Assembly: GCA_964035545.1 (NCBI GenBank) | Contig: OZ037770.1 | Location: 3,132,662-3,196,661, forward strand | Length of the DNA stretch: 64,000 nt | Direction of reading: 5' to 3' | Source: Bugula neritina | Lineage: Eukaryota; Animalia; Bryozoa | Shown here: positions 1 to 64,000 of the stretch, piece by piece | Layout of the letters: every line of letters begins with the position of its first letter | How positions within the stretch are numbered: position 1 is the stretch's first letter | The notes under the pieces: model-generated | What the model saw: the letters and a program-made list of their open reading frames with translations, nothing else | The model's database searches: none | Told to the model about the DNA's origin: nothing | Translations under genes and position numbers: made by a program

Positions 1-28
1 TTTCATAAAACATAAAAAGTTTATTTAC

Positions 29-2381
29 CTTTCAAAACCAGGCTTCAAAGGCTCACTGTACTGTAAAAACAATAATATTAACTTATTAGGTAATAATAGC
101 ATATTAAACCATAATAACATATTAAATCATAAAAACACATTAAACACAATTGATTCTGTGACTTAAAGGCAAAGGTGCACTACAGGTAATTACCAAAATT
201 ACTTTTGATGTAAATTTAATTCAATTGATACAAAAATATAATGAGAAAACAAATGAACTAAGCCTACTTAACTTGGAAGCCTTAGTGCACCTCATTGGTT
301 ATTCAACTAATCACCTAACCATGATATAATTTGACTACAAAGAATCACAGTCTAATTTGCAGTAGCCTGTGATGAATTAGTCAACAAATTAGATCAGATA
401 ACTCCAAGTCAATCTGCACCGACATAATTTCAACGAGCCAGTAAATAGTACTAATATTGCATCTATAAATTCATACTCATGTAAGAAAGAAAAAAAATTA
501 TTGAAGTAAAAATTAATACTTGAACAGTTGTAATAAATTGAAGTTGTTGGTTTTTGTAAAATCAATTAATTCTAAGGTGGCCAGAAAAATTTTGGTTTTT
601 AGACAAGCTAACCCTTAGTAAATTAGAGGCAGCAATGTTAGTGCTGCCTAGAAGTGAAGGACAAAACCTGCTACCCACCTGATATCTCTCTGAATGAATT
701 ATCAAAGGCTTCTCTCTCGGGATTATCTGAGATTTGTCAAAAAACATATCTTGATGCCGTCTCAGCACCGGCACCATCTTTAACAGTGTAGAAGACCTGC
801 CGGACACAAGAGTTGAAATGAGCAAAATCGAATAAAATGAACTGGAACCAATACAGCATGCAGGGAATTTTTCTGGACAAGTAAAACCTGAATTGATATA
901 TGATATTCATAATGACACACCAAACTTTGAACTTAAATTCTTTCATTGTAAAATGAATATATAAATTACGGATTCTTTTCTCAACAGTTAGAAAACACTA
1001 CAACTGAAAAATAATTCAAAATTAATAATTTAATTGTCTAAACATTTTTACAATTGCCAAATAAAAGTTCTCCTAACATTCCTATTGTATGACTAATTCT
1101 ATTTGAACCTGGATGTTGCCTACAGTTTAACCTAGATACTTTGGAAAACTGAACCTAAAAAGTTATTATTTAGTTCTCTAATAAATCTTTCATTAGTAAA
1201 TACAACATCAAGAAAAAATATTTTCAATTAAAATAAATAATCAACTGAAAAATTATAATAAAAACACATACTCAATCTGCTTAGTTGGTTACTGAAAATT
1301 GCATAGTAAATAAAATCTTAGCTATTATTTTATTTGTGTGAACAACTTACTTGAAATATTGTGGCTGGAAGGGCAGGGGGTCAAAAGAGGCTGACACATA
1401 GGCTAGTTGATTGACTGGTTGGGATTGAGACATCTTCGAACCAGCAAGGTGACGGATCTAAAGAAAATAGTCATAAGCATTTGAGTGCAACTTCACTAAA
1501 ATAATTGTAGTAGTTGATAATATAAATATAAGCTATATAATGCAGCTTGAATTAAAATAAATTATACAATTTTACTCTAAATTTAATATCGAAACATTAA
1601 TTATATTAAAGTTCACTATAAAGTAGATTTGCATTGCATAGTTAAATTTTGGGTTTCAAAAACCATATATTTACACTTTATACTCAAGAAGTTATATTTA
1701 TCTCAAATAAATTGAATAAGATAAATGATCAGCCAATAAAAGTACAATGTAATTTTTAATTAGGCCTACTGTGTTGCTAAAAAGAATGCCAGGTCTAATT
1801 GTATAGCACAGAAATGATGACTAAAGCTTTAATTCTTATACTCACAGTATTAATTATTTTGACATTTCCAATAAATCGCAAAAAATAGTTTGACTAAGAC
1901 TTCTAGTTCTAAACATGCACTCTGAGTCCGACATATGATATTCAAATAAAAATAAACGAAAGCAACTCTTCGGCTAAGAAACCTATTATATCAAAAAAGT
2001 CTTAGTTGAATCGAATTTATTCACAAACTAAAAGCAATGTGACTTACTAACCGAAGGAGGCAAGAGATTTTTGTGAGAACGTCGCTCTATTCTTATTCTT
2101 CCCATATCGATCGGTTCATCGTCACCAACTTGCGGAAGTAACGCATCCAAGGAAGAATTATTGCTTACTCTGCCCCCTGTAGCATCAAAACTTTTTGTAG
2201 ATGCATAGTTTATATTTTGTCTATTTGTATTGGTACTACTCTGACTGATTTGATGCTGTAACGACGCATCCTGATCACCATCATGGCTGTAGTCTGAAGA
2301 CAGTTTTGGTACACCTGTACCACGGTGAATGCTCGGAAGTGCTGCTGGGTAAGACCGGTGATCCATTTTCACACCATCCAT
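29..2381 (-). CDS. 5' part of a multi-exon gene running off the left edge; unknown product, probably ciliary (weak resemblance to an axonemal dynein heavy chain DNAH6/14-type N-terminus)
   Basis: Phase-compatible GT-AG exons 2381-2052 (MDGVKMDHRS...LLPPS), 1457-1351 (IRHLAGSK...PQYF), 796-679 (KSSTLLKMVPVLRRHQD...ERYQ) and 60-29 (YSEPLKPGFE) join in one open frame. An X-box lies 150 bp upstream. The product identity is only a guess. Confidence 0.7.
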
Positions 2382-2530
2382 TACAGCCTATCATCAATCA
2401 CTCTTTAAATTGACAAGAATCAGCCGGCCATAATGACCAATCTAGTCGGTCACACCGCCATCACCGACATTACCCAGCCTCGTGGCAACTGGCAATTACT
2501 AGAACTACTAACCAGAGCTCAATATGAACG

Positions 2531-2543
2531 GTTGCCCGGCAAC
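2531..2543. promoter_or_regulatory. RFX-binding X-box (GTTGCCCGGCAAC)
   Basis: Matches the palindromic consensus GTNRCC-N(0-3)-RGYAAC, inside a locally GC/CpG-richer patch just upstream of the first exon; extra GGCAAC half-sites near 2484 and 2585. Confidence 0.65.
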
Positions 2544-3099
2544 GAGCCGGGATAGTCCGATGCAACAGCGGTTTTGCAATAACAGGCAACTTATTTTACT
2601 AACATTTCAATACCGATAACGGCAAAGACAACTTTGAATTGTTTAAGCAGGCCTATTTGCTGGTTTCCGGTTATTCATTTTCACGTTGCATGATTCAAAT
2701 TGAGAAACCTATGCGCTTTTGAAATTGATGGATAGTTATTAGTTAAAAGTTAATAAATATGATAATAAAAATGCAGCGTCGACTCAACTATAATTTTGAA
2801 ATTGAGCTTGTACAACCTATTGTGGCTCGCATGTGCGTTATTTTAATTAAAGTCAATTACCAAGTAGATAGCTTCAATAAAAATTAAAATACACCTTGAC
2901 CTTATCATATTTTATTTTTAGTATTTACTATTACTATTAGTATTAGTATTCAGTGTTTATTTTTAGTCTAATGTTAGTGTAGACTAATCACTAATGTAAT
3001 CACTAATATAGAAATGATTAAAAATTTATTTTTGCGATTTAATACGTTAATACTAATACTAATAGTAATCATAATCATAATGACAATGTAAAATACATA

Positions 3100-3548
3100 G
3101 ATGAACTGAAGGGTCGTGAAAGTGTTACTGATCAGTGATGCCAGAAACCAGCTTGGGTTGAAAACGCTAGCCAGTCGTTAAAGACATCACTGAGTGGGAC
3201 TGCTTGTTAGAATCCTCGGGGATGAGGAACACCACAGCGCACTCTCGACCAGCTACGATGAAATTATGAAAAGCAGATCAAAGACCACCATGTACACTTG
3301 TGCTGCCAGCCGTGGACAACTGAATTCAATATATGCCTCATCAAGCGTTTTCCGAGACAGTTTCCTTCCCATGACAATACACGATATGCATCTATTACAA
3401 AATGCAACTGATGACTAATGTCAAAAGCATTACGCTGCAACTCCAGACCATAGTTTCTGCAACACCGTTTTTATTTAGCACACCTGAGGCGCTCCGCTTA
3501 TGCTTCTACCAATCTCGAGCATGAAAAGAATACAGAGGTAATAATAAT
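3100..3548 (+). mobile_element. Degenerate 3' end of a CR1/L2-type LINE (ORF2 C-terminus, 3' UTR, short TAA tail)
   Basis: Translation LKGRESVTD...LGLKTLASR...NSIYASSSVFRDSFLPMTIHDM, with stops and a frameshift, resembles the ORF2 C-terminus of the LINE at 30919 (KGWDVSVTE...NSISCNTNNFLHSFLIRTAREL). Confidence 0.65.
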
Positions 3549-4003
3549 ATTAATATGAATATCAATATGGTGGGTAAAACTTACAGTTTCAGTTTGAGTT
3601 ACTCTGACTCTGAGTACAAGTTAAAGTATAATTTTAGTCATTATTGATTGCTGCTACTGTTAGTGTTAGTATCAGTATTACTAATATTATTAGTATTAGT
3701 ATTACTCATTTACTGACTATATTAATGATTTAGTATAAGTATTACCGAGTCTGATAATGATACTCATCGCATTCACTGATGAGTGGTCATGCGGATGATC
3801 ATGATTAGACTGAATCATCAACCTGAAAGTTTAAGGTTAGGGTGCTTGTCTGGATATTTGTCTAAGCACTCACAAACATGCTAACAAGTTCTTTATAGAC
3901 CCTTTTCCAATTTTCGTCATACTTAATTTATATTTAGGTGCTGTCTCCTTAGCAGTGACTCACTTCAGCATCATCTTGAGTACCTAGTTTACTAATGCTA
4001 TTA

Positions 4004-4421
4004 GGGTCATTTTACTTAATTTAGTACACACTGGATATCTTCAGTTTTTGGCTATTTTTCACAATTTAGCTGGTAATGAACAGGGTTTTTTGGCCAAAAC
4101 TAATGAAACACCAATAAATACACCTAAAAAATCAAAGTTCTTTTTAATTTTGCTTTATTTCCCATATTTTTCCCTAATTATTCAGCTAGTTTTGGTTACG
4201 ATTTTTTCTTTTTTGTAACGGTCTGCACAATTAGAATATTAAGTGCATATGACAATGACCTGTGCTTTAATGTTGGGGAATCCCCTCCCAGCCTTTTCTG
4301 TTATGCGTAGTTAAAACCAGCACATAAAAATACCATGTATAGTAAATTTCAAATGATTTTGAGCAAACTTTAATGTTAGGTCATGTGTTGCTGGTGTGTA
4401 CTAAATGAAGTAAACTGACTC
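4004..4421. mobile_element. Non-autonomous TIR DNA transposon (MITE), Sola2-like termini
   Basis: Imperfect TIRs of about 28 bp (gggtcattttacttaatttagtacacac / gtgtgtactaaatgaagtaaactgactc), GRG termini, and a 4-bp direct repeat ATTA on both sides. Confidence 0.6.
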
Positions 4422-5819
4422 ATTACTCTGCATATTGTTATTTTGTTTATAATAGTTTTGCCATTAGATGCACTAGGCACAATTGTATGTTGATAAGATA
4501 AAAGATTTACTAATAGAAACAGTAGGTAAGGTTGTGTTTTTTAAAGTTATTCATAACACTCGAATTGCTTTCCAATCAAAACTCTGGTGTTATAAGTGGT
4601 GCATTTTGGACCCCAACCTCGTGTTATATTGGGCTGCATTTAGTCTGGGACAAAGAACATTAGCATTCAAAAATATTTATTTTATAGGTTTACAGAAAGA
4701 AGTTATAAAAAGTGATTTGCTTGCATGTTATGAATCTTTAAAGGACTACCTAATTTTCTAATACAATCGACTCCTATGTCAAATATAGCATTTAAAAGCT
4801 ATTTTAGTAGTATTTTTCACGAAAAAGTGATGACACATAATGCCTGAGAGATAATTCTTGTATGCCAAGCTTATTGATAAAAATATTATATTTGTCTGTT
4901 TAATATTAACATTGTCATCCAGTGCTATTTGTGATGTTATTCATGTAAGAGCACAGAGCTTTCTCATCGGAAGCTCAGCAGTAATGATTTTAATTTTATA
5001 TTTGCTGTTATGTCATCCTGTTTTTGTAGTAAAAAGTATGTATTGTTTCATTTAAGTTGAATATTGATGACAAGCCCTCGGACCTAGGTTAAAAGGAGAA
5101 AGTTGGTTAAATAATGCACCATTTAGTTTTCAATGAGGTGGAGAGTTTATTTACCCTGTATGACATTTTGTCTTGCTTTTCAGTGTGGCTTTCAAACATC
5201 TTATCTTCACTCCACATACGTGGGGTGATGCGCGTAGATTTGGTTTTTTGTTAAAAATTAAGCATACATAAAAGAAAAGCATTGTGAGTGTAATTCAGTT
5301 CATGTGCTATCTCATTTTCATTTACCTGAATTGTTATAAATTGAGGCAATGAATGTGGCAGTGGCTACCGGGAGCAATTCTCTGATCTTTAGGGTTGTTA
5401 CCTTATTATGTGCCATCTTGTTTTAAAACTTTACATGACACATGGAATTGGTTATTCAAGTATAAATAGTGATCTGTATTTATGTTTTATTGGCACATTT
5501 CCTCTAGAAGCATGCAGTGTATCAAATGCATAAATTTAATCTGATATTTTTTACCAATTAGTAAATTAGAAAAAAGAATTAGATTTTTGATGCTCAAAAC
5601 AAGCGTTAAGAGGCCAATGATGAAACACCAATTACTTCCTTGGACATGTCAATACCATTTTCGAACTAAACCATATGTTGTTTTTAGACTGCTTTTTAGA
5701 AAGTGAATCAAGGTTTTTATAGTTCATTAATCTGTCAGCGTGAGCATGCTTTTTAGTCTAAACAATAAATTTAAATGTATTTATATTGTGATTTAAAAAT
5801 TTTAATTTTGTTGGTCATT

Positions 5820-6252
5820 CACAGGCTTTTCATAGATCGATCTCAGTGAGATTCAAGTGACTAGTAAATCTTACTTTCATTAGTTATTTGCTGTGTAATT
5901 TCAAGCCTAACAATCCTCTAAGTTTATGAATAATGTGCAAGACAGCTATTAGTTTTATACAAACTACAAACTAAAAAATTAAATTTAATTATCATAAATT
6001 GGCCAAATTACTTTATTCTAAAGTCTAAAAGCTTTGCTGCGTATAGTTTATAGCTGGAGTTAATTTCTAGACTGCAACAATATTGTAGCTTTAATCGCTC
6101 AGGTGGGTGAAAAAATTATACTTAAAAAATTTATTCACTTAAGAGGAAGCAAGATCGATCTGTCATCATCATGAAAAAACGATCGATCTGAGCACAATTC
6201 TTAGATCGATCTTGGTGAGATTGATCTGAGATCGATCCATGGACAGCCAGTG
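5820..6252. mobile_element. MITE with imperfect TIRs of about 27 bp and internal GATCGATC repeats
   Basis: cacaggcttttcatagatcgatctcag at the left end is the imperfect inverse of ctgagatcgatccatggacagccagtg at the right end; no clear TSD. Confidence 0.55.
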
Positions 6253-8427
6253 ATAGAATACACTCGACCTAAAACTTTGTTATGCAAAGTAGTAAATATG
6301 AGATAGGCAATGTTAAATGATAAGAATAACTTCATGTCAGAATATATGCACCTCTTTGAATAACTGTGTTTAATGACTCTATTACTATATCAATGGCTTC
6401 AAGTGACTAAATCTAAGGACTAAAATATTTTACTATGGCTAACATAAACATAGTAATAGTCATGGTGATAGTCACACTGAATAATGGAATTGCAATGTCA
6501 TGGGTATTACTATTATAGTAAGGGTATGTTTATAAGTATGGCTATCATCATGAGTGTGATACTAATGGGCTAGTAGTTTGCTCAACAGCAACACTGCCAA
6601 AAATTATTTGGTTTGAGGATCAACGTTAGACCCCAAATCAACTAAAAGATATGATCAATTCCAGTATTTAATATTATGCAAGTCTTAGATAATAGTATTT
6701 AAATGAATTTGACAAATTTCTTATTGAAATTGATAACAACATGGATTTTTTAGGTGCTTGAGATACATTATGTGTTTATCTTTACAATAAGTGAAGCTAT
6801 ATCTTCTGACTAACAAATACTAACTCTTAATTTTACAACCAGTCTCTGTTGAATCCCTCTTTGGTCATAATGTTGTTTACACAAAGTACTTGCTTAAGTT
6901 TGAAATATGAGAATATTGGCACTACTTTGAATAACTGTGTGTAATGAAAAACTAGTAAAGCATACTGGTTGAGTTCAACTCTCACGGGGTTATAATAAGA
7001 CTCTTGGTGGTCACAGTATGTTATACACTGTTTTATTTAACATGGTTTCAGTTACTCAATACGATTTATGTTAAAGTCTTCAATACACTAGACATAGTAC
7101 CAACATTGGTGAATTTTCTGGAATTTATGAAAAGCTCATAGCCGTGCAACTAATGCTGACCCAAAGTCCCTCAAGAGAGCTAGACAATATTAATTAAATA
7201 GTAGTGCACCTTTTAGATATTTTACAATTTTTGTTCCAACAATAATATTTATAGTTCATGTAATGAAAGGGCAAAGCCATGCTATGAGACGGTTTCTATG
7301 ATTTAATATGTTTTGAAAAATATCATCAATTGATTATTTTACTCTAACAATAGCACAGCTAACTGAGCTCTGGTTATGAAACTGTTACTGTGCAGAGAGC
7401 TGAAAAAGTTATGAAGCTGAATAATTACTGATTTCTAAGATTATCACAAATTGTGAGCTTGTCGCATCTTTCTGGGAATCAAATGGAGGGGTGTGTTCAT
7501 AGTTTAATGTGCAAGTGTGAGCTGGCTATGTGCAGACTAGAGTGAAAGTGGGAGCGGCTTCTGTGATTAATATATAGAAAGTGTAGAGGCAGGTGATAGT
7601 TGTGACTCCGTCCTACTAATTGCTTGTCTCATTCTGACTTATTCTCAGGTTATTGCAGCAGACGGTCATTAATACTGAGCTATTTTTATTGATACCAATG
7701 AGAGAGGAGTTGTTTGGTAACAGTTGTCATGGTGATACAAGTGAATTTATTAAGCATTGCACAGCTTTCCAACTTTTCTCAATTATCCATATTTTCCGTT
7801 TTTTCTATACTGTCTCCCATTTGTCTGGTTGTTTTAATATTCCTGAAGAATGCATTTACAATATGCAGACATAAAAGCATAAGGATATTAGCAAGGATTT
7901 TCCGGACATTGCGGATACCATGGTGCACCAGAATCCTACTACAGTTATAGGTCTTTACTACACTCAGTGTATATACTCTGTTCATATACTATGTATATAA
8001 TGATAGTAAGCTAGCTAATTTGTTGTGTTGGATCTTCTTTAGCCCACATATTCTACTATTATATATATGTACTTGTATAATACATCATGTTCCCACGACT
8101 CCATATATCTGAGAAAATATGCTGATTATTTAGAGCATTTTATTGGTCACTATAAACTGCTGTTTAAAGAACAAATACTTTGATAATCTGTATTATGTGA
8201 AAAATGTTATGTTGAAAAATATGGGCGACTTCTACATTTATATTCTGTATTTTTATAACTAGATGGAATTCTCAGTGTTGTTTACATATTGCTGGGAGTT
8301 TTGCATTGGGAGTCATTTTCTTGAATATACTTTCCATAATAATATCACAAGAAATCTGCCCAATATTTTTAATTGTAAGTCTTTTGTATTTTAGTCTATT
8401 ACTTTAACTATGCGACGGTATGGTTGA

Positions 8428-9108
8428 CCCCCTATTCACACTTACCGTACCGTACGCCGTAACAGCAGATTTTAGCGATTTTTGTTAACATCCGGGCTAA
8501 ATCGTACCCCGGTATACGTTGCGGCGTTGATCAAGCAGTGCTTGATTCAAAAAATCACGGCGGGCGCCTATTGGGTAGAGTTGATCTGGTACTAAAATTT
8601 AAAGAACATTTTCGCTAGTTTATTTTAATCGCTTATTTTTGATTTAATTTAACCAATTCAAAAGTTTTAAAAATTAAAAAATCTTTATCCGGCTTGTTTG
8701 AATTAAACTCAGCTTAAAAATCTAGCTTTCCCTAATCACAAAATCAAGCAAACCAAAAACTTAAAAATGATTTGGACGGCTTAAATATTCATTATTTAAA
8801 TTAGTTTGCACAATTATTTTAAAAACGAATATATTTAAAAAAAGATTCTTTTCATGTAATTGCTTTTATTTAGTAAATAACATTTATATAACATCTTTTG
8901 ATAAGAATGTTGCGAATAATTTGTAAATAATATTCAAAGGCGTTCAAATCCCCGCAGACAAGAGTTGGCTTTATTATGATTGGTCACAGCTCAACGTCAT
9001 GCATTGTACTTTTACGGCAATGTGTGAACACCCGTTGACAAAATGCAACAGCGTCGCCATTTTATTTTTGCTGCTACGGCGTACGATACGATAAGTGTGA
9101 GTGAGGGG
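8428..9108. mobile_element. MITE with TIRs of about 40 bp, possibly PIF/Harbinger-type
   Basis: ccccctattcacacttaccgtaccgtacgccgtaacagca is the imperfect inverse of tgctgctacggcgtacgatacgataagtgtgagtgagggg; flanks TGA/TAA resemble a TWA target duplication. Confidence 0.7.
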
Positions 9109-9510
9109 TAAGGTGTCCGTAGCAGCTGTTGCTTTAGTAGAACCCATAGAAGTATTAGGAATTATCTTCCCTTCTTTGCCATACATAGCAAGGAAAGGGA
9201 GATAATTCTTCCCATTTGTAATTTGAAGACTGCAAATTGTCATCCTGCAACGATTTCAATTATAAATTGCTGTAATAATGCAACTTTCTGATTTATCAAA
9301 CAGAGGGTTGCTTTATTAATTGAAAGATTGTGGGCGGAGCCAAGTTTGCAAGACTCTATAGATGTTATTCTCACAGGTTTTCAGTCATTTTCACTTTATG
9401 TCAAAAGGGAGAAGGAAAATATTGGAGATAGTTTTAAAAAGGAGGGAAATAAGAACATCAGCAGTTGAAAATATGTGGAACAGAGTTGGAAGATTAGTCA
9501 GCATCAGCGC

Positions 9511-9770
9511 AGGGGAGAAAATAAACAGAAAGAGGGGAGAAAATAAACAGGAAGAAGAGAGAAAATAAACAGGAAAAGGAGAGAAAATAAACAGGAAGAG
9601 GAGAGAAAATAAACAAGAAGAAGACAGAAAATAAACAGGAAGAGGGGAGAAAATATACAAGAAGAGGGGAGAAAATATACAAGAAGAAGAGAGAAAATAA
9701 ACAGGAAGAAGAGAGAAAATAAGCAGGAAGAGGAGAGAAAATAAATAGGAAGAGGAGAGAAAGGTGAGAG
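9511..9770. repeat. Purine-rich minisatellite (21-23 bp unit, GAGAAAATAAACAGGAAGA core)
   Basis: About 11 direct tandem copies; explains the F/S/L-rich spurious ORFs at 9391-9815. Confidence 0.9.
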
Positions 9771-11026
9771 AAGAAATGTCAGAATTGAATGAGAAACAGT
9801 TATACTGAGAGTCATATTATAGATGTTGATTTGATAATGATCTTATATTTTATGTGTGTTGTTGACCGTCTCAGCGCTGTGTATAGACTATTATACTGAA
9901 GTTACACTGATTTATATTCTCTACTCTTATGTAATGATAGAGTTTCCCAATAATAATAAAATCAAACTATCAATGACAACTAGCCTTAATTATATATTAA
10001 AACTAGCTAGTACTGAGCATATTCAAGCAAGAATTCTCTAGAATAAATGTGTTTCTAAATTTGCATATTCTTCAATAAAAATAGTGAATACAGCATTAAA
10101 TAAGGGGGGGGGGAGAAAATGATAGCCAATATATGTTTCTGAGTTTATATATTCTGGAATAATGAATCAATGGAAAAGTATAATATTGTAAATAAAACCT
10201 GTTGTCAAATATGAAAATGATACAAAATATACAATAAAATATACTGCAATTTACAATACTATATGTTCTATGTACAAATAGCTACAGCAAAATAATATAC
10301 AGTAATTTACAAAAAGGAGTGAGTAAATAGCAAATAAAGAAATTTGCTACTAAATCACATTATTTCCTGACAATAAAGAATACAAAATTTGAAAAATTCA
10401 CATTAATGAATACAATGCAATGTGGTTTTCACAAACAGAAAAGTATACAAATGTAATATATAAAATATAATATATACAAATATAGAATATACAAAAGTGT
10501 GGACGGTTGCAAAAACTCTTAATTGACCTATATTTGCATGGACTATATGGAGAGTCTATAGTAATGTTTAGGAGTTGTGACCACTTAGCAGTTAGCAGAG
10601 AGAAAAAAACAACCAATAAACTCTGACTAGAAGAAACACTTATATACAAACAAACCAGAGCTAAATATTTTGCGAGGCGAGGAAGTTAGAAAGACCACAA
10701 TATACCCTCTGAGACAGACTGTATACAAGAATACACCTGGTAAATGACCTTTGAACTATGAGTCACTGCGACACTACATCATAGATTTGACCTGAGTAAA
10801 CTGAGTGTATTATTACCATGAGTATAGAAACAGAGAGACTGTAGCTTCTAGAAAATACCAGAATGTTCTAGAGATGAGTCATAGTAGAGAGAGTAGTCTG
10901 AGTTCTGTACAGAGAGTAGTCTGAGTTCTGTACAGAGAGACTAGAGTCTAGTTAATAGGAAGATGAGTAACACACAGAGTGGGGGGTCCTGTATATAAAT
11001 ACTGGTATCTTATATAGAACAGCTTC

Positions 11027-14000
11027 TCAGCTTATAGCATCTGCTTTCAGCTGGTACTCCTGTGCTTTTCCATATTCACCCATTTCCTCATATACAATTC
11101 TGATGTGTTTATAAGAAGTAGCGATGTGTGGATGTGTAGCCTCACTGCCATAGACAGCTAGCCCCATATCTAATGACTTAGTATAGTATTCTAGTGCCTT
11201 GCTATATTCACCCATGCCGCAATACACAAGACCAATATTGTTATATGAAGTAGCAATGTCTGCATGTGTAGCCTCACTGCCATAGACAGCTAGCCTCATA
11301 TCTAATGACTTAGTATGGTATTCTAGTGCCTTGCTATATTCACCCATGTTGTTATACACAAGACCAATATTGCTATATGAAGTAGCAATGTGTGCATGTG
11401 TAGCCTCACTGCCATAGACAGCTAGCTCCATATCTAATGACTTAGTATAGTATTCTAGTGCCTTGCTATATTCACCCATGTTGTTATACACAAGACCAAT
11501 ATTGCTATAAGAAGTAGCAATGCTTGCATGTGTAGCCTCACTGCCATAGACAGCTATGTACATATCTAATGACTTAGTATAGTATTCTAGTGCCTTGCTA
11601 TATTCACCAATGCTGTAATACACAAGACCAATATTGTTATAAGAAGTAGCAATGTCTGCATGTGTAGCCTCACTGCCATAGACAGCTAGCTTCATATCTA
11701 ATGACTTAGTATAGTATTCTAGTGCCTTGCTATATTCACCCATGCTGTAATACACAGTACCAAGCTCACCATAAGCACTAGCTAAGTCTACATGATTTGT
11801 CTTCCCATGTACAGCAATATACATGTCACATGACCTGTTCATATAAAGCAAAGCCTGATCATAAAGACACATATCTCGATACACTCCACCAACTTGGAGA
11901 TAACATGAGGCTATATCAGGATGAGCACCTTGTACCTCTCTACTAGCTCTTTCTATATTCAATTGTCTAGCCTTAGTACCTAAGTCTATAGAAAACTTCC
12001 CCATTTCTCCATGAAGTTGGGCCAGTATTGGAATGTCTTTAATCTCATTAAATATGTTTTTAGTCATTTCTAAAGCCATTGCATGATATTTGAGTGCAAG
12101 CTTTTCTTTTCCCATCTCACTATATACTCTACCATAAGCAGAGTGTATGTCTGCAATGTCTATGTGGGTGGTCTCTGCTGTAGCCTGTGAAATCTTAAGA
12201 GCTGATTTGAGACTTGAAAGGGCTGAGTCATAATCCCCCATAAGGCAGTGAAGGAGCCCCACTTCCACCAGTAGACTAGCTTTTTCATGATTACCTGCTT
12301 CTATGCTATCATATATGTGTCTAGCTGTATGATAATTACTGAGTGCTGCATCATAGTTTGACCTTTTGACTTCCAGAGCTGCCACATCTCTATAACACTG
12401 AGCAACACTGCCATGATGAGTTGTGGTGTACAGGTTCTCTGTCATATACAAAGCTCTGCTATAGAAATGCAATGACATTTCATAGTCTTCAATATTTTCA
12501 TAAATTAGTCCCAACCCTCTCAGTAGTATTGCAACATCTGGGTGATCAACACAGTCAGTGTGGAGCTCTACCAACTCATCAAGGTACTGAGTCAGGTACT
12601 GTATACCTCTCTCATGCTCTCCTTTCTCCGAATGTATTAAAGCTAATGATACTATCAGCTCAATGTAATGGCTATCAAGTCTTTCCTGTTTGTCAACTGA
12701 GTGCAGCCTGTCAAAAACTGTGAGGGCAGAATTGGCCATTTCCTCTGCTTGTATGTAGTTCTTTGTGTTTTTACATGCTTCACTGAGGACTCTGAAAGCT
12801 TGTGCAGTGAGTTCAAACCATCGCTTGTCTTCATCTGGAAGTTCAGAGCTTGTAGACATCTTTTTTACAAACCTGAACAGAGTTTGCCCTTTACTCATGT
12901 TAAACTTGGTCTTTAGAGTAGAGTAAACATCTCCAAGCAGTGAAAATACATTCGTATAGTTGTGAAGTTTGTTAGCACAATCTGTGGCCAAAATCTTCCA
13001 CTTCAACACATCAATTGGAGTTTCTTTAGAATTTTTGGCCAGCCAAGTAAAATATTTCAAAGAGAGCTGGAAATTTTGTGAAGAATATAACAAATAGGCT
13101 GCCAGTTCAATAAGTTGCTGGGAAGTTTTTACTTCCTCTGAGCCACTACTTAACAACTTTGACGTTTCTGATTTGTTTTGGTTGAGAGATTTTTTTACAG
13201 TCTTTGCAAATGAATCAGGTCTCTCAGCAAATATTTCTTCACCACAGTTGGTTCTTATGGTTTTTATTGCCTGTTCATAGGATCCACAGAAGTACTCAGC
13301 TTCAGCTTTTACCATAAAAGATGAACTCTGCACATTTAAATTGCTTACTAAACGCTTCATCACATCAACCTTGTCTGTTGTGTTTAGACTGGTTAGTGAA
13401 ACAAAATTTTCAGCAATGCACAATTTGAAAGGAACAATTGTGTAGATCATCAGGATGAAAATATCAGGCGATAAGCAGTAAACTTTTCTGTTTGATTTTG
13501 CTGCAGGATACAGTGAAAATTGATCTTGCTGAGATTGTAGCTGAATACAAGCTGCTGTCCTTATGTATATAGCTAAAGCTGATACTAAGTTTAGTCTGAA
13601 ACACTGTGCATCATCTATATACCCACATTCTTTCAGTTTCTTATTTACCAACCAAGGTTTTGTTTCAGAAAATCCTAAAAGCAGTCGGAGATGATCAACC
13701 AAAAGTGTTGGGTATCGAAATAATTCGGACTTCACTTTAAGCTGGGTGTTGTCTGGAGGCCCAAAAGACTCAAAACTAGGTTGGAAGTTATATGTATTCA
13801 CATCATTTTCTAGTACTGCTAATCGCTTTTTTATTAGCAATGCGCTCGAGCTTTCTTCTGCTAAGATTTTATGAAAACTTTCTTTTACTGTTTCGTAAAG
13901 AGCATTACCACTTTTATGGGAGTAAACCAACACTGAAGAAGAGAGAATGTCACCAATATCTGCTGTGTCACCAGCAGGTGAACACAACGCTTCCCTATAC

Positions 14001-14900
14001 ACACAGGTTAACTGCTCTGGCATCAGGATCAAGTTCTTAGCACCATCACCTCTTCCAGTAGGGATATTCCCTGCTTTCTTTGATATGCCATCAATGTGAA
14101 ACCCAACAGTCACATCATCATTGTAGGACTTGTCTATCTCAGCAATATCAAAGGTTTTCAAGGGAGATTCTCCCATGTTCCCTATTCTAAAGTAACTATC
14201 AACAGCTAACTTAGTAAAGTAGTCCATGTGACTGTCAGACTCCACAATGAAGGCATATTCTAAGTCAGAGTAAGGAGTGGCTGTACCACGAGCAACAGAA
14301 CCCAATGCAATCACAGCAAAAGAACAAGGATCCTTCAAACCTAACTTACTAAGATTATCAACACTTGACTGCATAATGGACGCACAGACTGAAATAAATC
14401 GGTTACTACATTTTTGACTTAGTTTAAATACAGCATCAGAAAAGGAAGACAGTTGATCCTTTGAAGGGTAACTGTCAAGGTTTAAATACTTTGTATCAAT
14501 AGAGTCAAAGTCATATTTAGTTTCATCTCTGTACTCTCTGAGTAGCTGTAAGTGTTTGGTTGTTTGCTGCTCATGTTCCTCATATGTAAGTGGATGCCTA
14601 CCTTTGTACCAGCTATCTTCTATATCATAGACTTTACGCTTTCTTTCTGCTGTGAATTCTCTGGCAAGACATCTGTTGGCCAACCCATGAGCCTAAGTAC
14701 AATACCACAATATTCGTTATATTCATTATACATGCCTATCACAAACAACTTTGAGACTCAAGTATAGTAAGTATGTACATTAATTAGTCACCTATACACA
14801 CCTTAAGGTAAGGCACCCAGTCACCATTTGAGTCTCTTGCCTCATTCTGGTATTTCTCTGTCAACTCATCCAACTTCTCAATGTCTCTATAGCTCTCCAT
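11027..14900 (-). CDS. Nucleotidyltransferase (DUF294/GlnD/GlnE-like, pol-beta fold) + helical substrate-binding domain + TPR-repeat protein, about 1254 aa
   Basis: Two coding exons: 14900-14802 (MESYRDIEKL...WVPYLK; in-frame TAA two codons upstream of the ATG) and 14692-11027, joined by a 109-bp phase-0 GT-AG intron. NTase signature FAVIALGSVARGTATPYSDLEYAFIV (GS-x-DxE), candidate third acid in GFHIDG, DUF294_C-like helices (KVKSELFRYPTLLVDHL; LKECGYID...LAIYIR), then roughly 12-13 TPRs. Confidence 0.9.
11030..11794 (-). repeat. Coding tandem array of 132-bp (44-aa) TPR units, 6 units with a near-identical core
   Basis: Units start at 11794, 11662, 11530, 11398, 11266 and 11134; consensus HAxIATSYxNIGLVYxxMGEYSKALEYYTKSLDMxLAVYGSEAT. 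Confidence 0.95.
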
Positions 14901-16100
14901 TACTTACTGTCTACAAGATAAGTGAGTAAGTTATTACACATATCTCTGCAAAGAGATACAATGTATTTCAACTTCCTAAGAAAAGGTATTAAATTCAAAA
15001 AGGTAGCAATTATTTTTTCTAGCCTTTATAATAATAGAATAATGTTTAAATTATAAGAAATTCCATATAATTTGGTAAAAGATAAAGCAATTGCTTTCCT
15101 TATACAAGTAACTTGCAAGAAAAACTAACTGGTTACTAGGAAATAAAATAGCAGCAAAATGTGCAGCACAAAGTAAAGTTATCTAAACTCAAACTAAATA
15201 AAGGTCAATGCTGCAATTTTAATAATCTGTTAAAATAGTTTTACATTTGAGTTTTTCTAATTTCTTTTGCTTCAAAGCAATTGCAAAATTCAATTGACTT
15301 ACCTGAGAAAATTTATAATTAGAATAAAATCAGAAACTTACTTCAAATTAATGAAGGAGGATGGTCTATGTCAGCTGAGGTAGAGTCAACTTTGTGACAG
15401 GTGTTAGCAGGTGTGTTGTGGCGCTGTATATATATAGTGGGGCTGTGACAGGTAGACTTCGGAGGTATTGTGCTGATGGCAGGTGCTGACAGGTGTCTTC
15501 TAGTTGGGTGGTGACTGAAATTAGCAGTAGAAATACATATAAATTTATTTTTACAAATCATTTTATAACTCAGTATGCCAACAAGGTAAAAATTTGGTAA
15601 TTAAATTAACAAACAAGAAGGTCATACTTTCATAGCAGCTACCAGTTACCAGTAGGTCTACAGAATTATTATTAGCGACACCAGCAACCAAAGAATATGT
15701 TAATTCAAACTGACACAATATTCATCAGAGAAATGAGTTCGAGGACTGCATATATTTTCAAGACTACATTTTCTTAACCAGTATAAACTCAACACATGCA
15801 GTATAATATGATAGTAGGTAGAAATGTTTAATTTCAGGGAAACATTTGCTTAACAAATATTATCCAATTATAGCTTTAATTGCTGAAACAAATAGCTTGT
15901 TGACAATGTCTACATATATACAAGTGTTTTTAGTCGTAACCATAGCAACTATCAGTCTACTATCAAGGTTAAATATAACAACCACAGAAAGCTTTGTAAA
16001 CTTCAAAGAGTAAATTATGTAACTGGATGCTGTACTGCTTATGTGAATGGGGAATATAGAATAGAAACTGCACTTAGTTGGATGTAGAAACAAAGGCTTA

Positions 16101-16432
16101 GCCTAGGGCCACACGGTGCGTATTTTCTCATGCGAAAATTGAAATCACAAGTAGCAAAGGTGTCCACTGTGCGCGTTGAGAAAACATTAGCACTTGTCGC
16201 TCAGCATTTTCAACGCAAGTGCGAATCGTCACCTAATTGGCTGGTAGTTATTCAGCGAGCCCAATTTCTTTATTTTAGTGCTACATTCCAGTAAATTGCG
16301 TTTTATTGAAAACGAGTGCGACTTAAAAATGAAAGCTTTATTTATCACGCATCACTGACGCTACAGTGGACACCTTTGCTACTTGTGATTTCAATTTTCG
16401 CATGCGAAAATACGCGCCGTGTGGCCCTAGGC
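16101..16432. mobile_element. PIF/Harbinger-type MITE, 332 bp
   Basis: Near-perfect TIRs of about 70 bp (gcctagggccacacgg...gtgtccactgt / acagtggacac...gtggccctaggc) flanked on both sides by TTA. Confidence 0.9.
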
Positions 16433-17782
16433 TTAGAGTAGTAAAAGTCTGCTCTATAAAATATTCCTCACCGGAGATGTAGGCCAGTAAAGTATAATGA
16501 AAGACATTGACTGTAAAGAAGGTAGAAATTTTAGTCAGCTAATAAGAAAATAACATTTCAAAATGTAAAAAAAAAAAACTTACTTTTAGGTAATTAAAGA
16601 CATGTGTTGGCTTTATGCAGTGGCAGACTTTGTGACAGGTGATAGCAGGTGGGTTCTATTGTGGTAGTGTCTAGAAAGAAAACTCACATTTATATTCTAT
16701 ATGATTATAACTATAAAAGTAATGAAGATCTCAAACCTGAGGTAGAAATGATAAAAGTCAAGAGAACTGCAACACTGCATAGCTTTTCTAAAACAACTGC
16801 TACATGTAAAACTTTCTGTAATCTTCATTCTGATGAGTTAATTTTTTTTAATAAAGAATACATACATATATTTTAGGTTATTACTAGAGCTGCATAAAAA
16901 AATAGAGCAATAGGAATACATGGTGCTTAACATACACACCTTCCTAAAGCAACAAATTTATATTTTAACAGAGTTACTATTTAATTTAAACTTCTTATAC
17001 TGATGCAGCAACTGTAAAACCCTTTAGGTAATTGTCTATGTCAGGGAAGAGAAATATTGTATGGGTGTCAAAAAGCCTCTGTAAAATTTTATTATTAGTT
17101 ATTAGAAACTTCACTTGTAGGAGAAACTTACTTCTAGGTAGTTGATATGGGAATTGTCTATGTTAGTTTATAGGTGAGGCTCAACTTTGTGGCAGGTGAT
17201 AGCAGGTGTGTTGTGTTGCTGTATTTATATGGTGAGGCTGTGACAGGCAGACTTTGGTAGTAAGGTAGTGATGGCAGGTGTCAACATGAGTCTTCTGCTT
17301 GAATGGTCTCTATAAAAATGTATCAACATTTTGTATTTTTTACTATAAAAACTGAAATATCTCAGCTAAGCCTATGCCTCAGTTATGCCCACACCATTCC
17401 TCATAATATTGGGCTTTATTTTGATCCTGATGCTTGTAAACAAAACCATAGCAACAATCAGTAACTAATGTATTGATTATTTACATGCTTATTAACATGA
17501 GCACAGATATTATCAGAAATATATTTGCTCAACATTTAAAAAGTTAGGAGCAAATAGTGCATGTCTTTAAGATTATTACATGATAGTCAGTGAAAATGTT
17601 TAGCTTCAGAGAGACACTTGCTGAGCAAACTTTCTGCTGAAAATTCTGATTGTAGAAGGAAGTAACATGACTACAATGTCTACATAATGTCGAATAAAAT
17701 GTATCACTGCCTTATATTTTTATTATAAAAACCTGAATCTCTCAGCTAGGCCTTTGCCTCAGCTATGCCCATTGGAAGGTAA

Positions 17783-17852
17783 ACATTGCACAGGTAATAA
17801 TGGCACAGGTAATAATGGCACAGGTAATAATGGCACAGGTAATAATGGCACA
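17783..17852. repeat. 15-bp tandem repeat GGCACAGGTAATAAT (terminal fragment of a MITE family)
   Basis: About 4 copies; the same motif forms the subterminal repeats of the element at 20298-20545. Confidence 0.7.
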
Positions 17853-20297
17853 TGAGACAATCTATAGTCTAAACTGAGGTTATTTTAAAGTCAGAAGATG
17901 TAGCTGCATATATAAACTTATATTATATGTATATTATAACTAGAATAGTAAATATATACATCTACATATGAGATAAATAACATGACTGTAGGTGATACAT
18001 CTATCAAACTAACAGTGAAGAAAGGTGTTAAATAAAGAGTTTACTAATAGCTCACTCTATACACTATGAAAGGCATTAATTCACTTTAATTATCACCTAA
18101 TAATGCTTTTCAATTAACAAATAACTTCTCTAACTACTCACAAAATAATGGTTCAAGTTAGTTAAAACAGAACTGTGTACTGTGTAGACTACAGTATGTA
18201 ATAATTTACTAAATTTATGCCAGTTTAAATGCCTTCTTTAAAAAAAATGTAGTGACTCAACTTTTTCAAATCAATTTTTTAAAAAGTAAAAAGGTTTCAA
18301 CGCTACAAACCCTCATAAAACTATGATTCACTTTAATCAAATACTTAATATTGGTGAGGAATTTTTGAAGGTTTTAGATTATTTTATGCCATTAAAAAAG
18401 TTTCATTTTCAATTATAGGTATTTGAGGAGGATATTTAGTATTATCTCAGGTAGTGTGACAGGTGATAGCAGGTGTGTTGTGATGCTGTATCTATATGGT
18501 GAGGCTGTGACAGGCAGACTTTGGTAGTATTGTGCTGATGACAGGTGATAGCAAGTGTCTTCTACTCGGATGGTGACCGGAATTAGCAACAGAGTTGCAT
18601 AAAAATAATATTGAAATATTTTTGGAAAGTCAACAAATTAGAAATGTGTGATAATTAAAACAAATAATTTTGTTTTTATTTCTCTTTTACTTCTAAAAAC
18701 TGGGAGCAGCAGCAAAGTTCCATAAAAGGTTTAAGTCTAAAAATAATAATCGTGCAACTTTATGATTTGTTTGCTAACAAATATAACTGTGGGAATGTAA
18801 CACATTAACAGCCAATAGTTTAGCAAATATTATTGAGTAGAAATCTACATGAGATGCTGTATACTGAAATAATGTTTTGAGTCACAAGATGTAGAGAAAG
18901 TTATGTAGAATAATATCTTTCTAGGTTTATCTAATAAAAATATTATCTTTGTATGTAACTCAAATTTAAATCTATATTACAGAAATTACAATTGATCTAT
19001 AAATACAGATATAATAAATATAAACTAAATTAGAGATTAGCATGTGACACAGCACCCACTATGTGACAGGTGTTAGCAGGTGTGTGCTGGTGTCAGAATA
19101 CTGCTTATCACATATTTGAGAGGCTTTAAAATTGTATTGAAGAGGATAAATTCTGAAAAACGCCCACTTTATCTCAACTCTAGTGTTTATATCAACTGAT
19201 AAGGAATCTGAATATTCTGCTAAGTAGTAGAAATACTACACCTTCTCTATAAGATAATATCTCATAATAAAATAATAAAAACAATATAAGCTATAGTGGA
19301 TAAATGTATAACATGTTGCATACTTAATCAAAAGACTAGACAAATGTGTGTTGAACGTAGGTTGCCTGCAGCACCTTTTCATTATTTACTTTGTATATGA
19401 GCTTTTTCTGTGCCTGAAAATAGCTGCAGGGTGGAGCATTATATTATAACTGTTTTTATAAATAACTTCTCTAACAAAATAATAGTTCAAGTTAGTTACG
19501 ACAGAGTATAAATTAATTTTGTATGCCAGTTTAAATGCCTTCTTAAAACTAATGTAGTGAGTCACCTTTTTCAGCTCGATTTTTTCTCAGGGGCAAAATA
19601 TTTTAACAAACCCTCATAAATCTATGCTTCATTCTAATTAAATATTCAACTTTGGTGAGAAATTTTTGAAGGTTATGGTTATGAAAATTTTCACATAGAA
19701 AATCTATTTACAGGTCTTTGATGAGGATATCAAATATCAGGTCAGGTAGTGTTAGCAGGTGTTCGCAGGTGTATTGTGGTGCTGTATATATATGGTGAGG
19801 GTGTGACAGGCAGGACCTTGTAGTAATGTGCTGATGGTAGGTGCTGACAGGTGTCTTCTATTTGGGTGGTGTCTAAAATTGGCAGTACAACTACATACAG
19901 TAGCTTTCACAAAAATACTATATGTAATAGCTAACAAACTCACACTTTCATATATTACATGCAAAATTAAATCTATATCAACAAGTTGACTATAAACAAT
20001 ACAGTTGCTTTAATAAAGTTATAATATATATGCTGACAACATATAACTTGAATTATAGTTGTGTAGGATGAAGATATGAACATATGAGACAACATTTGTG
20101 ACAGGTGTTAGCAGGTGTGTGTTGGCAGGTATTAGCAGGTGTGTGTTGGCAGGTTTTAGCAGGTGTGTGTTGGCAGCTGAATAATGTCTATGAACTCTAT
20201 AAGAGTTTATCTCATGTCATCATAAAACTTTAATACAAAGTCTAAACTCTGGTAACACCCACTTTATCTCAACTTTAATATTTATATTAACTGATAA

Positions 20298-20545
20298 AGG
20301 TGTCCGGCAAAAGTGGCACAGGTAACAATATCACAAGTAAAATTGAACAGCAAAAATACCAGAGGTAGTAATAGCACAGGTAACGATGGTAAAATAGGTG
20401 ATAACATGGATAAATTGGCAGGTTTTCAAGTTAGAGTTTTGGGACTTCGGGTTTGAACAAATTAAATATGAGTGTGCTAGTTTTACTAACTTTTCCTTTT
20501 CCATTTGTGCCATTATACTACATGTGCCATTATTACCTAAAATCC
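20298..20545. mobile_element. Degenerate MITE-like insertion with GGCACAGGTAA subterminal repeats
   Basis: Motif is direct at the left end and inverted (tgtgccattattacct) at the right end; absent at the paralogous position near 19200. Confidence 0.5.
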
Positions 20546-23500
20546 TAAATAATATAAATTAATATTTATATGGTATTAATTCTAAAGTATTAAGTGATGA
20601 TAAAAATATTTTAAATTTATTGATTAGCCATGCGGATAACAAAATATTCAACTCGACACACACTACAACTCTGGAGGATATGAGTATCTAATCTAAGGCA
20701 AATTGATTTCAGTTATAACTGTTTGCAAATTTTTGGTATTAGAAATTTTACTTTTAAGAAAAAGAAACTCACTTTTAGAAAGTATAAATGGTGACTTTTT
20801 GTTGGCAGTGAGAGGCTGTGTGACAGGTGATAGAAGGCTTGTTGTGTTGCTTCAACAGGCGTTTGTATGGTGAGGCTGTGACAGGCAGTCTTTTGTAGAA
20901 ATGGGTGTATGGCAGGTGCTAGCAGGTGTCTTCTGCTTGGGTGGTGGGGTCTAAAAATAGCAGCAAGAGTGTGCATATAGCATTGTTTAAATCACAACAA
21001 GTTTTGGTGACGCCCACTTCATCTCAACTCTAATATTTATGTTTACTGTTAAGAATCAAAGGAGACATGAAATGGTGTTAAAAGTAGGTCAAATTTAGTT
21101 ATATATATGTTTTCTATTATCATATTTTTTTAAAAATCTTGACTGGTTTATAAAACACTAAGAGAAGGATGCAAGTGAAAAGATTTCCATTAAAAGGTTT
21201 TTCAAACATCCCCACTGATCGAATAAATATTGAAAAATGGTTATTTCCTTTCGACGTCACTTTTGTAAAAAGAATTACCTGGTTTCCAACATAATAAAAG
21301 TAGTTAAATGTGCTTTCATACATCTTCACTGAATTAAAATGCAAAGTTTTTGTTTAAATAGGTTGACAACTCAGGAAACTAGTGAGATATAATTAAATAT
21401 ATGCAATATATTTGATAAATACTTCAGTGACTTCAATATAAAAAATGATATCCGCTATGTTATTTTGAGAAATTATTCCTAGATCATAAATTCACTTCTA
21501 AAATATTTAACTTACTTTTACGTAACTGAAGATGAGCGTTTATTTTTGGCAGTGAGTAACTTTGTGACAGGTGCTAGCAGGTGGGTTTTGTTGGGGTAGT
21601 GTCTAAATAATAGATAATGTATTAATGTTTAGACTACAAAGTAATTGAAAAATATTCTAATATTAATTAGGTTTAGTGACTACAAATATAATTAAAATAT
21701 TTGAGAAAAAGAATTACAAATCTAGAGGATATGCATATCTTATCAAAGACAAAATGATTTTATTGACAACTGTATGCATCTTAAACTTTGTAGTATCAAA
21801 AGATTCGCCTTAAGAAAGAGAAACTTACTTTTAGAAAGTTTAAATAGTGGCTTTTTATTGGCAGTGAGAGGCTGTGTGACAGGTGATGGCAGGTGTGTTG
21901 TGTTGCTTCAACAAGCGTTTGTATGGTGAGGCTGTGACAGGCAGTCTTTTGTAGAAATGGGTGTATGGCAGGTGCTAGCAGGTGTCTTCTACTTGAGTGG
22001 TGTGACCTAGAAATAGCAGCAAAAGTTTACATTTAGTCTTGTTTAAAATAACACTGTGAGCTGTTAGTCTAACAACTATAGAAATATATTGTATTTGATA
22101 TTAGGTAAAATAAAAACCAATCGGTGAAAAGTTGTTCAAAAACCTGCATATTACAGATTTTTGAAAGGTGTTGACAAGTGTGTGCAATTTAATTTTGAAT
22201 AACGCTGAAAAGTTATGTAAGAGATTTCATTTTCACCACAAAATTTGACAAGAAAATTTATTTTTGGTACCGTTCTCTTCAACTCAACTCTAAAATTGAT
22301 ATTTACTGATAAGTATCAAATAAGACATAAAATGGTGTTAAAAAGTAGGTCAATATCAGTTCTATATAGATGTTTTCTTTCAAACATAAAATAACCTGTC
22401 CATTAAAATTCTTTTTAAACATCTTCAATAGATTGAAACTCACAAAATTAATTTTAATTAGTTGACAACTGAGTGAACTAGTAAATGTAATAAACATGAT
22501 AAATACTTTTTACTCATCTTAGTATAAAATAATAACCATTATATTATTTTAAAATTAACAGCCAATAGTTTAGCAAATATGATTGAGTAGAAATCTACAT
22601 GAGATGCTGTATACTGAAATAATGTTTTGAGTCACAAGATGTAGAGGAAGTTATGTAAAATAATGTCTTTCTAGGTTTATCTAATAAAAATATTATCTTT
22701 GTATGTAACTCAAATTTAAATCTATATTACAGAAATTATAATTAATCTATAAATACAGATATAATAAATATAAACTAGATGGAGAGATTAGCATGTGACA
22801 CAGCACCCACTTTGTGACAGGTGTTAGCAGGTGTGTGCTGGTGTCAGAATACTGCTTATCACATAATTATTTGAGAGGTGCATATGCAATAAACATAATA
22901 AATATTTTACTCATCTTAGTATAAAATAATAGCCATATTATTTTGAAACTATTATTAGATGGAAACTCCAGTTTTAAAAGAGATAATTTACCTTTATGTA
23001 ACTGACGGTGTGTTTATTTTAGGCAGTGAGTGACTTCGTGACAGGTGCTAGCAGGTGAGTTCTGTTGTGGTAGTGTCTAAATGAACAAATAATGAATAAA
23101 AATAAAATAATGCTTAAGTTCTTTAGTGTTTTGGTTAAAGAAATAACTATACAATTTTAGAATGCAATGGAATTTTCAAAAGCATATTTGGTTTTATAAA
23201 TGTATTTCCTTTTAACAGGCACTGAGTTAAATTTTTAAACTAAAATTCCTCCCTACAAGGTGAAAATAAAAGATAATATAAATTGTTGTGAAATATTGGC
23301 ATTATATAAGTTAATAGAAATTGTGATTGCATAAGCTATATTAGAAACTTTACTAAGAAAAGACAGAAACGTACTTGTAGGTATAGTTGAAGAGGATTGT
23401 CTATGTCAGCCGATGTCGTGATCAACTTTGTGGCAGGTGCTAGCAGGTGTGTTGTGTTGCTGTACTTGTATGGTGAGGCTGTGACAGGCAGGATCTGGTA

Positions 23501-24393
23501 GTAATGTGCTGATGGCAGGTGTTAGCAGGTGTCTTTTGCTTGGATGGTGCCGAAAGTAGCAGCAGAAATACACACAGTTATTTTAAAATCAAGTTATGAA
23601 TTATTTGTCAAAAAAGACATTATATCAAATTACCTAACAAGTAGTTTTAATGCCAACAGAAAAAATTTACTTATAAATTCACACTGCAAAGTATTAGAAA
23701 TGTATCATATGTATGCTTAGTTGAACAGTGGATAATAAAACTATTATCAATCAAATAATATTTGAGTAGAAAGTTGCGGAGTAAAATGTTAGTTAATACA
23801 GTGAATATAATTAGACAGAGCTGGGTATAGTAGATATTTACTTACCAACTTTATGTCAGGTTAAACTCTATCTCTATATAACAGACAGTGTGTTCATCTC
23901 CTCAACTTTGAGTTATTTCTCTGTCAGCACAATAACAGGAAAGGAAAAACAAAATTTAAATAAATTATTTTGTACCATTATACTATATCTACACGGCTAA
24001 CTGTAATACAAATCATTAATTAATTTTCAACAAAATATATAATACAAAACAATATAAAGAAAATTTGTCATCAGAAAAATTAAAAAAAACTCAAAACATT
24101 GACTAACCTGTAGGTAAATGACTCAGTGTGTTGTGTAGTGACAGACTATGTGATATGTGTTAGCAGGTGTGTGTTGGTGTTTGACCAATGCTTATCACCA
24201 CTATGAAGGTTATATACTTGTCATCATGTAATTTTGATAAGAAAGTATTTAATTAATGGCACCGACTTTATCTCAACTCTAATATTTATATTTACTTAAG
24301 AATGGGAATTCAAATAATATGGCTAACTAACCAATTTACACTTAGTTGGGAAGAATTTGACTGAAATCACAGAAATTATCTGGGAAATTTATT

Positions 24394-26073
24394 CTATTTT
24401 AAAAACCTTCGAAGCAATAAAATAAATTGCATGTTAAACATATTTTTATGACTGATATACCAAATTAGGAATGACATGATAAAAACAAAAACTAAAACTG
24501 TTTCGAAAGCATTGAGGCTGATAAATAAATCAAATGGATTGAAAAGAAATCCTAGGAAAAAATCAAGGTTAGCTGATTGTCCACCAGAAAGTTTGAGGAT
24601 ATGAGTCTGGGTGTGAACACCACCCCACTCTCCAGCAGTTATAGAGTAGGTTCCTGGGTCTACAGATATACACATTCCCTCCACAGCAGCATCTGTCAAC
24701 TGTAAACACAAAGTGAAAGTAACATCATTCTACTTCCCTGACCTTGAACTTCTCCAACTGGTCACATGACTAACTTTATTCACTGCGGAATTAGAATAAA
24801 ACTAGACAATACTTAATCTAGTGTAAGGATTTAATGTAGATGAGTCAGAGTGGAGTGAGTAGAAATACTAGAACACTGCTCTCTGTAGATAGATTGACAC
24901 TTTATACCCTTAGATTATAGGTGAGAGAGTAGAGAACGTGGTTGCTAGGTAACTGATGAAAACAATTCATTGAACTGACTGAATACTATTGATAAATGGT
25001 GAATAAAGTCATGTGAAGAGGAGATGCTCAGCCCTAAGCTAATTACTTTTTATAATTTTAATGGATGTTATCTCGGATGACAATGACGGAGACGCACCAT
25101 GGAGCATGCGGTTTGCAGATGATCTGCTACTATGTGATGAGAGTAGAGACAACAGAGAAGAAAGATTGGAAGACTGGAGAAGGCGATTTGAGGATGTTGG
25201 CCTAAAAGTCAGCAGGTCTGAAACAGAGTACATACCAAAAGAAAGCAGTGATGACACCAAATTGAAAGAATACGATAGCTCTGAGTACTTTGTCTCAAAA
25301 AGTCACATTTAAGTACCTGTGGACTCCACCTGGAGGGATGATGCAGGACAGAGGTGCAAGTGCGTATTGGCAGAGCCTGGGAATGGAGGCAGCAGACGGG
25401 GATCTTGTGTGACCAGAAAATTCTAAAGAGACCCAAGATCCTCATTTACAAGACAGTAATAAGACTGGTGCTACTATACGGGCAGAAACATGGTGAGAGA
25501 GTGATTACCTTGCGGAGAGAGTGAGCGTATGTGAAATGAGAATGCTAAGCTACTGCCTAGGAGTTACTCTGGAAGAGCACAAGACCAAAGGAAAGAGGTG
25601 AAAGTAATGAGTTGAAAGACCAAAGCACAGATACTATCAGAAAAGACCTCCAATCCTGCTCCCACAACGAAGAAGACGCTCAGGACAAGGTTACGTGAAG
25701 AAGCTTAAATGAGCCACCTGAGACCCGAACAGAACAAAGTGGGGATAGGTGAGAATAGGTGAGAATGTGAAGAGGAGATGCTGAGATTTCAAGTAGCATT
25801 AGATCTATCGAAAGTTTGTAGCAAGAAAGAAGATGGAAAGTGAACGAAAATCGTCAAATGAGAAGGCAACTAATCTAATGATGACATAATCATTTCACCT
25901 TCACTCAGAAGTACGGAGGAGATAACTACTACTTTTACTGTGTGTAGTGAAATAAAAATAAAACTTACTGTTTTTCTTGAAAGTTTACTCAGTGGATCTG
26001 ATTGGTGGAATCTGTCACAGTGAGTCTTATCATAACCATTCTCCCTCCACTCTGGTTGGTCAGTGTAATACTT
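24394..26073 (-). pseudogene. AKIP1: Partial duplicate of AKIP1 (last two coding exons plus old 3' UTR), stop codon lost
   Basis: Exon 26073-25969 (KYYTDQPEWRENGYDKTHCDRFHQ...) and the exon from 24699 (LTDAAVEGMCISVDPGTYSITAG...) match AKIP1 exons 43810-43706 and 43551-43402; splice sites intact; the frame runs on to 24394. Confidence 0.85.
25029..25764 (+). mobile_element. 5'-truncated RTE-clade LINE
   Basis: RT motifs APWSMRFADDLLLC and GLKVSRSETEY; GGTGAGAATA tandem tail; exact 18-bp TSD ATGTGAAGAGGAGATGCT at 25011-25028 and 25765-25782. Confidence 0.9.
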
Positions 26074-26254
26074 CTGTGAATATCAACATGATTATTATTA
26101 TAATTATATTAACATCTTATTCAAGATGATAAGATCATTATATTGACAAAACAGTTTTAGTAGCAGCAGGAAATATAGCAGTGAAATTACTAGTGGTAGT
26201 GGCAGCAGCAGTAGAGGCTAAGTTTAAAAATTGTTGAATTAACAAGTGCGAATA

Positions 26255-27710
26255 TGTAATAACTACACTATAATACGTGTAACCATGTAATATCTACACT
26301 ATATTATGTGTAACCATGTAATAACTACACTATAATATGTGTAACCATGTAATAACTACACTATAATATGTGTAACCATGTAATAACTACACTATAATAC
26401 GTGTAACCATGTAATAACTACACTATAATATGTATAACCATGTAATAACTACACTATAATATGTGTAACCATGTAATAACTACATTATAATATGTGTAAC
26501 CATGTAATATCTACTCTATAACATGTGTAACCTTGCAATAACTACACTATAATATGTGTAACCACGCAATAACTACACTATAATATGTGTATCTATGTAA
26601 TAATTACACTATAGTATGTGTAACCATGTAATAGCTCCACTATAATATGTGTAACCATGTAATAACTACACTATAATACGTGTAACCATGTAATATCTAC
26701 ACTATAATATGTGTAACCATGTAATAACTACACTATGATATGTGTAACCATGTAATATCTACACTATATTATGTGTAACCATGTAATAACTACACTATAT
26801 TATGTGTAACTATGTAATAACTACACTATAATATGTGTAACCATGTAATATCTACACTATAATATGTGTAACCACGCAATAACTACACTATAATATGTGT
26901 ATCTATGTAATAATTACACTATAGTATGTGTAACCATGTAATAGCTCCACTATAATATGTGTAACCATGTAATAACTACACTATAATACGTGTAACCATG
27001 TAATATCTACACTATAATATGTGTAACCATGTAATAACTACACTATGATATGTGTAACCATGTAATAACTACACTATAATATGTGTAACTATGTAATATC
27101 TACACTATAATATGTGTAACCATGTAATAGCTACACTATAATACGTGTAACCATGTAATATCTACACTATAATATGTGTAACCATGTAATAACTACACTA
27201 TAATATGTGTAACCATGTAATATCTACACTATAATATGTGTAAGCATGTAATATCTACACTATAGTATGTGTAACCATGTAATATCTACACTATAATATG
27301 TGTAACCACGCAATAACTACACTATAATATGTGTATCTATGTAATAATTACACTATAGTATGTGTAACCATGTAATAGCTCCACTATAATATGTGTAACC
27401 ATGTAATAACTACACTATAATATGTGTAACCATGTAATATCTACACTATAATATGTGTAACCATGTAATGACTACACTATAATATGTGTAACTATGTAAT
27501 ATCTACACTATAATATGTGTAACCGTGTAATGACTACACTATAATATGTGTAACCATTTAAAAACTATACTATAATATGTGTAACCATGTAATATCTACA
27601 CTATAATATGTGTAACCATGTAATAGCTACACTATAATATGTGTAACCATGTAATAACTACACTATAATATGTGTAACCATGTAATATCTACACTATGAT
27701 ATGTGTAACC
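26255..27710. repeat. 31-bp satellite (TAATAACTACACTATAATATGTGTAACCATG), about 47 copies
   Basis: Continuous tandem array with recurring variant units. Confidence 0.97.
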
Positions 27711-27723
27711 TCCTCATCCTGAC

Positions 27724-29733
27724 CTTTCAACTCTGGATGCTGCCTCAACACAACGCTGACAAAGAAGCAATCCATGTCTATGTGCATGTACACAGAACTA
27801 GTAGACTTGTTATGTGAAGATAACTCTAGTGTGAGAGGTGATGAGCTAGGTTTGCTACTGTCTAGGTACTTGTGGACGAGATGGTCTCTTCCAGTTAGCT
27901 TGTGTTCTGGATCTGCTCTGATCTCATTGACCTGTGGAAGGAATCAGAGGCTATGTTTTGTATAGTTTGATGCTAAGTCAACTGTCACACCTATTTTATA
28001 CTGGAATAGTATTGGATAAGATGGTATTATACAAGACATAGAATAACATATCACAGTACTAGGAAAAAGAGTGAATACTCTCATATGTCTGCCAGATCCT
28101 TCAGCCGAGTCCTCCATTCGGAGAGATGGTGTAGGCGGGAGTTTCCGTAAAACTCAGCCACAAAACCAGGTTGATCAGCACTGAACATGTTGAGGGCCGT
28201 AGATTTGCCACCCTTCTTTGACTGCTCTTCATGGATAGTGGCACCTGGGCTACAGAAAAGCACTAAAATAAAGAAATTGGGCTCGCTGAATAAATACCAA
28301 CCAATTAGGTGACGACGACAGAGACGATTCGCACTTGCGTTGAGAATGCTGAGCGACAAGTGCGAATGTTTTCTCAACGCGTACAGTAAAACATACATTC
28401 ATAATAAACATGTTACAGTATGAGTCATATTACACTTTGTATATTTAGGATCGTCACAGCACTAGTTCTAATGTACTGAAGATACACACAGCACTTCTTC
28501 TATTACATATTGTGGAGTGTAAACCGTCACAGCACTAATCAGTGAAGTAGTAACAAATAAACTCACAGATCTTCAGTCATGGAGCTGTAGAGGTCTTTGG
28601 AAGTGGAGGACTGAGGAGCATCTTCTGCTACATCATTGATCTCTACAGCACGTTGAGACATACATATGAGACAAGTTACATGTGCAGATCACGTGACTGT
28701 ATATTATATAATTACATGGTATGGAGAGATGAATCATGAAAGAGAGGCTGTGGGTTTTGAGAATTGTCTTCCCACAGAATAAAACTACTCATTCAAAACC
28801 CAACCATGAGATTCTGCTGCTCATTTGTTCAGATAATCTAGAGAATATACTTTACTTGTCCAATAGGAGAGCTGAGTAGTAGGAAGTAGAGAAAGACATA
28901 TACTAAACTCACATGACTAAAGAGGTACATGAAGCACTGATATTGACAGTCAGCATCTTGTATTACGCTGACTCTTACCTGAAGAATCTATGACATCACT
29001 TCCTGTCCAGGGTGCTGACTCTCGGCTGGTGAAGAAGTTTGTTATTTTATTTCTTTTCAACAGCAGATATTTCTCGTATGGCTGGAGGGAATTTTCAATT
29101 TTCATTTCAGCATGTTATTAAAAGATACAATACAATAGTTATTCTCTTAATTACTATGTTGAAATTATTACAACATAGTACAGAGTACAGGTTTATATAT
29201 TCAATTACAATTCTGTATAGAAACAAGTTCTAAGGCTACACTAACTGTAGACCACTGTTACTCTGCACTTTATAAGTCACAGTTTCTATTATCATACCTC
29301 TCTGGTGCAACTCTAACTCCAAACTTGGAAATTATACCACAAAATTGGAAAATAAAAATCATAATCAAAACAAGACTAGAAATACTGCATACTGAATGGT
29401 CTACATAAATTCCTTTACATGAAAATTCCTTCCACACAGAGGTACTTTCTTCATATGTAAATTATATACCAGCTTGAGTTCAGAAAGTTGATTTCATCAT
29501 TGAATATAAAGTATACATGTATGTATGTGAGAATCCCTTATATAATGTCTGATAATAGTCTCATTCTTGCCAGTACGAGAGGTGAATACACACCCCCTAC
29601 TTTTGATACCAAAGTTCTACGACTAACCTGTGTAACCGTTGACAAAGATAGCCACGTTTTCAAACAATTTAGACTGAAATTCATGGTTTTCACGAGATTT
29701 ATCAGAGTCGTACTTGTTGATTAGTTTCTGTAC
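27724..29733 (-). pseudogene. REV1: 5'-partial REV1 (Y-family deoxycytidyl transferase): BRCT edges, N-digit and polymerase motif I only
   Basis: Exons 29733-29628 (VQKL...LFENVAIFVNGYT, BRCT start), about 29100-28979 (LQPYEKYLL, BRCT tail), 28642-28567, 28249-28093 (FVAEFYGNSRLHHLSEWR) and 27931-27724 (YMHIDMDCFFVSVVLRQHPELK). These are diagnostic REV1 motifs. The central BRCT exon is not recognisable, one donor is GC, and no downstream polymerase exons are present. Confidence 0.88.
28259..28382. mobile_element. Internal fragment of the 16101-16432 MITE family, inverted, in a REV1 intron
   Basis: Reverse complement closely matches about 16172-16282. Confidence 0.8.
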
Positions 29734-30918
29734 CTTAGTAACAAATAACACTATTAAAAAGAATAAATTTATTATGCAAATTAGAACAGTCATAAATAAT
29801 GATTGACAATTTACATATCTCTAAAGTTTAGATCTATTGCACTACAATACTATCAAGTGCATAGCCGCTATAAAAAAGTTAAGGTCTAATTTTAGAATAA
29901 TGCTACTTATCACATGAGACTGGGTGTATCTGTAACAGTAATTTCAAATATATCTTACATCTGATAATTTACAATAATAATAATGACACATAATTGATAT
30001 TACTGTGAATTAAAAGTTATATCTGTAGGCTAAAGTTATTACTCTACTTCTAGTTAGTAAAATAACATTTACTATTACTGCAGAAGACTAGTTGATGTTA
30101 TAACTATTAGTATCATCATTATACAAGCATGCATAGTAGTACTAATAGAGCAAGTTTCAATAGAATTAATTAATAAACCTGAATGTGAGTATAATTTAAA
30201 TCATAACTCTACAGTCTATATTCTATAATTATAAAAGAGAAGTCATAGGACAGCCATACTCACTGTGACTAACTACTACAACTTTTGTTACTTATAGTTA
30301 TAGTTTAAGTTACAAGCGCCACTATGACTATTAGCATTACTATTAGTACTACTATTAGTTTTGGACATAGGTACAATAAAACTAAATGTATTAATATTAC
30401 CATTATTATTAGCATGTGTATTACTAATTAGCTTTAGTGATAGCATTGCTATTAGTATTAGTATTACTAATAGTAATAAAATCACTATTAGTATTAGTAT
30501 TATAGTATGGGTTCCTGGCGGTTCTACACAAATTTCTGTACACAAAATGAATAATGAATCAACCTTAAACCTAAGCAATAAGTAAATATCAAAAACATAG
30601 CAAAAACATTATATATTTGAGTTAATTTCTATTGTTGCTTACAAAACGACATGTGTACAAAATAACCGGCACTCTATAGTACTAGACTTAGTAATACTAA
30701 TACTAATAGTATTAGTATGATAGTATGACTGTATGAGTATCACTGTCAGTGTGACTGTAGGCTACCAGCATGAGTATGACTATGGAATTGATTACGAGTT
30801 TTACTACTATTATTATTACTTATACATTAACTTGTAGTTGTCTTGTCTTGTCTTGATTTAGTTCCAAGACCCCAAATAGGGGAAAGGTGGAACTATCGGA
30901 TGTTCAGGTCTTTTTTTA

Positions 30919-33650
30919 TTAGTCTGCTAGTGTTTCTCCCGTGCGTAGTTCACGGGCTGTTCTAATGAGGAAGCTATGCAGGAAATTATTAGTATTACAG
31001 GATATTGAATTAAAAGAGTTACTGTCCCCAATATTGGTATTACGGAGAGATTTCATGGAGTTAAGAGTGTTAATTAGGTTAGGGAAGAATGCTTCATGCT
31101 GCAACACTTTGAAGAATAGCGTGAATCTGTGTTCTTGTCTGGATTTATTTAAAGCCTTTAAGTTTAACTCCGCCTTGGATTCGGTCACTGAGACATCCCA
31201 GCCTTTTAAGTTTTTTACAAAACGTACTGCCTTGTTTTGAACTTTCTCTAGATTGTTGCTTAGCATGAGATGTGCAGGATCCCAAATTTCGCAGGCATAC
31301 TCTAGAAGCGGTCTACACAGGGTAGTGTATGCTATGAGCTTAACTTTAACTGGAGCATCATAGAGTACATTTTTGATTAATCCTAAAATACGCATTGCTT
31401 TATTGACTACTGAGTTTATGTGATAATCCCACTTTAGATCATGTACCAAATAGATTCCTAGGTATTTTACACAGCTACTTTGTACTAATTGTTCGTTGCT
31501 CAAATAATAAGTGTGCGTTATAGGCTTAGGGCTTTTATCAAACACAATGATGTTGCTTTTTGTTGCATTGAATTTCATGGAGTTTTTAATACTCCAGTTG
31601 TGTAGAGCGTTAAGGTCATTTTGCAAATTTTCCTTGTCTTCGTCTTTAGATATATGCGTATATAGTATAGTGTCATCCGCGAAGAGCCTTACAGTGCAGT
31701 ATTTTACACATTTAGTGATGTCATTAATGAAAAGTGTGAAAAGTGCAGGCCCTAAAACGCTACCTTGAGGGACACCTGAAGTAACAGCTACAGCATCAGA
31801 TTTGTGGCCTTTAATCACCACTCTCTGAAAACGACTGGTTAGAAACGAGGATATCCATTTTACTAAAAGAGGATTTACTTTGTACTCAATAAGTTTCTGA
31901 ATCAACAGATGATGGGGAACTAAATCAAAGGCCTTAGAGAAATCTAGCACTGCCGCATGTGTAGCCATTCCATTGTCCATATTACTCAATATGTCATGTG
32001 TTAGGCAGGCCAATTGAGTTGTGCAAGACAGGTGACTTCTAAAACCATGCTGGTTTATGGACAGGATATCATTCAATTTGTTTTGCATAAGGTGAAGTAT
32101 AATGTGCTCCATCATTTTACAGACTATTGATGTTAAGGATATTGGTCTATAGTTAGAGGGCAGCTCACGATTTCCTTGTTTGAATATTGGGGTGACATGA
32201 GCCAGCTTCCACTCTGATGGAAGTGTACCTGTTGTTAATGTATAGTTGTAGATGGAAGCTAATAGGGAAGAAATAATTTCAGGGGAGAGCAGTAGCTTTT
32301 GTTTGCTAATAGAGTCTGGCCCTGAAGCTTTACCATTTTTGAGAGACTTAATCAATTTTAACACACCTTCAGAAGTTACTAATATGTTATCTGCATCAGT
32401 TGGAGCCGGAGCTTCTGGGAGCACACATGCTGGTGTAAAAACACTGTGAAAATACAAGTTCAAAGTATTTGCAATGTCAGATAAATCATTAGAGCTGGTC
32501 TTTTCACTAATTTGAATGCTTTGAATACTGTTATTGTTGCCTTTAATTTCTTTAACATATCTGTAAAAAGGTTTCGAGTCTCCATTTGCCAATGGGTAGT
32601 ATAACTTTTCACACATGAAGTCTTTTTTGAGTATTTTAAATAGTTTTTTGTTTTCACGCCTTAGTTTTTTGTATTTGTCAAATAAAACAGAATCACCTGT
32701 GAGCTTGTATCGTGAGTAAAGTTTTCTTTGCTTGTTGCAAGCTTTTTGAGCATCTTTATTAAACCAAACAGGTTGAAAATGTTTTCTAGGTTTAAATTGC
32801 TTTTTAGGTACATGGTCAGTTATTGCCGAATGTAATCCATTTCTAAATGTAGACCAAACAGTATCAATGGGCTGTATATCGTTTATTAGAGAGTTCACTT
32901 CTGAGAGCAAGGCTGCCATTGAGGAATCAAAACCGTTTCTATTTATTTTGTGATACACAAAAGTATAACTATCTTCTACACTTTCTTTAAACTTTTGGGG
33001 TGCTTCTATTGAGCATTCAATCATAAAGTGATCACTGACACCTGGTTGGATTACATTTAAGTCGCAAATTAAATGTTTAGAATTAGTGCAAAGAAGGTCA
33101 AGTATATTGCCAGCTATATGAGTTGGCTCATTAACAATTTGATCCATGTCTAATTCCGATAACAAATCTATGAAGTCATTGTAAAAAGATCTCCAACTGT
33201 TAGAGAAAGTGAAGTCATTCCAATTGATGCCAGGTAAATTAAAATCGCCAGTTAGAACTATTGTTGACCCTGGAAAAAGTTTTTTGATTTTTGACATGTA
33301 ATCTACAAGTGGTTTAATGTTGTATGTTGAAGGCGGTCTGTAGTATGTTACCAAAATATAAGGAGCTACGTTAGATTCAAAATTAAACTTGATTGCTGTT
33401 ATTTCTGCTTCAGATGGTATATCTATTGGAGAATGTGAGATTTGCGAATTAACAGCTATTAGTACACCCCCTCCATATTCATTCCTATCTTTTCTGTAAA
33501 CCAGTTTGTTATTTGGATGGAAGATTTGAGCATTAGCATAGGATGGGTTTAAATGAGTTTCAGTGATAGACATCACATCGTAGTCAGAAGCTATAGCTTG
33601 TAATTCAGCAATTTTACCTTTGATTGATCTTGCATTGATGCTAATTAATC
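30919..33650 (-). CDS. LINE ORF2: apurinic endonuclease + reverse transcriptase, uninterrupted
   Basis: APE motifs ISINARS, ITET, YRPP, GDFN, SDH; RT motifs NYRPISL, DFSKAFD, GVPQGSVLGP, LFADD, KYLG. The NARS motif lies upstream of the first ATG. Confidence 0.95.
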
Positions 33651-34471
33651 TGTAGATATTTTGACTATTTGGTTTTTCTGTATTTTGTATGTGCTTAGAG
33701 GATCCTGTTTTCTTACGTCTCTTAACTGTTGTCTCAACTGAAAATCCTTGTTTTGCTCTTCTTTAGTTAAGTCTAGGCGTGCAAAAGTACCTGGTACTTT
33801 GAGATTGTTGATACGTTTTAAAAGTTCCCACTTGTCAAACTCTGAGTCAAGTGAGAGTCTAACAGGTCGAGGTTTATCTACTTTTTTAGCCCCTAGTCTA
33901 ATAGTATTAGATTTTGTGGCATTAAACATAAAACTACACTCAGAAATCATAGAATTTACCAGTTCGACTGTGTCAGCAGGGGATGATTCACCCTCATTAA
34001 TGCCAAATATGATGACATTCTTCGCTCTGTTTTCAGTTGATAAATCATTTCTAAGATTTTTTATTTGTTTTTCTTGGTCTTTTATACATTTCTCTTGGTC
34101 ATTTAGATGCTTGCTTAAAACACCTTCAGATTTTTCAATTTTTGAAACTACACTAGCATATGTTTCATCACTCTTGGACTCTTGTGTGTCAATGCTTTAA
34201 ACCTAGAGTCAATCGATTTGAGAACATGATCACACTTATCACAAAACCAGTGGATTCCCCTCTTTTCAATTGTGTTCATGTCACTCGCATCTAAGTCCAC
34301 GCATCTAATATGAAACCAGTTAAAGCAGGACTCACACTCGATCGTTAAGTCACTCAGGGTTTTATTGCACTTTTCACATTTTGATTTTTCAGTATTTTTC
34401 CTGCTACTAGCAGCATCACCAGAGGCAACACTGTCCACACGACCTCTTCTTGTTTGCGTTTTGGGGGGCAT
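33645..34471 (-). CDS. LINE ORF1: PHD finger + coiled coil + RRM-like region, split by one frameshift near 34195
   Basis: C4HC3 PHD (CEKC...CESC...HIRC...WFCDKC); the other frame continues with TYASVV, coiled coil, RAKNVIIFGINE, RPVRL and RLDLTKEEQ, typical of CR1/L2 ORF1. Confidence 0.85.
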
Positions 34472-36296
34472 ATTAAAATAAAAGAGATAGAATGAGAAAT
34501 ATAAGTATTAACATAAAGAATATTATACACTTAACAGTATGAGTACTATAGTATAACTAGTAGTGATAAACTTATAAAGAGAAAGGAGGGTATGGAAAGG
34601 AAAAAGAACAATAATAAAGTTGGTTAAAGTTATAATTATAATAATAATGTTAGAAGTATAGTATAGTTAATTGTTAAGTATAGTATTAGTATAAGTTTAG
34701 TATTGAAGACAAGGAAAGAGTTCACCACACTTCCTCCGCAATAGTCCAGCCAGATTCAACCACTGCTAAGGTCCAACTGGGCGCAGACAGAGCTAGCAAG
34801 CCAACTCTTGGTGCCTGTTCCTCACGATAGCACACCCAACCCTACCGGTGTCCAAATCAAATCTCTGCAGGCAACAGCTCCTTGAAGGCATATACTGGTA
34901 ATAGCAGGTTTTGATGCAAAGAAATTTGGAAACTTTCGGAAGAGCACTCAGAAAACACGTGCGGACGCCATGACAACTAATTCCAAATATATTATAATTA
35001 TTAGTATAAATACAACTATGAACTATCATTGGTGTCATCCCAGATAGACTATTATTATTATAAATATAATGATAATCAAAATCAATAAAACCAGTATCAT
35101 GATTATCATTATGATTACAGATTGATATTTAGACTAGGGTTTACTTTTAAAATAAAATAAAATTATGCTATAAATATTTATTATTTTATAACTCAATTGG
35201 CCTTTGCCTTTGGGTACATTAATTTCAGAATGCAAAAAATACTAAAATTAAATAAATTTAAATGCAAAAATAAATATTGCCTACTTATTAGGCTGATTTA
35301 CTAGGTGCAATCTTCCATCTTACACTATCATTTGGCGAGAACTTTTCCTTTGTGAATACATTAAAACGCTAGTTCAACAAGTCTGACTCTTCGACAACGA
35401 CTTTCATTTTCATTCACTGAAAATAAAAGCCCGGAATCCAAGCCTAGCAAGTTTGTTGGTGATTAGTTTTGATAAGCACAATGTGTCAATTTAACAATAT
35501 AATGACAATGCGTGGTCGCAAGGCTATAGCAAAAAAGTCACGTGCTAGGATACAAAACGAGTTGTGCCTTCTTGGAAGACTCTGCAACTTGTTGCTTTTC
35601 CGTTAATAACTTCACGGTATTGGGTAAAACTATTGATTCCGTTTTCACCATTTGTTCTAGTTTCCTTCATATTATTTTGCAAATGAATATCGATATTCAT
35701 ATTTGAGTTGGGCATTACCATAACTTATAAGCATTACTAATACTATATAGTAATAGTAATACTAATGCTATAAATATTAAATTTGACGTGGTCGTATGTT
35801 GAAGTTGTTCACTTAGTGCAACACTAACACATTTAGTGTTACACTTAGTGACTTACAGTTACTGTTGCTAGGATAAGCCTAAGGATGTAGTGTTACTGTT
35901 AGTCAGTAAGTTAGTGTTGCTATGATGCAGCATTACTGTTAGTGTACCAGTGAAAGTCTTAACATAAAAAAGTGTCTGTGTGTGTAGTGTGTAGTTAAGT
36001 TTTACATTCACATGATTATTATGATAATGTTGATGATTACTATTACCATTATGATTATGAATGCCACTAGGCATCATGATCATGACAATTATAATTATTG
36101 CGTAATGGTAATAGCTAGTCACTGAATCTAAGCAAGTATCTAAGCTATCAAGTATCAAGAGTTAAATTCTCGATTTCATGTATTAGTTACTTTTTAGAAA
36201 AGGTTTTAAGTTTGAGTTCAGCCAACTTATTTCATATCTCATCCACCAAGTTACTCAACTCAGCTTATTTACCTTTGTTGATATTTAGATAGTGCC

Positions 36297-38968
36297 ATGG
36301 AGAAGTCAATAGTGCCTGTAATAGACTTTACTGCTGGACAGTCAATACCAGGAGATGCAGCACTGCTATGGAAGACAACTCCTGAACAGATATCACTGGC
36401 TGATGACATAATAGCAGCATTAAAGACTGTAGGATTTATCTGTCTGGTGAACACAGGAATAACTCAAGACGAGGTAATATACAAGTAGTGTGCAGGTGTT
36501 TATATGAAGCAGATTAGAGAGAATGTCATATAGTATGTAACTCTGTATTTATTGTTAATATTTATGAGTTTTGTTTATATTTCTATCACCATTGCAGAAG
36601 TCACTTTCAACTGTATGAAGCTGCATCCAGGTGTCAGCAGGCGCTCTGTAGTGTATATGTACAGGTACTCCCAGGTGCTAGCAAGTGCTCTGTAGTGTAT
36701 ATATACAGGTACTCTCAGGTGCTAGCAAGTGCTCTGTAGTGTGTATATACAAGTACTCTCAGGTGCTAGCAGGTGCTTTGTAGTGCCTATATATACAAGT
36801 AATCCCAGGTGCTAGCTGTTCCTCTGTAGTGTATGTGTACAGGTGAAAATTGTTTCAATATACGATACTTTATTTCGTCTACTTCATGCTTTTAGATGGA
36901 CACATTGATGAACGAAGTAAAGCATTTCTTTGGCTTGGGAGGAAGTGAAAAGTGTTTGTACACAAAGGGACTGATGAGTAACACAGGATGGGTGGATGTT
37001 GGACGAGAAACTCTCTCTACTGATAGAAAGGCAGGGGACTACAAGGAAACTTTTAACTTTCAACCAGTAATGGCAGAAACAGTGAGTTTGTAGTGTAAAA
37101 TGTGTTCATTGTCAGGTTTATAGTGTGTACTGAACATTGGTACAAATATGAGTGTGAATTGAAATCTTTCATGTATGACATAGTCACTTTGTATTGTAAT
37201 GAATATCTATAATTTTTGCACACAATGTCCAGCATAATATTATTGTTTGAAGTTTTTATCGTTTCGTTTCATTATTTTAAAAATTAACAACTTCCAGACT
37301 GAGAATGTAAAGAGTGAGCCTTTGCTATTAATATTTTACACTTTCTCTAGGAAATACCAGATTCTATGAAAGTTCTCAAGGAATGGTGGGGGAGACTGTC
37401 TACCCTCTCACTGCAGTTCATGAAGCTGATGGGCCTAGGTCTAAGACTGAAAGAACCGTCTTATATAGCAAATTCTCATAACTTTGGTTCCTCTCAGAAC
37501 GAGTCGGCTATTCGAGTTAACTTTTACCCAGCCACTCTCAACAAAGGTGAGATTCCTAAGCTATATTTTACTCGTTGTATGTACAACACACATTCACACA
37601 TACTAAGAGTAACAGTATAGTTGTATATTCTGTGTATATAATAGAACAGACAGTGTTACTTTAGTAAACCATATTTTAGTACAATATTAACATCAACATA
37701 GTATATCATGTATATGTAGGAATCTTGAGATGTTTCCTTGAACACTAAGTATAAGGATAAGATTTACATCTGTTAGTTATGGTATTGTATACAATATATT
37801 GCATGTGTGAATGTAGTTTCAAGTGTGACATCACTTCCTATTCAACCAATCAGATGAGCTAACAAGATTGCTTGTTCTGTGAATGTAGACTTAGAACCTG
37901 GCCAAGTTAGATGTGGGGAGCACAGTGACTACGGCTCCGTTACTTTACTGGTTCAAGATAGCCCTGGGCTAGAGGTTCGTATTACATAATACTTGTATGA
38001 GTTAGTTGTGCCTGACCTCTACACAATGAGCTCTGAATTCTATCATATTTGTTAGTTTAATTTACTAACATTTAGAAGTTATCTTTCCTGCTTGTAGTCT
38101 CTGTGTATTATATTATACCAGGTGATGAATAGATCTACTGGAGAATATGAGGCAGTGACAGCTCCCCCTGGTGGTATTATTGTTAATATTGGTGATGTAA
38201 TGCAGTTCTGGACGTCAGACACTCTGGTTGCTAATGTAAGTTCCACAGTGTGTTATATTGAGAAAACAAACCCATCAATCTACCATACAACTGTATTCTA
38301 TAGACTGAGTTCTGGGATGTGTTATATTGAGAAAATAAACAAGGAAACTTTAGTCTAGACTGGGTTTGTCTTCGCATTAAAAATGCTCTTTGCTCTGTCA
38401 TACTAACTAGTGATGTCATACTAACTAGTGATGTCATACTAATTAGTGATGTCATACCAACTAGTGATGTCACACTAACTAGTGATGTCACACTAACTAC
38501 TAATACCAATAGTTAAAAAGACAGCAAGCAAGCTCTACCAGGTTATGTTGCTGGTTGCATATTTTATTGAACACAATTGAAGAGCTACTCCACTGGTAAC
38601 CTTGTCTATGTGATAAACATAATGTTTCTGCTGTGAATTTGGTTCAAGCTTTGCTTTGTTGCAATTTTATAGAAAAACTCTGATGGAAGAAAGTCAAGTT
38701 TGACTTAAAATTTGTAGAATGCAGTATTTCCAGGAACTATTCTCTTTGTTCCCTGAGAACTGTTTATGTTTTTCAGAAGCACCGAGTGTTGGTGTCAGAT
38801 GACATGCACCTGCAGGAGGCTGACAGAGTTTCTATCCCATTCTTTGCTATTCCAGACCAGACCACACTAATAGAATGTCTAGTGGGGCGCTCTCAGTATC
38901 CCCCTGTCACTATGCATGAATGGCTGAAACAGAAAATAGACTCTGCTTTTAAAGAACGACAACTCTAG
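36297..38968 (+). CDS. 2-oxoglutarate/Fe(II)-dependent dioxygenase, isopenicillin-N-synthase-like family (DIOX_N + 2OG-FeII_Oxy), 316 aa
   Basis: Six phase-compatible GT-AG exons: 36297-36473, 36896-37081, 37351-37546, 37889-37974, 38122-38235, 38777-38968. Motifs VPVIDF, VGFICLVN, GDYKETF, NFYP, HSDYG (HxD), NIGD, HRV and RVS (RxS). Confidence 0.95.
36626..36845. repeat. Intronic minisatellite, about 44-bp unit x5 (CAGGTGCTAGCAAGTGCTCTGTAGTG...)
   Basis: Five direct copies in intron 1 of the dioxygenase. Confidence 0.85.
38396..38498. repeat. 18-bp tandem repeat (GTCATACTAACTAGTGAT), 5-6 copies
   Basis: Direct copies in intron 5; produces the spurious SMTSLV ORF. Confidence 0.9.
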
Positions 38969-39467
38969 TAGAAGAGACTGCTGTTTATGGAAAGTAGCAG
39001 CATTAATATAGATTTTTATAATGGAATATACCATTTACACGTTGGGTGCTTCTTTAAAATATTACTTGAGTATTTTTCTAAGCAACTACTATGCAACTGG
39101 GTCTCCTAATCTGAATTGGTTCAAAATGAAACTTTTTCACAGTTTTATTATTTCAAGAAACTCAAAATAATTTACTAACTTTTTATACTTCTAGTAATCT
39201 GTTAAATGACTAATTTTATATGCTGTATTTTAGTTTTTCTCTGTTAAAGGAGGATAACTCCAATTTCTCAACTTTTTATTTATGTTTTCAATTTGAAGTT
39301 ACTTTAGGGTGTCAACTTATACTTATTAAATTCAAACTAAAATAAGATGTTACAAACATTTTTATATAATATAATATTCAAGAATACAAAAATATATAAA
39401 AATTTCTGTTACCTGCAAGGGCAAATTAAAATGAAAGTCAAACTCAAAACGAATAACGAAAATTAAC

Positions 39468-42400
39468 TGTAACTTATAATTATAATATATCGACAGCCCC
39501 AAGCTGTCACCGTGACCTCCAAACCGCTCCTTAGTCACTCCAATCTCCACCGTGATCTGCCCAGTAAATCACCGTATTCACCCAGAATACAATGACAAGA
39601 ATGCTGACTTTGCTAAACTCTCTAATAGATATAAATTTTGTCAGTCGAACACTGTTGCGCGATAGAAAAGGGTCTTTTGTTTCGCAGCGCAACACGAGGC
39701 AAAATCTTTGACTCTTGCTGTGTACCTAAGCACTCTATCTTGCTACACCGTTAACGGCATTGGCATACTTACAGCCCACATCTCCTTTAGCTTCTTGCAA
39801 AGCTACTAGGGGGACGCCATGACCTCCGGCCAGTCAACATAATGATTCAAGTACGCAGGTCGCCGCCGCACACGTTGCGGCCGTCCATGATGGATCAGCG
39901 GCACATCTGCATTTTCGCTCTCCTCAGCATTGGCTCCAACCTGTTCGGCGGGGCGTTCTGGACACCTTACACCTTACATCGGGTTGGGCTAGGTCTTCCC
40001 AAATGGCATACTGATCCGCATTGGCCTCCTCGTCAGGCTTCTCAATCAGCACTAACGGCAGATCTCCTGGAGGTCCAGCATAAGGCATTTGCTGATCATC
40101 AACATGAGCAGCCCGTCGACACAGCCATATCAAAGACGCAAGGTCCGTTCGTAATCTGAACGTGCGTCCATAAAGGTATGGTCTAAAGTGTTTCACCGCC
40201 TTGACTACTGCCAGGAGCTCTCTCCTGGTGGTACAGTAGTTCTTCTCAGGCGCCGACAGAGCCTTACTTTAGTAAGCTACCACCACCTCGCAGTCATCTT
40301 AGACCTGAGACAGCACAGCCCCCACATTATGGTTACTGGCATCAGTATCCAAAATGTACTCCTTCGCCGGATCAGGGTATGCCAAGATGGCCGCCTCTAC
40401 CAAACGATCCTTGAGGTGGTCAAATGCCTGCTGTTCTGTATGCGTCTACTGCCATCGCACCCCTTTTGCTGTCAGCTGGTTTAGTGGCTGCACAATTCCT
40501 GCAAAGTCTGGTATGTACTGACCGCAATTCAGGGAGGTCGACAGGGACGGCCCAGTCCCTCACAGCCCGTACTTTCTCGGGGTCGGTGGCGACCCCGTCT
40601 CGACCAACTACATGGCCCAGGTACTTAACCTCGCGTTGCAGTAATGCACACTTCGAGGGCTTGAGCTTCAGGCCCGCAGCTCGGAGTCTGCCGAACACCT
40701 CCCTGAGTCGACTGACATGTGTGTCGAAGTCGGGGGAGATGACGATGACATCATCGAGATAGATGAGCAAGGTCTTCCAGTGCAGTCCACTCAGGACCTG
40801 CTCCATGAGTCGCTGGAAGGTGGCTGGTGCGGACGTAAGTCCGAATGGCAACACCTTCCATTTCCAGAGCCCATCTCGCGTAATAAACGCGGCCTTGTCT
40901 TGTGCATCAGGACTCAGAGGCACCTGCCAATACCTGCTTAGCAAGTCCAACGTACTGAAGAACTTGCTACCAGCTAAGGCATCTAGCGACTCATCGATCC
41001 TAGAAAGAGGGTAAGCGTCCTGGATGGTCACGCTGTTCAATTTGCGATAATCTACGCAAAACATCCAGCTCCCATCCTTTTTCCGAACCAGGACAACTAG
41101 AGAGCTCCAAGCACCATGGGCTGGCTCAATCAGGTCCCGGTTCAGAAGGTCTTGCTCCTGTCGGCTCACTCCCTTTTCCTTCTCAGGACCTAACCGGCGG
41201 GTCGGCTGCCTGATAGGCACCATCCCAGCCGCCAGGGGTATCTTATGACAGACAGCCTTCGCTATGCCCATGTCATGATCGCCGCAACTGAACACATCCT
41301 TGTACTCAGAGAGTAGCTGCGCCACTACCAAGTGTTCTCGTTTACTCTCACAGCCATCACAGGCATCTCCGTATAAATCTACCAAGTGTTCAGGCACCGG
41401 CCTCCTGCCATCCGTAGTGAGTACCCGTCGAGCCTTGTCCGCTGTTTCCAGGGCTGGCCCGACATCCTCCTCCTGTATGGAGTGGAATTTTCCCACTAGT
41501 GACCCAGCCAGAAATTCTACCGGCTCCGTGAAAAGATTCACACACTGGACCAGGAACTCCCCCAGCTCATCCAGTCTATTCAGACAGTTAGCGAGCCAGA
41601 CGCCCCCAGCGCACCTTCCAACACTCCTAAATTTGAGATTTTCCTACAGTTCACTCTGCAGTGAACTGTAGCCCTAGAGCGCCCAGGTACAGTACAGCGC
41701 TGTACCACCTGCACCTCCCCCACCAAGAGCCGGCCAAATCAGTTGACACAGGCCAGCTCACGCCCGACCATCACTACCGCCGACTTATTAAAGTCAATAT
41801 GGCACCTGCGTCGCTTCAGAAATGGCATGCCCAAGATGGCATACTCCTTGAGTTGACTGACGATGAAGGTCTCGCTGATCATCTGATCACGGACTCTACC
41901 AGTCAGCTCTATCACACCATAAAAAGGAATACATGACCCGTCCGCCAACGTGCCGTGTTCCCCTTCATATGGCTCTAGGTTAGCCCGGTTCCTAGCACTG
42001 AATGTGTCAAACAGACGCCAGTTCAGAAGATTTGTGGTACACCCAGTATCTAATAGGAAGGTGGCAGCTTTTCCGGCAAGTTTACCGGGGAGGAAATAAC
42101 TGCTCCCATATGACTGGGCGCTCACTGAGCGATTCGTCTCTGGAGGTGCATGGAGTTGGGAATGCATCTGTGCTTTTCGGTTGCGAGGGGGTTGTCGACG
42201 TTTCGTGGGCAAACAGGTTACATCTCGGTCTTGCTCACACACAGACGGCCTAGTGAATGCTCGGTCTTGCGCTCGTGTGGGCAACCGAAGGAAATCCCTG
42301 TCTCGCTCCCACTCGTCGTGCACTCCTTCATCAGGCAAACCTTCAAAGCGGTTTTTGAGTGCCCAAGCCGAAGGTTTTGGCGGGCCTTGCGGCCTGCTAA

Positions 42401-42470
42401 CTCTTGTTTTTTCATGTCAAACAGACCATTGCATGTGATTCTCGTGATCGTGAGGCCAGGCCTTTAGGGT
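39468..42470 (-). mobile_element. Decayed Ty3/Gypsy LTR retrotransposon (protease, RT, RNase H; integrase core deleted; 5'-truncated)
   Basis: Protease FLLDTGC, RT FCVDYRKLN/LPFGL/YLDD/YLGHVV, and frameshifted RNase H remnants (HFRPYLYG...LRTD). Putative 3' LTR 39468-39773 with TGTAA...TTACA ends preceded by a purine-rich tract. No matching 5' LTR seen. Confidence 0.9.
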
Positions 42471-43401
42471 CGTAAGGTCAAGTTTTCCCCTAATTTCAGA
42501 TGTTTCTATTCTTAATTCCCTTATAGTATGCTATTTCTGTAATAACCTAGTAATTCCCTAGTATACTATTTCTAAAATAATATCTTGTTCGCAATGATTA
42601 CATGTATATTAGTCTACTAGGTTGACATCAACTGATCATAGCTGTCACTGAGAGATGTGCACATAATTAAACTGTTAGAATTACAGAGACTTTATAGTTG
42701 AGTATTCGAAACACTGGTAGCTACATGAAAATCGAAACCAGAAGTGAAACTGCGCTCAGTGATATTATAATTGTTGTTGGACTTTCAATCATGAGAACAC
42801 AACTACCAGATAAAGACTAGGCAAGCTTTGTCCTAACTATAATACTATACAACTGTATAGGTAACTGATGTTTTTGGAATATTCTTCCCCTAATCACTAA
42901 GTAAAGAAAAGAGTAAGAATAATATTCACCTCCAGGTTTTAGATTTCTATGCATGGTGCCTGGAGTCAGCTTTAGTATTGTACATATTACTATTATGACA
43001 TTATATTGTGCAGTCACATCCAGAACCCCAATTAGGTGAGTTATGTAACCTCAAAATATGGAATATAAATATTGGTTGCCTTCTAAGAGTTGCCCCACCC
43101 TATAGCATGTATTTGCATTGTCTAAGCAGGTAATTCTAGGTTTACATGGTGACTGTTATATTAAGAGGATGTTATCGGAAGAACTGTTAGTACTGTATGA
43201 TATCAAATGAATAATCAGGGAAATTCTTATAATATATTAAACATCTCTGAGACAATACAATAAATTATATATAAAACATTTCATCTACTATGACTGATAT
43301 ATCAAATTCGGAGTGATATGATAAAAACACGAACTAAAACCATTTTGAAAGAATTGAGGCTGATAAATAAATCTGCTGTAAAATAGATACACAGAAAAAA
43401 C

Positions 43402-43979
43402 TCAGAAGACAAAATCTAGATTAGCCGACTGTCCACCAGAAAGTTTGACTATATGAGTCTGGGTGTGAACACCACCCCACTCTCCAGCAGTTATAGAGTA
43501 GGTTCCTGGGTCTACAGATATACACATTCCCTCCACAGCAGCATCTGTCAACTGTAAACACAAAGTGAAAGTAACATCATTCTACTTCCCTGACCTTGAA
43601 CTTCTCCAACTGGTCACATGACTAACTTTCTCTGTACAGAATCTAAAGTACGGAGGAGATAACTGCTACTCTTACTGTATGTAGTAAAATAAAAATAAAA
43701 CTTACTGGATTTCTTGAAGGTTTACTCGGTGAATCTGATTGGTGGAATCTGCCACAGTGAGTCTTATCATAACCATTCTTCCTCCACTCTGGTTGGCCGT
43801 TGTAATACTTCTGTGAATATCAACATGATTGTTATTAGTAAATATAAGCATCTTATTTAGAAGTTGTATTTTTGTATTTTATTAAAGAGAAAATAATTGT
43901 AGCAGCCACAATAACAGCATTAGCAGCAGTAGCACCAGTAGTAGCAATAGTAGCAGCAGCAGCAGTAGTGCTAAACTGT

Positions 43980-44019
<40 letters not shown>

Positions 44020-44038
44020 GCTACTACTGCTGCTACTG

Positions 44039-44085
<47 letters not shown>

Positions 44086-45279
44086 GAAACAATACTTCTA
44101 CTCTAGTTACTGCTGTTAGTGCCACAAGAAGATAACTTCCCTTCATTATGTGAGTGTAGAGGTCCCAAATATACTAACCAGTTAACTAACAATAGTTTAG
44201 TACAAAGCAGTGTTACTATAGCCAGCTGTTGTTTTGACTACCAGTTGCTATAAGTAACGGTTGCTATGACTACCTGTTGTTATGAATACTAGTTGCTATG
44301 ACTACTAGTTGCTGTGACTACCATCATACATAGAACTAGTAGAAAGAATAACAGCTCTATCATTGATGTTTACATATTATATCATATTATTGATCTTTAT
44401 AAACTCTGCTGCTGCTGCTACTACTATTATTATTACTACTACCACTAGTACTACTACGGCTGCTACTACTAATATACCAGTTGCTATACTAATACTGCTA
44501 CTAATAGTTATACTACTACCACTAGTACTACTAACACCAGTTGCTATACTAATACTGCTACTAATGGTGATACTACTACCACCATTGCTGCTGCTGTTAC
44601 TACTACTCACTATTACCATCATACCCCTACTAGTATTACCAAGACTACTAGTTGCTATGACTATCAGTTGCTAAGACTACAAGTTGCCATAACGACCAGT
44701 TGCTATGACTACCAGTATACATAAAACTAGTAGAAAGAATAAAAGCACCTTCACACATACCTTACAGTGTCTAGTAGACGTGTTTAGATACTGCACCATG
44801 GTACTGATGGCATCGTTGATGGAGCACGAGGAAAGATCTCTGATTGGCTGGGATTGGTCAGTCGGTTTTACAGGCCAACTTACGGAGCGAGTCTGGGCAC
44901 GTCGTAGAGATCGTGCAGCTTGTATCCGGGTGCGACAGAGTACGCAGTGAACCCAGTCCTCTGGCTCATGTCCCTAAACAGTGTATAGAATAACAGAATT
45001 ACTTTCTATGAGAACAGACAACTCTTAGGACACTTCTCTACTCTGTCTGATAAATATGTATTAAATAAACACAAACACACAACACAACAACTGTTCAGCA
45101 TATCAACTTTCTATCAACTCAATAGTATATATAACAGACACTTTACAGGAGAGGATAAATCCCTTGAAGAGCTAGACAGCAGTAAATACTAAATGTTGAA
45201 CTACTTATACTCAATGTAACTATGGTAACGATATAAACATTCTTACTGAACAGTGAATAGGCGAGGAACATCTGTCCAT
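43402..45279 (-). CDS. AKIP1: A-kinase-interacting protein 1 homolog (AKIP1/BCA3/C11orf17), 166 aa
   Basis: Phase-0 exons 45279-45247, 44973-44761, 43810-43706 and 43551-43402; probable 5' UTR exon ending at 47486. Motifs LRRAQTRSVSW, AISTMVQYLNTSTRHCKKYY and ISVDPGTYSITAG...THIVKLSGGQSANLDF correspond to recalled vertebrate AKIP1 (LERAKRRAVDW, FRTMAEFMDYTTSQCGKYY, IEVYPGTYSVTVG...THVVAVDSGQSVDLVF). Confidence 0.85.
43912..44086. repeat. (AGC/AGT)n and (TAC)n microsatellites in an AKIP1 intron
   Basis: Direct inspection; source of the poly-Tyr ORF. Confidence 0.95.
44225..44715. repeat. Low-complexity TAC/CTA repeats and a 17-18 bp GTTGCTATGACTACCA repeat
   Basis: Direct inspection. Confidence 0.8.
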
Positions 45280-46846
45280 TCTTTCTTCCAACAAGTCTTT
45301 CTTCTTTCTTCTGGTCTCCCTACATATAAAGTTTAACAGCATTGTAAAACTCAAAGTTAAAGATAAAAAACACTTTTGATAATGCTTTGAGACCGTAGCT
45401 GAGGTGATCGAGACCCACTAACCTATGACCCGTTACCAAGAAAGTGTTTTAAACCAATTAACACTAGCAAAAAGATCAGCAAAATATAAAACAACGTTAT
45501 TGTGACATTTTGACAGCCATATGAATGAATAAGAAAAAATATAAACTAAAATAGATTGGATAAAGCAGATGCATATTGAGCCTAAAAATGTAGTGATTGA
45601 GATTGAGTGAAATATTTGATCTGAGCGTAACTCATTGACTAAGAACTTAGCTAAAATAACTCATTACATGGCTAACTTCAGCAACTGTACTATTGAAAAT
45701 TTTTGCCATGGTTTACTTGCCTAATATCATTGAATATTTATAACACATTTGATTATAAAAACTGAAAGGTTTATGAATACACAAATTTACCACATATTTA
45801 ACTTTATAAAATAACGCTATAGATTACTTAAAAATTATTGTAACAATACTACAAAAATGTAATAATTGCACTGCTAATAATAATACCAGTAATAGTAGGA
45901 GCAAGTTAGTACAAGTATTGCCAGTTAAGACTACTACCATTAGTATGAGTCACACCACAAGAATCACACTTACAGTGTAGAGTGAGACATAGTCACAGCA
46001 TCAGTGTGATTGACTAACTCACTATACTATTTAATTGATAAACTCTAATCAGTTATAGAAAAGACAACTCTAAGTATAATTATTTTTAACAATAATTCAG
46101 TTTGACACGATTAATAATTATTATTACATTAGAAAAAAGGGTGACCATACAACTAACTAGTAGAATACCAAAAGAATATTACTAATTACAGGTAGTTGCA
46201 ATACCAACTTTTACTATGATAAGATTATTAGTTGAAAATAGCATAATGTAAGCAGAGCCAATATTATAACATCAAGTTTCTCAGAGTTGGCTTTTATCCA
46301 ATTTTAGCATATCTCAAATTGTTTTATAATAAATAATTTTGCACAAGTTTATGGCTCATATTCATAGTGTTGACCAAAAATTTTCAGCTATTCACAATTT
46401 CTATTTGAAAATGTAACAACCAGTTAAATATTTTTCTTGCAACTGGTAAATTATTAACAATATGATTATTTAAAGTTAATTAGTTATTAACATCATTATT
46501 AACATCATTATTAACATTATTAACATCATTTTGACGGATACTGAGTAGCCTCCATCAAGTATGAATAAAAACTTGAGCTGCTAGTACTTTCTATCATGGC
46601 TAGTGTAATTGTAATTAGTATTTCCTAATGAATCAAATTGTTGACATGACACAACAATTATAAACATAATCACCATAGGTCATGTAGCCTACTGCTAGAA
46701 CTAGTAGAATTAGAAGTAGAGTAACTGTAAGAGAAGCATGCAACCTATCCTTAAAATGAAACAAATTCAAACTTCAATTGCTAAACATAAGACTATCTCT
46801 CAGTTTAGTTCAGCAAATTACAACAAGTTCAAATTGAATTTCAACT

Positions 46847-47270
46847 TGTAGTACTAGTACTAGTAGTAGAGTACTAGTGTTCTCACTATTATAGTAATAC
46901 TAATACTAATGGTAATAGTACAACACTACTGCTGCTACTGCTAGTAGTAGGACTACTACTACTACTAGTAGTAGAGGTAGTACTACTAGACTACTACTAC
47001 TACTAGATGTAGTAATAGTGGTAGTATTAGTATTACTACTACTACTAGATGTAGTACTAGTGGTAGTATTAGTATTACTACTACTACTACTACTAGTACT
47101 ACTACTAGTACTAGTAGTAAATCAAAATGTAATAGAAAAGTTGAAGTTCAACACTAGCAGTAGCACCACTACTAGTAGTAGTACTAGTGTCTGCACAAGT
47201 ACTACTACCACTAGTACTGTAAAACTACTAATAGTAGTTGTACTAGTGCAGTGGGAGACTGGTAGTAGTT
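46847..47270. repeat. Mixed (TAG)n/(CTA)n low-complexity tract
   Basis: Direct inspection. Confidence 0.85.
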
Positions 47271-49212
47271 CAAGTTGTTGAACAATTGAATTTGATGGCT
47301 GTTACTGTTAGTGTTATTCACTTATTCACTATTGTTAAGTGTTAAGTCTAAGGCGTTAACGGCTGGGAGTGGGTCTGGTGTCGTCGTCCATTTATTAGTA
47401 CTACTGGCACAAATGCAATGCATGTGACGACAAGATATTTTTTGACTTCTAAAACCATCATTTTGCAATAGCTGCATTAACATACCTGCCGCTGGAACTT
47501 CGCCTTCGTCTCACAAGTTTGCTCCACTGCAAATAGCTTGTCTATGCTGATTCACTTAGCTAACGCGACGCTTGTTTCAACTTTCAAATTAGTAAACATC
47601 ACCCAATCAATGATATGTGTTTGTGAAACTGGCCAATGACCGATAGTGAAAGCAAGTTTGAGCGAGTCAAACTTTACTCTTTGCTTTTTATGGAGCATTT
47701 TGCAAGTTTAGTAAAAGAGCAGCCAACTCCGAATTATTAAAACTACTGAACAATAAACCTAAATGATGTTCATGACATTTCAATGAATGCAGCAACAATG
47801 GAAGTTTTGGTTTGTGTTGTTTTGTCATAGTACCCACTATGCTGTGCGAATTTCTTGTCAGTGTTACATGCTTTCATAATATTTTAGAACATATAATAAT
47901 ATTATTCATATAAAAAACAATTTGAAAAAGGAATTTCCAATAACAAAATGGAATTTACAAATTTTCATAGCCAAAATTTAACATCCGATCTTAGGTAGCT
48001 GGAGACGCAATTGGAGACGCTCGCATATATTAGACTATAGAGGTTTACACACTTATTCTAGCAACCTTGACCTGTCATTTGCTTTTGCTCGCTGCATGGT
48101 AGTCTTTCCATACGAACGCCTTTTAAAAAGGCCTTTTAGACTGTAAAAATTTAGAATGACTCTTCTTGACATCACCAATAAGTGTGATTGGAATCCATAA
48201 CTTGTTCTATAGTAGGCTCTGTAATGGTTAGACAACTGCTAGCAGTTTAAAAGGCATTCTTATGGAAAGACTTCCAAAAATATTTTGTAGGTCACTATAT
48301 TCAAAACTAGGTCACTTTAATACTAGTTATATATAGGCTTTATGTTGTGGGTTACAGTGACTGATTATGCAATATTGACTAAAATAATTTTAATAAATTA
48401 AATATTTACATGCTTGCATGTTGTTTTAGCAATCATAATGTAGAATGTACATCTTTTAAGCATATTATAATATATAGTTAATAATATAGTATATATAATT
48501 AGGCAAAATATGCATAAAAAAACTATATCATTTAAATTTACAATATATCTGAGACAAAAATTAAACGGCTGCAGTTTAACTTTTTTTTTCAATATACAAA
48601 ACATTTAGGCTATAAAAGTAAAATATATCTAAAATATTGCTAACTTCTACTTAACAAGTATAACTTGGTTTGTGATTGTCCCAGGTTTCTGAGTGGCTTA
48701 CATCATAATGTCAAAGGTCATGCTACTTATCTTAAAGCAAGTGTGCAAAGTACTTATCCACTCATCCTAACACATTATAAAGCTTTCTTCTCATATATTA
48801 TGGTTGGAATGCTACTAGCTATAAACTGCTTTCTATATACCAGTTCATAGTAAACTTTTAAGATTAATTACCAATAAATTATGTAATTGTTTTCATCAAT
48901 TAACAATTATTAATTCAAATTGAATACAATTGATATGTTCATTACATTCATTCTGTGCTATACTCAATCTTCATTAAATTATCTGTGTTAGCCTGTGGTA
49001 TTGGTAGCCTGTGTTCTAAACTTTATATATAAAATTATTCTAATATACTATAATATCTTCTATAGTACTTTGTAGTCTCATATTTACACTGCTCTATAGA
49101 GCACAAAGGCTACTCAGGTTTATAGATGCAGAAATAAAATTTTCAAAAATTGTTCGAGATAAAATTATATACTGTGTTTAAAGGTTTGCAGATCAGGCTG
49201 CATATTTTTATC

Positions 49213-49652
49213 ACAATGTTACTATAGTTACTGGTAGATCTCAATGTTACTATAGTTGCTGGAAGATCTCAATGTTACTTTAGTTACTGGTAGATCTCAA
49301 TGTTACTATAGTTACTGGTAGATCTCAATGTTACTATATATAGTTGCTGGAAGATCTCAATGTTACTATAGTTACTGGTAGATCTCAATGTTACTATAGC
49401 TACTGGTAGATCTCAATGTTACTATATATAGTTGCTGCGGAAGATCTCAATGTTACTATATATGGTTACTGGTAGATCTCAATGTTACTATCGTTACTGA
49501 TAGATCTCAATGTTACTATAGTCACTGGTAGATCTCAATGTTACTATAGTTACTGGTAGCTATCAATGTTACTATAGTTACTGGTAGATCTCAATGTTAC
49601 TATAGTTACTGGTAGATCTCAATGTTACTATAGTTACTGGTAGATCTCAATG
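49213..49652. repeat. 28-bp minisatellite (ATCTCAATGTTACTATAGTTACTGGTAG), about 15 copies
   Basis: Head-to-tail copies with no unique spacers. Confidence 0.95.
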
Positions 49653-50683
49653 CCTAAATAAGAAACTTGATTAGATATATATTCAAAACTCCATCAAAAA
49701 TAACTTTTAAAAATCAACATTGTATGTTACAATAATATTCTTTTTGTTTTGTTTTGCTAATAAATAAACATGCAAATATAATATTTAATAACATTTCAAA
49801 AAGAAGAAAGAAACAACTTTCGGTGGTTAGAGAGCTGTTTGGTTGTTGAGTATCATGCCATATTTGTTTGAAGTTGTCTTACCTTTTCTGTCATTCCGGT
49901 GTATAAAAATAACACTATTTAATTAAATTAGTTTCAAACTATAGTATTATATAACGGCTGGAAATTAAAGTCGATTTGATCACTTTCAAATTGTGGTTTA
50001 TCTCTAATTATGTTATAACATATAGGCTCAATAATAATATTCTTTGGTATCATATAGTATATTATATTATAATATATTAGATAATACACTGCCTATATAT
50101 TCTAATATAAGTTTTAGTTTTGGCATTGGTTTTAGGTATTATAGAATTGAAACTGTTTTACTTAATCAAATATTTATTTATAGTCATTGTGATAACATAA
50201 TATATACATCTTTAGAAGGATCAAACTCTGTTGAGTGTTATGCATTGTGATATTTTAAATAATTATAGGCTGGCAAATCAACAATAAATAAAACTTATGT
50301 CAATATACTAATGTAGATACTCTATTGTCAGTATAATGTAAAATTGCTTTTCCTGTTCAACAATTTAAATAAATTTATCTGATTTTGGCACTACTTGAAA
50401 CCTATATTGTAGTTGCATTGTTCTATAAACAATAATCGTTTTAACATTAATTGTTTAAATGATAAATGATTGAACTCAGCATATTAGATAGCCTTTGTTT
50501 TATAACTTGTTTAAAATTGTTCAATGCTGAAGTGTAATCTCTACCCTTAATATTACACAGCATAAACTAACTTTAGAGAGCTAAGGCAATAAATTTTTAA
50601 ATTTAAATATGAAGAATGAAATGAATGTTTTCAGAACTCTATCCACGTTAAACTAGTTCAGACTAAAAGTTTGATCAGGGAAA

Positions 50684-53655
50684 ATGTCTTTACTCATGAA
50701 GTTAGCGCTTGTTGGTGAGTTTGCTTTAAATAAGTTCTAAACTTTTCAAGAATTATGATTACTTATTAACTGAACATATTTTGGCAATTTTCAGTTTGTA
50801 TTAGGCAAACAGCATATTGGTGTCTGCCATAATCAAGGCTTTGCACAAAAGACTGTATTTTTTTTAAAAACTGTAAATACATTTTTATTTGAAAAGTTTA
50901 ATTTACACTAAGAGTTTACTTTTGAATTGTAAACCGGAATTTTGTTTTTTTAAGACGGGCAAAGATTAATTATTTTTTTTACAAATCATTTATTCATTTA
51001 AAAGCTATGCAGTATTAAATTTAACACAAAATAATTAATTTACTCGAAGATTTAGGAATTAAAAGAACAATAATTTTTTTAACTTCTTATATAGTGTTGC
51101 TGACATACCCAGCTACTGGACTTGAAGAATGCAGTCTGCATGAGTTAGCTATGAACGGTGCACTCCCGTGTGGCTTTGAATGGTGGCAGAAACATGACCT
51201 TGGGCAGGACATCAATGTCACCAACAAAATATCCGACATAGCAAAGCGAGTATTAATGGCTGTGGACTCAAAGTTATATAATGAAATTTATCAGGAACTT
51301 TTTGAATTACCAGATATTGGCTCTGCTGACCCAATAGCAAAGGTCATTGAATCTACTATCATTCTGTTTCCCTCTTTCTCTGGCTTGCTGTCGGAGGTCA
51401 TGAATGCTGTAGATTTGAGCCCTGAAGCCCTGACAGCTTTGAATCTAAGTAGAAAGGATTTTGAAAAAAGGGGACTTTCAAAGATGGTGAAAGAATACTT
51501 TACAGCTTCTTGTTCAAAGTAAGTCAAACTGATATAATAGAATGATATAATATAATTATATATATATAATGTATATAATTCTGTCTTAAATTGGTCCACC
51601 TCAAAAAAATAACTATAACACAGTTACATATGCCATCCTTATTTACATATACCAACTGTTTAATGTGTCTTTGTAAGCATGATGTTTTATTTTTCAGTCT
51701 TATTTCGTTTTGCAATAATAATAGGTATATTGTCAACACAAGAGAATAAATATGTTGTCAGACTCCAATATATAAATATACAGATAACTATTTCTGTTGC
51801 ATAAATTGTTCGAAATATTTTATTTCTAAGGGCTATTATATGATTTCTTTTATTTTCATTATTCACTTTTGTGCTGTGTCTTTCTTGGCAGGGAGTGTGG
51901 CCTGAAGTCCTCTGTAAAATGTTTCTATACTTGGGTGGATGAAAACTGCTACCGCAACCCGACAATTAACTACTTGTTCGATGAGCTAAGTCACTTGCAA
52001 GATGCATTCTGTTCAGGGGAGCAAGCTAAACGCAGTGTGCTGAAAAGTGAGTCAGTGTACCTGAATTATATAAGTTTTAGCAAATGAAGTTTGGCTCTAA
52101 GCAACCCAAACTTCTGTATTTTCAGTTGACAACTGAAAACGATTATTCTAGAACTTATATGAAAAGCATTAATAAAAGAAATTGTGCTTAGCCTTTTATT
52201 TGTGAGACTTTGCAATATAGAACTTATATATATAGTTGTGCTTTGTTGATTTAGTCATTGTTTTGATTTTACAAAATGTAACATATGTGTACATTACACT
52301 GGACTTTAATACACACTCGTTTATATATAATGATGATGGTAGAATTTCTCAAAGTATTTTGCAAAAAAAACAAAACCAAAAGAAAATTATATATATATAT
52401 ATATATATACACATTGGAGATCTATAGGCCGTTATATATAGACATTTGATAGGTGTAACAACTTTTTTATTGGTAAATTTCTCAAGTTTCACCATTTCAG
52501 ATAGAGCTGAATGTTCATCTCATTGACCTAATTTGTTTATATGTTGTAGTTATCAACAAAAACATAGGTCAGGTTGCCAAAGCGCTGATAAAGTTCTTCG
52601 GAGTTGAGGAAGACTTGGAAAGTTATTACAAATTCCGTTTAAGTCCAAACTCAGAATTTGCAGGCTTTCGAAATAAATTTAAATTATTTCTGGAATTGGC
52701 AACCAGCAGCTCTTGCGTTAATAACAGCCCGACGACATTTAATGAATTGAAAGAAAAAGTCTTAAAGCTTGTAAATGTGGGAGGAACTTCTGGCTTGATT
52801 GAGGAAATAAAATCGTAAGCAGTTGATACTGGGATATCATTATTCTATCACAACTTAACATTAGGACATGTTTAGTGTAATTGTATGTAGCATAAGCTTG
52901 ATTATAATATACCTGGAATTATATACAAGGCAGCATAAAATTAAGAAAATAATTTTTAATAAATCTTAAATTTGAAGAAAAAACAGTTTTTGGACAGGAT
53001 GTGAAGCCTCAAAATCTACATTGAAATTATAAACTATTTTTTAATCATTGAACTTTATTTAATTAACTTCGCGTTCAATGAAACAATTATAATTTAAATT
53101 ACAGTAAATAAATTTGCATAGTGGTTTATTACTACGATTTCAGGCAAATTGTTTAAATGTTTTGCATTGTTATAGAGTTGTGATCTAGGGGGCTGTATAG
53201 GACTAGTTTAGTCAACACCGGGTTGTGGGTTTTACTGCCGTAAATATTAGGCAATGTTAGGACAAGCATCCAATCATAATTTCTCTTTGTCACAACATAG
53301 ATAAGTCTCCAGACTGCTTTAAAACAATTCTGTTCATGAAATATTCCTATATACAGGGAATAGTGAGTATATAAAAACTTGTGTTAATCTAGATGTATTT
53401 ATAGAATCTACTGTATAATAATCTATAGAATCTAGAAGTTCTATAGATATGCATTGTAATTCATATCTACAGAACTTCACATGCTAAATCATACTTTACA
53501 GGGATGTTGAGAAGCTCATGATATGTGGCTTGAATTTCTCGGGAAAGTTTGTTCCAGAAATGGTCAGCTCAAGCACTATGAAGAAGTTTGACGTTGTGAT
53601 GGACCGATTCGGAATATTTAAATTTAAGAATAAATTTGCAGACTTTTTAGGATGA
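50684..53655 (+). CDS. Secreted Cys-containing protein of unknown family, paralog A (342 aa)
   Basis: Exons 50684-50714, 51095-51518, 51892-52046, 52550-52814, 53502-53655 (intron phases 1,2,1,2) give an open frame starting with a signal-peptide-like MSLLMKLALVVLLTYPATG; 3' UTR intron from 53672 to about 54058. Confidence 0.85.
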
Positions 53656-55202
53656 CGCCAAGATTGCTTATGTAAGTGTCAATTGTGTTGGCAGTAGTTT
53701 TGAAATTCACTTTGAAGTTGCATTGCAAAATTAATTTTTTTTGTATTTTCACATATTTCAAAGAAGTGGCAAATTTTACATTCAGTCACTAATTGTGCCT
53801 CTTTTATCCTAATTGATGTCACTTGCTAACCATTAATGAGTATTAAATCAAATCCAACTTATATACTAATTTTGACTGCTATTAAATTTCACTAACTGCA
53901 TTGTTGTATTATGACTAATTTCTTACCACACAAGTGAAGCAGCAGTGTTTACTAATTATAGCAGTGGCAATAAATTACTATAACTACAAACTAGATAACA
54001 ATAGCTATATAGTTACATAATATAGCTTGCTAACTATTGTTTTATTCTTTTGTTTCAGGTTCTAGCTCCAGCAACATTGGACTGAACATAACTATGCTTG
54101 TGATGGTTTGGCTTTTGAGTCTATTTAAACTATTATTTTAACTTTTGAAACTTTTTGCCAGTTCTATTCTTTCAATAGCTAACTTTCTTCTCTATCATTG
54201 CTTATTTTGAATTTCTATAATTTTACTGGACTCTGATTTCTTGCACAAACTTACGATATTTATATATTAGCTTGTAACTCTTTCTACGTTTTAGTCAATT
54301 TTTCCTAATAAAAAACTCCTCCATGCACATTCAAAGCATGTTGTAAGGTGTTTGTTAGTAGCTGGTGAAGCTATACAGACTGCCAACTACCATAGCTGCT
54401 GAAGCAGCGTATGGTATATAGGCATTATTGTATGTGTGATTTCAAGCTAGCTATAGGATGCCTTGAAAAATATTCCCCCTTTCAAGTCATGCCCCATGAA
54501 TCATCATTGTTTTTATAGATATTGGGTTTAGGACAAGCTTTGTTGATATGATTAATTAATTACTGCAGTTGTTGAAATGTTTTAGTCATTGATTGTTAAA
54601 ATTAGTTATTGATTAGTGATTGATCGACTGTCATTAGCGTTCCATATTTGGCCCGTTGTTGTTCAACTCATGCTTAGATTAATTGACATTATATATGTTG
54701 TTGCAATAGCTCACTATCCTATGTGTCAGAAATATTATGAGTGGAAATTTTTTCGATAATAAATGACACTTTAATTTGAATGAGTGTGCATATAGCAGAG
54801 TGGATCTCATAGGAGGAGAAGTAACCAATAAATTGCTCAGTATATGTAATCATTCTTGACGAAAAAGTTGTTAATGTAGTAAACCATTAAAAATACAGTA
54901 TATATAATTATGTTGTTGTGAATATAGCTCAATTTATACTTGCTTTAAAGCTTTACAGCCAAAAATCTATAAATACAAAAATAACAATAATTTAAGATCA
55001 TTTTATGATAAAATGATAAAAATAGGTTTAGATAAAATAACAATGCGCATGTGAAAAACCATGATTTTTGTCTTGATAAAGTTTTCATTATTTATAAAAT
55101 AAAGTTACTCATATTGGTTGAAAGTTTTGCAAGCTTTCTTCTGTCAGCTTCTTTTCATGGTTTACAAATAACATTCATAGTAATGTTGCTTGGAATCCCA
55201 AA

Positions 55203-55275
55203 GCCCTTGTGGTGTATTGGTTTAGTATGCCTGCTTGCAAATCAGAGGTCTGTGGCTCGAATCTTGGTTGGGGCA
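55203..55275 (+). mobile_element. tRNA-derived SINE head or pseudo-tRNA (GCA anticodon-like loop)
   Basis: A-box TGGTGTATTGG, B-box GGCTCGAATC, loop TTGCAAA; stems are imperfect; related copy at 63421-63487. Confidence 0.55.
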
Positions 55276-56021
55276 ATTATTTTACAATTAATTGAATTAC
55301 AATTCAAGCGCATAGGAAACAGTACAAAGCATTTCCCATTCAAGTATTGATTTTTGACAGCAGTCTATATAATTATGGGTGAAAACCCTTGTTTGAATTA
55401 CATTAATTCTTGCAGTCTCTGCATCACTAGATATTACATTTCTCAATTTGGTTTTAAATCCTTCAATAATTCAAGTGATAACTTAGTTTTTACATATGCG
55501 AATTATTATTCTGCAGAGGGGGGAGGGGGGGGGGAAACAAAGGCAATTAAGGTATATACTGTCTTGATTTACACAAACATTTACTCTGAAATAAAGATAT
55601 ACAGTAGTTCGAAAAAGTGCATTAGATGCACAACAAACTTATAGATAATTATACAGAGGAGATGCATACATGATATTATATAAAGCAATTTATTGTAACA
55701 TAAACCAAAGTTCTATAATAAATGCATGGCGTAGCTATTTAATGTAGTAGCTTATAGCATGTATGATATAATAATATATTATAAAACACACATAATTTTA
55801 TGGCATTAATTATATTGTTTTATATATATTATATAAACAAATCTTTTATAATAAATTGCATCATGCTACAACCAGATTATATCATAACTGAATTGCACGG
55901 AACTTACGTTATATGGCTATAATCTTATAGGATTCCTAACTTGAAAATAAATATTTTGCTGTTTTATTTGTTTAACATCAGTTGCTCAGTATCAGAATTG
56001 TTTTCTAATCTGCAAAGTATA

Positions 56022-56170
56022 GCAGCAGCCGCAGTCTAGGGGTCAGAGCACTGGCTTAGCAAACCTGAGGTCATGGGTTAAAATCAGCAGAATATGGACA
56101 ACTGGTAATGATAGAAAAAGCATCCAGTCATAACTTCTCCTGTGCCTCATCTGGATAAGTCTTTAGCCTG
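56022..56170 (+). mobile_element. Degenerate SINE-like repeat (tRNA-like head + GCATCCAG core); related copies near 53187-53310 (+) and 56880-57040 (-)
   Basis: Shared segment agcatcca-tcataa-ttctc...gataagtc with degenerate A/B boxes. Confidence 0.4.
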
Positions 56171-58050
56171 ATTTAAAAACTTCTTTCTATTAGAGGCTTC
56201 CCTTAAAGGTAGTAACGATATAAACTTTTACACCAGCGAGCTGTTCCATGCAAATCTGCAAAACATGTTTTCCGTTACATGAAAAATAATCAATTTTAAT
56301 TTGAAAATAATTTTTTTTTCAATGTTTATATAACACTGGTTCAAGGCTATATAGCTGTATGAGCCACAGCTATAGAAAAGTATAGCGATAAGTGAAGAAT
56401 AACCATATTATAGTTAAAATATAAGCACATCAATAGTTAGTTTATATATAAAACATAATTACTGTAATTGAACCATAACTACACGTATAGGTAAACTACA
56501 AAGTTATATAATATATTATAGTTATGATAAGCATAATATCATTGAAGGAATATCTGATAATACATATAGATAATTTAACACATATTGTTTTATGTTAAAA
56601 AATAAAAATAATATTTGATTTGATCTTTAATGTTATATTTTAAACTCTTTATACCAGCCTAACACTGGCTTGCTTGCTATTTAAATATTAGGCAGATGCT
56701 GTGCATTATATATAGCTCACTATAAGCACAGTGTATGGGGTTTTGTAACTAATTTTCAAACTCAAATAACCTGTTTATATAATACTTTGTTAGCTTATAG
56801 TATACAATATAAATACAAAATCATTCGTTAACGCAGCTTACACTGCTCGCAACTAAAACTGATGTAAGTTTATGGTCACTGTCCCTGTGGGAATCTCTGA
56901 TGAAGACTTTTCCTATTGTGGCAAAGGGGAAATTTTAACTGGATGCTATTTCTATAATATAAACGTCAACACCAATTTTTGGACTCAAACTATTGACCTA
57001 TATAGTGTTTACTAGGTCAGTTCTCTAACCACAGCTGCTTCCAGTGCTTCTCAATGCTTTGCTGTATTATTATTAAAATAATAGCACTCATTTAAATTAA
57101 TGCGGTTTAATTACAGATTGTGGTTCAAAATAGTGTTAAGATAATTACTTCAGCTCACTGCTTCTCGTAGTTATGACTTTAATATATATTTATACCTCTG
57201 AAGATTAACCCAAGAAGCATTTAGAGTATCATGATAGTACACAGGTCTAGTAAATTATAAACGTGCTATATCATATATAGCATGTGTGTGGATTCAAATC
57301 TTTGCAGCCACTGATATAATGCCAGAAAGAAAAATCAGTTATGAATTTCCCTGAATTACTTCAATCGCATTATTAAAACTTATCATTGGCTCTATATATA
57401 TTATCTTCTTTATAACATAAGAAATAATTTCTATGAGTCTTAATTAATTGATTCAAAAAGTTCTAAGAGAACTATAAAGATGCAAGCAACATATATATTG
57501 CTGTGAAAGGCCGTGCCCATTGCACGCATGGCTATAACTTCAACCTAGTTAACCATACGTGCATGTTGTTAAAGTTTTGCTATTCATGATGCAATAAAAT
57601 AGATAAACAAAAAAAAATTATATTGTCTGATTTTGACAGATAAACATTTAGATTTTTATCATAGATATATAAACCACTAGTTGTGCATTTTTATCAATAA
57701 TAATGCACTATGCTAATTTTGTTTATGTTATAATACAATAATTATAGAATGAATTTGGCTCAAGTGCTTTGATTGTATAGAAAAACAATAGTTAATTGTA
57801 TTCACATCACATGGCTCTTCAGTAGTTTAGAAGTAGGTCTATACGTACGGTTTTATGTTTTGAAATTAGCTTATTTTCAATATTGCTTAATTATTACAGA
57901 TATCATCAAAGGGAGTATAATATATATACTATAGAACCAAGGCTATAAAAATGTAAATACATATATAACCATAAAGCTGGTTACAGACTAATACAGTTGG
58001 AGGTTGTTCAAGTTAGGCTGCTTTCTGATTGACAGCTAATTGACGGAATA

Positions 58051-60267
58051 ATGCAGTTACCTGTATTAGCTATTATTATTGGTATGTATATTGCTTTTTG
58101 GTTGCTCTATATATATCTCTATAACTTTTTCATTATTGCATTATGCAATAATTTTTTCATTTGGCTAATGGAAGTATATAAGTTACATTGAATGAAACTA
58201 TTATAAGTTAATGCAAAGCACTACCCACATTTATTATAATGCACAGTCTTGGAAATGCAGTGAGCAGATATTTTGCATAGTTGTTCTATAATATAAATAT
58301 CCCAATTATTTCTGTTATTAATTGGCAATTAGTTACTATATTACATTTCCTGCATTATTTGCTATATACATCTGTACCGTATTTGCTTTATAAAGTGCCA
58401 ATTATTTGCCTGTGCATTGTTGCTTGTTATTTTCTATAATAATATACATTTCCTGATGTTACTCAAAAAAGTCTTTATATAGCAATTTTGCTAATTGCTA
58501 TTGTTTTTGCTTGTTGTTACATGTCTGTATTGTTTGCTAATTGGTATAATTTTTGATTCGTGCTACATGTATATTATAATGCTATATAAAAGTTATTTTC
58601 TAGTCGCTTATATATATGTGAAATATTGCTGTGTTTGCAGAAGTTTGTTAATCAAACCAAGTTATTCAAATAGTCAAAATTATTTTAAAAGAAGCCGTGT
58701 GAACTTGTTATGTTACAAAAGGCACACGTTAAGTTTTAATGTACATCTTTTACAAGAACTGAGCAAAATAAAATTCAAGTTTTGTTTCGTTTCAAATTTT
58801 TAAAAACCTATAATGAAAATATAGTGTGTCTCTAAAGAAATTGAAAGAATTTTACTGTGGCACGGAACAAAATAATAGTGCTATACATTCCTTTACATCA
58901 AAAACTTACTTACTAAGCTAGAGAATTTATCACTAGACATAATAACTAACATCATAAAACTAGTATAAACTAAAATATAATAAAGAAAAGTCATTTTTAA
59001 CTGCAAATAAAATTATGTGCCAAATTTTATGGGTTTAAAATACTTTTCAGTCCTACTATCCAGCTGTGCTGCTGGCAAGCCAAAGTGTGACATACGGAAG
59101 CTGAGTGTAGAAGGAATATATCCGTGTGGAGCAAAATGGTGGAAGTACTTTGACCTGGGACAAAGTAACAATGTCACTATCAAGATGTCCGACTTAACCA
59201 AGGTCGTGCTGAATCATTTCAACCCGTGGTTGCACGCTGGAATAAATTTAGAACTCTCTGAACAGCTGCATATTGACTCAGTAGACCCCATGGCAAAAAT
59301 TCTGGAGTCAACCTTCACTTTGTTTCCGTCGTCTGTCAGCTTCATTTCTGAGATATTAGATGGTCTTCAGACAAAGCCAGATGCGCTGAGGAGTTTTGGC
59401 ATAGAGCCTTTTTCTCGTTCAAGGAGAATTCTCCAAGATGTTTTTATAAAAGACTATTTTGAATCTTCCTGTTTAAAGTAAGTGAATTTAATTTAAATAA
59501 TAATGTATGCAAATAAGATTTGAATAACAATTAAAATTGTTAGAAATATATAATATCCTAAACTGAAATTAGTATAAGATGCATATAGTATACTATATGT
59601 TCGTCTGTGCGTGCGTTTGCGTTTGTGTGACCTTACATAAAATACAGGAAATGTATGTACTGTATGTAGTTTATGTATAGAACAAAAATAATTTATAGAA
59701 TGTGAAATGTGTTACCGAATATAAATTATATCTACATGCATCATTTGAAATATATACAATGCATTGAAAGTGTAAAATTTATAGAATATTTAGTTCCATA
59801 GAATAATATATGTAAAACATAGAGTGTGCAGGATATAGTTTTTATTGGGCATTTTATCATTTATTGTACTTTTAATTGTCTTTCTATTAAGTTTTATGAA
59901 ATAGTTTTAGACAGAAGGGCGAAATTTATTCCTGTTTCTCTGAGTGGGTGTTTTCCAACTGTGAGATGGACAGGTCTGTTGACTTCCTGTGGGACTTGTT
60001 AGACCATTTCACTACTGAGTACTGTAACCATGACAACACAGTCAAACAAAGCGTTTTGAACAGTAAGTGGATTACACTGTATAATACATGTTATCTGACC
60101 TGTGTTCAACTAATACAATATCAGATTGAAACTTTAGTGTGTGATAACTTCTGAAACTTTTCTGATTAGAAAGATTAGCAATGATAAAATAATTTAATAA
60201 AATACTCATTATAAACAAATATAACTACAAATTATTTGTAATATATTATAGTATATACATCATTAGG

Positions 60268-60322
<55 letters not shown>

Positions 60323-61759
60323 AACGTCTATATACTGTATTATGTATATTGCACTTTGTAAATTAAAACTATATAGTATCATGTCCATCTGAATTTAAAC
60401 ATACCTAAACTTTTTACATTTTATTACATGATACAGCATCAGCTTGGTTGGTTGAGTAATTTTCTTAGTGAAAGTATATTGCTTTTACATAATTTCAAAT
60501 ATAATATGCAACATTTTACAATATTTACTACAATTTTGCACTTTCAATGAATAATAGTTATTAGCCTATAATACCTCATTTGCTTTATCTTAAACTAACT
60601 TTTTCACTATACCAAAACTGAAAACAAAACATTTTAAACCAGTTTGCACAAATTTTTAAGAACTTTATTCTTTGTCATTTCTTGCAGTTTTCAACACCAA
60701 TTTTGGAGCAGTGGGTGCGCAACTCTCAAAGTATAAAGGGACAGAAATAATCATTGAGCACATCAACCACTTTCATTCAACCGACACAATCAAATTTTCA
60801 TTCTACCCATTGCTAAAGCATTTGGCGCAACTACATGGTGTGGAAGACACCTTCTATGCTATAATGCACCATTCCAACTCCCCTGAGGATGTTTTGTTTC
60901 ATATCGATCAAGTTGTCTCCCCTTACCTTATTCCTCACTGCAAACAGAATCTTTCCTCTATTATTCACATAATACGGGAAAGTTTTGAAAAAAATATTTT
61001 GAGGAGCTCCAACATTCGTGTCGGCAGCATGAAAAAGTAAGTGAGGAAATAAACATTTATTTTAACTTGGCTCCTGCAGTTTTTGCGCTTTGAGGTTTTT
61101 CTTTCAGATATCTAAACTGCATGGCACTATTTCTTGTTCTCTCAAATGTTTTGATAGACGAGTTAGTTTTAAAAAAAGTTGATATATATGTGTATAGTAG
61201 TTGGTTTCACAGTATCTTTCTTAGATTGGTTTATTCTTTTTTAAGCAAACTTACTAGCTACAACGGAAAAATATTAAACTAATGTATTATGTTATAATTT
61301 ATATACCAGTTCAACTGTTTTTTTACACTTGAAAGCAATCAATTTAAAAGAAATAGTGATTATATTTAATGTAGCAGTAAAACCACATATTTCAATTTAT
61401 AGACAAGCAAATATATCAAAAAGTAAAACATATTAGCCGGAAAAAACACCTATAAAATTCACCTCCATTAAACGAGCTATTTGTGCTGTGTATAAATAAG
61501 AATCATTATTTTAAAGTGTTAAATGGAATGGTACAATGTCCTAATTAGGCTAAATCGTATATATACAATATAAACTCTAAAGATAACCATATTGTGATAT
61601 TACAGAGTTTTAGAGCACTACGGCATATGTGGTCTGAAAGCCATAGGCTCTGTAGCCTCTGAGGTGATAACTCCCAGTTCCCTGAACAAAATTAACCTTA
61701 TAGTTCGTCGTCTTGGAGTAATCAACTTTAAAGAAAAGTACAACCACTTTAAACCTTAA
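58051..61759 (+). CDS. Secreted Cys-containing protein of unknown family, paralog B (370 aa)
   Basis: Exons 58051-58081, 59051-59477, 59911-60062, 60688-61036, 61606-61759 with the same phases as paralog A; signal-peptide-like MQLPVLAIIIVLLSSCAAG; 3' UTR intron from 61771 to about 61979. Confidence 0.85.
60269..60318. repeat. (TA)n microsatellite
   Basis: Direct inspection; intron of paralog B. Confidence 0.95.
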
Positions 61760-62395
61760 TAGAGCCTATTGTAAGTTTTATTAAAAAATTTTATGGTTCC
61801 TCTTTGCAAAAATATATGGTGAAGTTTGTTGAAATGTAAATATAAATAAAGCTTGTGTTGCAATATTCTCAGTTGATTGCAAGTTTTATTGCTGTGTAAG
61901 CTTTTCTTCAATTATTGTATTTTATGACATTTCATGCAGTTGTGATAAGTGAGTTACAGTTGTTTCATTGTGACTGCAGGTATATTGCACTGACTGTCAT
62001 CATTATCTAATGGTTTAGTATAATCTGTCCAAAATTATTTTGACTCAATTGTAACGTTTGCTTGGTTTTTTGAGAGGAGACAAACGTTATATATATATAT
62101 CTGAATATTGCACAGCTCTAATACATAATGATTATTACATTTAATTAAAGAAAAACAAAATAGCGGTATTTAAACAGTTAATTTCAATTTTAAATTTTGA
62201 ATAGTTATTAATGAATGCATCGAATGGCTATGTTTTATTTTTGTCATTTGATCAATGTTATTGTCTCAACAGAGACAACTGCAGTTTAATCAAAACGAAA
62301 AATATGAATAACAGCACTTGAATTATGCAACTCCAAAATTTAAATTTTATTTTTAGAATTAGAGAATTATGTTTCTGAAATTTATTTTCTAGGTT

Positions 62396-62510
62396 TTGAC
62401 CTATGACCTGATGACCTAATGACCCTATGACCTGATGACCTAATGACCCTATAACCTGATGACCTGATGACCCTATAACCTTATGACCCTATGACCCTAT
62501 AACCTTATGA
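62396..62510. repeat. Short-unit tandem repeat ATGACC(C)T
   Basis: Direct inspection. Confidence 0.85.
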
Positions 62511-63420
62511 CATCTCTCACGTCTTCAGTAATTATACTTGTGTTCGTTGAAATTTATTTATAAAGAAAATTTTAAATTTTGTGTTTATGTGATTGAAAGA
62601 CTTTAATTTACTAATTTGCCCCAATTAAATATTTTAGTTTTTTAATGTTGCAAATAACATATTGTTTTAACTATTAGCTCAGCATTCAAGCTACAGTTTA
62701 AAATATTCAGTTATAATTATTTGTTGTTTAAAGTTGTTTTAATAAACTTTAACCTGCATAACTCTAATTAATTGCTATTTCTACTATTATTGGCCGTTTC
62801 TAACTATAAGTGGTATAATTATGCATTCAAGTTGCTTCCATCAACTTTTATCAAAATGATACATTTAAACTACAAACTTATAAAAAATGTTTTAGGAATA
62901 AACCTAATCATGAGCAGGTTGTAAATGATTTTAAACAAAGTAGCTTAATGTTCACCAGCTTTATACGCACTAAACTGAAATATTATTGATCTTTACTTCG
63001 AAACAAAAATAACTTCTATTAAATAAGATATAAACTTGCAGACAAGCCAAGTGTATTATAATATTTGTGATGATAAACAAAACTGTCAAAAATAATTTTC
63101 AAATTGATTTCCTGTTGCTTTGTAATTTACCCAGTGTATGACACAAATTGCATCTGCAGTTTTTTTATCCTCAATAGTGTCATGCAGCACAGCGTATATA
63201 CTAAAACACAGTATATATAAGTTTTCAAAAAATATGCATTAAAACAATATATCATAAAGCAAAGACAATGTCTATTATAATACAATATGTAATAACATAC
63301 AATACACAATTAAGTTTATGTTGCACCAAATTCACAAAAGGAACAGAAACTAGCTAGTAGAATACACTCATATAACTGGCTGCTCATAATTGCTTGCAAA
63401 GGTTTTGCTATAAAAACCTT

Positions 63421-63487
63421 CACCTCTACTGGGATTTGAACCACAGAACTCCGATTTGCAAGCAGGCAAACTAAACGTCGCACCACC
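63421..63487 (-). mobile_element. Second copy of the same tRNA-derived SINE head
   Basis: Reverse complement ...tttagtttgcctgcttgcaaatcggagttctgtggttcaaatccc... aligns with 55203-55275. Confidence 0.55.
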
Positions 63488-64000
63488 ATTAAACACTATT
63501 ATAATTGCAAGACCTCAAAAAGTTCACTTATAATTGCATTATTAAAAAATAGAAATTGCAGTACACTAAATACCATTATGTAAAAAAAGTCTTTAGTTAG
63601 AAAGTGCTAAAAATACAAATCACTTTAGCAGACGTGAGATATGAGCACGTAGCAGCATTTCAACTCGGCAGATGTCTCTCATTATTACCAATTGTTCTGT
63701 GATTATTGTAATAGATGCTGGTTTAGAACGTGACAAAACATTTATCTACTCTTGGCAAAATACCACATGATTTCGAGTAGTCCTCAGCACACTAAGTAGA
63801 CTGAGTTCTAGCTTTACTTAACAATAATCATAAGTCATCTATATATGGGACACTTAAATGAGTACTATATATCGATTGTTTATCTATTATACCAAGGCTA
63901 TAGATTACTTGCATGGTTGTATATTTATAACGTCAAGCTTTCCAGTGTTTGACAATTTGCTTACAAATTCGGTAATAGAATGACTGACTTAAAGACAAGT

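Follow-up and report, generated by a model that had tools for sequence, protein, structure and literature searches.

A GlnE/DrrA-type nucleotidyltransferase module fused to a variable TPR array: a candidate NMPylating recognition family encoded in a bryozoan genome

Bacterial proteins of the DUF294 family typically carry cNMP-binding and CBS domains in addition to their putative nucleotidyltransferase domain, and we know of no member that has been characterised. In RRNPP regulators, among them Rap and PlcR, a TPR region controls an N-terminal effector domain without the involvement of an NTPase. The enzymes with the ATase fold that a 2025 review of AMPylation covers (GlnE and SidM/DrrA) are all bacterial, and those that it gives for eukaryotes are FICD and SelO (PMC12409994). 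The three characterised enzymes of the GlnE/GlnD/DrrA fold group all modify protein tyrosines, and FICD/HYPE, a metazoan TPR-Fic AMPylase, pairs TPRs with a protein-AMPylating domain (PMC12409994). In the Neochlamydia NEX2 family, an F-box and sometimes an OTU domain are followed by DUF294 and then TPRs, and the family has undergone lineage-specific expansions (Domman et al. 2014, PMC4209131). No paper describing an animal DUF294-TPR or DrrA-like family was found in the searchable literature, where the searches yielded only a HEPN survey (PMC3710099), the NEX2 paper and general AMPylation reviews.

The 64-kb bryozoan window (the whole stretch of DNA that was analysed) contains a minus-strand gene with two coding exons and an intact frame. 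Coding exon 1 (14802–14900, minus strand) consists of an ATG and 32 further codons (33 in all), the final codon AAG being followed by a GT donor; the intron (14693–14801, minus strand) is of the GT..AG type, 109 nt long and in phase 0; and coding exon 2 (11027–14692, minus strand) is a single block of 3666 bases comprising 1221 codons and a TGA (11029–11027). The preliminary description had noted a long uninterrupted exon between 11027 and 14900, which proved to be this 3.67-kb frame (14692–11027), and its upper limit, 14900, is the ATG of exon 1. The exon 2 product served as the query for the Pfam and homology searches, and the exon 1 product was aligned separately. Exon 1 is kept in close paralogs, and when its product was aligned to the N-termini annotated for Watersipora and Bugula proteins, M1, L13, G26, W28 and Y31 proved invariant. 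The acceptor (TAG, followed after the splice site by GC.CATGG) is identical across nine paralogs, and the long frames of the paralogs, down to about 25–30% identity, all begin at an [AS]H[GA] residue directly after a stop codon. Transcription and splicing of the gene are predicted from this conservation and from the annotated Watersipora N-termini. A pyrimidine tract and an AG lie directly upstream of the exon 1 ATG, which suggests that an additional non-coding 5′ exon precedes exon 1. A divergent tail of about 300 residues, found in two neighbouring paralogs (L021 and L022), is absent from this gene, and no homologous further tail exon was detected elsewhere within the window when the tail was used as the query. 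The gene sits on a 16-Mb contig with a G+C content similar to that of its flanks, and the surrounding region is rich in retroelements. A Bugula neritina protein (P0023) matched the genome at 88% at most, so that the genome is taken as that of a relative of Bugula.

The preliminary description had left it to be checked whether the gene is single-copy; it is not. The bryozoan genome contained 67 matches, about 53 of which run without interruption for 850 codons or more, with copies arranged in tandem clusters. The family comprises about 50–60 copies, nine contigs carry about 60 of them, and DUF294 scored above its cut-off at 40 places in the genome. Among animals, relatives were found in Watersipora, amphioxus and an annelid, and among bacteria in endosymbionts of amoebae that belong to the Rickettsiales and Chlamydiae. 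The databases give only automatic names, for example 'Protein-PII uridylyltransferase N-terminal domain-containing protein' or 'TTC28-like'; the Jidaibacter proteins matched the family profile at E values of about 1e-78 to 1e-86. The phylogenetic tree was built without chlamydial sequences, and it was not rooted on GlnE, GlnD or DrrA, because their identity to the family is merely 9–17% and such a root would be unreliable. The sampled bryozoan copies fell into one clade (SH-aLRT 100), with subfamilies common to the Watersipora lineage, and one branch split the named animal sequences from the named bacterial ones. Judged from the alignments and the tree, the sampled bryozoan copies thus form one old clade with a common intron, which lends no support to contamination or to a recent horizontal acquisition. 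A bacterial contaminant, or a segment recently transferred from a bacterium, would accord with the closest described architecture being that of Neochlamydia (NEX2), with the close relatives in Rickettsiales endosymbionts and with nearly the whole coding sequence lying in a single exon. Nevertheless, we regard this explanation as highly improbable, given the large contig and its matching G+C, the spliceosomal intron at a position conserved family-wide, the presence of about 60 copies over nine contigs, the single clade whose subfamilies are common to two bryozoan lineages, and the one branch that parts the animal from the bacterial rows. For the same reasons (large contig, multiple copies, common intron and single clade) the concern about contamination raised earlier could be set aside. 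The earlier argument that led from a near-intronless structure to horizontal acquisition or to retroposition fails for a recent event, since the intron recurs in paralogs down to about 25–30% identity, and the Watersipora-shared subfamilies and the one animal/bacterial branch contradict it as well.

Exon-2 residues 1–438 (13379–14692, minus strand) are predicted to form a GlnE/DrrA-type adenylyltransferase-like module on the basis of an AF2 model, VIA-align, Foldseek and Pfam. The module is laid out as N-terminal helices, a pol-beta nucleotidyltransferase core and a helical domain of DUF294_C/GlnE type, and the AF2 model of these residues had a pLDDT of 89.9 and a pTM of 0.91. The top VIA-align match was the Legionella DrrA AMPylation domain (6yx5_B, Z 26.5, 319/339 residues, rmsd 4.0), and the E. 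coli GlnE domains scored Z 21.8 (1v4a) and Z 20.9 (3k7d). Foldseek matches of the module model had E values of 1.9e-6 to 7.6e-5 (the two best 1.9e-6 and 3.1e-6) at probability 1.00. When the family profile was searched against the PDB, DrrA again came first (E 2.5e-5), and the catalytic loops of the two were aligned. Pfam DUF294 (PF03445) was matched at 27.5 bits against a cut-off of 21, over residues 87–160 and profile positions 26–91 of 138, and the cut-off was likewise exceeded in 34 of 36 relatives (best E 9.8e-10). Sequence and modelled fold both place the N-terminal part among the pol-beta-fold nucleotidyltransferases, in the GlnD/GlnE/DUF294/DrrA group, which bears out the nucleotidyltransferase proposed from the letters. 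The catalytic motif, G131-S132-x10-D143-x-E145 (D143-L-E145), lies at 14258–14302 (minus strand), exactly where the preliminary description had placed it approximately. Across the alignment of 36 family members, G131, S132 and D143 never vary and E145 is kept in at least 90%, and the motif was present in 36 of the 37 homologues from the first homologue search. The HMM alignment puts it over the G-x11-D-x-D of DrrA with the same spacing, the last residue being Glu across the family and Asp in DrrA and GlnE. D201 (14090–14092, minus strand), which is at least 90% conserved and lies within a conserved G-F-x-I-D-G, is a candidate third metal-binding carboxylate. The dN/dS of the enzyme module is 0.13–0.21, even between close paralogs, and purifying selection acts on it.

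The DUF294_C-like helical domain claimed earlier is borne out by structure and by the amphioxus relatives, but not by Pfam in this protein. Model residues 282–438 superpose on the helical half of DrrA (3l0i_C, Z 10.5), and the amphioxus relatives exceed the DUF294_C cut-off (49 and 34.7 bits against 22.5). The exon 2 product itself gave no match to DUF294_C (PF10335) at E<=0.1, and only one of 36 relatives matched it, at E 0.0017.

Two chemistries had been put forward for the module, namely protein NMPylation and synthesis of a nucleotide messenger. As the sole strong structural matches are the protein-modifying DrrA and GlnE, NMPylation is favoured over messenger synthesis. The alternative that the nucleotidyltransferase makes a diffusible cyclic or linear oligonucleotide signal once the TPRs bind a ligand, in the manner of cGAS, CD-NTases and OAS, draws on the same superfamily fold and metal-binding motif and on a sensor-plus-nucleotidyltransferase logic that is common in immunity. 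We consider it quite unlikely, because the core is followed by a helical domain of GlnE/DrrA type and the searches turned up no signalling nucleotidyltransferase: no Mab-21 or OAS match was found by Pfam in the exon 2 product or its relatives, which matched DUF294 and SidM_N instead, and no Mab21, OAS, CD-NTase or cGAS chain appeared among the Foldseek matches at E<=0.001 or the VIA-align rows at Z>=8, a list that re-ranks the top Foldseek chains only, so that more distant fold similarity lies outside its reach. Alternatively, the module might work in reverse as a de-NMPylase, which is what the GlnE N-terminal domain does, or its substrate might be a small molecule or the end of a nucleic acid, as for aminoglycoside nucleotidyltransferases and MNT antitoxins. 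In favour of this, the match of the AMP-removing GlnE domain (1v4a) is about equal to that of the adenylylating one (3k7d), and the D-x-E form of the motif also occurs in kanamycin nucleotidyltransferase; however, the writer DrrA is clearly the best match, no partner writer enzyme is evident, and a TPR groove fits peptide ligands better than small molecules, so that we hold this alternative to be unlikely.

The rest of the exon 2 product is rich in TPRs, with Pfam matches to TPR_12 (E 1.6e-82 over nine stretches), TPR_10 (E 7.8e-44) and TPR_1 (E 1.6e-43). Residues 441–958 (11819–13372, minus strand) form an irregular helical and TPR region, as indicated by Pfam TPR/KLC-like matches, a PDB profile search and VIA-align Z scores of about 8–10, and its dN/dS is 0.23–0.37. 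It is followed by a homogenised array of 44-residue TPR units (residues 959–1221; 11030–11818, minus strand), with 5–6 units in this copy and hypervariable groove positions. TRF detected a 132-nt period at 11109–11763 (5.0 copies, 93% matches), and the model shows paired helices at a 44-residue period. The number of units ranges from 5 to about 15 among paralogs, and the gene at 11027–14900 has the shortest repeat array within its cluster. Neither a NACHT or NB-ARC match by Pfam nor a Walker A (P-loop) pattern was found in the exon 2 product. The earlier claims of a long variable TPR array fused to the nucleotidyltransferase and of a missing NACHT/NB-ARC P-loop were both upheld, the array differing between copies in unit number and at groove positions.

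Variation within the array is concentrated at a few positions. Among 40 units of 44 residues from five paralogs that are about 93% identical, the units are nearly identical save at eight columns, numbers 11, 14, 17, 21, 24, 25, 36 and 43 of the unit. These variable columns had a dN of 0.52 against a dS of 0.16 (dN/dS 3.3), values to be read with the columns having been picked for their variability and with gene conversion between repeats violating the model. The remaining columns gave a dN/dS of 0.44, and synonymous divergence was similar in variable and scaffold columns. Five of the eight are TPR positions 2, 5, 9, 12 and 13, which are the ligand-contact positions of the concave face (PMC1261162); the hypergeometric chance of all five contact positions falling within 8 of 44 columns is about 5e-5. 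Six of the eight lie on helix A, spaced i, i+3, i+6/7. On the one hand, the family could have an ordinary endogenous regulatory or scaffolding role, with the repeat variability reflecting relaxed constraint, unequal crossing-over and gene conversion, and this copy may be a decaying, unexpressed duplicate; its short array, the retroelement-rich setting and the fact that concerted evolution homogenises repeats whatever their function are consistent with this. On the other hand, the 1221-codon frame and the catalytic motif are both intact, the enzyme module is constrained among close paralogs too, and variation is limited to groove-facing positions on a nearly invariant scaffold with like synonymous divergence, whereas relaxed constraint would not be expected to pick out TPR positions 2, 5, 9, 12 and 13. 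We therefore consider an ordinary role rather unlikely.

The best reading, in which our confidence is about evenly balanced, is a TPR-guided protein-NMPylating enzyme in a conflict or recognition role. The product would be a cytosolic animal protein, its N-terminus being without signal-like features, with a GlnE/DrrA-type nucleotidyltransferase in the first ~440 residues and a TPR solenoid in the ~780 that follow. The groove of the solenoid would bind a protein or peptide, and its specificity would depend on a small number of hypervariable positions, which change from unit to unit and from paralog to paralog. What it binds could be the substrate itself or a signal that activates the enzyme. 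In the next step, the enzyme module would move an NMP from an NTP, by analogy AMP taken from ATP, to a hydroxyl side chain of the target protein, with the transfer chemistry of GlnE, GlnD and DrrA and without an NTPase switch. Catalysis, the nucleotide used, the target, the coupling of the TPRs to catalysis and the biological role are all elements that we infer. That the family is large, clustered and diversifying points to a conflict or recognition role, which would be microbial defence or colony allorecognition; as bryozoans are colonial and symbiont-bearing, readouts exist for both. Two observations count against NMPylation, namely the second carboxylate being Glu instead of the Asp of GlnE and DrrA, and the equally good match of the AMP-removing GlnE domain; the shortest array of the cluster and the missing tail of the two neighbours count against the best reading for this copy. 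More broadly, and only tentatively, bryozoans and apparently amphioxus and some annelids might possess cytosolic recognition proteins without an NTPase switch, in which the hypervariable TPR groove recognises a non-self or altered-self protein and the DrrA-like domain directly NMPylates that protein or a signalling target; we think this possible, though doubtful as a whole.

If the recognition and NMPylation reading is true, no earlier case of eukaryotes using the GlnE/DrrA ATase fold endogenously would precede it. Related nucleotidyltransferase-TPR effectors in intracellular Rickettsiales and Chlamydiae would mirror it and would suggest that hosts and endosymbionts have long been engaged in an exchange or arms race. 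With some 50–60 animal-encoded enzymes of the DrrA/GlnE fold, eukaryotes would have a third class of AMPylation-type writers. An enzyme joined to a TPR groove that diversifies at ligand-contact positions would exemplify a direct sensor-enzyme architecture that does without a STAND NTPase. Recombinant protein and labelled NTPs would allow the NMPylation proposal to be tested directly.

Among known systems, the ATase domain of Legionella pneumophila DrrA/SidM is the most similar, being the top match both in structure and in PDB sequence searches and having the same order of nucleotidyltransferase core and helical domain. However, its identity is 15–17%, its second carboxylate is Asp instead of Glu, and DrrA is a secreted bacterial effector in which a Rab GEF and a PI4P-binding domain come next, whereas the animal gene continues into TPRs. 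E. coli GlnE and GlnD belong to the same fold group and have the same G-x11-D-x-[DE] type of motif, but their identity is 9–15%; GlnE has two tandem nucleotidyltransferase modules and a regulatory domain, GlnD has HD and ACT domains, and each is a single-copy housekeeping protein that regulates nitrogen metabolism, in contrast to the diversifying bryozoan family. FICD/HYPE offers a functional analogy for TPR-guided AMPylation in animals, although its Fic catalytic fold is unrelated to the pol-beta nucleotidyltransferase and it is membrane-anchored and single-copy with only two TPRs. STAND/NLR-like NACHT-TPR proteins likewise fuse a variable TPR solenoid for ligands to an effector part, but do so with the NACHT/NB-ARC module that the bryozoan protein lacks. 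Rap and PlcR gave generic TPR structural matches (Z about 8), and their similarity is no greater than that of other TPR proteins. The bryozoan protein scores above the family cut-off for the bacterial DUF294 putative nucleotidyltransferases, but their cNMP-binding and CBS domains had no Pfam match in it and DUF294_C was undetected in this copy. NEX2 and the Jidaibacter/Midichloriaceae nucleotidyltransferase-TPR proteins share the succession of a DUF294-type nucleotidyltransferase and C-terminal TPRs, as well as large lineage-specific expansions. They are bacterial, are presumed to act as effectors in amoebae and usually carry an N-terminal F-box, whereas no Pfam match to F-box or OTU was found in the exon 2 product, exon 1 encodes merely 33 residues, and the bryozoan gene is encoded by an animal and spliced.

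The gene, which lies on the minus strand, comprises two coding exons around a short intron. Its long open frame (14692-11027; 3666 bases, 1221 codons and TGA) has no in-frame ATG in its start region, and its first residues, A-H-G-L-A-N, directly follow a stop codon. The acceptor TAG/GC.CATGG, preceded by a pyrimidine-rich tract in the alignment, is invariant in nine paralogs of the same genome, and upstream of it lies a short conserved exon (14900-14802, minus strand; 33 codons) with an ATG start and the end AAG/GTGTGT. The product of this exon, which was only aligned, while exon 2 was searched separately, aligns to the annotated N-termini of Watersipora and Bugula family members, M1, L13, G26, W28 and Y31 being invariant; in those annotated proteins the A-H-G motif directly follows the exon-1-like N-terminus. 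Acceptor conservation, the conserved ATG exon and the aligned N-termini therefore define coding exon 1 (14802-14900), a 109-nt GT-AG intron (14693-14801) and coding exon 2 (11027-14692), both exons being in phase 0, so that the coordinates 11027-14900 of the preliminary description bracket the gene exactly. The ATG is immediately preceded by a pyrimidine tract and an AG, which suggests that the gene has one or more further 5' exons that are non-coding.

Residues 1-438 of the exon-2 product, on whose numbering all residues are given, are a complete GlnE/DrrA-type module, with a nucleotidyltransferase (NTase) core and a helical domain, as the sequence and fold matches indicate. Pfam DUF294 was matched at residues 87-160 (27.5 bits versus a cut-off of 21), and SidM_N and NTP_transf_2 more weakly. 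Among the 36 members of the family alignment (same-genome paralogs at 25% identity or more, and proteins from Watersipora and from metagenomes), 34 matched DUF294 and 20 SidM_N; G131, S132, T139, P140, S142 and D143 were invariant, and E145 and D201 were at least 90% conserved. G131 to E145 correspond to nt 14302-14258, the very place where the NTase motif had been located. The best PDB-sequence match of the family profile was Legionella DrrA (E 2.5e-5), whose G-x11-D-x-D catalytic loop aligned residue for residue. The AlphaFold2 model of residues 1-600, built on the family alignment, was confident (pLDDT 89.9, pTM 0.91), and its only Foldseek matches with E <0.001 were DrrA (6yx5_B), the GlnE N-terminal domain (1v4a) and the GlnE adenylylation domain (3k7d). 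VIA-align superposed model residues 1-438 on 319 of the 339 DrrA residues (6yx5_B; Z 26.5, rmsd 4.0) and gave Z 21.8 for 1v4a and 20.9 for 3k7d, generic TPR rows lying far below (Z 8-10). The HMM and structure searches proposed in the preliminary description thus identify the N-terminal region as a pol-beta-type NTase with DUF294, DrrA and GlnE matches. The suggested DUF294_C-like helical domain holds by structural match, without a Pfam DUF294_C match in this copy; DUF294_C is above the cut-off in amphioxus relatives. The Pfam search of the exon-2 product returned no NACHT, NB-ARC, Fic, F-box, OTU or Mab-21 match, and the absence of a NACHT/NB-ARC P-loop reported earlier is borne out by the lack of a Walker A motif.

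GlnE, GlnD and DrrA attach a nucleoside monophosphate to protein tyrosines on glutamine synthetase, PII and Rab1, respectively (reviewed in PMC12409994). Because all three characterised enzymes of the fold group NMPylate protein tyrosines, we infer protein NMPylation as the most likely activity: the enzyme module would attach the nucleotide moiety to its protein target, and the TPR groove would select the substrate or an activating ligand. Synthesis of a nucleotide messenger is disfavoured, as the fold matches point to GlnE/DrrA instead. Alternatively, the module could be a removing enzyme, given that GlnE's removing and adding domains give nearly equal matches, or could act on a non-protein substrate.

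Irregular TPR-like helices (residues 441-958) follow the putative NMPylating module, and from residue 959 onward 44-residue KLC-like units, recognised by Pfam and TRF, form a tandem repeat (11109-11763; 132-nt period, 93% matches). With four paralogs on contig C6 (2.90-3.15 Mb), the gene forms a cluster whose five members are ~93% identical in the enzyme module; their exon-2 products of 1221, 1265, 1353, 1644 and 1913 residues differ mainly because the number of units varies from 5 to ~15. Two C-terminal forms occur in the cluster, since the gene and two other paralogs end in a short common C-terminus, and L021 and L022 (C6:2982000-2988000 and 3015500-3022500) carry ~300 residues of divergent TPRs past the homogenised repeats, a tail that the gene lacks and for which no similar exon was found elsewhere in the window.

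Across 40 units from the five cluster genes, 36 of the 44 columns were nearly fixed and eight were variable (entropy of at least 1 bit): 11, 14, 17, 21, 24, 25, 36 and 43, or TPR positions -1, 2, 5, 9, 12, 13, 24 and 31 in the Pfam TPR_1 register. Positions 2, 5, 9, 12 and 13 form the ligand-contacting, specificity-determining concave face (Magliery & Regan 2005, PMC1261162), and the chance of all five falling among eight of 44 columns is ~5e-5 (hypergeometric). A model of the array built from a single sequence places six of the variable columns on helix A, with i, i+3, i+6/7 spacing, and the remaining two on helix B at a distance of seven residues. The variable columns had dN 0.52 versus dS 0.16, and the other columns a dN/dS of 0.44 at similar dS. 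The ratio of 3.3 is suggestive of positive selection rather than proof, because the columns were picked for variability and the repeats exchange sequence; the independent evidence is the match to the known TPR binding face. Because the family is clustered and copy-number-variable, with variability restricted to the groove, its sequences point to a role in conflict or recognition. Under the rival reading, the family would serve ordinary regulation while its repeats turn over neutrally, or this copy would be decaying; dN/dS of the enzyme module among paralogs was 0.13-0.21.

The family is multicopy, as the paralog count envisaged earlier revealed: the 216-Mb genome contained 67 matches to the enzyme module, about 53 of them (counted from the match table) frames that run uninterrupted for 850 codons or more and the others fragments or stop-bearing. 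Contigs C6, C5, C2, C7 and C1 carry tandem clusters of them, and lone copies lie elsewhere. The DUF294 cut-off was exceeded at 40 places. When 1.84 billion representative proteins were searched by profile, 946 matched at E<=1e-30. Named bryozoan relatives were proteins of Watersipora subatra and Bugula neritina, the latter up to 88% identical to genome copies, which makes the host a close relative of Bugula; named non-bryozoan examples were from Branchiostoma, Owenia (with an annotated OTU domain) and the amoeba endosymbiont Candidatus Jidaibacter (giant TPR proteins), with further relatives in other Midichloriaceae and a Chlamydiota cluster listed in the ESM Atlas. Many large relatives (1900-3700 residues) contain two to three complete NTase modules per predicted protein; those of Branchiostoma (P0038, P0039, P0105) and Owenia (P0143) may have arisen by the merging of tandem genes into one model, and those of Jidaibacter (P0135, P0146) may be real. 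Single-exon NTase-TPR genes on 0.5-0.6-Mb contigs (ENA ERZ24900295, ERZ25878362) adjoin Neuralized and zf-MYND exons, eukaryote-type neighbours that place the family in further eukaryotes.

An unrooted maximum-likelihood tree computed from 68 modules gathered every bryozoan sequence into one clade (support 100), within which several subfamilies mix Watersipora and same-genome members, and one branch (support 83) divided the named animal rows from the named Rickettsiales rows, the comparison with endosymbiont NTase-TPR proteins that had been proposed. The intron position is common to all bryozoan subfamilies examined. The G+C of the gene resembles that of its flanks, and retroelements lie nearby: a LINE-type ORF2 of 885 codons (30919-33576, minus strand) with endonuclease/exonuclease/phosphatase and reverse-transcriptase domains, and a 2-kb block (40420-42338, minus strand; G+C 54% versus about 30-38% elsewhere) that is probably left over from an LTR-type retroelement and holds frames for a reverse transcriptase (373 codons) and an aspartyl-protease-like product (199 codons). 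Bacterial contamination, raised as a caveat in the preliminary description, is therefore rejected, and the horizontal acquisition suggested there is not borne out as a recent event, given the shared intron and the single clade with subfamilies shared with Watersipora. Animals and intracellular bacteria may have exchanged the gene long ago, in either direction as far as the unrooted tree shows.

Upstream of the gene, direct repeats are scattered over 15393-24301 at intervals of about 1.1-1.3 kb or longer, including a 152-nt element in five copies (68-83% identity to the reference copy) and several further families of 40-240 nt. A 22-nt tandem repeat (9511-9762; 11.5 copies, 90% matches) lies ~1.3 kb downstream of the stop codon, and a 23-nt repeat (10884-10939; 2.4 copies) lies within the presumed 3' UTR.

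No paper describing the animal family turned up in the literature that could be searched. The enzyme fold and the NTase-TPR architecture are already known; what is new is the host kingdom and the diversifying repeat groove. The present analysis contributes an exon-intron model for the gene, defines its five-gene subcluster with differing numbers of units, places variable columns at TPR positions 2, 5, 9, 12 and 13, shows a single old bryozoan clade in the tree, and connects the family to NEX2 and to Midichloriaceae proteins. The Neochlamydia NEX2 family is built of an F-box, sometimes an OTU, then DUF294 and then TPRs (Domman et al. 2014, PMC4209131); whereas the gene here has no Pfam match to F-box or OTU, it shares with NEX2 the same order of DUF294 followed by TPRs.

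Follow-up and report, generated by a model that had tools for sequence, protein, structure and literature searches.

A homogenised TPR array with hypervariable codons in a nucleotidyltransferase-TPR gene family of the bryozoan Bugula neritina

A hallmark of the NLRs that act in fungal allorecognition and immunity is an array of homogenised repeats in which the contact codons are hypervariable. Highly internally conserved TPR, ANK and WD repeats have been described in these proteins (the HET-E/D/R NWD family, and the NB-ARC-TPR proteins of Podospora), with the same regime operating in the TPRs (Dyrka et al. 2014, PMC4986451); internally conserved repeats of the fungal-NLR type have been reported to be rare in animals, at 0.8% (PMC4986451). 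A related case is that of the Ectocarpus NB-ARC-TPR and ROCO-LRR candidate receptors, whose clustered, fast-turnover, variable repeat modules are under positive selection (Zambounis et al. 2012, PMC3341825). For the Ectocarpus TPR-like exons, SWAPSC detected no positive selection, and PAML did find positively selected TPR exons (PMC3341825). Lineage-specific enzyme-plus-TPR expansions devoid of a NOD have also been reported in marine invertebrates, namely the TPR-CHAT and glycosyltransferase-TPR families of corals (PMC12314368) and the cGAS-TPR fusions of oysters (PMC8195603). Per-codon diversifying selection in homogenised repeats is not among the results reported in the accessible portions of these last two papers.

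The array analysed here lies on the minus strand of a 64,000-nucleotide stretch of a Bugula neritina contig (OZ037770.1, positions 3,132,662 to 3,196,661; the window), at the end of a 1254-aa protein encoded by a two-exon gene. Coding exon 1 (14802..14900, minus strand), read from the sequence, comprises 33 codons; it starts with ATG and ends in ...PYLK before a GT donor. The 109-nt GT...AG intron (14693..14801, minus strand) has gtgtgt as donor and ...tgtacttag as acceptor, and its boundaries were rechecked. Coding exon 2 (11027..14692, minus strand), taken from the ORF list, is made of 1221 codons and a TGA stop, and contains the nucleotidyltransferase, a helical region, divergent TPRs and the homogenised TPR array. 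Every paralog open frame starts with AHGLAN or SHGIAN right after a stop, which fits a splice acceptor at that point, and the Watersipora homologs P0008 and P0013 have an equally short N-terminus, with ...YLQ before AHG[IL]AN. Exon 2 served as the query of all searches, and the joined product of both exons was used for the length and the Walker A scan. In Pfam, exon 2 matched TPR_12 (E 1.6e-82) and DUF294 (E 3e-6, 27.5 bits for a cut-off of 21). No Pfam match to NACHT or NB-ARC was found in the protein, nor any Walker A motif in the scan of the joined 1254 residues; without these features the protein is not an NLR. Between the N-terminal part and the array, divergent, non-homogenised TPRs (11795..12592, minus strand) were recognised by HMM scores of 11-34 bits at irregular spacing and by helix pairs in the AF2 model. 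Between paralogs they have a dS of 0.10 and an omega of 0.35, and the non-repeat part has an omega of 0.27 when sister paralogs are compared.

The N-terminal 710 residues correspond to a nucleotidyltransferase fold and helical domains, according to AF2 and Foldseek. The GlnE/DrrA/DUF294-type nucleotidyltransferase with its helical substrate-binding part spans 13343..14455 on the minus strand, roughly residues 80-450 of exon 2. When the N-terminal part was searched by sequence in PDB, PADLOC and NCBIfam, only weak matches to the nucleotidyltransferase core came up (DrrA, E 0.75; PDC-M70A, 0.003; MntA, 0.002), so that a fold search was needed to place it. The AF2 model of this region (pLDDT 84) had DrrA 6yx5_B (E 4.7e-6, TM 0.60) and GlnE 1v4a as best Foldseek matches, and the nearest atlas clusters were bacterial DUF294+DUF294_C proteins. 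In Pol-beta nucleotidyltransferases the fold goes with a G-x11-[DE]-x-[DE] motif (PMC8097203) and with one more carboxylate, on a following strand. The Bugula protein has G-x11-D-x-E (G131...D143, E145), and across an alignment of 34 homologs there is no change at G131, S132 and D143 and hardly any at E145 and D201; D201 would be the third carboxylate. The Pol-beta fold, its motif, the helical substrate-binding domain and an above-threshold DUF294 match are thus shared with GlnE, DrrA (SidM), GlnD and DUF294 proteins. Unlike these protein nucleotidylyltransferases, to which its identity is only 11-15%, the Bugula protein has a long TPR array, and nucleotidylylation is a predicted activity of it. 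The members of this group known to us are bacterial.

The array occupies 11135-11794 and consists of five 132-bp units, with a truncated sixth behind them; TRF reports a 132-bp period, 5.0 copies and 93% matches over 11109-11763. The edge unit, unit 1, lies at 11663..11794, units 2-5 at 11662-11531, 11530-11399, 11398-11267 and 11266-11135, and the degenerate sixth unit (HPHIATSYKHIRIVYEEMGEYGKAQEYQLKADAIS) at 11027..11134, where it is ended by the TGA stop at 11029-11027, all on the minus strand. A first, sequence-only reading had put the array start at 11134, one base away from the actual boundary of the unit, 11135. A codon table was drawn up in the ORF frame, codon k of a unit starting at s extending from s-3(k-1) down to s-3(k-1)-2. 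All codon values quoted by that reading were recovered from the table: GAC/AGC/CAC/GAC at codon 3, TCT/TCA at codon 7, AAC/AGC at codon 9, TAC-AGC/AAC-AAC/TGC-GGC at codons 16-17, TAT/CAT at codon 28, and AAG/TAC/GAG/AGG/GGG at codon 35 over five units. Codon 7 is indeed the only synonymous difference among the four central units. The six replacement codons listed were all real, but the list was incomplete, codons 18 (ATT/ATG, I/M) and 36 (ATA/CTA, I/L) having been missed; replacements in units 2-5 therefore fall at codons 3, 9, 16, 17, 18, 28, 35 and 36. Within these four units dS is 0.027 and dN 0.079, with a piN/piS of 2.8. Their amino-acid identity is 82-93% over 176 residues; nucleotide identity is 93% and scaffold nucleotide divergence 3.3%, and the array falls in the fungal-NLR type of internally conserved repeats (at least about 85% identity over at least 100 residues). 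Between units 4 and 5 the scaffold is identical, and all 8 nt differences fall in hypervariable codons.

The TPR consensus is a helix-turn-helix with W4-L7-G8-Y11-A20-F24-A27-P32, stacked into a superhelix. The array unit aligns to it without gaps, as Y4, I7, G8, Y11, A20, Y/H24, S27 and L32, so that codon k corresponds to TPR position k-4. In the AF2 model, codons 2-17 of each unit form helix A and codons 21-39 helix B, and Foldseek matched the array to LGN, KLC, CTPR and OGT (E about 1e-11). The repeats are TPRs, of the Pfam TPR_12 or long KLC-like type.

Where the variable codons sit on this fold was examined with AF2 helix boundaries, helical-wheel moments and the published map of TPR positions. 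Codons 3, 6, 9, 13, 16 and 17 correspond to canonical TPR positions 33, 2, 5, 9, 12 and 13, and positions 2, 5, 9, 12, 13, 33 and 34 make up the concave, most variable set of TPRs (Magliery and Regan 2005, PMC1261162). In helix A, the variability moment points 184-193 degrees away from the hydrophobic moment (P=0.014 and 0.0008). Homology thus shows the six hypervariable helix-A codons as one stripe on a predicted exposed face, coinciding with the concave ligand-contact positions, as in the specificity-determining set of the canonical TPR surface of HOP TPR1/TPR2A (PMC1261162). Codons 28 and 35 (TPR positions 24 and 31) face the hydrophobic side of helix B, where they may be semi-buried and serve packing or curvature instead of ligand contact. 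The unit also differs from the canonical HOP TPRs in its 44 residues and its longer helix B, and positions 24 and 31 are outside the canonical set. The proposal of a variable ligand-binding surface made from the letters alone is supported for codons 3, 9, 16 and 17, which match the concave set, but not for codons 28 and 35, which are left unplaced.

The foremost rival to selection is a recent duplication of units followed by relaxed constraint at surface residues, with no positive selection, the variable codons being those at which any residue is tolerated. It agrees with the predicted solvent exposure of the helix-A hypervariable codons, and with the window taken alone. There, the four central units have 1 synonymous change for about 17 minimal substitutions, compared to 21% synonymous sites (P=0.096); dN/dS is not significantly above 1, because the window's own array is too small. 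The 17 substitutions are nevertheless confined to 9 of the 44 codons (P=0.0003 for clustering). An out-of-sample test was made on disjoint nearest-neighbour unit pairs from four sister paralogs, the window's units being left out. Measured against the global synonymous rate, the six codons first listed (3, 9, 16, 17, 28 and 35) had an omega of 4.5 (P=2e-11). This value, like all our omega counts, uses Nei-Gojobori-type sites uncorrected for transition bias and codon usage, and the genome is AT-rich. The same six codons gave omegas of 1.75, 1.40 and 2.47 in three clades of this genome that are more distant, and all other codons had 0.5-0.8 in sister paralogs and distant clades alike. Diversifying selection, claimed by the sequence-only reading, thus holds at its six codons in the sister paralogs and in the three distant clades, and is short of significance in the window's units alone. 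Tested in four clades, these codons and, separately, the a priori concave set yielded omegas of 1.4-4.9, all with P<0.01.

Tree-based counts per codon in the window's clade gave a whole-unit omega of 1.58, and codons 3, 6, 9, 13, 16, 17, 28 and 35 were Bonferroni-significant, with omegas of 3.9-8.8. With disjoint nearest pairs, on which recombination has little effect, omega was 5.7 for the hypervariable codons (P=3e-17) and 0.43 for the scaffold. These eight codons, and codon 38 less strongly, are the hypervariable ones at the level of the family; two of them, 6 and 13, are constant in the window's array. The codons of highest entropy (6, 9, 13, 16, 17 and 35) recur in Watersipora and in metagenomic relatives. 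Under neutrality no site can evolve faster than the synonymous rate. Relaxed constraint is therefore at odds with the omegas of the window's clade, 4.5-5.7 with P as low as 3e-17, and with values above 1 in each of four independent clades, even though clades B and C reach only 1.4-1.8. Besides, the polar exposed face of helix B (S22, K23, E26, K30 and D33) is conserved, which means that exposure alone does not give variability. We regard relaxed constraint as unlikely, and conclude that positive diversifying selection acts at a few fixed positions on the predicted interaction surface, the helix-A sites matching the concave set and the helix-B sites being unplaced.

The gene belongs to a family of at least 55 nucleotidyltransferase-TPR paralogs, arranged in clusters in the genome. 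A profile of the nucleotidyltransferase region scored 62 matches, nearly all in open frames of 900-2267 aa. Five sister genes have 5, 6, 8, 9 and 15 repeats; L004 among the loci was completed by merging L023 and L024, and arrays extending past eight loci (L011, L013, L014, L017, L018, L019, L020 and L022) were counted in part. The C-terminal end of the window's gene is also that of L003 and L005, and L002, L004 and others continue into a longer tail, of which no remnant was found downstream of the stop within the window. The concerted evolution suggested by the first reading was found between genes as well as within them. Internal units have a dS of 0.083 between genes and 0.093 within genes, compared to 0.14 for the flanking non-repeat sequence of the same paralogs. 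In 37 unit pairs, many of them between genes, the 102 nt of scaffold are identical, and the 4-12 differences are all in hypervariable codons. We conclude that units are exchanged within and between paralogs.

These data bear on a second explanation, an old positional specialisation in which every unit keeps its own fixed contact residues for a single, conserved partner of several parts, on the model of KLC or LGN. Unit 1 behaves in this way: it is a positional ortholog across sister genes, not homogenised with the internal units, with a scaffold 0-2 nt away from that of unit 1 in L002-L005 and at least 7 nt away from internal units. The closest folds are, moreover, the TPR arrays of LGN, KLC and OGT. 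The internal units, however, have no positional orthologs and vary in number between sister genes, they find their nearest neighbour in their own gene at a frequency close to chance (0.24 vs 0.22), and identical scaffolds bear differing hypervariable residues across genes. Positional specialisation is thus very unlikely.

Targeted mutation of the DGR or deaminase kind, germline or somatic, would replace selection as the source of the variation. The changes are at codon positions 1 and 2, often both, with a fixed third base (NNC at codons 3, 9, 16 and 17, NNT at codons 6, 13 and 28), and the scaffolds around the changed codons are identical, as such a process would leave them. But a fixed third base is predicted anyway by the low dS, every one of the four bases occurs both as the base lost and as the base gained, without a signature specific to adenine or cytosine, and neither a template repeat nor an invariant template copy among the units was seen. 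Reverse transcriptases occur in the window only as RVT_1 ORFs of retrotransposons, at 30.9-33.6 kb and 40.4-41.5 kb, 16-27 kb away, and the pattern, present in a germline assembly, recurs at more than 25 loci. Such a mechanism appears highly improbable. Diversity-generating retroelement-type mutagenesis proper was rejected as a candidate, with no template/variable repeat pair, no adjacent dedicated reverse transcriptase and no adenine-specific changes found. An assembly artefact, i.e. a collapsed or chimeric array mixing paralog reads, might be feared for a repetitive array with paralogs 90% identical and short-read unitigs at very high summed depth, but deserves next to no weight given a frame open through 1221 codons, the absence of Ns, exact unit phase, unique flanks, and differences restricted to the same codons at over 25 loci, each assembled independently, as well as in proteins from another genus.

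The repeat pattern as first described is confirmed, and both halves of its interpretation, concerted evolution and diversifying selection, are supported. Compared to the fungal NLRs, to which it had been likened, the Bugula array follows the same repeat regime, but in a protein devoid of a NOD domain. Near-identical repeats of the long TPR type (about 42-44 residues), a few selected codons on the concave or interaction face, variable repeat number and exchange between paralogs are common to both. The differences are the GlnE/DrrA/DUF294-type N-terminus in place of NACHT, NB-ARC or Walker A, the animal host, and a repeat number compared here between paralogs. Clustered, variable repeat modules with fast turnover and positive selection are also found in Ectocarpus. 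There, one repeat per exon allows exon shuffling, whereas the whole Bugula array is contained in one uninterrupted 3.66-kb exon, without NB-ARC, and its selection signal is strong. The coral and oyster families have in common with ours a clustered, high-copy organisation and a variable-length TPR array joined to an enzyme domain without NACHT, and differ from it in the enzyme, which is here a GlnE/DrrA-type nucleotidyltransferase. Literature searches turned up no account of the present family or of bryozoan TPR expansions.

Our preferred reading, which we hold to be probable, is that a cytosolic nucleotidyltransferase-TPR protein from a lineage-expanded family has its C-terminal TPR array in this region, the groove being diversified by unit shuffling and selection, as in an NLR-like sensor. 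Each 44-residue unit is a helix A/helix B pair, and the units stack into a TPR superhelix. Replacements accumulate about 5 times faster than synonymous changes at fixed codons (3, 6, 9, 13, 16, 17, 28 and 35), and the scaffold codons stay near-identical among units and among the five sister genes. Such scaffolds would permit unequal crossing-over and gene conversion, by which units could be added, deleted and shuffled within and between clustered paralogs, and selection would favour new combinations of groove residues. The family would then amount to a germline repertoire of differing binding grooves, in which capture of a ligand might control the N-terminal GlnE/DrrA-type enzyme, probably through nucleotidylylation of a target (AMPylation-type). 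An immune or allorecognition role is suggested by analogy and by the expansion of the family, whose members could sense non-self (a pathogen, a symbiont or an allogeneic colony) in the manner of NLRs but with no NOD module.

Bryozoans are colonial, show fusion and rejection behaviour, and house bacterial symbionts; we know of no molecular basis for their immunity or their colony allorecognition. A more far-reaching proposal, possible but doubtful at present, is that dozens of germline genes, their grooves diversified by a combination of repeat shuffling and positive selection known until now mainly from fungal NLRs, provide these animals with a NOD-less intracellular recognition system, its effector being a ligand-switched nucleotidylylating enzyme of the GlnE/DrrA type. 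That the arrays also vary somatically, a sub-case of such a system, has a very slight chance of being true. If it existed, NOD-less recognition would be a convergent re-invention of the fungal strategy in an animal, with a previously unreported signalling enzyme. The repeat regime in any case recurs in four clades of the family, which numbers at least 55 genes, and also in another bryozoan genus, with a GlnE/DrrA-type nucleotidyltransferase in the place of the NOD. This yields concrete candidate non-self receptors, residues to mutate and a predicted output that can be assayed, target nucleotidylylation. It also offers a natural test of how TPR grooves may be re-specified through positions 33, 2, 5, 9, 12 and 13, which is relevant to the engineering of repeat proteins.

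Some minor observations were made on other sequence sources. The 90%-identity protein clusters of the relatives (P0014, P0007, P0017 and P0009), examined for allelic variation, contained too few recognisable units or differences to be informative. Logan unitigs from public runs were about 80-330 bases long, too short to span a unit or tell paralogs apart, many of them fitting two places, and their depth is summed over all paralogs. In runs X2 and X3, a 282-base skip joins 11092 to 11375; 18 letters at the joint are foreign, and a paralog is its probable source.

The TPR array of the window gene lies on the minus strand at 11794-11135, where five full units in frame are followed by a degenerate sixth one cut by a stop codon; TRF reports a period of 132 bp, 5.0 copies and 93% matches. 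A sequence-only reading had described, among the four central units (11662-11135), a single synonymous difference at codon 7 and many replacements at codons 3, 9, 16, 17, 28 and 35 of the 44-codon unit, and had interpreted them as concerted evolution combined with diversifying selection on a variable ligand-binding surface. Codon-by-codon reading showed that all the quoted codons are correct, codon 7 included, and added two overlooked replacements, at codons 18 (I/M) and 36 (I/L). The observation is real. In these four units alone, piN/piS is 2.8, and although the 17 changes are significantly concentrated, being confined to 9 of the 44 codons (P=0.0003), the deficit of synonymous changes (1 of ~17) is not significant (P=0.096), so that the window by itself is too little to carry the interpretation.

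The exon 2 protein, used without exon 1 in all tool searches, matched at least 36 genomic places besides the window. An HMM built on the window's units recovered ~190 units in strict 44-residue register at 25 loci, the arrays of loci L011, L013, L014, L017, L018, L019, L020 and L022 being incomplete, as they were counted up to the locus ends only. The window gene and its four closest paralogs (sister genes L001-L005) are ~90% identical, all lie inside 250 kb, and carry 5, 9, 8, 15 and 6 units.

Selection was measured with Nei-Gojobori-type substitution counts. For the 43 units of the sister clade, whole-unit omega (dN/dS) was 1.58. Tree-based counts put per-site omega at 3.9-8.8 for codons 3, 6, 9, 13, 16, 17, 28 and 35, that is, the six codons originally pointed out plus 6 and 13; all eight pass Bonferroni correction, and omega is below 1 at most other codons. 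As tree parsimony can be inflated by recombination, the test was repeated on disjoint pairs of nearest neighbours: relative to the global synonymous rate, omega was 5.7 (P=3e-17) at the nine hypervariable codons (these eight and, less strongly, codon 38) and 0.43 at the 35 scaffold codons. To avoid circularity, two pre-specified codon sets were then tested on units outside the window. The six original codons reached 4.54 in the four sister genes, with the window's units left out (P=2e-11); two older clades gave 1.75 and 1.40, and a distant cluster on contig C5 gave 2.47. For the a-priori concave positions of helix A, the values in these four clades were 4.94, 1.70, 2.15 and 2.71, respectively. 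These counts support the proposed diversifying selection in all four clades. In Watersipora proteins and metagenomic relatives, too, entropy is highest at the same codons. Within the family, codons 6 and 13 rank with the most variable ones (codon 13 takes 11-13 residue types), and had gone unseen because they are constant in the window's central units. At hypervariable codons, bases one and two vary, with all four bases involved in the changes, and base three is fixed (NNC or NNT), which is expected where dS is low.

For sequence outside the array, divergence between the sister genes amounts to a dS of 0.14 and a dN of 0.04 (omega 0.27). For internal units, dS is 0.093 when both lie in one gene, 0.083 when they come from different genes, and 0.027 within the window gene alone. 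In 37 pairs of internal units, many of them across genes, all 102 scaffold nucleotides are identical, and the 4-12 nucleotide differences are restricted to hypervariable codons; mean divergence is 28.5% at hypervariable codons versus 3.3% in the scaffold. The nearest scaffold neighbour of a unit is not found in its own gene above chance frequency (0.24 versus 0.22). We conclude that concerted evolution, as originally proposed for the window, takes place across a paralog cluster. The units that open the arrays are positional orthologs from gene to gene, distinct from internal units; such a set-apart edge unit is typical of arrays turning over by unequal exchange. The edge units of the five sister genes (11663-11794 in the window) have a dS of only 0.026, versus 0.14 in the flanks, and nevertheless vary at hypervariable codons (dN 0.069). 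Since few sites are involved, the pattern no more than suggests gene conversion at the edge of the array. The public sequencing runs gave only short unitigs; in two of them, X2 and X3, one contig each skips 282 bases (11092-11375), with 18 unrelated letters at the joint. The most likely source is a paralog whose 3′ end differs, not a deletion allele.

Alignment of the unit to the TPR consensus pattern needs no gaps and equates codon k with TPR position k-4. In an AF2 model (pLDDT 83), codons 2-17 form helix A and codons 21-39 helix B, while the loop consists of codons 40-44 and the first codon of the following unit; the nearest folds are the superhelices of LGN, KLC, consensus TPR and OGT. Codons 3, 6, 9, 13, 16 and 17 form one stripe on helix A, where hydrophobic and variability moments are 184-193 degrees apart (P=0.014 and 0.0008). 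They correspond to TPR positions 33 (assigned by distance to the helix start), 2, 5, 9, 12 and 13. Positions 2, 5, 9, 12, 13, 33 and 34 are the concave-face, most variable ones of TPRs (Magliery and Regan, PMC1261162), and HOP holds its peptides with positions 2, 5, 6, 9, 12 and 13 (PMC1261162). Helix B has an exposed polar face (S22, K23, E26, K30, D33) that is conserved; variability is therefore no general property of exposed residues. Codons 3, 9, 16 and 17 of the first reading are thus probable parts of a binding surface, but codons 28 and 35 (TPR 24 and 31) point to the hydrophobic side of helix B; they may extend to the floor of the groove, between neighbouring A helices, or else tune packing.

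Upstream of the array, Pfam places DUF294 above threshold and SidM_N weakly. An AF2 model of the first 710 exon 2 residues (pLDDT 84) best matched DrrA (6yx5_B, E 4.7e-6, TM 0.60) and GlnE. The AMPylase motif G-x11-D-x-E (G131, D143, E145) is invariant or nearly so among 34 homologs, and D201 nearly invariant. No NACHT or NB-ARC domain was matched by Pfam and a scan found no Walker A motif, therefore the protein is not an NLR; its repeat array evolves like that of one. The array matches the regime of fungal NLRs, whose highly conserved repeats (TPR, ANK and WD) have positively selected sites on the concave TPR face and polymorphic repeat number (PMC4986451); here the number differs between paralogs. 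The same paper found such highly conserved repeats to be rare in metazoans (0.8%). In Ectocarpus NB-ARC-TPR genes, unlike the window gene, each exon encodes one repeat (PMC3341825). NOD-less enzyme-TPR expansions exist in corals (PMC12314368) and oysters (PMC8195603), with enzymes other than the GlnE/DrrA-type nucleotidyltransferase of the present family. Our literature search found no paper describing the present family.

Exon 1 (14900-14802, minus strand) encodes 33 residues ending in PYLK and is followed by a GT donor; the intron is 109 nt long and ends with AG at 14693, and exon 2 (14692-11030, stop 11029-11027) encodes 1221 residues starting with AHGLANRCLA. Paralog open frames all begin directly after a stop, at AHGLAN/SHGIAN as in the window gene, and annotated homologs from Watersipora share its short N-terminus, so that the two-exon model looks sound. 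No hydrophobic leader was seen in this N-terminus as read from the sequence. The closest named relatives are bryozoan (Watersipora, Bugula). The C-terminus of the family occurs in two forms. The longer (L002, L004 with L023 and L024, L009, L010, L012, L020) has two degenerate TPRs after the array, then a conserved ~200-residue tail ending in LYTDI.HM.LGLYSTLTLY.D. In the shorter form (L003, L005 and the window gene), the stop falls inside a degenerate unit (...GEYGKAQEYQLKADAIS), and no remnant of the longer tail was found downstream of the window gene within the window.

In the 216 Mb genome (GC ~33%), a profile built from the 700 N-terminal residues gave 62 scored matches among 461 candidates, and the nucleotidyltransferase module is common to at least 55 genes. 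Clusters lie on contigs C6 (0.39-1.0 Mb and 2.9-3.15 Mb, the latter holding the window), C5 (6.35-6.43, 11.78-11.82 and 15.09-16.16 Mb), C2 (32.47-32.54 Mb), C7 (13.56-13.59 Mb) and C1 (28.58-28.60 Mb). Nearly all profile matches have open frames of 900-2267 residues, intact and single-exon in most; the few members with in-frame stops (e.g. at C6:404290, C5:11775744, C5:15101521 and C5:15115439) are likely pseudogenes. The C2 group and the C5 group at 6.4 Mb match the profile over the first ~450 residues only, and may differ in C-terminal architecture.

The window also holds other elements. At 16125-16400, ~1.3 kb upstream of the first coding exon, a terminal inverted repeat of ~40 bp (cgaaaattgaaatcacaagtagcaaaggtgtccactg...) around ~200 bp looks like a MITE. 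On the minus strand, a LINE-type retrotransposon (30919-33576) has an 885-aa ORF that combines an endonuclease/exonuclease/phosphatase domain with an RVT_1 reverse transcriptase, and an LTR-type fragment (40420-42338), in a GC-rich block (54% versus ~33% around), has an RVT_1 reverse-transcriptase ORF and a weak aspartyl-protease ORF. Non-coding minisatellites are found at 26254-27710 (31-bp unit, 47 copies, 91% matches), 49210-49652 (28 bp, 15 copies), 9511-9762 (22 bp, 11.5 copies) and 36627-36844 (44 bp, 5 copies).
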